From positions 1-46,694 of IMG/VR virus record IMGVR_UViG_3300037424_000783: a DNA stretch of 46,694 bases, one strand, 5' to 3'. Both the position numbers and the translations under genes were made by a program. The stretch's first letter is position 1. Each line of letters begins with the position of its first letter. Of this stretch, positions 1 through 46,694 are shown piece by piece. The notes under the pieces were generated by a model. That model saw only the letters and a program-made list of their open reading frames with translations. It had not been told where the DNA came from and ran no database searches. This DNA is from a virus (lineage: Duplodnaviria; Caudoviricetes).

Positions 1-226
1 TCTGCGACGATATCTACCATATTCCTAAGCAAGCCATACCAAGGCCAATTACTGTCTCTGAACCCACAAACATCACCAGAAGATGGGTCGTAAACAATTA
101 CATCTCTATGGTTGGAGGAAAGAATCTCTGCATCTTTGAACTCAACCGAAATTGGCGTTATCACATTTATTCTCCGTTTTTACAGATATGATTGCAGTTG
201 ATTAAACTATTCGGTGAACAATTTCA

Positions 227-499
227 TTATCCTTTAGCAATTGCTGGCAACAACACGAACTTAAGATCCTGTTCTCTGCAGAGACCACATTTCCCTATAA
301 CACTCCCAGATCTTTTTAGTTCATCATAACCATAAGTTCCACTCATTACAATAATGTTAGTGCCACAATTGGGGCACGAGCAATGCAAATCTTCATTGTT
401 TTGTTCGTTTGATTTCGGCAACTTACAATCGATGCATGGTTTTGACGAAGAAAATAATAGTATCATTCCTGTGTCTTTACACGATGAACACTTGTACAT
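227..499 (-). CDS. Small Cys-rich (multiple CxxC) Zn-finger protein
   Basis: SD GAAGGAG before ATG at 499 (MYKCSSCKDTG); four CxxC pairs; start refined from the 227..616 ORF. Confidence 0.7.
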   Translation of the reverse strand: MYKCSSCKDTGMILLFSSSKPCIDCKLPKSNEQNNEDLHCSCPNCGTNIIVMSGTYGYDELKRSGSVIGKCGLCREQDLKFVLLPAIAKG

Positions 500-557
500 A
501 TTATCTCCTTCGTAGAATTCAAAATTCAATAAATTTTGAAAGATGGTGCTTCCACAA

Positions 558-776
558 TCAATCGCAATTTGCGAAAGATTTCCAAATGACCTTGTTTCCG
601 GATACATTGATTTCAAACGGCATCCCGTACCCGGCAGGATGGAAATAAAGCATATTCATTTGAACTAGCGCCACTTCGTCGCTTGAAGGGATTTCACCAT
701 CAAATTCAGCTTCGTATTGATTATGCTCCCCCACCCTACTTCCACGTTTCACAACTCTTGCCGAGATGATTGCCAT
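558..776 (-). CDS. Hypothetical protein
   Basis: GGAG SD before ATG (MAIISARV); part of the leftward gene train. Confidence 0.65.
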   Translation of the reverse strand: MAIISARVVKRGSRVGEHNQYEAEFDGEIPSSDEVALVQMNMLYFHPAGYGMPFEINVSGNKVIWKSFANCD

Positions 777-901
777 TGTTTTCTCCACACTTAGACCACA
801 CTTCCATACATTAAAGTGTGGATTTGCTGTCTATTGTTTTACTGGCAGACCCAGACTTGGGATCAAAGAAAACTGAATTAGAAGTTGGCGGATTTTGCAG
901 T

Positions 902-1129
902 TTATTCCCCAATTTTGACGATTTCGATGAAATCTCCATATCCACTGTAATCTATAGGAATATTTGGAGATTGTGGTGTCGCGCTACGAAAGTTATAACC
1001 CAACCATCTTTCACAATACCCTTGAGCCTTATCAAAGGTATCGCAGATTGGGTGTTTCCACGATCGATCTACTGCATGTTGTGGGAATTGAGCTATTTTG
1101 TGGTTATCGCATACTATGTAAATGTTCAT
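902..1129 (-). CDS. Hypothetical protein
   Basis: ATG (MNIYIVCD) directly follows the stop of the 1131..1310 ORF. Confidence 0.6.
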   Translation of the reverse strand: MNIYIVCDNHKIAQFPQHAVDRSWKHPICDTFDKAQGYCERWLGYNFRSATPQSPNIPIDYSGYGDFIEIVKIGE

Positions 1130-1130
1130 A

Positions 1131-1310
1131 CTACTTTTCCTCGCACTCAAACCCATCTGGCGCAGGGAACACGCCGCCGCATTCGCTACATACCGAGTAA
1201 TTTTTGTCATCTTCCCCTGTAAAATAAGTCATTGGGGTAAGATCGCCCGCTGTTTTCTTCGGATTTTGACTACACCGTGGACACGAACTTACAACTGTTA
1301 ATTCATCCAT
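1131..1310 (-). CDS. 59-aa Zn-ribbon microprotein (not in ORF track)
   Basis: Manual translation MDELTVVSSCPRCSQ...SVCSECGGVFPAPDGFECEEK; two CxxC; purine-rich SD. Confidence 0.7.
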   Translation of the reverse strand: MDELTVVSSCPRCSQNPKKTAGDLTPMTYFTGEDDKNYSVCSECGGVFPAPDGFECEEK

Positions 1311-1331
1311 TCTTCCACCCTTTTAAAGACA

Positions 1332-1440
1332 AAATACCCTCAATCGCACACCCGGTAATATGTGGTTCCGCTCCACCGGGTATGGTTGCGACCCATTCAG
1401 GCTAACCCGTATACTGCCGGATGCACGATAGAAGGTACTT
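1332..1440 (-). ncRNA. Candidate structured small RNA (long stem plus multi-branch head)
   Basis: Intergenic. Minus-strand AAGUACCUUC/GAGGGUAUUU and AUCGUGCAUCCGG/CCGGGUGUGCGAU pair fully using G-U pairs; inner helices CGGGU/ACCCG, AUGG/CCAU, GUGG/CCAC. Confidence 0.6.
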
Positions 1441-1451
1441 AAGACTATTGT

Positions 1452-1655
1452 TTACAACCATTTAGCACATATTTCTGGTTTTTCAAAACCCTTTTTTGTG
1501 TTTTCTTTTTGACATGTTTCACATATCCACAATTGGATAGTTGAAACCTTATAAATTCCAATTAAAATAGTAGACAAAAACGATTTCATGAGTCTACTAC
1601 TTGAGGAATAACGCCCACAAACTGCGCATCGTTTAATTACAGAGTCTCGAAACAT
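1452..1655 (-). CDS. Small Zn-finger protein
   Basis: AAGGAG SD before MFRDSV; CAVC...CETC. Confidence 0.6.
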   Translation of the reverse strand: MFRDSVIKRCAVCGRYSSSSRLMKSFLSTILIGIYKVSTIQLWICETCQKENTKKGFEKPEICAKWL

Positions 1656-1682
1656 GACTATTACTCCTTTGCTGTCAAGCAC

Positions 1683-1952
1683 TTACGTCAAAATCCACTC
1701 AACGTCCTGTGTTGCTTCATCCATGAACTTTATAAGAGATTGATAATAGTCGAAACTATAAGCGTAGAATGTGTTCACATAGCATATTCCAATTGGAATA
1801 TTACCGCCGAATCGCTCTGTTCGCAATTCTAAAATCCACTTGTGGTTATTCTTGTCGAAATCTACGACGAAACGTTTTTCTGTTTTTGGCTGTCTATTTT
1901 CTTTTTTACAGTCCAATTCTATTAAAAATCTAGATTGGCACGAATCGCACAT
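1683..1952 (-). CDS. Hypothetical protein
   Basis: GGGGAG SD before MCDSCQ. Confidence 0.6.
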   Translation of the reverse strand: MCDSCQSRFLIELDCKKENRQPKTEKRFVVDFDKNNHKWILELRTERFGGNIPIGICYVNTFYAYSFDYYQSLIKFMDEATQDVEWILT

Positions 1953-2007
1953 TTTGTTTTCTCCCCTAGACAGATAATGCATAAAAAGGATATTGTTTCA
2001 AAAGATA

Positions 2008-2166
2008 CTAGGGCTTGCTTTCTGCAGATCCTTTTTCTTTCTTGCATACGGTGCATCTATAAACACCCTTTTGGGCACCCTTTCCCTGTTTTTCGTTGTG
2101 GACCCTTCGACCCGGACCATGAATTCTATCTTGTGCATCATGCTTACAATCACATTTCAAAATCAT
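2008..2166 (-). CDS. Zn-ribbon microprotein
   Basis: AAGGAAG SD before MILKCDCKH; C-terminal RCTVC. Confidence 0.65.
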   Translation of the reverse strand: MILKCDCKHDAQDRIHGPGRRVHNEKQGKGAQKGVYRCTVCKKEKGSAESKP

Positions 2167-2604
2167 TTTGACTTCCTTTCTAAGATAACACAATGACAAC
2201 TACTTTATTTCGAATAAACCTTAAGGGGGTTATAGGGAATTGGTGGTGGGGTTGAAGGATTTTGGGAAAACCCGGTTCGCACACACACCCCGACTCTGAT
2301 ATTCCCTCAATATCATTATGATATCACCCCTAAGTGTCTTTTTGGGGCTATAAATGGGGTTTTTGGGGTTATAAAAAATGCAAAAAAAATGCTTTATTTC
2401 CCCTAAAATACCTTGAAAACAGGACAAAATGCCTTTCTGGACAATTCACCACATCGCAATTATGAAAATAATAGTCAATATGATGATTTTTATTGCCTTT
2501 TTCATGGCAAATCTTCCAAAAAGTATTCAATTGTAACAAGAAAATGGTGACTCAGACCCCATTTGCGCTCTAAAAACGCGGTTTTATTGCTTTTCTACTA
2601 CTTT

Positions 2605-2612
2605 GTGTATAA
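2605..2612 (+). promoter_or_regulatory. GTGTATAA phage promoter-like motif
   Basis: Same octamer recurs upstream of late genes; 7 nt before ATG 2620. Confidence 0.55.
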
Positions 2613-2619
2613 CAACACT

Positions 2620-3180
2620 ATGAAATGGGGAGAAACATACAGAAAAATAAGATTTGAAGAAGGTTTATGCTTCTACCCAAATTGTAAAAATAGAAGATTG
2701 CAGGACAACAAGGTGTGTAAGGATTGTTTTACTAATATTAAAAGAAAAAACAAGGAATCCAGGGAAAAACGTGTTAATAAGTTATCAGCCCTTGGATTAT
2801 GCACTAGATGTGGTGTGGAAAAATATCTGCCCTCATACTCGAATAGGCCAACCAAAACTAGGCGTTGCCAAATCTGCTACTTAAAAACGGTTTCCTTCAG
2901 ACACTTCGATTGCGAAGATTATTACATAGATTTGCTACACAAACTCCAAAAGCAAGATTTCAAATGCGCCTACACTGGAGACTATCTTATTTTAGGAATA
3001 AATGATTCTTTAGACCACATATTCCCTAAAAAGAAGTTTCCGGAAAAGGCAAAGTCTTTGGATAATATCCAATGGGTGACAAGAGATATAAATAGGATGA
3101 AATCTTCTTTCGAAGAAACTTTATTTATCGAATTGGCGAGAAAAATTGCGAATTGGGTGTCAGACACCAAAGGATTGTAA
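2620..3180 (+). CDS. HNH endonuclease with N-terminal Zn fingers (free-standing, antisense to neighbours)
   Basis: Q-D-F-KCAYTG...SLDHIFP...NIQWV...INRMKS HNH signature; GTGTATAA 7 nt before the ATG. Confidence 0.85.
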   Translation: MKWGETYRKIRFEEGLCFYPNCKNRRLQDNKVCKDCFTNIKRKNKESREKRVNKLSALGLCTRCGVEKYLPSYSNRPTKTRRCQICYLKTVSFRHFDCEDYYIDLLHKLQKQDFKCAYTGDYLILGINDSLDHIFPKKKFPEKAKSLDNIQWVTRDINRMKSSFEETLFIELARKIANWVSDTKGL

Positions 3181-3185
3181 CAGAT

Positions 3186-3410
3186 TCAGCAAACCCACTT
3201 GGCGTCTGGAATGAGTTCAACTTCGGTTGTGGGATTAGAGAAAAGGGCTTCTGAACCATTAGCCTCAACTGAGTAAAAATAGGCTTCAGGACACGATTGA
3301 TATCCGCCATTGGTTCTCATATAGAACTTTTCGGCATATTGGAAACATTCTCCGATTTTGATATCGCAGATTTTGCGCATATTCGTCTTTTGGATAATTT
3401 CCAATTTCAT
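3186..3410 (-). CDS. Hypothetical protein
   Basis: 74-aa ORF with AAGGA SD. Confidence 0.65.
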   Translation of the reverse strand: MKLEIIQKTNMRKICDIKIGECFQYAEKFYMRTNGGYQSCPEAYFYSVEANGSEALFSNPTTEVELIPDAKWVC

Positions 3411-3422
3411 TTGAGTTCCTTT

Positions 3423-3593
3423 CTATTTAGACTTTGGGATTCCCGGAAAAGTTATAATTATCTTGGCCCAATTTCCGAACTCTTTCCGCAAGTCGTCCAT
3501 GACGGATTCGAAACTTACGCAATAATTGCTGATTTCTTTTTCGCCATCCTCAATTTCTTGCTCCATGACGATGATTTTATAGTAGATTTTCAT
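3423..3593 (-). CDS. Hypothetical protein
   Basis: AAGGGA SD before MKIYYK; start refined. Confidence 0.55.
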   Translation of the reverse strand: MKIYYKIIVMEQEIEDGEKEISNYCVSFESVMDDLRKEFGNWAKIIITFPGIPKSK

Positions 3594-3603
3594 CTTTTCC
3601 CTT

Positions 3604-3768
3604 TCAAAAGCCAGCACGACGTAGAAGATCGTAGCATTCAGAGCAATACACACAATCATGCCCGTCTACGAATCCTTCATTTTCGGTTCGGCCATGACAC
3701 AAACCACAGGGTAGGGAATAGATATCTTCATCGTCTAGCTCTTCATCATCCGGTGGGTATGAAAGCAT
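3604..3768 (-). CDS. 54-aa acidic Zn-finger microprotein (not in ORF track)
   Basis: AAGGAG SD; MLSYPPDDEELDDEDIYSLPCGLC...YCSECYDLLRRAGF. Confidence 0.7.
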   Translation of the reverse strand: MLSYPPDDEELDDEDIYSLPCGLCHGRTENEGFVDGHDCVYCSECYDLLRRAGF

Positions 3769-3836
3769 TTTCGACTCCTTGTATTGAGGTTTATGCGTTT
3801 ATGTAACTAGTTGACTTACGAATGAAAAAATGTGTA

Positions 3837-3861
3837 TTTACCAGAGGTAATCTCTGGTAAA
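3837..3861. repeat. Perfect 10-bp inverted repeat (hairpin or operator)
   Basis: TTTACCAGAG-GTAAT-CTCTGGTAAA, intergenic. Confidence 0.6.
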
Positions 3862-3888
3862 CCAATCAAGTTTTCAATGTAAGTTAAA

Positions 3889-4113
3889 TTATCGGGTTGT
3901 TTCTGATACAATTCTTCTCGCGCACACTTCGAATTCTGAACCAAATCCCCATTTTGCTAGAGCGGTAATAATCTTATTCACGACTTCTCCATTCACTTCT
4001 GCCGAATCTTTCCAGAGTGCGCGATCAATCTTTTTTGCCAACTCACGATCCGGCATAGTGACCAACTCGGACAAAAGATAACAACCCAATTGTGATGTTT
4101 TAATATGCTCCAT
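3889..4113 (-). CDS. Hypothetical protein
   Basis: GGAAGGA SD before MEHIKTSQ; start refined. Confidence 0.6.
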   Translation of the reverse strand: MEHIKTSQLGCYLLSELVTMPDRELAKKIDRALWKDSAEVNGEVVNKIITALAKWGFGSEFEVCARRIVSETTR

Positions 4114-4117
4114 TGAT

Positions 4118-4561
4118 TTAATCCTTCCTGCCATACTTGGCTTTGTGATTTCGGTTTTTTGCCCGTTTTGCCTTTTTGTGCGACTTTTCTCTCTCTTGAC
4201 GCACGACAGGATCAAGTGACGCCAGATGGACTTCGGCTCTGGTAGCCAAGAGACACGGCATTTTGCGAGGACGTGTTGCGGTTGCTCTAGCCTTTTTCAG
4301 ACCTGTTCCGTCTAACGTCTGGACGAATTTTGCATCATCTCGTCTTGGTCTTTTGATTGAAAAGCCGAAATTGCCATCCCCAGCTTTCATTGAAAGAGGA
4401 TCAGTCTTTCGCGCTTTGCGTACATCGATTGCGCGGATCGTATATTCCCCCACGGAAAGCCCATTCATTTTTGCGAACTTACGATCTCTTCCCTGAAGAA
4501 CATTGAAAGGGCGCATCCGTTGGATTCTGCGCGCCTCTTCTGACAGATACGACTTGTCCAT
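4118..4561 (-). CDS. Very basic (Arg/Lys-rich) hypothetical protein, possible nucleic-acid binder
   Basis: AAGGGG SD; K/R-rich throughout with a basic C-tail; first gene downstream of the large non-coding region. Confidence 0.7.
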   Translation of the reverse strand: MDKSYLSEEARRIQRMRPFNVLQGRDRKFAKMNGLSVGEYTIRAIDVRKARKTDPLSMKAGDGNFGFSIKRPRRDDAKFVQTLDGTGLKKARATATRPRKMPCLLATRAEVHLASLDPVVRQEREKSHKKAKRAKNRNHKAKYGRKD

Positions 4562-4599
4562 ACGAATCCCCTTTCTTGAAAAATGCCAGCGGACCTTGA

Positions 4600-5900
4600 A
4601 AAATGTCGGACCCGCGAGCCGCAGTGCAATTAAGGATAGTTACCCGGAATAGAGTAACCGTATCCGGGCGAATTCTATTACCTTGCCTGTTTCCGGGATT
4701 TCACCGACAGCGCAGATAAGCACCCGCTACTAACTATCCATAACCTATTTCGGGATTCGAACCCGAACCCACGGAAATGGCAGAGTGGCTTAATCCTCTT
4801 TTCCGTTATGCCCAATTTCACACCTTATAGGTTAAGCGCTATTTTAGGGCGCTACTCTAGAACTATGGCACTAACGATCTCTTGTGCTAGACCTAATAGT
4901 GTCAATATCAAGGTTCATTAAGGACAGAGCTTCCCGAAAGATAGATATGACTTGAGCATAGCAAGCCGAAACACTAAGCGAACCCATAAAACTATCGGAC
5001 TCGCAGTTCGAATTCGGACCATACTCTACCTTTGCTGTCCCGCGCTACATTTATCGTACCAGCACTTCAAGTCCCAATAACCACCAGGATTATTGAACCT
5101 TGACGCCGCATCTCCAGCCCATAATAACCGATCCCGCTATCGGAGCGCAACGACCAAACGACCACGGATAAGATAGTCGCCGACCCGATAATAACGCACT
5201 CCGAATTGTGGCGCAATAGTTTAATTGTGGACTATTGGAGATGGAATATAACTCACGCGATTTTCGGCCCGCCTAGAGATAAAAATAGGCCCTATAATAA
5301 TTAGCGGGACTACCGATAAATCGGAGTTTGGCCGCATTATAGGACCATCATTCAACTCTTTGATTTTCGGACTTCCTTATGCGCTTTCCCTAATCGGTTT
5401 GTTCTCGGACTTTACTTGACGCACTATCAATGCGCTTTCCAAGCCTTGAGCCGAGACCGATAACGGTATTCACATACTTCGTCCAATAACCGAAGACGGT
5501 CGATAACCTAACGTACTGATAGGCATGAGGGGGAGACTCAGACCGATAACCTTGACTAATCCTCAGACCCTGAGCGCGATCCCCGCACCCAATCAGACCC
5601 TACAAGCGGACTAGGAGCATTATTCGGACCTATCCGATCCTCAGCGGTCAGCCCGATAACTAATCGGACACCCGCTACACAGGCGCGAAGCCCCTCCAGA
5701 CACCGACAGGGACTAGCTTATGTTAGTCCTATAATTCCAGAAGTTATCTGGACTCTCGATGTAAGGCGAGACACGTCCTATATGCCAGAGGTCTGGGCAT
5801 ACGCACCCATCCAATTATAGGACGCATCTCGGCTGACACCGATAATGTGTATAACGGTTATTCAAGCGATACCGTAAAACGCTATAAGACCAAGCGCCAT
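4600..5900 (-). ncRNA. Large ORF-free, extensively base-paired region; candidate large ncRNA or ncRNA cluster
   Basis: No ORF >=60 aa in six frames; long-range helices 4634-4642/4731-4739, 4908-4917/5094-5103, 4922-4927/5035-5040, 5109-5116/5236-5243, 5403-5408/5451-5456; strand inferred from promoters and the tRNA-like element. Confidence 0.5.
4742..4832 (-). tRNA. tRNA-like element with enlarged anticodon arm (possible pseudo-tRNA; Gly-GCC-like loop)
   Basis: Acceptor ACCTATA/AATAGGT (one mismatch), D arm TGTG/CATA, stem CGGAA/TTCCG enclosing 24 nt, canonical T arm TCGGG-TTCGAAT-CCCGA; no encoded CCA. Confidence 0.55.
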
Positions 5901-5907
5901 GATCGGA

Positions 5908-6222
5908 CTAAGAGCCGACCTTTGCGAACGCCGACCGAATACTCGCGGTCGAAGCGCGCTGTCCGAGAACCGCTTGAGCGATCGTCGAAGCGTTATCGGA
6001 ACCGAAATTGAGGTTCGACGGCGGAGTATATCCCTCTCCGTTCTCGGCGAGAATCTTCAAGGCGTCGATAACCTCTTGCGCGTCGAGCATCGACTGCTGA
6101 GGATTCTTGGACGCAATGATCGCCTCGACGAACTTCCGGTTCGTCTTGTAGCGCGGACCCGTCTTGAGGAACAGACCCTGGACATCGACTCCCGACTTCG
6201 GTTGGGTGGTGGTGGTACTCAT
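5908..6222 (-). CDS. Hypothetical early protein with GC-rich codon usage
   Basis: GGAG SD; directly downstream of strong promoters; third codon positions mostly C/G. Confidence 0.8.
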   Translation of the reverse strand: MSTTTTQPKSGVDVQGLFLKTGPRYKTNRKFVEAIIASKNPQQSMLDAQEVIDALKILAENGEGYTPPSNLNFGSDNASTIAQAVLGQRASTASIRSAFAKVGS

Positions 6223-6366
6223 AGGAGACTCCTATAATAGAACCTCACCATCCCGACCACAGGACCATCCCATAATCGGGATGGCGCTTGCAAGTCGTTA
6301 TGTCTGATAACTTCCGCCTTTACGGGTATCGCTTTGCACGATAGGATACCTCGAATTGACTATCCA

Positions 6367-6395
6367 ATTATACTACACTTTCGCGGGGAAGTCAA
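6367..6395 (-). promoter_or_regulatory. sigma70-type early promoter
   Basis: TTGACT-17 nt-TATAAT with A-tract upstream. Confidence 0.85.
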
Positions 6396-6437
6396 GCGCT
6401 TTTTTGCGCTTTTCTTTTTTCTCCCTGCGATATACTG

Positions 6438-6466
6438 ATTCTAGGCGCGCACCAAGCGGAAGTCAA
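6438..6466 (-). promoter_or_regulatory. sigma70-type early promoter
   Basis: TTGACT-17 nt-TAGAAT with AT-rich upstream region. Confidence 0.75.
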
Positions 6467-6684
6467 GCTTTTGGGCTAAATATTTTTATTATTGGCATAA
6501 TCCTATAAGTTCCTATTGGAACGCTTCCAAATTGGGTTATTATCAGTATTGTCCTATAAAAGAGAGGTCCGATAGTAATTTTCTTTTTAGTCCGGTAATA
6601 ATAAAAAGTGCGCAGGTTGCCCCTTCTCGCATTGTTTTATAAGACCTCTGCCCGAAACGTCCTTCTTTTTTAATTGTATACTAA

Positions 6685-6713
6685 ATTATACGATACGAAA
6701 CCAGGAAAGTCAA
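6685..6713 (-). promoter_or_regulatory. sigma70-type early promoter
   Basis: TTGACT-17 nt-TATAAT with A/T tract upstream. Confidence 0.85.
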
Positions 6714-6924
6714 GCCCGATAATAAAAATTTTTTCACGTCCGATAAACTCGATAATCCAACGTCCGATAACCGCAGTGTTGTAGTGCGCAAAATTATCGG
6801 ACGCTTTTCAGTCCGATAATTCTTCATGTTATCGGCAGTGCCTGGTCCGATAATGTGTCGTCGGCGCAAAAATTATAGGACGAGGGCAGCGCTTCCCTCC
6901 GTCCCATAATCTTTTAGTTATCGG

Positions 6925-7245
6925 TTATCCACAGACTTGTCCGATAACATCGGCGGCGCGAATATCGGCGTTTGGCCGTTTTCGGACTTGCACCTTATCG
7001 GAATCCTGCTCGTCAACGTCCGAGAATGTAATCCCGCCAAGCCATCCGTCCGATAAAAGAGTCTCTTTCAATCTCTCTACGGCTCTTGTATCGGACATTG
7101 CCATCGCCGTAGTCCCATAAAACCTATGGTGGAATGGTCCGATAATGGTTGCGACCCACATTTTACCGGACCTGCTCAAGCCATACTTCAATGTGGAACG
7201 TTTTGCCAATTTGTTCAGCATAGCTTTACGAAAGGAAAGTGCCAT
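6925..7245 (-). CDS. Hypothetical early protein
   Basis: GGAGG SD; 106 aa; contains several motif copies. Confidence 0.75.
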   Translation of the reverse strand: MALSFRKAMLNKLAKRSTLKYGLSRSGKMWVATIIGPFHHRFYGTTAMAMSDTRAVERLKETLLSDGWLGGITFSDVDEQDSDKVQVRKRPNADIRAADVIGQVCG

Positions 7246-7298
7246 AACTAACCTCCTTATAAGACTAACCTCGTCTAGTTACCGGAACATCCGATAAC

Positions 7299-7568
7299 TC
7301 ATGCTACGTCCTCCCACGTCCGATAATCGCCGTCAAGTGTCTCTGTAACTTGTACTCCGTCCCAATATGTTTTGGTTATCGTACCGTCTTTGTTATCGGT
7401 CACACAGACGAACACGTCCGATAATTGTATGTTCCTTCCATCGTCCAATAATCCGAATTCATTCTCCCATACGTCCAATAACTCGAACGATTCCGTCTCA
7501 CCGAACAGTCCGATAACGTCTCCCACCTTGACTTGCATGGTCCTATTAACTCTCGCCATATACAACAT
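7299..7568 (-). CDS. Acidic hypothetical early protein
   Basis: GGAG-TTATAGGAC-ATG; D/E-rich. Confidence 0.7.
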   Translation of the reverse strand: MLYMARVNRTMQVKVGDVIGLFGETESFELLDVWENEFGLLDDGRNIQLSDVFVCVTDNKDGTITKTYWDGVQVTETLDGDYRTWEDVA

Positions 7569-7571
7569 GTC

Positions 7572-7661
7572 CTATAACTCCTTCAAGTCTCGAATGGCCG
7601 ATAACAACTTGATAGTTCCTATAACCATCATCAGGCCACATGTTCCGATAAGTGCGATCAT
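7572..7661 (-). CDS. 29-aa hydrophobic peptide (not in ORF track)
   Basis: GGAGG-TTATCGG-ATG; MIALIGTCGLMMVIGTIKLLSAIRDLKEL. Confidence 0.55.
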   Translation of the reverse strand: MIALIGTCGLMMVIGTIKLLSAIRDLKEL

Positions 7662-7672
7662 CCGATAACCTC

Positions 7673-7876
7673 CTAGTACCATCGTCCGATAATCTGTACC
7701 AACCGTCTCTCTTTATCGGTCGTTTCATTTATCGGAAGTTCTTGTATTTTATCGACCCTCCGCTGCAAGTCATCTATTATAAGACCGGCATCGAATATCG
7801 GGTCATCATAATTATCGGCTATATCTCCAAGCCCAGCGTCCGATAATTCTTTCAGGATTGAACTCTTAAGGTCCAT
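7673..7876 (-). CDS. Acidic hypothetical early protein
   Basis: GGAGG SD before MDLKSSILK; start refined. Confidence 0.7.
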   Translation of the reverse strand: MDLKSSILKELSDAGLGDIADNYDDPIFDAGLIIDDLQRRVDKIQELPINETTDKERRLVQIIGRWY

Positions 7877-7884
7877 ATAACCTC

Positions 7885-8010
7885 CTATCGTCGGCTCCGT
7901 CCGATATGTCTGCGGCCATATCCATTGCCAGCGACCGATAATGCGTTGCAAAACATTTTGATTGCGAGTCCGATAATCACCAATGCGCCGATCGTCAAAA
8001 TAGGTTCCAT
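7885..8010 (-). CDS. 41-aa membrane peptide
   Basis: AAGGGAG SD before MEPILTIGALVIIGLAIKM; first ORF after the 8039-8067 promoter. Confidence 0.6.
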   Translation of the reverse strand: MEPILTIGALVIIGLAIKMFCNALSVAGNGYGRRHIGRSRR

Positions 8011-8038
8011 TTTATTTCTCCCTTTCTTTGATACCCAA

Positions 8039-8067
8039 AGTATAGGATAGGTCGGAGGGGAAAGCAA
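8039..8067 (-). promoter_or_regulatory. sigma70-type early promoter
   Basis: TTGCTT-17 nt-TATACT with T-rich upstream region. Confidence 0.7.
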
Positions 8068-8337
8068 ATATAAAAGAAAAATATTTTATTAGTCCTATAA
8101 CCAAAGCCAGGTCGCAATATATATAGTCCTATAAGTAATGCCAGGTCCAGGGTGGATAGTCTGATAAGTTGTGGTCCGATAGCCTTTAGCGTCCAGCTAA
8201 AGAATAGTCCGATAAATGTATTATGTTATAGGTATCTAAATAGTCCGATAAATAGATATGGTTATAGGATCATTGAAGGTCCGATAAGGGTATGCCAGTT
8301 TTATACCGATAATGTTTTTGTTATCGGAACGTCCGAA

Positions 8338-8351
8338 AACCCCACGGGGTT
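8338..8351. other. Palindrome at the compositional boundary; candidate genome end or packaging site
   Basis: AACCCC-AC-GGGGTT right after the last motif copy; lies at the divergence of transcription. Confidence 0.3.
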
Positions 8352-8597
8352 CACGCGCACCCGGATTCTCAAATCCAACCAAAGTTAGAATCAAAGAATA
8401 CTAATCTATGGCGTCATGCATCGTTCCGCGTTGCGGAACAAGGGTATGCCCATTATAAAAATGAAAAAGTAAAGTGCTCGCTGATCTACAAAATGTTACT
8501 AAAAAAATCTGGGGCTTAATGTAAATTTAATAAGATATTGGGTATAATGGTATGAGTGGATTGTTAACTAAGTAATTTTTTAAAAAGGAGAAATGTT

Positions 8598-8987
8598 ATG
8601 GGTTTTGGTCCAGTAACGTTCGCAACAGCACAAAGCGTAGATGAAGTAGCTCCGGGTTCCCCAGCTTTTAATAGCGTAACACAACCACCCGGACAAGATG
8701 AGAAGTATACGTGTTCACTTACACTCCCAACCACAGATTCTGATGGTACTCCGCTAACCGGGCTTACAAAGCTTGCCGTATTCACAACCATCAAAGAAGG
8801 CGACGTAAATCCGTATGAAGGTCTTTCTATGGATCAAATTATAGCACTTAACAATGAACAGAATGGTGTAATAATGACTCTTGATCCAGCAGTAAATACT
8901 CCGGGATCTGTTGTAGAAGTTGAACTTCCAATTATACTACTTGGTTCAACACAGCAATTTGCCGCTGCTTGTTCGGATGAAGCATAA
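8598..8987 (+). CDS. Acidic beta-rich protein, FN3/Ig-like
   Basis: AGGAG SD; PTTDSDGTPLTGL resembles the PTxxxDGxxLTDL segment of bacterial FN3-like domains. Confidence 0.6.
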   Translation: MGFGPVTFATAQSVDEVAPGSPAFNSVTQPPGQDEKYTCSLTLPTTDSDGTPLTGLTKLAVFTTIKEGDVNPYEGLSMDQIIALNNEQNGVIMTLDPAVNTPGSVVEVELPIILLGSTQQFAAACSDEA

Positions 8988-9183
8988 TGTATAGTAGAAC
9001 TTCAATGACAACAGCAACGTCTAGACCCAAAAGTGGTTTATTAGGTAAGATTTACAGTCTATTAGTAATTTTTGAAAGGATCGTGATCTTTCTAGCAAAT
9101 CTCAAAAAGAAGTTCAGTTGTTACTGTAAATGCGCGTATATTCGTGCATTTATGTAACAATCACCCATAAGAACTTTACTGTC

Positions 9184-9219
9184 AAGCCCCGTTCCCTAAA
9201 AAGAGCGGGGTTTGTCTTT
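9184..9219 (+). terminator. Rho-independent terminator
   Basis: AAGCCCCGTTC/GAGCGGGGTTT stem followed by a T-rich tail. Confidence 0.65.
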
Positions 9220-9324
9220 GGTCCCATAAGAATATTTAAAAATAAAAAGAACATAGCATTCTAAAATACGTATAATATTATATGAGAATCAAAAAAAATA
9301 AGATAGTTAAAAAGGAAATGTAAA

Positions 9325-9990
9325 ATGGGATTTACGTACAATATACAACATAGATTTGATATTTGTAGTTGTTTTATAGAATCTCTAATATCGACAAAAG
9401 CAGAACACGTTTTAGATTTGGGTCCGGGGGATGGTGAATTCTCTCATCTCATGCTAGATGCGGGATTCAACGTAACGGCGATAGGTAACGAAGAGAGTGA
9501 CGGAGTAAAAGAACTAAAAAGAAAGTATGCTAATTTTAAATTCATAGATAAAGATCTAAATGATTATGATTTTTCGGATCTACATTATAAACCAGATGGG
9601 ATATTTGCTTCTCATGTTATGGAACATTTATATAGCCCATTTGATTTCTTAGTTAATTGTAACGCCATATTAAGAAAAAATGATGGTTTACTTTGTATAA
9701 TTGTTCCTCCATACAAACATCAAGTTGTAGATAACCATACATTCGTTGGTTGGAATGTGGGCCATTTAATGACACTAATGTTAAGAGCAGGCATAAATAT
9801 TAAAGACGGAAGATATCATACAGTAGATTACAATGTTGTCGCGATAGTGAGTAAAGGAACCTCTGGAGTTCTAGGAAGCGACGTACCAATACTAACTCGT
9901 CACGCCGATCTTTTCCCACCCGTCATTCAAGAAGAATTAAAAAGAAATAAAGAACATTTTAATGGTGAAATAAAAAGCATCAATTGGTAG
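9325..9990 (+). CDS. Class I SAM-dependent methyltransferase (small-molecule or glycan type)
   Basis: VLDLGPGDG motif I; SHVMEHL; GLLCIIVP. Confidence 0.85.
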   Translation: MGFTYNIQHRFDICSCFIESLISTKAEHVLDLGPGDGEFSHLMLDAGFNVTAIGNEESDGVKELKRKYANFKFIDKDLNDYDFSDLHYKPDGIFASHVMEHLYSPFDFLVNCNAILRKNDGLLCIIVPPYKHQVVDNHTFVGWNVGHLMTLMLRAGINIKDGRYHTVDYNVVAIVSKGTSGVLGSDVPILTRHADLFPPVIQEELKRNKEHFNGEIKSINW

Positions 9991-10001
9991 AGAAATTGTA
10001 A

Positions 10002-10196
10002 ATGGAATGCCAGAAGATTAAAACTTATTTATGGATGATTGTTTTTTATATTTGTTTCTTCTTTAGATTTATTAAAATTTTATTTACTATACTATATTGT
10101 AAATTAGGATTTCATTATCCAAAATTTTGTAAAATAGATATGATCCATAAATGCGAATGGTGTAATAAAAGATTTCGTAATCACGAATGGTTTTAA
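10002..10196 (+). CDS. Small membrane/Zn-binding hypothetical protein
   Basis: Hydrophobic N-half; CKLGFH...CEWC. Confidence 0.5.
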   Translation: MECQKIKTYLWMIVFYICFFFRFIKILFTILYCKLGFHYPKFCKIDMIHKCEWCNKRFRNHEWF

Positions 10197-10211
10197 GAAA
10201 GATTTATTTAA

Positions 10212-10421
10212 ATGATGGTATTTAGAATTTATAAAAACGATAAAGGATTTTACTTTACAGGAAATAATGGAAAGATAACAATAGGTTTAGATGGTATCCC
10301 AAGTATTCATGATGCATTAGTTATCATAGGAATGGAAATAAGTAAAAGAGATATAAGATTCGCAGAAATCTATTCAGAAGACGAAATACTAACTAAGCTT
10401 AGATGGTTAAACAGAGAGTAG
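10212..10421 (+). CDS. Hypothetical protein
   Basis: Tiles with neighbouring ORFs. Confidence 0.55.
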   Translation: MMVFRIYKNDKGFYFTGNNGKITIGLDGIPSIHDALVIIGMEISKRDIRFAEIYSEDEILTKLRWLNRE

Positions 10422-10432
10422 GTTAGAGTCAT

Positions 10433-10834
10433 ATGTCCAGATATACAATAATACTATGTTGTCTTGCCCTAGCAACCGCAGGTTGCGAAAAACTTTCGGC
10501 TCCCATACCACCATCTTTAAAAGCGACTAAAAAAGAACCGGAATTATTTAATAAAATCTGTGTTGTACAAAAAATAATTAATATACCAGCATATTCACTT
10601 AGTGATGAAAATGGTTCATTCCATTATGAAGCTGTTAACGGTATTGTTTTTTATTGTTCGGATGAAATATTTTGTGTTACAGACGATAAATTAATTAAGG
10701 ATCTATCCGTCGATGATAATGTAATAGTTACTTATAGAAAAGCAACTAAAACAATTTATAATTCGAATAAACAAGTAGCCAGTGAACAAACTTATAATAT
10801 ATTTGTTGACGCCAAGAAAGTGGATTGTAAATGA
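10433..10834 (+). CDS. Putative lipoprotein
   Basis: Signal peptide ending in lipobox-like LATAG-C. Confidence 0.65.
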   Translation: MSRYTIILCCLALATAGCEKLSAPIPPSLKATKKEPELFNKICVVQKIINIPAYSLSDENGSFHYEAVNGIVFYCSDEIFCVTDDKLIKDLSVDDNVIVTYRKATKTIYNSNKQVASEQTYNIFVDAKKVDCK

Positions 10835-11109
10835 ATTTCTTCAAAACACCAGAGTTCATATCCGTAACAATAGGCACCATAATACTTGGTAGTCTAGCTT
10901 TATATCTAGGAATAGGAATTGGTAAAACCCAATACTCGACCAGTATAGATGTAGAAAGAAGAGATGTCACCATTAATTTAATTGGTGATGGGTGTGTTAA
11001 AGTCGTTTATTATGAAGGATTAGTTAAACAATTTGTTAATAATTCATTAGTTAATGAAAAATTAATAGTTACGAACTTTTCTCATGCAGAAAGAGTAGAA
11101 TGTCCATGA
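10831..11109 (+). CDS. Membrane-anchored hypothetical protein
   Basis: N-terminal TM segment; 4-nt overlap with previous gene. Confidence 0.6.
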   Translation: MNFFKTPEFISVTIGTIILGSLALYLGIGIGKTQYSTSIDVERRDVTINLIGDGCVKVVYYEGLVKQFVNNSLVNEKLIVTNFSHAERVECP

Positions 11110-11300
11110 AAAGTTTAAAATGTATATTTGGTTTTCACAAATGGCGGTTTTGGACCACATGGATAATAGATCCTATATATAAGTATAATTTTAAGGAATG
11201 TACTAGATGCGGTAAGACAGACAGGGATATTGAAGTTGAATTGAAACTGTATGCGGCAAATAGAGGTTGGAAATATGAGTATAAGAATCAGAACAGTTGA
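11100..11300 (+). CDS. Small Zn-binding phage protein
   Basis: KCIFGFHKW...ECTRCG. Confidence 0.65.
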   Translation: MSMKSLKCIFGFHKWRFWTTWIIDPIYKYNFKECTRCGKTDRDIEVELKLYAANRGWKYEYKNQNS

Positions 11301-11517
11301 CGGAATTAAAGTAGCTCTTTGTGGCTTTGAAACAGATCCAATGCCAGACGATATATATCTGGATGATGGGTGTCACTATGCTTTGGCGGCTAAGTTTTGT
11401 AGGGATTGGCAAGACCAAGTAGTTGATTGGGAATATCCAGAAGAATGGAAAAGAATGGATACCCAAAAAGTAAGAGATGCAGAAAAAGATTTTGAAATAA
11501 TGGTGAGGGATGATTAA
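11275..11517 (+). CDS. Hypothetical protein
   Basis: GAGG SD before MSIRIRT; start refined. Confidence 0.6.
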   Translation: MSIRIRTVDGIKVALCGFETDPMPDDIYLDDGCHYALAAKFCRDWQDQVVDWEYPEEWKRMDTQKVRDAEKDFEIMVRDD

Positions 11518-11608
11518 TGATAGAATGGTGCGAAGTTATAATCTCTCCTATTATAGTAGTATTGGTATTTCTATTTATTGTTTTTGGAATTAGGAAGGAA
11601 GATAAAAT

Positions 11609-12013
11609 ATGAATTTAAACTTAGGACCATTTGATAGATGTGCAGACGTTTTGCCCAATGGGGCATATCCAGAATACGGTGTTTTTGATAATCATAAATA
11701 TTTTGGTATAACTAATTCGGATGGAACAATTAGAAAATTGGATACGCAATTTGGAACCGTGATGTGTCCATTGATTACGGTAGCATACGTTTGTGAAGAA
11801 AAAGGAGATACGCCAGAAAATAGACAATTATTTATTGATACAATTTCTATAAAAGTGATAAGATTAATTTTAGATCTTCATAATAATTTTGAAAAATTAA
11901 TAGACTTTAATAAGTTGTTTATTCCAATTAGACAAGATATAACTATACACTTAGATCCAAAACATAATGAATTATATGGTTACGTTGAATTAGGGATGAT
12001 GATTTTTATTTAA
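11609..12013 (+). CDS. Hypothetical protein
   Basis: 134-aa ORF with GGAAG SD. Confidence 0.65.
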   Translation: MNLNLGPFDRCADVLPNGAYPEYGVFDNHKYFGITNSDGTIRKLDTQFGTVMCPLITVAYVCEEKGDTPENRQLFIDTISIKVIRLILDLHNNFEKLIDFNKLFIPIRQDITIHLDPKHNELYGYVELGMMIFI

Positions 12014-12043
12014 TAGATTGTCTGGTGTGACGGAGTAGATTAC

Positions 12044-12244
12044 ATGATACATTGTTGGAGCGATACACCTGTTATAGAGTTACGTAAAATCATAGATTTA
12101 TTTGAGCAATCTTTGATACAAGTTAACAGATGTGTATTTTGTCATGAACAAGAATATGATACAGGAAGTATAAATCATAAGAAAAGCTGCGAGATAAGTA
12201 GAGCAAGAGATTTGTTAACAAGTTTATTATGCGGAGATGACTAA
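12044..12244 (+). CDS. Small Zn-binding protein
   Basis: GGAG SD; CVFC...H...C. Confidence 0.6.
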   Translation: MIHCWSDTPVIELRKIIDLFEQSLIQVNRCVFCHEQEYDTGSINHKKSCEISRARDLLTSLLCGDD

Positions 12245-12790
12245 ATGAACCAAAAAGAACTTGATTTAATATATATGAAAGAAGCTTATAGGGTTGGTTC
12301 TAGATTTAGTACCGACTATAGCACACAGAACGGGGCTATAATAACATATCCATACACCAATAAAATAGTTTCCTTTGGCGCTAATTATTTTCCAGATAAA
12401 GTTAAAGAAACTCCCGAAAGGTGGGAACGTCCATTAAAATATTCTTATGTAGAACATGCAGAAAGAAATGCTATTTATCAGGCAGCTAGTTGCGGTAAAT
12501 GTACAAACGGATGTACTATGTATTGTTATTGGGCGGCTTGTGCCGATTGTGCGAGGGCAATCATACAATCTGGTATTAAAAGATTGGTTACACACAAAAT
12601 TATCATGGATATTTCGCACGAACGCTGGAAGGATACGATTGAGTTAGCTTTCGGTATGCTAAGGGAGGCGGGCGTTCAGTTAGACCAAGTAGAGGATCCA
12701 ATCGAGGAATATCAGATTAGATTTAACGGCGAGTTGTGGACACCAAATGGAAAACAAAATGACCAGAGAAATCTGCAAAATTTGCTATAA
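12245..12790 (+). CDS. dCMP deaminase
   Basis: HAERNAI and CADCARAIIQSGIK Zn-deaminase motifs. Confidence 0.9.
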   Translation: MNQKELDLIYMKEAYRVGSRFSTDYSTQNGAIITYPYTNKIVSFGANYFPDKVKETPERWERPLKYSYVEHAERNAIYQAASCGKCTNGCTMYCYWAACADCARAIIQSGIKRLVTHKIIMDISHERWKDTIELAFGMLREAGVQLDQVEDPIEEYQIRFNGELWTPNGKQNDQRNLQNLL

Positions 12791-12980
12791 AGTGAATAGG
12801 GTGGGATTTAAAGTACCAGATGACTATTGGCGTCTTGTTATTCCAAGAATATTTAAAAACTCTGTTGTTTGTTTAAATTGTTTTATAGAATTAGCAGACG
12901 AACATTTTATTTCATGGGATAAAGAAATAGAATTTTATCCGGTAAGTTTTAAAACGCATTTGGAGATGACCAATGTGTGA
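12759..12980 (+). CDS. Small Zn-finger protein
   Basis: CKIC...W...CLNCF. Confidence 0.6.
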   Translation: MTREICKICYKVNRVGFKVPDDYWRLVIPRIFKNSVVCLNCFIELADEHFISWDKEIEFYPVSFKTHLEMTNV

Positions 12981-13371
12981 ATGTGGCTGTTCATCCTGTG
13001 GGGAATTTTGGAAGTTACCGGGACTAAAGGGAACTTTTTATATAGTCCAAAAATATCCCGGATGCAAGGGATGTTCTGCTCCATGTGGCGTAGTTATTCA
13101 AAAAATAACCAAAGAAAATCATGATTATGATTTTTATAACGAAACAAAAGATTTTGAATTTATAGGTGACGAATGTTTTCGGTTCGTCACAATAGGATTT
13201 TTCTCTCATGAGGATTTATATATCAAGCTTAAAAAGTATCTTATAAAATACTTTAAAGATAGAGATTGTTCATTACTAGAAGACGAAGATTGTAATTTAC
13301 AACATTTGGATCATATTGATGCTGATACTATAGCAGAGGAATTTTCGGATGAATTCTTTAATGAAAAATAA
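12973..13371 (+). CDS. Cys-rich hypothetical protein
   Basis: GGAG SD; MCECGCSSC...CKGC. Confidence 0.65.
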   Translation: MCECGCSSCGEFWKLPGLKGTFYIVQKYPGCKGCSAPCGVVIQKITKENHDYDFYNETKDFEFIGDECFRFVTIGFFSHEDLYIKLKKYLIKYFKDRDCSLLEDEDCNLQHLDHIDADTIAEEFSDEFFNEK

Positions 13372-13561
13372 TATAGAATTAAATAAATTTAAAATTGAAA
13401 TTAGACAAGCTTTGGCTGATTATATTTCATCAGAAGGATGTAGTTGTTGTCAAAGTATTGATAGACACAACAAAGCAGAAGCTGAATTGGCCAATCTTTT
13501 AGATGTACCCAAATATAGTGACGGAAGCGGATACGATTTTAGTAAATTTGAAACCAGCTAA
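13361..13561 (+). CDS. Hypothetical protein
   Basis: SEGCSCC motif; overlapping start/stop. Confidence 0.6.
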   Translation: MKNNIELNKFKIEIRQALADYISSEGCSCCQSIDRHNKAEAELANLLDVPKYSDGSGYDFSKFETS

Positions 13562-13583
13562 TCTGTCTTGCATGGTATATATT

Positions 13584-13757
13584 ATGGAAAATGAAGATAA
13601 AAGATTAGATCAAATATTTCAGGACGAACATCCACTTTGTAATTTTTACAATCATTGTGATGAATGTCGTAAATATTGGAATCGTATGGTTTATGAAGAA
13701 TTATGGGAACCATATAAAGGATGGACAGATAAGGCAATAGCAGAGTTTTTAAAATGA
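13584..13757 (+). CDS. Hypothetical protein
   Basis: C-x4-CxxC; start refined to MENEDK. Confidence 0.5.
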   Translation: MENEDKRLDQIFQDEHPLCNFYNHCDECRKYWNRMVYEELWEPYKGWTDKAIAEFLK

Positions 13758-14026
13758 AAATATATGAATTAATGGTTAAGTTTGAATTTTCTTGGTATAA
13801 TATAAGATGTTGGGTTCCGTTTAATGATTCCAAAGATAAAATTCCAGATTATCATGATTTGGCAGAACTTTTTAGAGCATTTTTATGTTCTGATTGGATC
13901 AGATTTCGTGATACATCACAACTTGAAATAGCAGAAACTCTAGGAGAAGAATTTACTTTAAATGCCGTAGAAGTAACTAATAAAGAAACTGGTATGGGTG
14001 TTGTATTTTATAGGGAATGGCCATGA
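13754..14026 (+). CDS. Hypothetical protein
   Basis: ATGA overlap with previous gene. Confidence 0.6.
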   Translation: MKIYELMVKFEFSWYNIRCWVPFNDSKDKIPDYHDLAELFRAFLCSDWIRFRDTSQLEIAETLGEEFTLNAVEVTNKETGMGVVFYREWP

Positions 14027-14223
14027 TGATAGAACAATGTAAAAAAGGGAATCATAAATTAGTCTTTATATATCGTAATTACATTAATCATTTAGAAGAA
14101 GATGTTGTCAGATGGTGTAATTTGTGTGGTTCTATAGTTATAGATTCAGAATCTGATGGAAGAATTTATCCGGGTACAATAATGAAGATGAAATCACCTT
14201 TAATTTTGAATGGAGAGATATAA
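14017..14223 (+). CDS. Small Zn-binding protein
   Basis: C-x4-H...VRWCNLCG. Confidence 0.6.
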   Translation: MAMMIEQCKKGNHKLVFIYRNYINHLEEDVVRWCNLCGSIVIDSESDGRIYPGTIMKMKSPLILNGEI

Positions 14224-14454
14224 TGGATTTTATAGATTTGGCATTTAGATATATTAAAATATTTATCGCTTTTATAGCTGCGCTTTTAATATATTTCGGA
14301 TATTTTATAGCAAGTTTTTTCAAGAGAAAATAAAAGAAAGGATATCAATGAAGTTTCGTAAAAAGAAAAGATGTTTAGGATGTGCTAATGTATGTAAATT
14401 GTTTTTGGGATTTTGTTGGAATTGTTGGAACGATAATAATTAGCGGAGAATAAT

Positions 14455-14811
14455 ATGAATTGGTATAGAATAACTCTTGTGGATGATTCAACATGTTTTT
14501 ATGAGATAAATCTTAATGTTGATGGTCTAATATCAGAAATGTATGAGAATCATCCATTAAAAATTGAAAGAACTATTGTTTTAATTCCCCATAATCAAAA
14601 TAACAAACAGGGGGTACTTGCTGTAGAGCCGAAAAAAATCAATCCCATGTTTATGAGTTGCGACGACAAACAAGAATATATTTGTGCGAACAAAATAGTA
14701 TCGTTCGGCGTAGTAGATGTAGAGAGTGAAGCTTGGACCAAAATTTACGAAAACGTCTACAAAGAATCTAACTTAGTTAGACCAAATATGAGATTAGTTC
14801 TTCCGGAATAG
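14455..14811 (+). CDS. Hypothetical protein
   Basis: GGAG SD; 118 aa. Confidence 0.7.
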   Translation: MNWYRITLVDDSTCFYEINLNVDGLISEMYENHPLKIERTIVLIPHNQNNKQGVLAVEPKKINPMFMSCDDKQEYICANKIVSFGVVDVESEAWTKIYENVYKESNLVRPNMRLVLPE

Positions 14812-14820
14812 GGATAATTT

Positions 14821-15054
14821 ATGGCTAAATTAAAAGGACCAATTTATAAAGAAGTAAATACTCAATCATGTAACGAGTTACTGGAAAAATTATTAGCCAC
14901 ATGTCAAGAATTAGATTTTGTATGTAGGGCTAATGAACCGATTTCAAGAGGGGGGACAAGGGTGGGTTATGGGGTCAGCGAATCTAAGAAAGCTATAGTT
15001 TGTGACACCGTTATAAGTATAGTAAAAGAAATAAAGAAGATTAAGGGATGGTAG
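14821..15054 (+). CDS. Hypothetical protein
   Basis: Tiles in operon. Confidence 0.6.
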   Translation: MAKLKGPIYKEVNTQSCNELLEKLLATCQELDFVCRANEPISRGGTRVGYGVSESKKAIVCDTVISIVKEIKKIKGW

Positions 15055-15146
15055 ATATTTTAATTGGTTTTATATTACAGTCGATTATTGTATTATCTTA
15101 TTTTTTGGATTGTTTAATAAACTTTTGTTTTTAAAAGGAAAAGAAA

Positions 15147-15365
15147 ATGGTTAAGGGTGATAGTGTATCGGTTGTTAGTTGTCCAGAATGCGAAATTCTT
15201 CAAGGAAAAGTCGGAGTAGTAAAAGAAGTAAATGAAGCTGGCGATAAGGTTCGTATCAGTTTTGGTAAGGGTCGTCCACAAAAGGGTCGCCCCGAATGGT
15301 TTAATGTGTCTGGTCTACAAGTATCAGTACAAAGCAATGTCGGTTTGCAAGTTAACGGATTATAA
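15147..15365 (+). CDS. KOW/SH3-like small protein
   Basis: KGDSVSVV...GKVGVVKEV pattern. Confidence 0.6.
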   Translation: MVKGDSVSVVSCPECEILQGKVGVVKEVNEAGDKVRISFGKGRPQKGRPEWFNVSGLQVSVQSNVGLQVNGL

Positions 15366-15366
15366 T

Positions 15367-15606
15367 ATGGAATTACAAATTAAATGCGATTTATTGCGTG
15401 GGGCGTTAGATCAACTTATATCTGCTTCAAAAATTTGTATTGAAAATGGGTTTAATAATTCTTCGATACTTAAAAGATATTGTTATCAAGCCGAAGAAAT
15501 ACTTAAAAAAGTAGAATCTGATGCAAAACCAGAAAGGGGGGTTATGGCTCCTTATAGTGGGATTAGAGGGGTCTCTATGGACGGATTTATAAAGGATGAA
15601 ATATGA
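15367..15606 (+). CDS. Hypothetical protein
   Basis: Start refined to MELQIKC directly after the previous stop. Confidence 0.55.
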   Translation: MELQIKCDLLRGALDQLISASKICIENGFNNSSILKRYCYQAEEILKKVESDAKPERGVMAPYSGIRGVSMDGFIKDEI

Positions 15607-15848
15607 ATAATATTACAGATACACAAAGAATAGAATTTCTAGAGAAACAAAACAATGGCAATGACTGTATCTTTAGACAATCTACTACGGGTAGAGGCTG
15701 GAGATTGCATCAAACATCTGACAGGGAATGTGTGGTGTTAACGGGAATATCACCATTTTCTTCGGTTAGAAAAGCTATAGATTATGCTATTATGCAATCT
15801 ATGCCTAAGATAGAAAATACTAATCAATTGGATGGTCATAATGCATAA
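15603..15848 (+). CDS. Hypothetical phage protein
   Basis: TDTQRIEFL...RKAIDYA pattern typical of small phage proteins. Confidence 0.65.
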   Translation: MNNITDTQRIEFLEKQNNGNDCIFRQSTTGRGWRLHQTSDRECVVLTGISPFSSVRKAIDYAIMQSMPKIENTNQLDGHNA

Positions 15849-16284
15849 GTTGGAACCTTGTTTAAGATGGATAGAGTCTTGGCGTACAGATACGAGCAAT
15901 GTACTCAAAATGAAGTATTGGCAAAATAGGGCGTGGTATGCAGAGATTATCCTTAAAATATGTTTTAGAAATAAGACTAAAAATAGAGCCGAACATATTA
16001 GGGGTCTAGAACAAAAGATAGCTAATCAAGCACATCAAATACAATGTATGCAGGACACATTAGAACTTAGGAATGTGGAAAGAAAAGCTTTAAATATTTT
16101 GGTTGGTTGCGATGGCCCATGCAATAAACCGTACATGGATGATCCATCCAGTGTAACTCCAGAAGTAATAAGAATGGTAGATTGGCACTACAAACGCTTT
16201 ATGAATTGGTGCAATAGGGGCGGATTCGAGGCTCATCAAAAATATATAGAGGAATATAAAGGAAGTAGATATGGACCTAAGTAA
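15832..16284 (+). CDS. Hypothetical coiled-coil protein
   Basis: 150-aa ORF overlapping neighbours. Confidence 0.6.
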   Translation: MVIMHKLEPCLRWIESWRTDTSNVLKMKYWQNRAWYAEIILKICFRNKTKNRAEHIRGLEQKIANQAHQIQCMQDTLELRNVERKALNILVGCDGPCNKPYMDDPSSVTPEVIRMVDWHYKRFMNWCNRGGFEAHQKYIEEYKGSRYGPK

Positions 16285-16531
16285 ACCAATGTTTTCTTTT
16301 AAGAACAAAACAGATAAAGAATATTTAAAATTAAAACATAAAGCATATAAAAAAATAGCAAAAAGCATGAAGAGGGGCTTATCTCATTACACTTTATATT
16401 GCCCATCCGGTTGGTCCTATGAATTATGGGGGCATACGACAATGAAGCTGTCAAGAGATTTCGAAAAATTAGGAATAAAAAGTATTCCAAATATAAATAA
16501 AATAACATTCACATGGACTCACATATTATAA
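16271..16531 (+). CDS. Basic hypothetical protein
   Basis: AAGGAAG SD. Confidence 0.55.
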   Translation: MDLSKPMFSFKNKTDKEYLKLKHKAYKKIAKSMKRGLSHYTLYCPSGWSYELWGHTTMKLSRDFEKLGIKSIPNINKITFTWTHIL

Positions 16532-16544
16532 TTTGGAGTAATAA

Positions 16545-16814
16545 ATGAAAATTAAATTTAATTTAACAAAACCGGAACAAACCCATGTGTACTTTTCGGT
16601 CGAGCAAGAAAAAAGGGAACCACTTATCTATTATATTAATAATAAGATATTAACAGAAGATCAATTCTTAAATATTAATAATTTAATATTAGAAGGTAAT
16701 TATTTTGGGGTTTTGGGTTATTTAGAGAAAATATCTAATTTATCATTAGATTATGTTAGCGTTTTTAATTTGTGTAATTTTATATTAAAAACATTTATAT
16801 TGGAGAGGGTTTGA
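16545..16814 (+). CDS. Hypothetical protein
   Basis: GGAG SD. Confidence 0.55.
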   Translation: MKIKFNLTKPEQTHVYFSVEQEKREPLIYYINNKILTEDQFLNINNLILEGNYFGVLGYLEKISNLSLDYVSVFNLCNFILKTFILERV

Positions 16815-17107
16815 TGCCATACATAAAACAAGAACATAGAAATTATTTAGATGGATATATAGTTGAATTGGCCACAAGGCTCATAGGGAAAAAAACACAT
16901 AATAATATTTTATGTGGTGAATTAAACTATATAATTTTTAAAATCACAAAAATATTGACAAATCCAGATATTGTTGGTGGTGAAAAAAGTTATGCCAGAT
17001 TTAATGCAATAATTGGTGCTCTCGAATGTTGTAAACAAGAAATATATAGAAGAATGATTGGCCCCCATGAAGATTCTAAGATCATTGAAAATGGTGATGT
17101 TATATGA
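16814..17107 (+). CDS. Conserved phage protein of unknown function
   Basis: MPYIK...GELNY...GALECCKQEIYRR...ENGDV, a widespread phage family pattern. Confidence 0.75.
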   Translation: MPYIKQEHRNYLDGYIVELATRLIGKKTHNNILCGELNYIIFKITKILTNPDIVGGEKSYARFNAIIGALECCKQEIYRRMIGPHEDSKIIENGDVI

Positions 17108-18324
17108 GAATAATTAGTTTAGAAGCTGAAAATGTAAAATGTCTTAAGGCTATTTCCATTAAGTTCGATGAAGCCGTATTGGTGATAGGTGGTGACAACG
17201 AGCAAGGAAAATCTACTATTCTAGATTGTATAGAATATGCCATGTGCGGTTCAAAGAAAATCCCGCCGAAGCCTATTCGTAATGGTCAAGATAAGGCAAG
17301 AATAGTTTTAGAATTAGATGATATAATTGTTACTCGAACATTTACTAAAAATGGTACAAATCTTGTGGTTAAAAATAAAGATGGGGCAACATTTCCTAGT
17401 CCACAGGCTTTATTAGATAAACTTATCGGCAATTTATCTTTCGACCCGTTGGCGTTTTCTAAAATGGATTCGAAGAAACAAATAGAGACACTAAAAAAGA
17501 TTACTGGTTTAGATTTTGATTCTCTAAATAAAGACTATAAAAAGTTTTTTGATGAAAGAACAGAAGTAAATAGGAGGGGGAAAGAATTAAAAGCACAGTC
17601 TGATGCCATTACATACCATAAAGATTTGCAAGACAAGGAAGTGTCTGTGTCTGATCTGTCTAAAGAATTAACTGATGCGTTGGAGCAGAATCAAAAAATT
17701 GATGAATTAGAAAAAGATATTACCAGCAAGACAATTAGGATCAAAGAAATAGAAACTTTAATAAAATCTCTTGAAGAAGAAAAATCTAATCTGCGAAAAG
17801 AATTAAAGTCAGATAATGAAAAGCTAGAATCTTTCGACGTTTGCGATATCAATATTATTAAAAATAAACTGTCCTCAATAGAGGATACAAATAAAAAAAT
17901 AAGAGAAAATCAAAAGAAGAATGCATTAGAAAAAGAATTAGAAAAACTTAGAGAAAAGTCCCAATCATTATCTGAAAAGTTAATAACCGTAAACGAAACC
18001 AAAAAAGAACTTCTATCTAATGCTAAGTTCCCGGTAGAAGGCTTGTCTTTTGAAGAAGTTGGGGATGAAACCATTTTAACTTTTGAAGGCTTGCCGTTCA
18101 GTCAGTGTTCTACTGCGAGACAAATAAGGATATCTGTTGGTATGGGATTAGCATTGAATCCAAGCCTTAAGCTATTATTTATTAGGGAGGGTTCCTTGTT
18201 AGATCCTAGTAACCTTAAAATAATATCTGATATGGCAGAAGAAGCAAAAGCACAAATTTTAATAGAAAGAGTTTCACAAGGTAAAGAATGTTCTATCGTA
18301 ATAGAGGACGGCGAACTTGTTTAA
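17104..18324 (+). CDS. SMC/Rad50(SbcC)-like coiled-coil ATPase
   Basis: AENVK; Walker A GDNEQGKS; central coiled coil; degenerate signature STARQ and IREGSLLD. Confidence 0.85.
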   Translation: MRIISLEAENVKCLKAISIKFDEAVLVIGGDNEQGKSTILDCIEYAMCGSKKIPPKPIRNGQDKARIVLELDDIIVTRTFTKNGTNLVVKNKDGATFPSPQALLDKLIGNLSFDPLAFSKMDSKKQIETLKKITGLDFDSLNKDYKKFFDERTEVNRRGKELKAQSDAITYHKDLQDKEVSVSDLSKELTDALEQNQKIDELEKDITSKTIRIKEIETLIKSLEEEKSNLRKELKSDNEKLESFDVCDINIIKNKLSSIEDTNKKIRENQKKNALEKELEKLREKSQSLSEKLITVNETKKELLSNAKFPVEGLSFEEVGDETILTFEGLPFSQCSTARQIRISVGMGLALNPSLKLLFIREGSLLDPSNLKIISDMAEEAKAQILIERVSQGKECSIVIEDGELV

Positions 18325-18796
18325 AGAAATTTATAAAGATACAAGATGGATTTTTACAATGATATTTCCATTTTTAGAAAGAAATTACGATCTATATTTG
18401 GCTGGTGCAATGTCTGGTGTGATACTACATAATTACCCCACGTTCATACATTATGCAAATGAATTAAGAAAATTGGGATATTCTGTATGGAATCCAGCGG
18501 AATTTAATAATGTAGAAAAATCTCCACAAAAATGTATGAAAGATGATATTAATGCTATAATCAATAAATGTGACAACATAGCTATCTTGCCCGGAAATAG
18601 ATGGAGATCATCTATAGGTGTTAACACAGAAATAAACATTGCGCATGTATGCGGAAAAAAAGTTTTTCAGATTATAGACAGGGATGGTGTTATTAGTTTA
18701 AAAAGATTTTACACAAGAGATATTAGATCATATTGTTATACAAAAGACAGATACAGGAATGATTCTATATATTCTTCTTTCTTGAATCCCAAATAA
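18317..18796 (+). CDS. DUF4406 / nucleoside 2-deoxyribosyltransferase-like protein
   Basis: YLAGAMSG...VWNPA...CDNIAILP..W..S.G...E. Confidence 0.75.
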   Translation: MFKEIYKDTRWIFTMIFPFLERNYDLYLAGAMSGVILHNYPTFIHYANELRKLGYSVWNPAEFNNVEKSPQKCMKDDINAIINKCDNIAILPGNRWRSSIGVNTEINIAHVCGKKVFQIIDRDGVISLKRFYTRDIRSYCYTKDRYRNDSIYSSFLNPK

Positions 18797-19349
18797 TTTT
18801 AAAATTTTTAGAATTTACTATGTCGTCTGCAACAATAATATTTTTTCCAAATCTTTTTTTAGGTGTTATAAGTTTTGGATAACAACAAAAAATTAATTCG
18901 GTACAACTTACTTTGTTGGAATCATTAAAATCGAATAAAAAATCATATTCCATATTGACAATTGATTTTGCTAATTTAATTGCCCTTTCTTTATGCTTTT
19001 CGTGAGGTCGAAGAACAATCATAACATCGGTACGCATAAAATTAATAATATCTTCTATTATAACCCCTTCTGATACGGCATGAATAACTAACTCGCCTTC
19101 TCCCCCAAAAAAGAATCCGGCGTGTGTAAAATATCCTGGAATGAAATATTTGTCTATATATTGTTCAGATCTAGATAATAGTACGTCACCGGCTTTTATT
19201 ATTTTTGCTACCTGTCTATAATCTTCTCCCTTTAATTTGTATCCAGGAGCATTGATGATAAACCAGAAAGGTTTTTTTATACCGAAAAATTTAAGATCAC
19301 CGACGAATGTAACAAATCTAGACCATATTTTATAAAATGATTTTATCAC
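18765..19349 (-). CDS. Permuted NlpC/P60 (YiiX/YebB-like) papain-fold enzyme
   Basis: GDVLL...GYFTHAG...HAVSEGV...YDF...SCTEL (His before Cys). Confidence 0.85.
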   Translation of the reverse strand: MIKSFYKIWSRFVTFVGDLKFFGIKKPFWFIINAPGYKLKGEDYRQVAKIIKAGDVLLSRSEQYIDKYFIPGYFTHAGFFFGGEGELVIHAVSEGVIIEDIINFMRTDVMIVLRPHEKHKERAIKLAKSIVNMEYDFLFDFNDSNKVSCTELIFCCYPKLITPKKRFGKNIIVADDIVNSKNFKIIWDSRKKNI

Positions 19350-19675
19350 ATATTATTAATACACTTTTTTATCTTGTTTATTTGCAATAAATTATATTCA
19401 CAATATAATTCATATAAACTTTCGAAATCTAATTCGAAATCATCATTAAAAGGAATGAGTTTATCCTTAAAATTTGGATTATTTTCTATAATCTTATTTC
19501 TTATTATTGAAATACATTTTATTGCATCAAAATCTAAAGATATTGGTTTTTCTGGTGGTTGAACATGTCTTTTTTGGGCAAGTTCACATTGTTTGTGATA
19601 TACTAATTGTATGGCAGAATCGTGTATAAGCGAGTTCCATTTTTTTAATAAAAATATAGATAATTGTTTATTCAA
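19346..19675 (-). CDS. Hypothetical protein
   Basis: Overlapping start/stop in operon. Confidence 0.6.
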   Translation of the reverse strand: MNKQLSIFLLKKWNSLIHDSAIQLVYHKQCELAQKRHVQPPEKPISLDFDAIKCISIIRNKIIENNPNFKDKLIPFNDDFELDFESLYELYCEYNLLQINKIKKCINNM

Positions 19676-19934
19676 ACTTTTTCCTCATTGAAGAAACTAT
19701 TTCTTTTGCTGATTCTGTTGCTAGTTCGCATAAATTTTCTTGAAATTTTAAAATTATATCAGAAGAATATTTTCTTCTAACATTAAATGGTCTTTTGTCT
19801 ATTGGATTTTCAACGCTTACATTTACGTATAGAAAATATTTTTCATATTTAAAATTCACAGACCATTCTTTAGGAATATTAACCCATAAAAAATTTAAGA
19901 ATGTATTGACTTGATCTGGTAAAGTTTTTTTCAT
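19668..19934 (-). CDS. Hypothetical protein
   Basis: GTGTATAA 6 nt before ATG. Confidence 0.65.
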   Translation of the reverse strand: MKKTLPDQVNTFLNFLWVNIPKEWSVNFKYEKYFLYVNVSVENPIDKRPFNVRRKYSSDIILKFQENLCELATESAKEIVSSMRKKFE

Positions 19935-19940
19935 AATAAT

Positions 19941-20384
19941 TTATACACTATTTGGATTAAATAAAGTAGCATTACATTCGACGTTTTTTAGTTTTTCTAT
20001 AATAGTATACTTAACCCTGTTCCAGTCTAATCCGCCATTTCCACAACCCAATGGTGGAATTCCTATTGTTTTATTTGGATTCTTGTGTAGATAAGCAGAA
20101 AGTTCGTTCAATCCATGTTCTATATATGAATATTTTGACGGATTACGCCAATGGTCTTTCGTTGCAAAATTTATAATCCATTCATCATTATGTTTCCAAA
20201 TCCATATGTCGCCCGGACAAAGTTCTTTTCGAAGGCATACCTTTCTATATTCACGAAACATTTTTGGATAACGTTTTTTGAATTCTAGGGCTATCCCCTT
20301 TCCCATTATTCCATAACAGTTAACGGTATTGACTATTATATCAAATTTGTAATCAAACAGATTTCCATCTACAAAAGAAATCAT
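19941..20384 (-). CDS. Macrodomain ADP-ribosylhydrolase (DarG/TARG1-like)
   Basis: IVNTVNCYGIMGKGIALEFK...INFATKDHW...PPLGCGNGGLDW. Confidence 0.9.
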   Translation of the reverse strand: MISFVDGNLFDYKFDIIVNTVNCYGIMGKGIALEFKKRYPKMFREYRKVCLRKELCPGDIWIWKHNDEWIINFATKDHWRNPSKYSYIEHGLNELSAYLHKNPNKTIGIPPLGCGNGGLDWNRVKYTIIEKLKNVECNATLFNPNSV

Positions 20385-20929
20385 TAACGATTATCTCCCG
20401 AACCGCTAAGAACATTTCTATTTTTTCTGTCTAGAAGTTTAGCTATATTAGTATCTAGAACCTGCTCTATATTTATATTCATTTTACCAAGGAATCTTTT
20501 AAGTTCTTCTATCAATCCATAAATATCATGATTTATAAAACCCATTGTATAGATATCGTTGCCACGTATTATTTCTCTGCAATGCGAAACTACATTATTT
20601 ATAGAGTTGTGTAGAAGCAACATAGAATCATATATTCCATAATTATCTATAATAAAATTAAGACTATCAAAATTATTACACTGTAATTCTATTTTTAATT
20701 CACTACATATTGTGCTTATATACCAAAAAATATCTCCAGCTTCTTTTATAATATCATTTCTTTTTGTCTCTGTAATCTGATAATTATCATCTCTTATTGC
20801 TTTTTTTAGTTTCTCTGAAAGTTCCCCGAATTCTCCAATTAATCCTAGAGTTGGATATGTTAAATTTTCACCAATATTTGGATATACGGCAGTGCTTCTT
20901 GCCGCCCTTTGGTATTCTTTTATGTTCAT
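20384..20929 (-). CDS. MazG-like nucleotide pyrophosphohydrolase
   Basis: GLIGEFGELSEK...EAGDIFWY...NIAKL..R...GSGDNR, with an internal insertion. Confidence 0.85.
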   Translation of the reverse strand: MNIKEYQRAARSTAVYPNIGENLTYPTLGLIGEFGELSEKLKKAIRDDNYQITETKRNDIIKEAGDIFWYISTICSELKIELQCNNFDSLNFIIDNYGIYDSMLLLHNSINNVVSHCREIIRGNDIYTMGFINHDIYGLIEELKRFLGKMNINIEQVLDTNIAKLLDRKNRNVLSGSGDNR

Positions 20930-20932
20930 AAT

Positions 20933-21550
20933 TTATTCCTTTATATATTTCATAATATCATCTAAAACTTCATCTGCCAAACCTATATTGACCACTTCTT
21001 TCGCTGTATATATTTTATCTATAGTACAAAGTTTCTCTATTTGGGAAGTAGTTATTTTGGGATTTTTGATTTTCATTTTTTCTTTATATATGTTATACAT
21101 TGTCAACCTATCCATTTCAGATCTTTTTGCCCACACCTCAACGTTTTTAGCGTGACCAGAAAGATTTGTTGATCCATCATGTATAACAAACTCGCAATTT
21201 TGTGATATGACTCTTAAATCTGCTGCTTGTATTATTATAGATGCCATACTTGAACAATTACCAACAGCTATTATAGTTATATAGCATTTTGATGATTTTA
21301 TTGTATCGAATATAGCCATCCCATGAGACCATTCCCCACCTATATTATTCATTATTATGATTATCGGTTGTTCTGATATAGAATTAAGATATGTTATACT
21401 TTTTATTATTTTTTCTGCCATAGAAAAATCTGTACCAGATTCACTACCATCTTCTTCTTCGAATAATGAACCCATATAGACGATTCTTTTTGGAACGAAT
21501 ACTCCGTAATCAAAGTATCTGTCTAAATCATCTTTAGAATAACGCGGCAT
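20933..21550 (-). CDS. ClpP-like protease
   Basis: NNIGG...GMAIFD...CSSMASII...IHDG...AKEVVNIGLADEV. Confidence 0.85.
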   Translation of the reverse strand: MPRYSKDDLDRYFDYGVFVPKRIVYMGSLFEEEDGSESGTDFSMAEKIIKSITYLNSISEQPIIIIMNNIGGEWSHGMAIFDTIKSSKCYITIIAVGNCSSMASIIIQAADLRVISQNCEFVIHDGSTNLSGHAKNVEVWAKRSEMDRLTMYNIYKEKMKIKNPKITTSQIEKLCTIDKIYTAKEVVNIGLADEVLDDIMKYIKE

Positions 21551-21552
21551 AT

Positions 21553-22572
21553 CTAAATCCCATTAAAATACAATATATCTGATAGTATTTGTTCTTTATG
21601 GTTGAATGTGTAATCGCCAAACTTTATTCCGTGATTATTTAGGAAATTTTTTATCATATTGTTTATTTTAACTGCCTCATTCTTTGTATTATATCTTATG
21701 CCATTTTCTTTATACCTCATAAGATTTAAAAAGAATATTTGTTGATATTTACACAATCCTTCCAAGCTTCTTTTATAAAGCTTGCTTAATAATATATTCT
21801 TGTCATTAATATCTATATTTTCGGATATCAATAGACCGTAGACATACGAAAGAAATGTTGGCGAATCGGAAATCACCATATTGCATTTACTTAAAGAATT
21901 GTTCTCTCTTGTGTTTTGACATTCCCATATCATGTACTGATCATTTATGTTTGGTATTTTATCATACTTCTGTATAAATGAGGTAGCATATTCTATTGGA
22001 CAAAAAGCCCGACCGCCGAATTCTGTGTTTATTTTGTTTGTTATCCACTGTGCCGTACTGGTTTTGCCGCTAGAAGGAGCACCACAAATAGCTATTTTTC
22101 TTTTGAAATAATCCCAAGCTGATAATGGACAAGTTATAAATTTCCCGTGCAAATCTGAAATAAAATTTTCTAATCGCGGTGGATCATTACCATTTAAAGA
22201 CTCTATCTCTAAAATTAAAATTCTCATTGGTTCAGAAATTATATCCAATGTAATTATATAATCATTTGGTTCAATATGCAAGATTTGTCGTTTTTTGATA
22301 ATTTTAAGACTTGATTTTTCTTTAAGGAGATTAAACCAATTTTCGCCTATGTCTTGATTCTCTTCTTTCCTTCCTTCTTCTTTTTTCCCATCTGACTTAT
22401 GCTCCATGCAAAGTTTGCCATTCTTTTTTCTTATTCTAATATTTTTATTGAGATAATAATCTTCTATAACATCTGTTTCTACGGGGGTTGAGGAATAGTA
22501 TGGAAAAAGTTTTGTTATTTTAACAATGTCTTTGAATCTAAATATATAACTTCTTTCTTTTTCTATAAACAT
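21553..22572 (-). CDS. CYTH domain fused to NadR-type (AAA_28) P-loop kinase
   Basis: N-terminal ExE (EKER), IRIR, IIKKR, ITLD, LEIE; C-terminal GAPSSGKTS, EYAT, ISDS. Confidence 0.75.
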   Translation of the reverse strand: MFIEKERSYIFRFKDIVKITKLFPYYSSTPVETDVIEDYYLNKNIRIRKKNGKLCMEHKSDGKKEEGRKEENQDIGENWFNLLKEKSSLKIIKKRQILHIEPNDYIITLDIISEPMRILILEIESLNGNDPPRLENFISDLHGKFITCPLSAWDYFKRKIAICGAPSSGKTSTAQWITNKINTEFGGRAFCPIEYATSFIQKYDKIPNINDQYMIWECQNTRENNSLSKCNMVISDSPTFLSYVYGLLISENIDINDKNILLSKLYKRSLEGLCKYQQIFFLNLMRYKENGIRYNTKNEAVKINNMIKNFLNNHGIKFGDYTFNHKEQILSDILYFNGI

Positions 22573-22784
22573 TTTATTTCTTTTAAAAAAAGAGAGAGGT
22601 CGCACCATTCACATCTTATATTTTTATTGGAATCACACATTGGACAAATCCATTTAAAATTATTTGTAAGAAAATATATATTTAAAATTCTATATATACA
22701 ATCTTCACACACATATAACCGTCCACAAATTGTCTTTCCTGAATTGTCAGTCTTATTAGAGAGACATGCCACGCAATTCTGCAT
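22563..22784 (-). CDS. Double Zn-finger microprotein
   Basis: CVAC, CEDC, CPMC, CEWC. Confidence 0.65.
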   Translation of the reverse strand: MQNCVACLSNKTDNSGKTICGRLYVCEDCIYRILNIYFLTNNFKWICPMCDSNKNIRCEWCDLSLFLKEIKCL

Positions 22785-23118
22785 TTATAATCTTTCTTAA
22801 TTTTTCAACAACCAACATATAATGATTATGATATAATTCTATATAATCTTTAACATTCCATTCTTCATCTAGAATGGGGGGTTCGCTTGATATTAATTCT
22901 GTCAAATCTGGTCTTAAATAATATAATTTATTCTGAATTTCTTTTTGTCTTTTTTCTGACACATAATCAAATATTATTTTTTTACCATCGTTAGAAAAAA
23001 TACGAGAGTCAAGACCATTTTTCATTTTAGAAGCATTTTTTATACTGTCACGAGCGCATGTTTTGATTATCTCTATCCAAGAATCAATCAACAATTGTAC
23101 TTCTTCAAAATTATTCAT
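22756..23118 (-). CDS. Hypothetical protein
   Basis: Overlaps both neighbours. Confidence 0.65.
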   Translation of the reverse strand: MNNFEEVQLLIDSWIEIIKTCARDSIKNASKMKNGLDSRIFSNDGKKIIFDYVSEKRQKEIQNKLYYLRPDLTELISSEPPILDEEWNVKDYIELYHNHYMLVVEKLRKIINAELRGMSL

Positions 23119-23803
23119 GTATTATTTCCCTTATTTTTTCTATATAATATTTGCTACAATCTATACCAATACAATTCCTTTTTAATTTTTTGCAAACTAT
23201 AGCCGTAGTACCACTTCCTACGAAGGGATCTAAAATTGAATCCCCAACCTTACTATGCCCCAATATTATACGTTCCAAAAGTGCTTCCGGATGCTGGGTG
23301 CAATGAAATTTTCTTTTTTCTTTGAACGTTCCGCATATCCTTGGGAAATCCCAAACATTATCGGGCATTTTACCACCCGTAGCTGCTCTTTTATCCCCAT
23401 ACTTTTCTTGTCTTGCGCTCGGTACTTTAATATTTTCAGGATAAATTATATCTCTGTTTAACCAATATATTGGTCTGATAGAAGGGGTATATCTTGTTTT
23501 ATTAGATTGACCAAATGTGTATCTCCAATAAAGTCTTTGTATTAAATTTACTTCTTCTTCTGATACTAAATTTTCAATAATTGGAGTCCATTTAGTTGCA
23601 AAACTTATGAAAACTGGACCGTCACACATAGTACAGGATTTTAATATCCAGTGCTTTAGTAGTGTTATGTAAACATCATTCTTTAAATTGTCATTATAAT
23701 TTTCGTATTTTCTTCCTTCATTATCCGGTGGATCAAGGAATATTAAATCGAATCTTTGATGTGTGATATATTCTTCAAATTTTCCAGCTATAAGATTAAT
23801 CAA
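23111..23803 (-). CDS. Orphan N6-A/N4-C DNA methyltransferase (beta class) with DPPD motif
   Basis: LIFLDPPD near N-terminus; HCTQHP; ILDPFVGSGTT near C-terminus. Confidence 0.85.
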   Translation of the reverse strand: MINLIAGKFEEYITHQRFDLIFLDPPDNEGRKYENYNDNLKNDVYITLLKHWILKSCTMCDGPVFISFATKWTPIIENLVSEEEVNLIQRLYWRYTFGQSNKTRYTPSIRPIYWLNRDIIYPENIKVPSARQEKYGDKRAATGGKMPDNVWDFPRICGTFKEKRKFHCTQHPEALLERIILGHSKVGDSILDPFVGSGTTAIVCKKLKRNCIGIDCSKYYIEKIREIIHE

Positions 23804-24128
23804 GTATTATTTTCCTTTTTAAATTTTTACTTTTAATTTCGTGATTATCTCCGCTAGGATTTAAAATTCTTTTTTCTAGTTCATCTATTGGTTTTTGATT
23901 TTTACCTGTTAGCTGTCTTTTGCTTATACTTTTAAAATATTCTAGTCCATGCGGATATATGCATCCAGAATACTTAGATTCAAAGAATATTAACGCCAAT
24001 TCTGCCTTTTGTTTGGTCTTATAATCTCCCATTACAAATTTTTCATTTGTGCCACAATCTGTAAAAATTATAGAATATGGCTGATAATATGGGAGTGAAT
24101 TTTTTATTATTTCTAATGTGTTTCCCAT
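23796..24128 (-). CDS. Hypothetical protein
   Basis: First gene of the leftward operon; AGATATAA 6 nt before ATG. Confidence 0.6.
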   Translation of the reverse strand: MGNTLEIIKNSLPYYQPYSIIFTDCGTNEKFVMGDYKTKQKAELALIFFESKYSGCIYPHGLEYFKSISKRQLTGKNQKPIDELEKRILNPSGDNHEIKSKNLKRKIILD

Positions 24129-24227
24129 ACAATATTATATCTATTTTACAATTTTTTGTTTTTTAAAAGAAAATAAATATATCTATTCGTTATAATAAGT
24201 TATGGGACTTAGTGTATAAGTTTTTAT

Positions 24228-24407
24228 ATGAACGTTAAATTTGGATTGAAAATTAAAGAAACCGCAAAACTTTGCGCTAAGGCTATAAAGGATATTGTTG
24301 TCCAAGATCCAAAAGAGGAAGATGCTATTGATAAAATAATAGCCGAGGCTGAAAATAATGGAAGTAACACAAGAATTAATAAACAAAGCAACCCCGATAA
24401 TAAATAA
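24228..24407 (+). CDS. 59-aa hypothetical protein (not in ORF track)
   Basis: MNVKFGLKIKETAK...; GTGTATAA 8 nt before ATG. Confidence 0.45.
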   Translation: MNVKFGLKIKETAKLCAKAIKDIVVQDPKEEDAIDKIIAEAENNGSNTRINKQSNPDNK

Positions 24408-24909
24408 AATAGCGAAACAACGAAAAGACAAATATGCATTTGCCTATTTTGATTCTAAAGATATATTTCAAGAAATATGGTTAATGTGTTTAGATGCGCT
24501 TAAAAGATATAGGCCAGAATTTGGTGAATTAGAAAACTTTTTAAACAAACACGTTTCGCACAGAATAAGAAATTTAAAAAGAGATAAATATTTCAGGCCA
24601 GAGAAAGACCCAAATTTATCATCAAGAACTATGAATAGAATAAATATTATTAATGCTATTCCTATGGGCCATAATGACATACAAAACGTATCGAATATAT
24701 CATCAAATCGTCTTTCTGAAAAAAATCCATTAGATTATTGCATATCTAAAGAATTAGAAGAATATATTTTAAACAATATTCCGAAAGAAATGATTTCGCA
24801 TTTTATATTGTTATTAAGTGGTGAAAAAATAAAGAAAAGAATATTAGCTTCCTTAAGAGAAAAAATCTTAATTATAGTTGAGAAATATAATGCATCCCAA
24901 AATCAGTAA
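24358..24909 (+). CDS. Phage sigma-factor-like protein
   Basis: Region-2-like DIFQEIWL..LDALKRY.P...LENFL...IRN; heads the late module. Confidence 0.7.
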   Translation: MEVTQELINKATPIINKIAKQRKDKYAFAYFDSKDIFQEIWLMCLDALKRYRPEFGELENFLNKHVSHRIRNLKRDKYFRPEKDPNLSSRTMNRINIINAIPMGHNDIQNVSNISSNRLSEKNPLDYCISKELEEYILNNIPKEMISHFILLLSGEKIKKRILASLREKILIIVEKYNASQNQ

Positions 24910-25801
24910 ACAACTGCCCAAAAATCCAGAAGCGATTAAGATATTAAAAGATATGTCTGATCAAGGATTTACTTCTGAAAAAATAAGAGATAGGCTAGAA
25001 CAAGAATTTGGACATAAGTGGAGTATCGAAACAATAAGAAGGTGCAGGGCTAAATTAATACCAAATAAATCTAATAATATAATTCCAATAAAAGAAAATA
25101 CCAATCCCACCCTATCAACACCTCCTCCGGGATTCAATCAAATAGAAAAGGCACAATGGTTTAGAGATCAATTTAAAAAAAGTCATTTATTCAAAAATTT
25201 AAAAAATCAATTTACAATCGAAGAAATAACTGGATATCTAGAAGAATATGGAAATCTTTGCTGTCAATTTGAAGATATTGTTTTTAGTGAATTTTTTCAA
25301 ATAGATGATTTTTTAAAACATAGAATATTAGTTGATAGACAACTTAATTTTATGAGAACATTACAAGAAGAAGTCAATGAATTAAATGAATGGCTTCTTA
25401 ATAACCCAATCAAAGAAGATGAATCTAAAGAAAAAAAACAGGAAAGAGTTTCTTATTTTCAAAAAATAGAGGGTGCAAGAACTGGTTTAAATAGGGCAGC
25501 GGATAGATATGATAAGTTAGTAGCAGAAAGAAATAGAATATCGTCCAATTTGGCCGCTACAAGAAAAGATAGAATAGAAGAATTAAAAGGTGGGAAAGAA
25601 TCATTTTTCAGTTTGGTCGCAACCATACAAGCTTCAGAAGCCGAAAGAGAAAAACAGGGTAAATATGCTGTTTTAACTAAATTAGCTTCTGAAGATATTA
25701 AAGAAGCCTTTAGAAAACCAGTAGAATTAGCTGACGGATCTCGCGAACCACTACTTATGGATGATTCAACATTTTTAAAAGAAGATAGTGAAAATGAGTA
25801 G
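24890..25801 (+). CDS. Putative terminase small subunit (HTH plus coiled coil)
   Basis: N-terminal HTH-like segment (SEKIRDRL...SIETIRR), helical body, two genes upstream of TerL. Confidence 0.5.
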   Translation: MHPKISKQLPKNPEAIKILKDMSDQGFTSEKIRDRLEQEFGHKWSIETIRRCRAKLIPNKSNNIIPIKENTNPTLSTPPPGFNQIEKAQWFRDQFKKSHLFKNLKNQFTIEEITGYLEEYGNLCCQFEDIVFSEFFQIDDFLKHRILVDRQLNFMRTLQEEVNELNEWLLNNPIKEDESKEKKQERVSYFQKIEGARTGLNRAADRYDKLVAERNRISSNLAATRKDRIEELKGGKESFFSLVATIQASEAEREKQGKYAVLTKLASEDIKEAFRKPVELADGSREPLLMDDSTFLKEDSENE

Positions 25802-26300
25802 GATGGTTTTGCCAGAATATTTTGTCATAAGAGATACTAGAGAAAAGATCGGTTTTGGGTGGGATTTTCCCAAACAATTAAATACTAAAAAACCTCCTCG
25901 TTGCAATGGCACATTAATTCAAAAATTAAATACAGGAGATTACAGTATAGTTGGATATGAAGATATACTTTGCATAGAAAGAAAAGATGATTATAGCGAA
26001 ATATGGACTAATTATAGTTCGAGAGTAACTTTCGAAAATGAGATGGAAAGGATGACGGTATTTAAATATAGATATGTTCTTATTGAATCAATACTAACAA
26101 AAGAAACTATGGATTTAAGTCCTTGTCAATTTACTCGTTCTGTTCCGGGAAAAGCGGTTGTTTCTTGGTTGATTTCATTATCAATCAAATACGATGTGCA
26201 TATAGTTCCAGTTGGTTCATGCGGACAACAATATGCGCAACTTATTTTTCAGAATGTAATTAAAAAAGAAAAATCTAGATGGGCCATACAAAATGAATAA
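25794..26300 (+). CDS. ERCC4/XPF-family nuclease
   Basis: IRDTRE...LNTGDYSI...CIERK motif. Confidence 0.85.
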   Translation: MSRMVLPEYFVIRDTREKIGFGWDFPKQLNTKKPPRCNGTLIQKLNTGDYSIVGYEDILCIERKDDYSEIWTNYSSRVTFENEMERMTVFKYRYVLIESILTKETMDLSPCQFTRSVPGKAVVSWLISLSIKYDVHIVPVGSCGQQYAQLIFQNVIKKEKSRWAIQNE

Positions 26301-28413
26301 TATTAGTTGTATAAAAGATTGTTCTCAAACTATAGCCCTGAATGAAATTCTTCAAACCGAACAAGGAAGTTACGCCTATCTTTTCCCTTATCGCAATAGG
26401 GTTCCTATTGTTAAAAAACATATATTTAGTGATATTAAATCTTCTAAAAAGAAAGTCGATGAATTTGTAATAGAAAAAATGCTCGACACAGATTATATAG
26501 GATGGACAGCGAAATGTATTTTGGGAGAATCTTATGGAAATTTGTTTCCCATTCAAATAGCTATTTTACAAACACTATGGAAAACGCCATTCCCACTCCT
26601 TATAGCGTCACGCGGAGGTAGCAAGAGTTTTATTCTTGCTGTTTATGCTATTTTAAAAGCATTATTAGATCCCGGTGCAAAAATAGTTATTGTTGGTGCT
26701 GGTTTAAGACAGGCTAAGTTGGTTTTTGCCTATATAGAAAATATATGGAACTCTGCACCCGTATTAAGGAGTATAGTTGGTGGTGGTAAAAATGCTGGTC
26801 CAAGACAAAATGTAGATCAATGCTATTTTAGAATTGGTCCATCTATTATACAGGCACTTCCAATGGGAGATGGGTCAAAGATTAGGGGTTTTAGGGCTAC
26901 ATGCATTATTGCTGATGAATTTGCTTCAATTCCAGAAGATATTTTCGATGTGGTTGTCAGAGGATTTACTGCTACAACAAAAACTCCAGTCGATGAAGCA
27001 AGAAGATTGGCAATAGAAAAGAAAATTGAAGAATTGGGCATCCCCAATAATTTAAAAAGCGATTTTGTTAAAAAATCAAAAGGAAATCAGATTATATATT
27101 CTGGAACAGCATATTATCAATTTAATCATTTGGCAAAAAAATTTGATATGTGGAAAGATATAATTTCTAGTGCCGGAGATATGAATAAAGTAGCAGAAAT
27201 ATTTGGTGGCGCAAATAATATTCCTGAAAATTTTGATGTAAAAGATTATGCATTAATAAGATTGCCTAGCAATTATTTACCCGATGGTTTATTGGATAAA
27301 AGACAATTAGCTCATGCGAAAGCTACTTTACCTAAAAATATATATGATATGGAATATAACGCCATATTCATAAAAGATTCAGATGGATATTTTCCTAGAT
27401 CATTAATAGAATTATGTACAGTAAAGCCCTCTGCTTTTATAATGACATCAGATGGAGAAGTATCTTTCACACCACTAATGAGGGGTGTAACTAAAAGAAG
27501 GTATGTTATTGGTATAGATCCCGGTGCAGAAAGGGACAGGTTAGCAATAACTATATTAGAAGCTTGGAGAAGTCACTATAGGGTTGTTTATTGTTGGTCA
27601 ACAAATAAAGAAGAATTTAATAAATGCAAAAAACAGGGATTCACACAAGAACATGATTACTATTCTTATTGTTGTGCTAAAATAAAATCTTTAGTTAGAT
27701 TATTTAATCCGATAAGAATAGAGATGGACAGTCAAGGTGGTGGTTATCCCATTTCAGAAATGTTAAGATCTAAAAAGGGACTAGACAAAGAAAGCGGCGA
27801 TTTTCCAATATATGAAGTTGTTGATCCAGAAAATATAAAAGAATACGATGGAGAATCTGATGGTCCACATATTTTAAATCTTGTTCAACAATCTAATGAA
27901 TTTAATGCTTATGCTAATGGAATATTGCATAAGAGTTTAGAAACTCAAAAACTTCTGTTTCCCGCTTTTGATACAGTAATAATGCAAGCAGCCCTAATAG
28001 CAGAAAAATCTTTAGAAATAAATACCGATACATATGAAGAATGTGTTTATAATATAGAAGAATTAAAAAATGAATTATGTACAATTCAAAGAAGCGAAAC
28101 CACAACGGGCAAAGAAAGATTCGATACTCCTACGAGTGTAACTTCTGCTATAGTTGAAGGCAGATATAAAAAAGGTAGATTAAGAAAAGACAGATATACA
28201 AGTTTATTATTGGCTCATAAATATATTTATTCTTTGGATGTTACGCCGGAAAGTGGTATTGACTACAATAATGTTGCTGGTAATTTCAAGAAAATAAAGA
28301 ATGTAGATCCTAATATGGGTCTCTATACTGGACCGGGACTAGCTGGATTTACAAATTCAGATTCTTGGAATAAATATAAAGGAAAAGGATTGCAAAATGG
28401 CGAGATTATTTAA
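26293..28413 (+). CDS. terL: Terminase large subunit
   Basis: Q motif; Walker A ASRGGSKS; IRGFRA; Walker B IIADEF; SGTA; RNase H-like IGIDPG; C-terminal KDRY. Confidence 0.92.
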   Translation: MNNISCIKDCSQTIALNEILQTEQGSYAYLFPYRNRVPIVKKHIFSDIKSSKKKVDEFVIEKMLDTDYIGWTAKCILGESYGNLFPIQIAILQTLWKTPFPLLIASRGGSKSFILAVYAILKALLDPGAKIVIVGAGLRQAKLVFAYIENIWNSAPVLRSIVGGGKNAGPRQNVDQCYFRIGPSIIQALPMGDGSKIRGFRATCIIADEFASIPEDIFDVVVRGFTATTKTPVDEARRLAIEKKIEELGIPNNLKSDFVKKSKGNQIIYSGTAYYQFNHLAKKFDMWKDIISSAGDMNKVAEIFGGANNIPENFDVKDYALIRLPSNYLPDGLLDKRQLAHAKATLPKNIYDMEYNAIFIKDSDGYFPRSLIELCTVKPSAFIMTSDGEVSFTPLMRGVTKRRYVIGIDPGAERDRLAITILEAWRSHYRVVYCWSTNKEEFNKCKKQGFTQEHDYYSYCCAKIKSLVRLFNPIRIEMDSQGGGYPISEMLRSKKGLDKESGDFPIYEVVDPENIKEYDGESDGPHILNLVQQSNEFNAYANGILHKSLETQKLLFPAFDTVIMQAALIAEKSLEINTDTYEECVYNIEELKNELCTIQRSETTTGKERFDTPTSVTSAIVEGRYKKGRLRKDRYTSLLLAHKYIYSLDVTPESGIDYNNVAGNFKKIKNVDPNMGLYTGPGLAGFTNSDSWNKYKGKGLQNGEII

Positions 28414-28416
28414 TTG

Positions 28417-28424
28417 GTGTATAA
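28417..28424 (+). promoter_or_regulatory. GTGTATAA late promoter-like motif
   Basis: Located in the terL-portal gap. Confidence 0.55.
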
Positions 28425-28451
28425 ACAATTGTATTATAATGCGATTACGAT

Positions 28452-30515
28452 ATGAATAAAAAAGAACCCATGTATATTAAAGCGACAAATCAAAATCTTA
28501 AGAATCACTCTATTCCAGATGAAAATGTATTAATGAATAATAGGTCAGTCGCATCAACCGATCCAAGATTGATGGCTGGTTTTAATAAATTCGATACAGA
28601 TTTTCATAGACCGGAAGATAGAATTCCAACAAAACATCATGATATAATTCAATTATGTCAAAGTGTTTATAAGAAAAATGGATTTATAAGAAATATAATC
28701 GACCTTATGGCAGATTTTTGCTCAGAGGGTTTAGATATAAGACACCCAATAAAAAGAGAAGAAAGATTTTATAAGAGGTGGTCTGAACAGGTTGATCTTC
28801 AGGGTCGTGCTCATGATTTTATGAAGCTTTTGCTTAGAGATGCTAATGTTATTGTTAGAAGAAAAGAAGCAACTATAACTAAACCAATTACTAAAGAAAT
28901 GACCAAGGCTTTTTATGATTTTTCTATAGATAATGTTGACGAAAGAAAGGTAAATGAAAAACCCGAAAAAATAAATAAAAAGAAAGAGAAAATTGAAAAA
29001 AATATAATTCCTTGGGGATATACTTTTATTTCTCCGGTTATAGTTGAAAAAATCGGTGGACCAGTTGGCAGATTTTTTGGTAGTTCTAATATAGGAATGA
29101 GAATTACTAATGAGCTTGCCAATTCTATTAAAAATCCAGCAACGGATGCAGAAAAAGAATTTATATCTAAACTGCCAAAAGAAGTAATATCTGCCGCTAA
29201 TAAAGGATCTAGAATTATAGCGCTAGATCCATCAAAAATGTATATAGACTATTACAAAAAAGATGATTGGGAAGATTGGGGAACACCATTTCTTTATGGT
29301 ATCATAGAAGATTTGCTTTTAAAAGACAAAATGAAACAGGCAGATAGATCTGCATTGGATGGAGTTATAAACACAATAAGACTTTGGAAATTGGGTGATT
29401 CTGAAAATAAAATACTCCCAACACCAGCGGCTGTTAATAAGCTCTTGAATATTCTTCAGCACAACGTTGGCGGTGGGAGCAAAGACATTGTTTGGGATGA
29501 TATGATTGATCTTCAGGTAGAATATCCTCCCACCGACAAAATATTAGGATCAGATAAATACAAGAGTGTTAATTCAGATATAATTAAAGGTCTTGGTATT
29601 CCAGATTCACTAGTCGGAGGCACCGATCTTGGAACAAGAAATGCACAGACTGGTTTTATACAGTTAAAAACATTAGTTGAAAGACTAGAATATGTTCGTG
29701 ATAAATGTGCTAAATGGATACAAAATGAATTAGATATTGTCGCCAAGGCAATGGGTTTCAAGACTTCTCCGTTTATAAGTTTTGAAAATATGTCATTAAG
29801 AGACGAATCGGCAGAGAAGCAATTAATGATTCAATTATTAGATAGGGGACTTATTTCAGTAGAAACTGTTCATAAAGTTTTTGGAAATAATTTTGTTGTA
29901 GAGTTAGAAAATATAAGATTAGAACAGGAAATAAGAGATAAAGAACCTAAAATTTTAGAAAAGGCAAATCCGTATTATAGACCTCTAAGTGTTATGGAAT
30001 TTCAAAAGCAAACACAAATTGAACTTGAGGAGCTAAAAAATACAGAAAATTTGAGTGGTGATCAACCAAAACAGGAACAGATTTCTGGCCCAGGAAGACC
30101 ATTGAATACCAGAGATATTAACAAAAGAGATATCAGAACTCCTAAATCATTATCTTTCCTAAAAGCTAAAGCGGAAGAATTTATAACTGATATAGATTCT
30201 ATAATGGATTCACTGTATTTATCAAAAAATAATATAAAAAATATTAGATCTATGACCAAGAAACAAAAAGATGAACTTCAAAATATAAAATATTTGATTA
30301 TATCTAATATTAAATATGACGATATTATTACTAAAGAATTAATAATAAATATAGTAACAAATCCGTCTAATAAAAAAATAAATATGTTTAATAAAACACT
30401 TAAAGAACTTGTAAATGAATATAAATTAATGAATGAAAAAGAAATATCTATCAGTGTTTATAAATCTCTTGCATGTTCGACTTGGGCTATATTAAATTTA
30501 AATGGTGTAAAATAA
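28452..30515 (+). CDS. Portal protein
   Basis: Follows terL; Y....IRNIIDLMADF; WGTPFL; helical composition; 687 aa. Confidence 0.8.
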   Translation: MNKKEPMYIKATNQNLKNHSIPDENVLMNNRSVASTDPRLMAGFNKFDTDFHRPEDRIPTKHHDIIQLCQSVYKKNGFIRNIIDLMADFCSEGLDIRHPIKREERFYKRWSEQVDLQGRAHDFMKLLLRDANVIVRRKEATITKPITKEMTKAFYDFSIDNVDERKVNEKPEKINKKKEKIEKNIIPWGYTFISPVIVEKIGGPVGRFFGSSNIGMRITNELANSIKNPATDAEKEFISKLPKEVISAANKGSRIIALDPSKMYIDYYKKDDWEDWGTPFLYGIIEDLLLKDKMKQADRSALDGVINTIRLWKLGDSENKILPTPAAVNKLLNILQHNVGGGSKDIVWDDMIDLQVEYPPTDKILGSDKYKSVNSDIIKGLGIPDSLVGGTDLGTRNAQTGFIQLKTLVERLEYVRDKCAKWIQNELDIVAKAMGFKTSPFISFENMSLRDESAEKQLMIQLLDRGLISVETVHKVFGNNFVVELENIRLEQEIRDKEPKILEKANPYYRPLSVMEFQKQTQIELEELKNTENLSGDQPKQEQISGPGRPLNTRDINKRDIRTPKSLSFLKAKAEEFITDIDSIMDSLYLSKNNIKNIRSMTKKQKDELQNIKYLIISNIKYDDIITKELIINIVTNPSNKKINMFNKTLKELVNEYKLMNEKEISISVYKSLACSTWAILNLNGVK

Positions 30516-30545
30516 ACATATGCATTATAATTTAGGGGATTACCT

Positions 30546-31100
30546 ATGTCTTTAAGTGATAAATATATTAAAACTATAGAGGAAATAAAAGAAAAATTTT
30601 CAATAGGTGCTTTTGGAGACAAATCATTTCCCGATGCTGCTTTTATAGTAGAAAAAGATGCAGAAAAAGATAATTCCGGGAAAACATTACAAAAATTCAG
30701 ACATCTGCCACACCATAATAAAAATGTTAAAAGCCCGACAGAAAATACATCTGTGGATCTTCCGCATCTTCGCAACGCATTAGCAAGAGTAAATCAGGTA
30801 AAACCAATTAAAGAAGATAAGTCTGGATATGTATCTAGAGCCAGATCTCATCTTGAACGCCATGCTAAAATTTTACTTAAAACCAGTAAAGGATCTGAGA
30901 ATTTTAAAGAAATCGAAGCAATCTGTGCAGAATTTAATATAAATATTAATGATGAAAATGAATCATTAGCTAATATAAAAATAATGAAGAACGGCACAGA
31001 AGATGCACCCTATTGTGTCATGCAAGATGGTAAAAGAGTTAAATGTTATAAAATGATGAAAGATGCTAAAAATCACATGGATAATATGATGAAAGGGTAA
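30546..31100 (+). CDS. Head-module hypothetical protein
   Basis: PDAAF...LPHH...DLPHLRNALAR pattern seen in phage head regions. Confidence 0.6.
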   Translation: MSLSDKYIKTIEEIKEKFSIGAFGDKSFPDAAFIVEKDAEKDNSGKTLQKFRHLPHHNKNVKSPTENTSVDLPHLRNALARVNQVKPIKEDKSGYVSRARSHLERHAKILLKTSKGSENFKEIEAICAEFNININDENESLANIKIMKNGTEDAPYCVMQDGKRVKCYKMMKDAKNHMDNMMKG

Positions 31101-31103
31101 TTT

Positions 31104-31415
31104 ATGGCAATGGTTGTTATATCATTAGATACTGGTAGTAGGCAATGTACTTTAACTATTGATGGCGCTTTGGTTTCTGCTGATCAAGTAATGTTTCATA
31201 AAGGCACACACTATAATGGTGATCCAATGTTAATGTTTAGATATGAAACACAAATATCTGATAATAATGGACTTATGCAAAGTATTGAATATGAACTTCC
31301 TCAACCAGATATGAATATGGAGGGGTGCGTTATTGAGAAAAATGGATTGGCATCAAAAATTATTGATAAAAGCAAGAAACTTATGAAGGATATCGCCAAT
31401 TTTATTGGGAAATAA
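31104..31415 (+). CDS. Hypothetical protein
   Basis: Tiles in head operon. Confidence 0.65.
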   Translation: MAMVVISLDTGSRQCTLTIDGALVSADQVMFHKGTHYNGDPMLMFRYETQISDNNGLMQSIEYELPQPDMNMEGCVIEKNGLASKIIDKSKKLMKDIANFIGK

Positions 31416-31468
31416 AAATAATGCCTGAAAAGTGTTTACTTTAGATTTAATTTGTGTATAAAAACTTT

Positions 31469-32836
31469 ATGAAGGTATTTTCTCAAGAAAAAAATGATGG
31501 TCTTTCTGACCTTTTGAATAAAAGTTGTGCTAATATTGAATGCAAATTTACTACAATTAAAAATTCAAACTCTTTTGCTGATTTATTAAAAGAATTATCT
31601 ATAGCAAATGAAATCAAATCTATTAAAGACCTTATTGGTCAAGATCAACCAGATTTGGCATTTATTGTTTCTATTCTAGTTAGTGCTGGATGGAACCTTA
31701 ATGATGATATTTTTGTTCCTTCTGAATTATGGAAAGCTAGATATACACCAAAACATAAACCCATAAATAATGAGCACGATGGAACAGATATATTGGGTCA
31801 TATTATAGACAGCAAAGCTGTTGATAAAAATGGTAAAGAGATTAATCTCGTAGAATCTGATGTTATCCCAGAGGAATTTGATATAGAAGTTGCTGGTGTT
31901 TTATATAAATCTTTAACACAACTTAAAGAAAAAATAGGTTCTGTTATAGAAAAAGCTAATAATGGTGAATTATTTGTTTCTATGGAATGCTGGTTCGATG
32001 ATTTGTCTTATGGAATTAAAGATTCTACAACTGGTAAAACTACCGTAGTTGAAAGAAAAGAAGAAACTGCATTTTTAACAAAACATTTAAAATCTTATGG
32101 GGGAAGTGGTGAATATAAGGGATTTAAAATAGGAAGAGTTCTTAAGAATATTGTATTTGGTGGACAAGGGTTGGTTAAAAATCCAGCTAACCCAGAATCT
32201 GTTATAAAAATTGCTGCTAACTTAAAAGGGGGTGTAAATATGGATGAAACTTTAAAGAAACAATTAGAAGAAGCATTGGCTAATGCTGCTAATAAAGACA
32301 AACAGATTGAATCTCTTACAAAAGAATTAGAATCTGTTAAGGCACAAAATGGTATTTTCGAAACGAAGGTCAAAGAAGTGGATCAAGAAATACAAAAACT
32401 TCTTTCGCAATTGTCAACAGCCGCAGAAGATATTAAGACTTTAGAGGTTGATAATGCTGATCTGACTAAGAAATTTGATGAAGTTACCGAAAAATTTAAT
32501 AAGGTAAATGACGAATTACAAAAGATCAATAAAGCAAATGTTACAAAAGAAAGGGTTGAAAAACTTTCTAAGGTTAAGACACTTGCAGAAGCAGAAATTA
32601 AAGAAGTTTCTGAAATGTCCGACGATACATTTAATACCGTTCTAAAGTATGCTAGTATTAATCCAGTAAAATCTGAAACAAAAACAGAAACTACAGAAGC
32701 TTCTGTTGAAGTAGAAGCAAAAGAAGAACCAGCATTTCAGGGCGGGACAGATAATATTGAAGATAAATCTGCGGAAGTGGCGGTGGCTACAGCAAGATGT
32801 TTACTTGGTATCAAAGAAGAAAAAGGGGGTGAATAA
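31469..32836 (+). CDS. Prohead protease fused to coiled-coil scaffold
   Basis: NLNDD.F, INNEH..., VSMEC, GLVKNPANPES protease motifs; acidic coiled-coil C-half; GTGTATAA 7 nt before ATG. Confidence 0.8.
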   Translation: MKVFSQEKNDGLSDLLNKSCANIECKFTTIKNSNSFADLLKELSIANEIKSIKDLIGQDQPDLAFIVSILVSAGWNLNDDIFVPSELWKARYTPKHKPINNEHDGTDILGHIIDSKAVDKNGKEINLVESDVIPEEFDIEVAGVLYKSLTQLKEKIGSVIEKANNGELFVSMECWFDDLSYGIKDSTTGKTTVVERKEETAFLTKHLKSYGGSGEYKGFKIGRVLKNIVFGGQGLVKNPANPESVIKIAANLKGGVNMDETLKKQLEEALANAANKDKQIESLTKELESVKAQNGIFETKVKEVDQEIQKLLSQLSTAAEDIKTLEVDNADLTKKFDEVTEKFNKVNDELQKINKANVTKERVEKLSKVKTLAEAEIKEVSEMSDDTFNTVLKYASINPVKSETKTETTEASVEVEAKEEPAFQGGTDNIEDKSAEVAVATARCLLGIKEEKGGE

Positions 32837-33306
32837 TGGCTCTAAGACCAGATCGTGATTATGCAGAAGTTACTGATATTAGTAATTTTTGGTCAGAGGT
32901 TGCTGCACAAAATACCCAAGAAAAAGGTGGTATTGCATGTGTAGAAACTGCGGGTTCGGGTGTTGCATTGGATGATGTTACTAACGTAGTTCAATATGCG
33001 GACAGTGCTTCGGGTGCTGTTCCAAAGGGTGTTCTATTACAAGACGTTAATCCGCCAATGAGTACGACTCGTGATTTTAAGAACTTTGCAAATATGGAAG
33101 TTCGTCCGGGTGAAAAAGTTACATTACTTCGTAAGGGGTGGCTTGTTACAGACATGATAGATGGTACACCAGTTGTAGGTGGTGGCGCTTATGTAGGTTC
33201 AAGCGGTTTGATTTCGGCAACATCGGGTACTGCTTCGGCTCGCATCGGAAGATGGGAAACAACGCTAGACGCTGATGGATTTGCTAAGGTTTATATTGAT
33301 ATTTAA
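32836..33306 (+). CDS. Capsid decoration/cement protein
   Basis: Gly-rich beta protein between scaffold and MCP; C-terminal DADGFAKVYIDI. Confidence 0.65.
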   Translation: MALRPDRDYAEVTDISNFWSEVAAQNTQEKGGIACVETAGSGVALDDVTNVVQYADSASGAVPKGVLLQDVNPPMSTTRDFKNFANMEVRPGEKVTLLRKGWLVTDMIDGTPVVGGGAYVGSSGLISATSGTASARIGRWETTLDADGFAKVYIDI

Positions 33307-33325
33307 TAGAAGGGGGTGAAACAGA

Positions 33326-34357
33326 ATGAAGTCAAAAAACAAAATACAAAAACCGACTCAAGAGATGATAAATCTTTTGAAAGATACTGGATCTAATGAT
33401 CATGTTGTAGCCGATAAGGCTATGCAAGCATTGGCTGCTGCTCTGCAAGAACCTCTTCGTGAAGGTCTATTGAACGGAGATATCATCAATGGTATTTTTT
33501 CCGTAGAAGTTTTACAGCCAGGAGCAACTGCTGAATATTCACTAGATCTTTATCAGCAACATCAAGATGGTCAATATGTTGCCTATCAGGTTCCTAGCGA
33601 GGGTGCTATTCCACAAAGAACAGTTTCGTCTGATAGTATTACTGTTCAAACATTCACTATCGCAAATTCAATCGATTGGCCTCTTAAGTACAGTCGTGAT
33701 GCGAGATGGAATGTGGTTTCTCGTGCTATGGAAGTTATGAACAATGGATTTGTTCGTAAGATCAATACTGATGGATGGCATGCGCTTATTACTGCTGCCG
33801 CTGGAAGAACAGATTTTAATGGTGGCGCGCCTATGGTGTTTGATAGCGCTGCTGCTGTTGGTCAGTTCACCAAGCGACTTGTTAGTCTCATGAAGACTTC
33901 TATGGCTAGATTAGCTGGTGGTAATAGTGCTACACCAAATCGCGGTCGCCTAACCGATCTTTATATTAGTCTTGAAGCATTAGAAGATATAAGAAATTGG
34001 GACATAGACGACGTAGACGATTTCACCAGAAGAGAAATATTTGTAGCATCAGATAGTGGTGGTCCATTGGCATCAATTTATGGTGTTCAATTGCATCCTC
34101 TATTTGAACTTGGTGTTGGTCAAGAATATCAAACATTCTTTGAAACACTAGGCGTAAGTATGGGAACAAGCGACGAAGAAATTGTTGTAGGTCTTGACTT
34201 AAGCACCAATGATTCATTCGTTATGCCAGTTCGTGAATCTCTTACAATTTTTGAAGATCCTGCTCTGCATCGCAGACAGAAACAAGGGTTCTATGGGTGG
34301 CAAGAACACGGTTTTGCGGTGCTCGACCCACGGAGGGTTATATTAGGCTCCCTGTAG
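33326..34357 (+). CDS. Major capsid protein (HK97 fold)
   Basis: Position; 343 aa; PSEGAIPQR; C-terminal GFYGWQEHGFAVLDPR; terminator follows. Confidence 0.88.
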   Translation: MKSKNKIQKPTQEMINLLKDTGSNDHVVADKAMQALAAALQEPLREGLLNGDIINGIFSVEVLQPGATAEYSLDLYQQHQDGQYVAYQVPSEGAIPQRTVSSDSITVQTFTIANSIDWPLKYSRDARWNVVSRAMEVMNNGFVRKINTDGWHALITAAAGRTDFNGGAPMVFDSAAAVGQFTKRLVSLMKTSMARLAGGNSATPNRGRLTDLYISLEALEDIRNWDIDDVDDFTRREIFVASDSGGPLASIYGVQLHPLFELGVGQEYQTFFETLGVSMGTSDEEIVVGLDLSTNDSFVMPVRESLTIFEDPALHRRQKQGFYGWQEHGFAVLDPRRVILGSL

Positions 34358-34396
34358 GGTTATTATGGGTAGTTTATAATTTCAAAATAAAAGATC

Positions 34397-34424
34397 AGGC
34401 CGTGAACCAACGGCCTTTTCTTTC
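34397..34424 (+). terminator. Rho-independent terminator after MCP
   Basis: AGGCCGT-GAACCA-ACGGCCT followed by TTTCTTT. Confidence 0.8.
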
Positions 34425-34480
34425 GTACTATATTGTAGGCTGACAAGGATTATAAGGTAATATGGTTATTGGAGCATAAA

Positions 34481-35731
34481 GTGAATCAAAAGAAAATAAA
34501 TGTAAATTTGGCTATAAAGTTATATAGAGATGAAAAAAATACACTGGAAGCTGTTTCTAAAATAGTCGGATGCTCCGTTGGTACATTAGTTACAAGATTG
34601 AGAGAATACGGTATAACTATAAGATCTTCTGGGGAGTTTAGACAAAAAGCTACTTTGGAACAATTAAAACATGATTATGAAACACTTGGATTATCCACTA
34701 TAGAAATAGCTAAAAAATACAATATGAATGAGTCTTCTGTATACGGAAGATTAAAAGATAATGGCGTTCAAATTAGAACAAGAAAAGAAGCTGTTAACAG
34801 ACAAATACCTTTATCAGAACATCCAAAAATTTGTGATCTTTACATAAATGATAAAACACAAAACTGCGGTAAAATAGCTAAATTATATAGTGTTCATAAA
34901 ACCACTATAGCTAATATACTCAGGAATAATGGTATAATATTGGAAAAATCTATTGGCGAAAGAAATCCATCATTTAAAGGTGGTATAACGCCGCTGCATA
35001 CAAGGATACGACATTGCGAAAAAGGAGAATTTTGGAAAAGAGCGTGTTTAGAAAGAGATGAATATAAATGTAAAATAACCGGAGAAACTAAAGATTTACA
35101 AGTTCATCATTTCCCAAGAACATTTTCTGAAATATTCGAAGATTTTTTGAGATTATATCCAGATTTAAGACCAATAGATAATTCCGATCAATTGTTTGAA
35201 TTATCACAAAATTATGAACCTTTTTGGGATATAAGTAATGGAATAACAGTTTGTAACTCAGTACATAAAAGATTGCATACAAATAATGGTATAACGGACG
35301 AAGAAATAATAGCCCTACATAAACAAGGATGGTCGTGCGAAAAGATATCTAAATATTTTGGTAAGTCTAAGGGATTTGCTAGATCAAGATTATTATCTTT
35401 AGGGATAAAATTAAGGGATGTAGGCTATTATAATGAACAAAGGAATACAATCACGGAAGATATTAGTAAAAGTGTATTAGAGGCTTATATAGATAATAAA
35501 ACAACAAGAAGTATCTGCAAAAAATTTAATATAAGCAATGGAACTTTATATAGAATATTAGAGAAAAATAACATTGTTCCAGGAAATAGAAAATACGACC
35601 AAAGAAGTGATGCCATAAAACAAGCCGAAAGAGTCATAGAATTAAATGCCGCAGGCGTAACTATCGAAGAAATAGCTAAAATATACGAAGTTAGCGACAC
35701 CACCATAAGGAATATTTTAAAAATCAATTAA
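34481..35731 (+). CDS. Multi-HTH protein with central HNH-like nuclease (homing endonuclease-like)
   Basis: GGAG SD plus GTG; about six HTH repeats; GERNPSFKGG, ERDEYKCKITG, LQVHH, NGITVC..VHKRLH. Confidence 0.8.
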   Translation: MNQKKINVNLAIKLYRDEKNTLEAVSKIVGCSVGTLVTRLREYGITIRSSGEFRQKATLEQLKHDYETLGLSTIEIAKKYNMNESSVYGRLKDNGVQIRTRKEAVNRQIPLSEHPKICDLYINDKTQNCGKIAKLYSVHKTTIANILRNNGIILEKSIGERNPSFKGGITPLHTRIRHCEKGEFWKRACLERDEYKCKITGETKDLQVHHFPRTFSEIFEDFLRLYPDLRPIDNSDQLFELSQNYEPFWDISNGITVCNSVHKRLHTNNGITDEEIIALHKQGWSCEKISKYFGKSKGFARSRLLSLGIKLRDVGYYNEQRNTITEDISKSVLEAYIDNKTTRSICKKFNISNGTLYRILEKNNIVPGNRKYDQRSDAIKQAERVIELNAAGVTIEEIAKIYEVSDTTIRNILKIN

Positions 35732-35790
35732 TTAACCCAATCCCACTAAACTTACATGTTTTGCTAAAAGTCCAATTTCTTAGGACTTAT

Positions 35791-35798
35791 GTGTATAA
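35791..35798 (+). promoter_or_regulatory. GTGTATAA late promoter-like motif
   Basis: Intergenic, downstream of the HNH gene. Confidence 0.5.
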
Positions 35799-35831
35799 AA
35801 CAATAGAATAATTAACGCTGAAAGGTGTTTT

Positions 35832-36212
35832 GTGACTGATAAAGAAATTATTCTGTCATATATTAAAGATCATAAAACTATTAGGGAAATTTCTTTTATT
35901 GATGGAAGAAGTGAAAGTACAATTTATAAAATATTGATTGAAAATGATGTTGCGCTAAGAGATAAATCAGAAGCCAATAAGATTATATCAGATAAAGTTC
36001 TTATTAAGCTTTATAATTTAGGATTATCATTTTCTCAAATAGGAACATTAATTGGAATAGATCCAACAACAGTTTCTAAAAGATTCACATCGTTGGGTTT
36101 TTCTACAAGATCGTCTTGTGTCGCTAAAAACATCAAATATTCTGATAATGAATTTAAAAAATATTTCTGTAATAAAAAATTTATGAGTAAAATAAATCTT
36201 ATTGAGAGTTAA
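35832..36212 (+). CDS. Tandem-HTH DNA-binding protein
   Basis: TIREIS...SESTIYKIL and LSFSQIG..IGIDPTTVSKR. Confidence 0.7.
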   Translation: MTDKEIILSYIKDHKTIREISFIDGRSESTIYKILIENDVALRDKSEANKIISDKVLIKLYNLGLSFSQIGTLIGIDPTTVSKRFTSLGFSTRSSCVAKNIKYSDNEFKKYFCNKKFMSKINLIES

Positions 36213-36215
36213 ATT

Positions 36216-36800
36216 ATGATAGATATAGGTCCATTTCAATTAGGACAAATGGATATTGGCTCATTTCAATCAGAAGTGTCTGGTTCTGGAATAACGGCAT
36301 CTGGCAATTTATTTATAGAGGGTTTTTTGCCGACCGTTTCGGGTGAAATGCCACTATTTATTGCTGGTCCTATACAGTTAACCGAATCTATACATTTATT
36401 TTTAAGAGGTAATGTTTCCGGTCTAACACCGTCTGTAGATCCAGATGATGACTTTGGCATGAGTCTGGATGTATTGTTTACCAGAGGTGATCATAATCCG
36501 CAAATAATTGGAAGATTTATAACGGACCCAAATAGTGTAACAATACAAATATATAATGTTATTAGTGGTGTAAATACATTAGTCACATTAGATGATAATC
36601 AATGTTATCAAATAGGTGATACTGGAAGATGGGCTTGGTCAACTGTTAATTTACCAGAATTACAAAATATTGTGAATCAATACGTTTATGTGATGACCGG
36701 GGATAATGCTGAGATATTCAAGGGTAAATTTATTCTTAAGAATACTGTTAAAATTAATAATAAAATACCGAGAAATAATAGTCATATCAGGAGAATATAA
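36216..36800 (+). CDS. Virion structural protein
   Basis: LFIxG repeats; C-domain paralogous to 38064..38399. Confidence 0.65.
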   Translation: MIDIGPFQLGQMDIGSFQSEVSGSGITASGNLFIEGFLPTVSGEMPLFIAGPIQLTESIHLFLRGNVSGLTPSVDPDDDFGMSLDVLFTRGDHNPQIIGRFITDPNSVTIQIYNVISGVNTLVTLDDNQCYQIGDTGRWAWSTVNLPELQNIVNQYVYVMTGDNAEIFKGKFILKNTVKINNKIPRNNSHIRRI

Positions 36801-38054
36801 ATGTCTGTTACTATGTATGCTATAAGCGGTGTGGGATCTGATACTAATAGCGGATCTACTACTTCTTCTACGCCAAAAGCTAGTGGTACTGGTGCTTCTA
36901 CCATTGTGGGAGCTACGGTAGATTTAAGTGTAGACACGCCAGATCTATCAACAGTTGTGGTTGGCGACACAATACGACTTAATGCCAGGGTTGATGGTAA
37001 AAATAGTAGTGATATATTTGAAATTACTGCCGTAGATGATGGTCTTGATACCGTTAACGTTTCTCCTGCTCCAAATTCCATAACTTCTGGTGTAACTTGG
37101 GCTATAGGTGGGGCTTTTGTGACTTTAGGTAAATTAATATTCTCTGCTAGTGCTGGCGATATATTATATTGCAATGGTATTTTTGATGAATCTATAGACA
37201 TGGTTAATACTACTGCTGCTGGTGCTATAGCGGCAAACGGAGAAGTTAATGCGTTTCCTAGAATAATAGGGTATACAACAACTCCGGGAGACAATGGTAT
37301 GGCTATATTAGATTCTAACAATACAAAATCAAATGCCATTATTCTAAAAAATAATAGTAATTATTGGAGTTTTGAAAATATAAGGATAACTAGATATACT
37401 GGTCAAGGATTTAGATATGCATTTACAACTTTTGCTTCAAGATTTATTAATTGTGAAGTTGATCATTGTGGAGGAACTCTTGCTTTCGGTGTGCCACAAT
37501 ATTCTACTGTTATAGATTGCTACTCACATGACAATGCTGGCAATGGTTTTGAGACACCAGAAATGTCTTTATTTGCAAATTGTGTATGTGTTGCAAATAG
37601 TGGTCATGGGTTCTATGGAACTGGAGGAAACCATTATTATACTTGTTTATCTAAAGCTAATTTATTAAGTGGTTTTTATCAAAGTGATGATGTAAATCAT
37701 AAGAGTCTAATTGTATTTAATTGTATTGTCGATGGTTCTGGTATAACTCAGACTGGTATTCGTATTTCTGATGATGCACAAGTTAGACAAGCTGTGGTAA
37801 TGAATAACATTGTCATAAATTGTGTCAGCGGAATAGTCGCTCAAAGTGATAATGGAATATATAATAATGGTTATAATAATTTAGTTTATAATTGTACAAC
37901 TCCAAGAGTTAATTTTACTGACGTATCCGGCTCTGTCTCTGGAGAGCCATTATTTGTTAATTCGAATATTTTAGATTATACTCCAGCAGTTGGAGGTGCG
38001 CAAATAAGTGCCGGGTTTGATTTAAGATTATCCTCTTGGATTAATTTCGTATAA
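36801..38054 (+). CDS. Right-handed beta-helix (pectin-lyase-like) spike or appendage protein
   Basis: Repeating NC...N.G.G. rungs; C-terminal GEPLFVN...DY...AG. Confidence 0.75.
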   Translation: MSVTMYAISGVGSDTNSGSTTSSTPKASGTGASTIVGATVDLSVDTPDLSTVVVGDTIRLNARVDGKNSSDIFEITAVDDGLDTVNVSPAPNSITSGVTWAIGGAFVTLGKLIFSASAGDILYCNGIFDESIDMVNTTAAGAIAANGEVNAFPRIIGYTTTPGDNGMAILDSNNTKSNAIILKNNSNYWSFENIRITRYTGQGFRYAFTTFASRFINCEVDHCGGTLAFGVPQYSTVIDCYSHDNAGNGFETPEMSLFANCVCVANSGHGFYGTGGNHYYTCLSKANLLSGFYQSDDVNHKSLIVFNCIVDGSGITQTGIRISDDAQVRQAVVMNNIVINCVSGIVAQSDNGIYNNGYNNLVYNCTTPRVNFTDVSGSVSGEPLFVNSNILDYTPAVGGAQISAGFDLRLSSWINFV

Positions 38055-38063
38055 GGAGCAAAT

Positions 38064-38399
38064 ATGTTAATAGAATATGAATATTCTTTAGAAAATCCAA
38101 TATCAATAATAGGTGAATTTGATACTGGCAGGACAGTAAATATAGAGTTGTGGGTGGATGGCGTTCTACAAACTAATATAACGGCAAGCGGTTGTAATGA
38201 GGTTGATTCTACAGGAGACTATACTTGGTCAACTAGTAATATACCATCTCTTTCTGCTAGTATGGTTCAGTACCACTGGAGGATGTCTGATGATTTGGGA
38301 GATGTGGTTGAGGGTGATTTCTTATTAAAATCAGTAGAAGGTACAGACGGATTTATGCCGAGTATTAATAATAAAGATAGTTATATTCTTAAAATTTAA
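38064..38399 (+). CDS. Virion structural protein (Ig-like paralog)
   Basis: AGGAG SD; aligns with the C-half of 36216..36800. Confidence 0.65.
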   Translation: MLIEYEYSLENPISIIGEFDTGRTVNIELWVDGVLQTNITASGCNEVDSTGDYTWSTSNIPSLSASMVQYHWRMSDDLGDVVEGDFLLKSVEGTDGFMPSINNKDSYILKI

Positions 38400-38410
38400 A
38401 GGTAAATAAT

Positions 38411-38959
38411 ATGGCTACTTGGGATGTGGACCTAGTATTAGTGTTAAGAGTTTTGATAGGAGATTTAAATTCTCCTCAAAAGAATTCTGATGCTTATTTG
38501 CAGAGATTACTAATAACAGCAGGCATTATAGCTCAAAATGAAATAGATCTACCATTTGATTATATTTTTGATATAGAAAATATTACTATAACACCAGATC
38601 CTATTGAAGTTGATGATATACTAACACAAGCACTTTTACCATTAAAAGCGGCTTGTATACTTAATCAATCACAATTTCAAATAGCATTAAGTCAAGGGAT
38701 AAAAGTTAGAGATGGAGATAGTGCTATAGATACTAGTGTAGGCTTTAGAGGATATAGAGATATTCTTCAATTCGGTCCATGTGCCGCGTATGCTGCACTT
38801 TTATGGCAAATGCAATCCGCAAATAGTTCCAATATTGGCGGTGCTGTTTTATCTCCATATAGGGGACCAAACGATAGTCCCATAGATACTGTATCGTGGT
38901 TTTACGATGAATTCTTTTCAACAATAAATGGTAGTTGTTCTAGATATGGAAGAATTTAA
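38411..38959 (+). CDS. Head-tail adaptor candidate
   Basis: LRVLIGD...DAYL N-terminus and position after the head genes. Confidence 0.6.
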   Translation: MATWDVDLVLVLRVLIGDLNSPQKNSDAYLQRLLITAGIIAQNEIDLPFDYIFDIENITITPDPIEVDDILTQALLPLKAACILNQSQFQIALSQGIKVRDGDSAIDTSVGFRGYRDILQFGPCAAYAALLWQMQSANSSNIGGAVLSPYRGPNDSPIDTVSWFYDEFFSTINGSCSRYGRI

Positions 38960-39549
38960 TGGCCACATCATCAGGATCAACAAACCTCTTCATTACGGGG
39001 ATTCAAGCCCCACAGCCTCTATCATGTCCCGCTCTCGACCCATTAGCTACAATTCAGATTAGTCAAGAATTAATAGAAATATATCAAGGTAGAATTGACT
39101 CTTTAATAAATCAATTGGGCAAAAATATTCTTTTGGAATTCGATCCTATTAAAGAACCGTGTACTAATTGTGAATTTGATATAATCAGGAATAGGTCCAA
39201 TGGCATATATAAAACTGGTGGATCAATTCCTTTTGCAAGGGGTTCTAAATGTCCATACTGTAAAGGTTTGGGATTTTTAGAAATCAAAACAACAAAATGT
39301 ATAAAATGTTTAATAAAATGGAGACCAAGAGAGTTTAGAAACTTTGGAATATCTATAAACAAAAATTATAATATAGTAAGACTCAAGGGATTTCTAACTG
39401 ATATAGATGATTTTATGAGAGCAAAGACTGCTATAATAGATTATGATATTTCAAATATATTTATGCAAAGAGTAAGATTAATTAAAGGGCCTGTGCCTGT
39501 CGGATTACGTGAAGATAGGTACTGTGTAAGTTATTGGGAATTAATATAA
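38959..39549 (+). CDS. Head-closure/neck protein candidate with Zn finger
   Basis: CTNC...CPYCKGLG; follows the adaptor gene. Confidence 0.6.
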   Translation: MATSSGSTNLFITGIQAPQPLSCPALDPLATIQISQELIEIYQGRIDSLINQLGKNILLEFDPIKEPCTNCEFDIIRNRSNGIYKTGGSIPFARGSKCPYCKGLGFLEIKTTKCIKCLIKWRPREFRNFGISINKNYNIVRLKGFLTDIDDFMRAKTAIIDYDISNIFMQRVRLIKGPVPVGLREDRYCVSYWELI

Positions 39550-39625
39550 TGTTTCAGGATGGTTTAATAGATAAATAATATATAATTTAAATATTGGAAT
39601 TCTTATTTCTGGAAAAATAATATAA

Positions 39626-42600
39626 ATGATAAAAGTTGCTTCAATAAGAACTGGAATACCCATAACGGCAACCCAACAAACGATCACTATACCCAATATA
39701 GGAAATCCAAAAGCTGCAATATTTATACTGAATAGATGTCCAAGCGGAACAACCATAGCGTCAAGCGCTGCATTCAATATAGGATTTGCTAATGATACAA
39801 ATCAATTGTTTCACGCTATAAATTGTGAAGATAATGTTGGAACATCAGATACGCACAGAATGTCTTATGATAGTTTGTGTATGGTTATGCTTAATTCTAC
39901 GGACGGAACCGAAGATTGTAGGGCGTCATTTGTAGAATGGGTTGAAGATGGTGTAACGATAGATTGGGTAATCGCTCCAAGTGATGACTTTACATTGACC
40001 ACAATATTATTTGCTGGCGATGTTAGTGAATTAAATACATATATTGGGACATTTACAACACCAGAAGCATTAAATTCTGGAGTTATTGTTAGTGGCGTTG
40101 GATTTGAACCAGATCAAATTATAGGCATAGGTGGAGGTGGTCCGAATGGATTTGATTTATCTACAAGGGCTGGGGCTTGCTTTAGTTTCGGGATGTGCGA
40201 CAATAATAATGGAATAATAAAACAGGGTTCCATAAATTATTGTAATCTAGATAATCTAGCCGATACATCCATAAAATCATTAGTATCACAAACTTATTTT
40301 GCTCGTGATTTTTCTGGTGATTTCGGTGCCGTAGAACTTGGCGATTTTAATTCTTCTGGATTTACTGCTACGGCAAGAATTAGTGGTGTCGGAATGACTA
40401 TGGGGTTTCTAGCCCTCAAATATAATGGAAATGTTAAACATGATGTTGGATTTATTAGTAGCCCATCTTTTGCTACTGGTATTCAAACAATTAGTGGTGT
40501 CGGGTTTGGTCCACAATTTATAAGTGAATTACAAACAACATGCACCGCATATGACACTCAGACAACAAATGTTGATGCTGGATCAATGGGTATAGCTACA
40601 TTTGGAAGCGGTTTAACAATTCCTAAGTCATTTCAAATGAATCATAATATAAGATCTCAAACAGGTGCAGCTACTAGCAATGAAGATAGTAGAACTTTTG
40701 ACAATACAACATTTCTAAGAAGATCCGATGAATCCTTATCCATTGCTATAACATCGACTTTAAATTCTGTTTATTATGATGGCTATAGTAAAAACTTTTC
40801 TTCTAATATGGGGAATAGACGATGGATAAATTTACTTATAGGCAATCCCATATCTTCTAGTGGCATTGATTTTTATATTAATGGTTATAATATAGACACA
40901 AATAATTTAGATTTATTTATTGTTGGTCATGAAAGTTTGATTTATAGTAGATCGGATGTATATTATGCATATACTAATGACAGTAATGGATTAATTAAAA
41001 AGTCTGATCTTGATTTCAACAATATTACCATTTTGACTTCTGGCGCACCGGCAACCAGCGGAGAATCTGATCATCTTGACATAGATGAAATAAATGATAA
41101 ATTATATTTTGTACAAGATAATCCATCTACAGATTTATTAAGAAGATATGATTTAAATACTGGTACTATAGAGAATTTAACATCGGGTCAAATATCTCAT
41201 ATAAGCTTAGACTCTATTCATAATAGAATTTATGGTCTTAATTTTTTGAATGATGCCGTGCTCTATACAGATTTGAATGGACAAAATGGAATAGTAATAA
41301 CTTCTGGTTCTCCATTTTCTTTAAATCCTATAGATACCGATATTGATCTTATTAATTCAAAAATATACTGGATAGATAGAGAAGTTGGCCATAAAGCTGT
41401 TGTGCGATCTAATTTAGATGGATCGAATATAGAAAATGTTATTACTGGACTTTCTGGAAGTTTAAGATCTTTAGCAGTAGATCACGAAAATAATCAAATA
41501 TTTTGGGGCCTTGATACTCCTTTTAGTGGCGCAACTTTATTGAAAGCTACCACCAGTGGAACCAATATACAAATAATAACTGGAAGCGGACTTGGATTTA
41601 AAGGCTTAGATATAGATTATATAAATCAAAGATTATACGCTCTCGATGAACAATTAGGTCAAATCGTTAGGGTGGGTTTAATAGATAATAGTATAGATTC
41701 TTTTCAATTTCCATTAAGCGGTGTTGAAGCATTAAACAATATAGCAATAGATCAAAGAATATATAAAAGTCTTTTTGTGCATGGTTTTGAAACAATAAAC
41801 GACAATTGTAATTTATTTATATGGGGGCATCAATCTTCTACTGATGATGTAAACTTTTTTATAAATGGGCATATACTACTTAATGGTGATATAGATTTAT
41901 TTGTTTCTGGAATTACGGGCGCAACATTATTTAATAGTGATGTAGATCTATTCGTCAATGGACATGTATTATTTAATAATAATATTGATTTGTTTATACG
42001 GGGTTATGCAACATTTTCTACTGATATAGATTTATACATTAATGGACACCAAAGTTTTAATAACGATATAGATTTGTTTATTTTTGGAATAGGTTTCATT
42101 ACTAATGATATTACATTATTTATATCTTCAATAAATACATCGGCTAATGGAATAGACCTATTTATCTATGGCGTAGATTCTAATTCTAATGATATAGATC
42201 TTATGATTGTTGGTAGTCAATCCCTTAGTAATAATTTACATTTGATAATATTAGGAAAAGATAGCAATTCGGACGATTGTGATTTATTTGTTCACGGAAA
42301 AGATTCAATAACAAATTCTATAGATTTAATAATTGTCGGCGAAGAAAGTTTTAATAATGAATGCAATCTATTTATATACGGACATGTAAGTATCAACACT
42401 ACAATACTTGCGTGGGGTAATAATGTAAACGGTCAAATAGATGTTCCCATTCCAAATAGTGATTTTGTATTGGTTAAAGCATACAACCATAATCTAGGAA
42501 TTAAAACAAATGGATCTATAACAGCTTGGGGAAGAAATGATTTCGGCCAAAGCGATGTACCCGAACCGAATACTGATTTTATAGATGTTGCTACTGGATC

Positions 42601-44002
42601 TAGCCATAGTCTTGGATTGAAAAGTAACGGTTCAATTGTATCGTGGGGGAGAAATAATTTTGGACAATTAAATGTTCCCGCACCCAATACTAATTTTATA
42701 GCTGTTGAGGCGGGCGGGAATCATAGTCTAGGATTAAAATCTGATGGATCAATAGTTGCATGGGGAGATAATTCATTAGGACAATGCACTGTTCCATCTG
42801 GAAATAGTGGATACATAGCTATTTCTGCTGGATCGTTATATAGTTTAGGTCTTAAGGCTGATGGATCTATTGTTGGATGGGGGTATAATGGTTTTGGTCA
42901 GATCACAATTCCTACCCCAAATAATAACTTTATAGCTATATCGGCGGGGAATAATCATGTACTTGGTCTAAAGACTGATGGATCAATAGTCGCATGGGGC
43001 GATAATTTCGAGGGAGAAATTGATGTTCCATTGCCTAATGACAATTTTACTAAAATATCAGCAGGTGCAGAGCATAGCCTTGGGCTTAAAAATGATGGTT
43101 CTATAATTGGTTGGGGAAAAAGTTCCGCAGGACAAATAACTATACCGTCACCAAACACAAGATTTATAGGAGTTGAGGCCGGAGCAAATCATAGCTTGGG
43201 CATATCTGCGCCCATTATTTCATTATTTATTAACGGAATGGACTTACAAGTTGATAGTATAGATTTATCAATAAGTGGTTCTCAAATATTCACTTATAAT
43301 AACAATATTGATTTGTTTATTAGATCAACCGATATCGTTACTAGTGGAATAGACTTAATAATTTTTGGTCCAATTTTTATAAATGACTCAATAGATTTAT
43401 TCATAAAAGTAATTGAAGTTAATAACTTGGATTTATATATAAAAGGTATACAAATACCTAATAATATAGCGTGTCCGTCTTTAGATTTAACTTTACCAAT
43501 ACAAATAAGTAGTGATTTGATTGAAATCTATCAATCTAGAATAGATTCGCTGATAAATCAATTGGGAAAAAATGTATTACTCGAATTTAATCCAATAATT
43601 CAGCCGTGTACAAATTGTGAATTTGACGTTATTTCTGGTAAATCTAAGGGTATTTATAGAACTGGTGGATCAATTCCTTTTGCCAGAGGTCAAAAGTGTC
43701 CATATTGCAAGGGTGCTGGATTTTTAGAACAATCAGTTTATAAGTGTATAAAATGTTTGACACAATGGAATCCAAAAGATGCAGAAAATTATGGAATTTC
43801 TGTAGATGATCCGGCCAGTATAGTAAGACTTAAAGGATTTTTGACAGACGGAGATGATATGGTAAGGGCCAAGGCTGCAATAACTAATCATGACATAGAA
43901 AATGTAACAAAATTCAGAGTTAAATTAATAAGGGGTCCGGTTATTGTTGGGTTAAGAGAATCAAGATACATAATAACATTCTGGAAATTATTGGATAGTT
44001 AA
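39626..44002 (+). CDS. Giant modular virion protein: GVGFxP repeats, YWTD-like propeller, DLFIxG shaft, RCC1 propeller, C-terminal copy of the upstream neck protein
   Basis: KIYWID..RSNLDGS repeats; ~14-aa DLFIxG repeats; about seven AGxxHSLGLKxDGSIVAWG repeats; C-terminal ~175 aa paralogous to 38959..39549. Confidence 0.85.
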   Translation: MIKVASIRTGIPITATQQTITIPNIGNPKAAIFILNRCPSGTTIASSAAFNIGFANDTNQLFHAINCEDNVGTSDTHRMSYDSLCMVMLNSTDGTEDCRASFVEWVEDGVTIDWVIAPSDDFTLTTILFAGDVSELNTYIGTFTTPEALNSGVIVSGVGFEPDQIIGIGGGGPNGFDLSTRAGACFSFGMCDNNNGIIKQGSINYCNLDNLADTSIKSLVSQTYFARDFSGDFGAVELGDFNSSGFTATARISGVGMTMGFLALKYNGNVKHDVGFISSPSFATGIQTISGVGFGPQFISELQTTCTAYDTQTTNVDAGSMGIATFGSGLTIPKSFQMNHNIRSQTGAATSNEDSRTFDNTTFLRRSDESLSIAITSTLNSVYYDGYSKNFSSNMGNRRWINLLIGNPISSSGIDFYINGYNIDTNNLDLFIVGHESLIYSRSDVYYAYTNDSNGLIKKSDLDFNNITILTSGAPATSGESDHLDIDEINDKLYFVQDNPSTDLLRRYDLNTGTIENLTSGQISHISLDSIHNRIYGLNFLNDAVLYTDLNGQNGIVITSGSPFSLNPIDTDIDLINSKIYWIDREVGHKAVVRSNLDGSNIENVITGLSGSLRSLAVDHENNQIFWGLDTPFSGATLLKATTSGTNIQIITGSGLGFKGLDIDYINQRLYALDEQLGQIVRVGLIDNSIDSFQFPLSGVEALNNIAIDQRIYKSLFVHGFETINDNCNLFIWGHQSSTDDVNFFINGHILLNGDIDLFVSGITGATLFNSDVDLFVNGHVLFNNNIDLFIRGYATFSTDIDLYINGHQSFNNDIDLFIFGIGFITNDITLFISSINTSANGIDLFIYGVDSNSNDIDLMIVGSQSLSNNLHLIILGKDSNSDDCDLFVHGKDSITNSIDLIIVGEESFNNECNLFIYGHVSINTTILAWGNNVNGQIDVPIPNSDFVLVKAYNHNLGIKTNGSITAWGRNDFGQSDVPEPNTDFIDVATGSSHSLGLKSNGSIVSWGRNNFGQLNVPAPNTNFIAVEAGGNHSLGLKSDGSIVAWGDNSLGQCTVPSGNSGYIAISAGSLYSLGLKADGSIVGWGYNGFGQITIPTPNNNFIAISAGNNHVLGLKTDGSIVAWGDNFEGEIDVPLPNDNFTKISAGAEHSLGLKNDGSIIGWGKSSAGQITIPSPNTRFIGVEAGANHSLGISAPIISLFINGMDLQVDSIDLSISGSQIFTYNNNIDLFIRSTDIVTSGIDLIIFGPIFINDSIDLFIKVIEVNNLDLYIKGIQIPNNIACPSLDLTLPIQISSDLIEIYQSRIDSLINQLGKNVLLEFNPIIQPCTNCEFDVISGKSKGIYRTGGSIPFARGQKCPYCKGAGFLEQSVYKCIKCLTQWNPKDAENYGISVDDPASIVRLKGFLTDGDDMVRAKAAITNHDIENVTKFRVKLIRGPVIVGLRESRYIITFWKLLDS

Positions 44003-44679
44003 TGATAATAAAGATTGATTTACCGGCAGGATTCGATAAGCAATTAAGCAATGGAGTATCTTCCAATATGATAAAAATATTAGACAATAAATTGGCTATT
44101 AGTGCACAAAAAATATTTGAAAAAATAGGAGATTATATAGCTAGCGTTTTTGAAAAAACGGATGTTGTTAGATCTTTAAGGGGCAAGGGAAGCGTTGATC
44201 TTCCTGCGCATTTTGGGTTATCTGATTCATTGGCTAATGAATTAGTTGATGGTATGGTAAATATAATAATAAATTCTGTATCACTAGGTTCTATAATTAA
44301 ACCAAATGGCGGATCTTTAACAATCAAAGCCGTTAAAACAGATTGGGAAAGTTATCTATCTCTTCCGGGAGCACGGTATATTTCTAAACCATCTAATGCT
44401 ACTATTCCCGTATTGGCATGGATGCTTATTGATCCCGGTATAGATATAGGGCAAGCTGCTTATCAAATAGTATTCGATAATTCTCCTGGATTTAATGCAA
44501 AAGTATCTAGAAGTGGTAGAGCGATAATGAAATCTCTTGAATCCTTGGGGGGTGGAGGAGGATACGTACTTCCTAGTATAATTAGTAAATCTGGTGGAGA
44601 AAATTTTATTGAATTTGCAATAGGACAACCAAATGTAGCACAAAAAGCTGCTGAAATTTTAATAGAGGGGATAATATAA
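44002..44679 (+). CDS. Neck/tail-completion protein candidate
   Basis: Position; SRSGRAIM motif. Confidence 0.55.
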   Translation: MIIKIDLPAGFDKQLSNGVSSNMIKILDNKLAISAQKIFEKIGDYIASVFEKTDVVRSLRGKGSVDLPAHFGLSDSLANELVDGMVNIIINSVSLGSIIKPNGGSLTIKAVKTDWESYLSLPGARYISKPSNATIPVLAWMLIDPGIDIGQAAYQIVFDNSPGFNAKVSRSGRAIMKSLESLGGGGGYVLPSIISKSGGENFIEFAIGQPNVAQKAAEILIEGII

Positions 44680-44680
44680 T

Positions 44681-45613
44681 ATGGGTCTTACATTGAAAGG
44701 TATAAATCTTGGGGGATTTGCGGGATATGAACTTGTTGATCAGCTTCAATATAATTTAAAATTTATTTTAGATTGGGGGTTATTACATCATGGCGGATAT
44801 AACCTATATTTATATGACCAAGATAGTTATTTTGCCGAAAATGAATCTAAATTGCATTCTGTAATAGATGAAAGATATCCCGTAAATTGCGTATGGAATG
44901 GCGTAGGAAGAGAGTGGGTTTGGGAGTCTGGCGTGACACCGATGAGTGGGGGTACTGTTCCGTTTCGGGTATCTGGCGTGTATATTAACGGGACTTTTAT
45001 TCCTTCTTCCGATACTGGTCCATATAGACATCACATAGATTATAGACATGGAAGAATTATATTTGATGAATCACAAAATCCCAACGATGATATAAGAGCG
45101 GAATATTGTAGTAGATCGGTTTATGTTGGATTTGCTGATTCCGAAGAATTTCAAACCCTTATGCTGAATTCAGTAGAAGAATTCCTTACCAATACTGTAC
45201 CGTCTGGCACACCATCTAGGGAACACGAGATATGGCTTCCTTCTATTTTTATAGATGTTGATTCTGGAGAAGGAAGAGGTCTCCAATTGGGTGGTGGACA
45301 AATAAAAACAAGAACCATAAGTTTACATATTTTTGCAGATAATCCAAATGATAGAAATCTTTTAATGGATTGGTTAGACTATAATAATCGTTCTGCTTTT
45401 GTCATGGCGGATTTAAATAGTATTCAATTTCCATTCGATCAATATGGCGATATAGTATCTGGTGCTACTAATTGGATAGATTTAATGAACAATTATCCTT
45501 GGAAGAAAATGAGGATTTTAGAGGGTACTTGCAAAAAATTAAATTCCCTTAATACTAAGTTGTTTCGGGCAATTGTAAAATATAAGGTTGAGATAGATTT
45601 TGGTGGCATATAA
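44681..45613 (+). CDS. Tail terminator/completion protein candidate
   Basis: LPSIFI...LQLGGG...HIFA...DR; last structural gene before the tail tube. Confidence 0.6.
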   Translation: MGLTLKGINLGGFAGYELVDQLQYNLKFILDWGLLHHGGYNLYLYDQDSYFAENESKLHSVIDERYPVNCVWNGVGREWVWESGVTPMSGGTVPFRVSGVYINGTFIPSSDTGPYRHHIDYRHGRIIFDESQNPNDDIRAEYCSRSVYVGFADSEEFQTLMLNSVEEFLTNTVPSGTPSREHEIWLPSIFIDVDSGEGRGLQLGGGQIKTRTISLHIFADNPNDRNLLMDWLDYNNRSAFVMADLNSIQFPFDQYGDIVSGATNWIDLMNNYPWKKMRILEGTCKKLNSLNTKLFRAIVKYKVEIDFGGI

Positions 45614-45647
45614 CTCGAATCGCATAAAACTGGTGTATAAATATATT

Positions 45648-46421
45648 ATGAGATCCGATATTTGGAATCCAACAGTAGATATTGCCAAAAAGGTTATTCA
45701 GGATTATAAATCCGGAATTTCTGCTCGTCAACTTGGCTTTAAGAATAATGTAGCAGATGTTACTGTTACAGATTTTCTTAAAAGAAATAATATCTTTATA
45801 AGAAATCGAAGTAATGCTAAAAGGACTAATCAAATAAATGAAACTATTTTTGATGAAATAAATGAAGAATCAGCTTATTGGATAGGTTTTATATTGTCCG
45901 ATGGTAATATTTATTATCCTAAAAATAGGTCAAAACAGCTTAATTTTGGATTAAAAGAATCAGATTGGGAACATCTAGAAAAATTCAAAAAGTTTATTGG
46001 ATCAGACAAGCCTTTATACCGGAATAATAATAGTGTATTTGTAAGTTTCTATTCTAATAAAATAGTTGATAAATTAGAAGAATATGGAATTACACAAAGA
46101 AAAAGTAATACTGCTAAAGTTCCAGAACAATTGAAGAATAATATACATTTTTGGAGAGGTATGATTGATGGCGATGGTTGGGTTTCTAATAATATAGGTA
46201 TATGTGGAACTTTAGATGTCGTAAATAATTTTAAGAACTTCATTAAGACTAAAAATAAGGTATGTATTAAGCAAGAAAATTTTGGAGAGATTAAAATATA
46301 TGGTAAGTTAGCCTCAGATATTTGTTACTTATTATATAATAACTCTAACATTTATTTAGATAGAAAATTTGCAAATGCTAAAGATTTGTGTTCCAAATAT
46401 AATTTGTGTATAAATAATTAG
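45648..46421 (+). CDS. LAGLIDADG homing endonuclease (free-standing)
   Basis: AYWIGFILSDGNI and HFWRGMIDGDGWV; LDRK; GTGTATAA 7 nt before ATG. Confidence 0.9.
   Translation: MRSDIWNPTVDIAKKVIQDYKSGISARQLGFKNNVADVTVTDFLKRNNIFIRNRSNAKRTNQINETIFDEINEESAYWIGFILSDGNIYYPKNRSKQLNFGLKESDWEHLEKFKKFIGSDKPLYRNNNSVFVSFYSNKIVDKLEEYGITQRKSNTAKVPEQLKNNIHFWRGMIDGDGWVSNNIGICGTLDVVNNFKNFIKTKNKVCIKQENFGEIKIYGKLASDICYLLYNNSNIYLDRKFANAKDLCSKYNLCINN
46406..46413 (+). promoter_or_regulatory. GTGTATAA late promoter-like motif
   Basis: At the end of the endonuclease gene, upstream of the tail tube gene. Confidence 0.55.
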
Positions 46422-46467
46422 CTTGGATAAGTTAAATAGGCTTTAAAGTATAATTGGAGAAATTAAA

Positions 46468-46694
46468 GTGGCAAACAACAGAATCTTCTACGCTATTCAG
46501 GGGCTTGGAATAGCGCCTCACGAAGTTGCGGCTTCTGGCGGTGCTCCTTCTGGGTTTAATACTGTACATGGCGTTCAGAGTGTAAGTATAAATACTACAT
46601 TCAATCTGGAACAAGTATTCGAACTCGGTCAATTGGAACTTTATGAAAATATAGAAGGTATTCCTGCAATAGAACTTACGGCACAAAAGGTTCT
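46468..46694 (+). CDS. Major tail tube protein candidate, N-terminal part (runs off window)
   Basis: GGAG SD plus GTG; MANNRIFYAIQG...HGVQSVSINTTFNLEQVFELGQLELYENIEG. Confidence 0.65.
   Translation, partial: MANNRIFYAIQGLGIAPHEVAASGGAPSGFNTVHGVQSVSINTTFNLEQVFELGQLELYENIEGIPAIELTAQKV

Follow-up and report, generated by a model that had tools for sequence, protein, structure and literature searches.

What is a short DNA word for when it is written dozens of times, mostly in one direction, through the genes and spacers of a few kilobases at one place in a phage genome, and which protein reads it? We addressed these questions for the window, the whole stretch of 46,694 nucleotides that was analysed and that represents 28% of a genome, and for its relatives.

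A field of one word at the head of the early arm

Allowing at most one mismatch, GTCCGATAA has 69 sites in the window compared to 9.75 ± 2.74 by shuffling (100 shuffles, largest 16). Of these, 64 fall in a single field at the start of the early-gene arm, coinciding with the cumulative GC-skew minimum, and the remaining five lie elsewhere in the window (Table 1). The local enrichment reported in the initial annotation is thus borne out, with about 10 sites expected by chance for the whole window. The same annotation had listed 19 copies of GTCCGATA on the plus strand and three on the minus strand; all listed positions are exact, and there are none elsewhere in the window. Exact GTCCGATAA 9-mers number 16 on the plus strand and one on the minus strand. 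The right limit of the field is sharp, as had been proposed, with the last site ending at 8339. The field was also described as polar, which applies to the right of 6.3 kb, whereas the strands are mixed at 5.0-6.0 kb (six plus to nine minus half-sites). Variants at position 5 were confirmed but are not limited to that position: positions 1, 2, 4, 7 and 9 vary too, while C3 and A8 are almost invariant. The half-sites are irregularly spaced, and no helical phasing is evident from the window alone.

Table 1. Positions of the half-site field and associated features in the window.
Feature	Position	Strand	Remarks
XerC-arm-like half-site field (GTCCGATAA, ≤1 mismatch)	4992..8339		64 sites: 44 plus, 20 minus; word scan
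Polar part of field	6302..8339		38 plus : 11 minus; word scan
Dense leader	8068..8339	+	9 sites; upstream of outermost early promoter-like match
Sole dif-like two-armed match in field	8207..8231	+	5-bp spacer, TTATG inner arm
Edge element	8340..8395	+	GGGG run 6 bp past last site, then ~50 bp conserved across family
Sigma-70-type promoter match, 11/12	6685..6713	-	inside field
Sigma-70-type promoter match, 11/12	6367..6395	-	inside field
Sigma-70-type promoter match, 10/12	6466-6438	-	inside field
19-pair hairpin	6246..6286	-	leader of 104-aa gene; fold signal independent of motif
104-aa early gene	5908..6222	-	in 12/13 relatives; all-helical model
106-aa early gene	6925..7245	-	9 sites inside; in 9/13 relatives
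89-aa SD-led early gene	7299..7568	-	7 sites in three frames
Lone half-site GTCCCATAA	24200..24208	-	between divergent methyltransferase and sigma-factor/terminase operons

As the initial annotation had noted, the word runs through SD-led genes, here on the minus strand, in different frames; there are three, giving LSD, IIG/VIG and YRT. The relative G004 is collinear with the window and has 47 of the 64 sites in common, which disposes of the objection that the region is a chimeric assembly. Between these two genomes, motif columns are 93% identical, compared to 83% outside them. The use of three frames and the identity of the motif columns support selection at the DNA level. It is hardly credible that an assembly artefact, coding repeat or structured RNA accounts for the pattern, and this is largely refuted, though a structured RNA at 4950-5900 is conceivable. 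The stretch 4950-5900 does fold (z -4.2), but its strongest signal, at 5601-5840, dropped from z -5.7 to -1.1 after motif shuffling, and the signal of the stretch rests largely on inverted motif pairs. DNA similarity to 4950-5900 was found in G004 only, Rfam gave nothing of note, and the collinear relatives, irregular spacing and three frames likewise speak against this reading. Two early proteins encoded in the field are unsupported as readers of the word: the 104-aa protein had no fold match (best Z 3.4; Atlas leads all <0.9), and neither had the 106-aa protein at E ≤ 0.001.

The search for analogous arrays suggested by the initial annotation was fruitful: the field is present, with the same layout, in all 13 relatives examined from a family with genomes of 160-180 kb, and arrays also occur in unrelated phages. 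Complete fields hold 47-115 sites each. In 11 fields compared with jittered controls, direct spacings of 24-27 bp were in excess (96 versus 33.8 expected), those of 9-15 bp were depleted (5 versus 63.7), same-direction sites thereby shunning spacings below 16 bp, and convergent, face-to-face sites with a gap of 5-7 bp, the recombination spacing, were absent (0 versus 5.9); since these fields are related and not independent samples, the spacing figures are inflated. In relatives that are distant by capsid, G215-G219 (17-86% complete), there was neither a field nor a PF00589 match. There is no close cultured relative, as the best terL proteins in the phage collection were 23-33% identical among the 25 matches listed.

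The edge element that follows the last site is a candidate genome end or terminase site, and the G-run edge is likely the physical left end. No pile-up of contig ends was seen at the edge among 31 metagenome edges, and of the 11 family contigs longer than 70 kb, eight have an end less than 5 kb from the field, at non-homologous positions.

Identity of the word and its possible reader

Published deltaproteobacterial dif left arms read GTCCGATAA, GTCCCATAA and GTCCTATAA (PMC2731167), and the commonest position-5 forms in the window are these three. At the sequence level, this shows that the repeated word equals the XerC arm of dif. The arrangement GTCCGATAA-N6-TTATGTNAA was found in about 4,900 GTDB stretches, with one match per locus in the 80 loci listed. 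The outer two bases are conserved in dif (mostly A at -2) but free in the phage field. In the polar part, the dif-centre-facing side of each arm is directed towards the field's right-hand limit, opposite to early transcription. The window field has no XerD arm at a 6-bp spacer; the closest candidate is separated by 5 bp and lacks conservation. This match, at 8207, is probably not a functional core because it was not retained in G004. A two-armed core, consisting of the XerC arm, 6 bp and TTA(T/C)GC-N-AG-N-(C/T), was found at a homologous place in eight of 14 family fields. It is absent from the window and G004, though both keep the full field.

An intact Xer-like recombinase is encoded by six of six near-complete relatives, where its gene sits among middle/replication genes. 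Its six catalytic-position residues are invariant, its recognition helix is XerC-like, and a quick tree placed it, as a long branch, with XerD. The best matches in the phage collection were about 30-33% identical. The gene is not in the window, and G012 (84% complete) has the field with no Xer match. A site upstream of the Xer gene proved to be coding and not general.

The same word is common to phages of three unrelated terminase families, and the arrays of unrelated phages are mostly found in non-coding leaders. Among unrelated array-carrying records at least 90% complete, seven of nine had no PF00589 match. T7-type genomes have ends between terL and the early genes, and the arrays of T7-like G020 and G032, which have neither core nor recombinase, also lie between these, a position that fits such an end. 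In G200, G202 and G203, arrays of the XerD arm separate the terL arm from the opposite one. A second, unrelated phage group has one two-armed site with a 6-bp spacer within its array, and a spacer of this length is also the most frequent one in unrelated arrays (nine examples). The raw count of 107 triple matches to the word is no evidence alone, because the reversed-word control gave 71 and another control word, with two triple matches, contains CTAG and is hence weak. In-frame coding repeats made up 69 of the 71 reversed-word matches versus 22 of the 107 for the word.

Taken together with the identity of the word, we consider Xer very probably its reader. Because complete phages that have unrelated terminases and no tyrosine recombinase carry arrays too, this would be the host Xer, although the 160-180 kb family also has a Xer of its own. 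The initial annotation had proposed a cooperative binding carpet for a phage protein, with TerS or an HTH protein as candidates. A polar protein-binding carpet at the DNA level is supported by the three frames, the conservation, the spacing rules and the recurrence of the layout in the 13 relatives and in unrelated phages. An unknown phage protein of this kind as reader is not supported, given a word that is the XerC arm and arrays spread over unrelated terminases and recombinase-less phages.

Competing explanations of the field

Our preferred explanation, which we hold tentatively, is that the field consists of lone XerC-type half-sites that carry a predicted Xer coat on the first-injected end, probably as a shield. 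Host XerC would likely bind the half-sites first, perhaps followed later by the phage's own Xer. On the end that likely goes into the cell first, Xer would form a protein lattice that does not recombine, and this lattice would probably shield the incoming DNA from host machines loading onto DNA or moving along it. If Xer is the reader and the edge is the left end, protection from end-loading nucleases or SMC-type translocases would, by analogy, be a reasonably probable purpose. An artificial XDS array stops Smc-ScpAB (PMC11840125); the reports of SMC unloading concern XerD rather than XerC. A coat could also hinder the strong promoters and genes within the field, which counts against this explanation, and two-armed sites with a 6-bp spacer together with a catalytically intact phage Xer favour recombination instead.

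In that case, Xer would load on the field and act at one core site, circularising the injected genome between terminal repeats or resolving replicated multimers, with host XerC and the phage Xer in place of XerD. The single core at a homologous place in family fields, the 6-bp spacer being commonest elsewhere, and an intact phage Xer that leans to XerD are consistent with this, and plasmid-prophages often carry Xer-like resolvases (PMC8026635). We nevertheless find it unlikely: the window and G004 keep a full field, and the T7-like phages an array, with no core; the latter also have no recombinase, 3-5 kb of half-sites running through genes is superfluous for one core, and there was no partition protein among 57 core genes scanned. 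Less probable again is a stoperator-like silencer, where a middle-phase phage Xer would bind the field, shut the early arm and also act at the lone half-site that precedes the sigma/terminase operon. Its attractions are the three strong promoter matches inside the field, the place of the Xer gene among middle/replication genes, the half-site in the late-operon promoter region, kept at the same place in seven of seven aligned genomes, and site orientation that follows transcription, as in stoperators (PMC9283540). A repressor has no need of catalytic residues, however, and arrays in unrelated recombinase-less phages are mostly in non-coding leaders; silencing can be a secondary use in the 160-180 kb family only.

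It is rather improbable that the likeness to dif is due to chance and that TerS or the multi-HTH protein (34469-35731) reads the field as a packaging signal or an origin of replication. That protein is present in six of six relatives and has a weak match, under the cut-off, to a DNA-repeat-binding family, and the field does lie at the GC-skew minimum beside the conserved G-run element. Yet three unrelated terminase families share the word, other phages use the opposite dif arm, and the variants match natural dif arms. We give very little credence to the sites being decoys that soak up host XerC and so block chromosome-dimer resolution and cell division during infection: the dozens of copies per complete field, all half-sites and multiplied by genome replication, would suit a sink, but a sink would require no spacing rules, no polarity and no sharp edge, nor a set position where the early arm begins.

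Returning to the Xer coat, a broader version is possible, though doubtful. Many unrelated phages may have independently paved their first-injected end with host dif half-sites, of either the XerC or the XerD arm, so that host Xer would dress the end as a 'self terminus' and keep nucleases and SMC-type defences off. In the 160-180 kb family, the coat would then have grown to 3-5 kb, and an acquired phage Xer would have taken charge of the lattice. Such an array may serve as a counter-defence or as an entry aid that acts purely in cis and needs no gene. Xer recombinases on phages are known as integration tools (IMEX) or resolvases, whereas these arrays head the early arm of lytic-looking phages, T7-like ones included. 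The convergent arrays of lone dif arms point to a use of a core chromosome protein of which we found no description in the literature searched. The arm used by a phage could help narrow its host, and Myxococcus xanthus is a cultured bacterium with an identical dif arm.

Comparison with known systems

Several known systems were compared with the field. KOPS, with the word GGGNAGGG, are skewed along the genome, and T7 has short repeats at its termini. The KOPS word differs from that of the field; it had 0-9 copies per strand, like a control word, with no skew. For parS and iteron arrays, the partners ParA/ParB, TubZ and Rep had no Pfam match among the 71 window proteins and 57 of the 92 G007 core genes, many of which are unannotated.

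In the XerC arm of dif as used by many bacteria, the inner 9 bp match the field word, and the variants that occur naturally are shared as well (PMC2731167, PMC3025954, PMC5357621). A chromosome has a single dif, 28 bp long and with two arms, whereas the field consists of 64 lone arms without a XerD arm at 6 bp. The XDS of Bacillus subtilis and Staphylococcus aureus are likewise Xer sites outside dif that are used without the partner recombinase, and arrays of them block SMC translocation (PMC11840125, PMC9226527). However, XDS are XerD sites on the chromosome terminus, and the field is a dense, polar set of XerC arms running through genes on a phage. It contains no bona fide XerD arm as in XDS; the single occurrence of the XDS form (arm, 5-6 bp, TTATG) is the match at 8207. 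The attP of IMEX such as TLC-phi, with a copied XerC arm and a degenerate XerD arm (PMC9226527, PMC5357621), resembles the core of the eight relatives. IMEX have one or two such sites for integration at dif, whereas the window has no two-armed core.

Cluster A mycobacteriophage stoperators are more than 20 asymmetric sites oriented with transcription (PMC9283540), as is the field to the right of 6.3 kb. Stoperators lie between genes all over the genome, and a phage HTH repressor reads them. The field is confined to one place, runs inside genes and corresponds to a host recombinase site; HTH proteins are encoded in the window. For the T5 injection stop signal, DnaA boxes have been proposed, with a host protein as reader (bioRxiv 10.1101/866236). 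Like the T7 terminal repeats and the T5 DnaA boxes, the field is a cluster of a short word in DNA that is, in its case, predicted to be injected first. It differs from both in its word and predicted reader, in its many more copies, in its overlap with genes and in the occurrence of the same word in unrelated families.

The half-site field and its conservation

The window represents about 28% of a tailed-phage genome (46.7 kb) and carries terminase, capsid, sigma-factor and nucleotide-metabolism genes. All copies of GTCCGATA listed in the initial annotation, 19 on the plus and three on the minus strand, proved exact, and none occurs outside the field. When one mismatch to GTCCGATAA, the XerC arm of dif, was allowed on either strand, 69 sites were found in the window against 9.75 ± 2.74 expected by chance, nearly all of them within the field (see the table). 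The polarity proposed earlier holds to the right of 6.3 kb (38 plus:11 minus) but not to the left, where minus-strand sites are slightly more frequent (6:9). The sites do run through SD-led genes in different frames, as had been claimed; these are minus-strand genes, read through in three frames. Three strong sigma-70 promoter matches within the field point leftwards, away from its sharp edge at ~8340, in line with a position at the start of an early arm. The hairpin in the field has a fold z of about −6 even with the motifs shuffled. ARAGORN called no tRNA at the T-arm-like stretch.

Thirteen IMG/VR records have a related terL (59–87% identity), six of them 96–100% complete with a length of 160–180 kb. 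A field was present in all 13, with 47–115 sites in ten records and 34 in G015, while those of G011 and G012 are truncated. Polarity in these relatives is roughly 3:1. Thirteen genomes, counting the window, have sequence beyond the edge; in these a GGGG run begins 3–6 bp past the last plus-strand site, and about 50 bp past this run are conserved across the family in a search that demanded the run. The window shares 47 of its 64 field sites with its relative G004, with 93% identity in motif columns versus 83% outside, and many of the changes are swaps among tolerated variants. C3 and A8 of the word are nearly invariant across 11 fields. Compared with jittered controls, same-direction sites in these fields favoured distances of 24–27 bp (96 versus 33.8) and shunned 9–15 bp (5 versus 63.7), and face-to-face pairs at 5–7 bp were absent (0 versus 5.9); these contrasts are overstated because the relatives are not independent. 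An extra lone site, with the methyltransferase operon on one side and the sigma/terminase operon on the other, was kept in all seven aligned genomes. Separately, the terL matches of five relatives (G003, G006, G007, G010 and G012) are split into two or three pieces inside long frames, a pattern that an inserted element, for instance an intein, would produce.

Likeness to dif and arrays in unrelated phages

An estimated 4,900 GTDB stretches (extrapolated from two of 64 parts) contain GTCCGATAA-N6-TTATGTNAA, which is present once per locus in all 80 loci listed and has flanking sequences with a dif-like profile. The taxa include Acidobacteria, deltaproteobacteria, Planctomycetota, sphingomonads and Bacillota, among others. 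In a 151-genome sample of the phylum of record G040, a loose dif pattern was matched in only 28 genomes; the left arm that could be recognised most often was GTCCGATAA (7 of 43 matches). One study tabulates GTCCGATAA in Myxococcus and Anaeromyxobacter, GTCCCATAA in Geobacter and Desulfovibrio, and GTCCTATAA in Syntrophus, and calls the left 11-mer of dif the XerC site (PMC2731167). Among the position-5 variants of the window, these three are the most frequent.

A scan of IMG/VR for triple words yielded 107 stretches with the real word, versus 2 and 71 with control words containing CTAG or reversing the word, respectively. In-frame coding repeats made up 69 of the 71 reversed-word stretches versus 22 of the 107. 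No tyrosine recombinase was found in seven of the nine array-carrying records that are at least 90% complete and lack a match to the window terL; arrays were mapped in five of these seven. Two T7-like phages, G032 and G020, have XerC-arm arrays between terL and the early genes, the region where T7-like phages have their genome ends. Other phages carry XerD-arm arrays, which in G202, G203 and G200 separate the terL arm from the opposite arm; in G202, G203 and G214 the centre-facing side is directed away from small early-type genes, as in the window. One of 15 records with XerD-arm arrays had a PF00589 match. Since phages use either dif arm, a chance likeness to dif is unlikely and a host reader of the arrays is favoured.

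In further phages outside the family (L270, L272, L291, L293, L297, L304, L309, L314 and L360), each array contains one core consisting of a XerC arm, 6 bp and TTATG. DUF7178/phrog_3842 was not found in phage records G005, G006, G007 and G009.

Coordinates of the field, its surroundings and arrays in other phages (G, phage genome or record; L, single locus or contig)
Feature	Location	Remarks
Half-site field	window 4992-8339	64 of the 69 sites
Hairpin	window 6246-6286 (-)	19 pairs; two strong promoter matches on one side, SD of a 104-aa gene on the other
G+C-rich stretch	window 4001-8000	46-50% over field and left flank; ~27-39% in most of the remaining window
tRNA T-arm-like stretch	window ~4740-4830 (-)	seen in sequence; possibly a relic
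Multi-HTH protein	window 34469-35731 (+)	
23-bp tandem repeat carrying the word	L517:1-200 (G012)	grown from field edge; contig begins within repeat
XerC-arm arrays	G032:43675-44178; G020:1744-2925	directly after terL, next to G-runs
Dense XerD-arm (TTATGTHAA) arrays	L408, L367, L449, L472 (G202), L486 (G203), L484 (G214)	between terminase arm and early-type arm
DUF7178/phrog_3842	L574:4230-4790; L567:16407-17027; L569:12472-13275; G020:41162-41623	four array-carrying phages outside the family

Candidate readers and possible roles

A Xer-like recombinase of ~295 aa, encoded outside the window, was found once in each of the six near-complete relatives and in four fragments; G012 (84% complete) and four smaller fragments had no match. 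R148, K172, H237, R240, H263 and Y272, which we take to be the catalytic positions of the tyrosine-recombinase family, are invariant in all eight aligned proteins. The phage Xer gets the same score from the XerC model as from the XerD model, below the cut-off of each. It groups with XerD on a long branch in a quick tree, but the R-(A/S)-V pattern in its recognition helix is that of XerC proteins, and the tryptophan of most aligned XerD proteins is missing there. In L249 and L250 (from G003 and G001) its gene belongs to a fixed cassette that also holds ThyX-like, ClpP-like and sigma-like genes, and in G007 a core gene for a BrxL-like protease is nearby. An alternative candidate reader is the multi-HTH protein, present in all six near-complete relatives, with a weak, below-cut-off match to the model of the CRISPR repeat-binding protein Cbp1.

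Our leading, still tentative, reading is that the field carries a non-recombining Xer coat on the DNA end that enters first. Xer binding, the edge as a physical end and protection are all three inferred. Host XerC would already be present at injection, and its monomers could line up head to tail, ~25 bp apart, across 3.3 kb; such a coat would hinder machinery that loads onto or travels along the newly entered DNA. A precedent comes from the reported SMC-blocking effect of an artificial array of XDS (XerD sites outside dif), and XerD is reported to bind outside dif without XerC (PMC11840125, PMC9226527). The positions of contig ends did not clearly support the edge as a physical genome end.

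The main rival, that the field is a loading zone for Xer recombination at a single two-armed core, is unlikely though worth weighing: a site with a XerC arm, 6 bp and a TTAYGC-type arm occurs exactly once, at a homologous place, in eight of 14 family fields, and is absent from the window and G004, where the corresponding stretch has decayed. Silencing by the phage Xer seems improbable, a packaging or origin signal somewhat more so, and titration of XerC is the most doubtful. The Xer coat and these four alternatives can coexist.

Comparison with known systems

In the literature searched, mostly outside subscription journals, we found no account of phages carrying arrays of Xer half-sites. On the features tested, the field falls outside dif (PMC2731167, PMC3025954, PMC5357621), XDS, the attP of dif-integrating elements (IMEX; PMC9226527, PMC5357621) and the stoperators of cluster A mycobacteriophages (PMC9283540) alike. 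It borrows its arm word from dif and, by analogy, may work in the manner of XDS.
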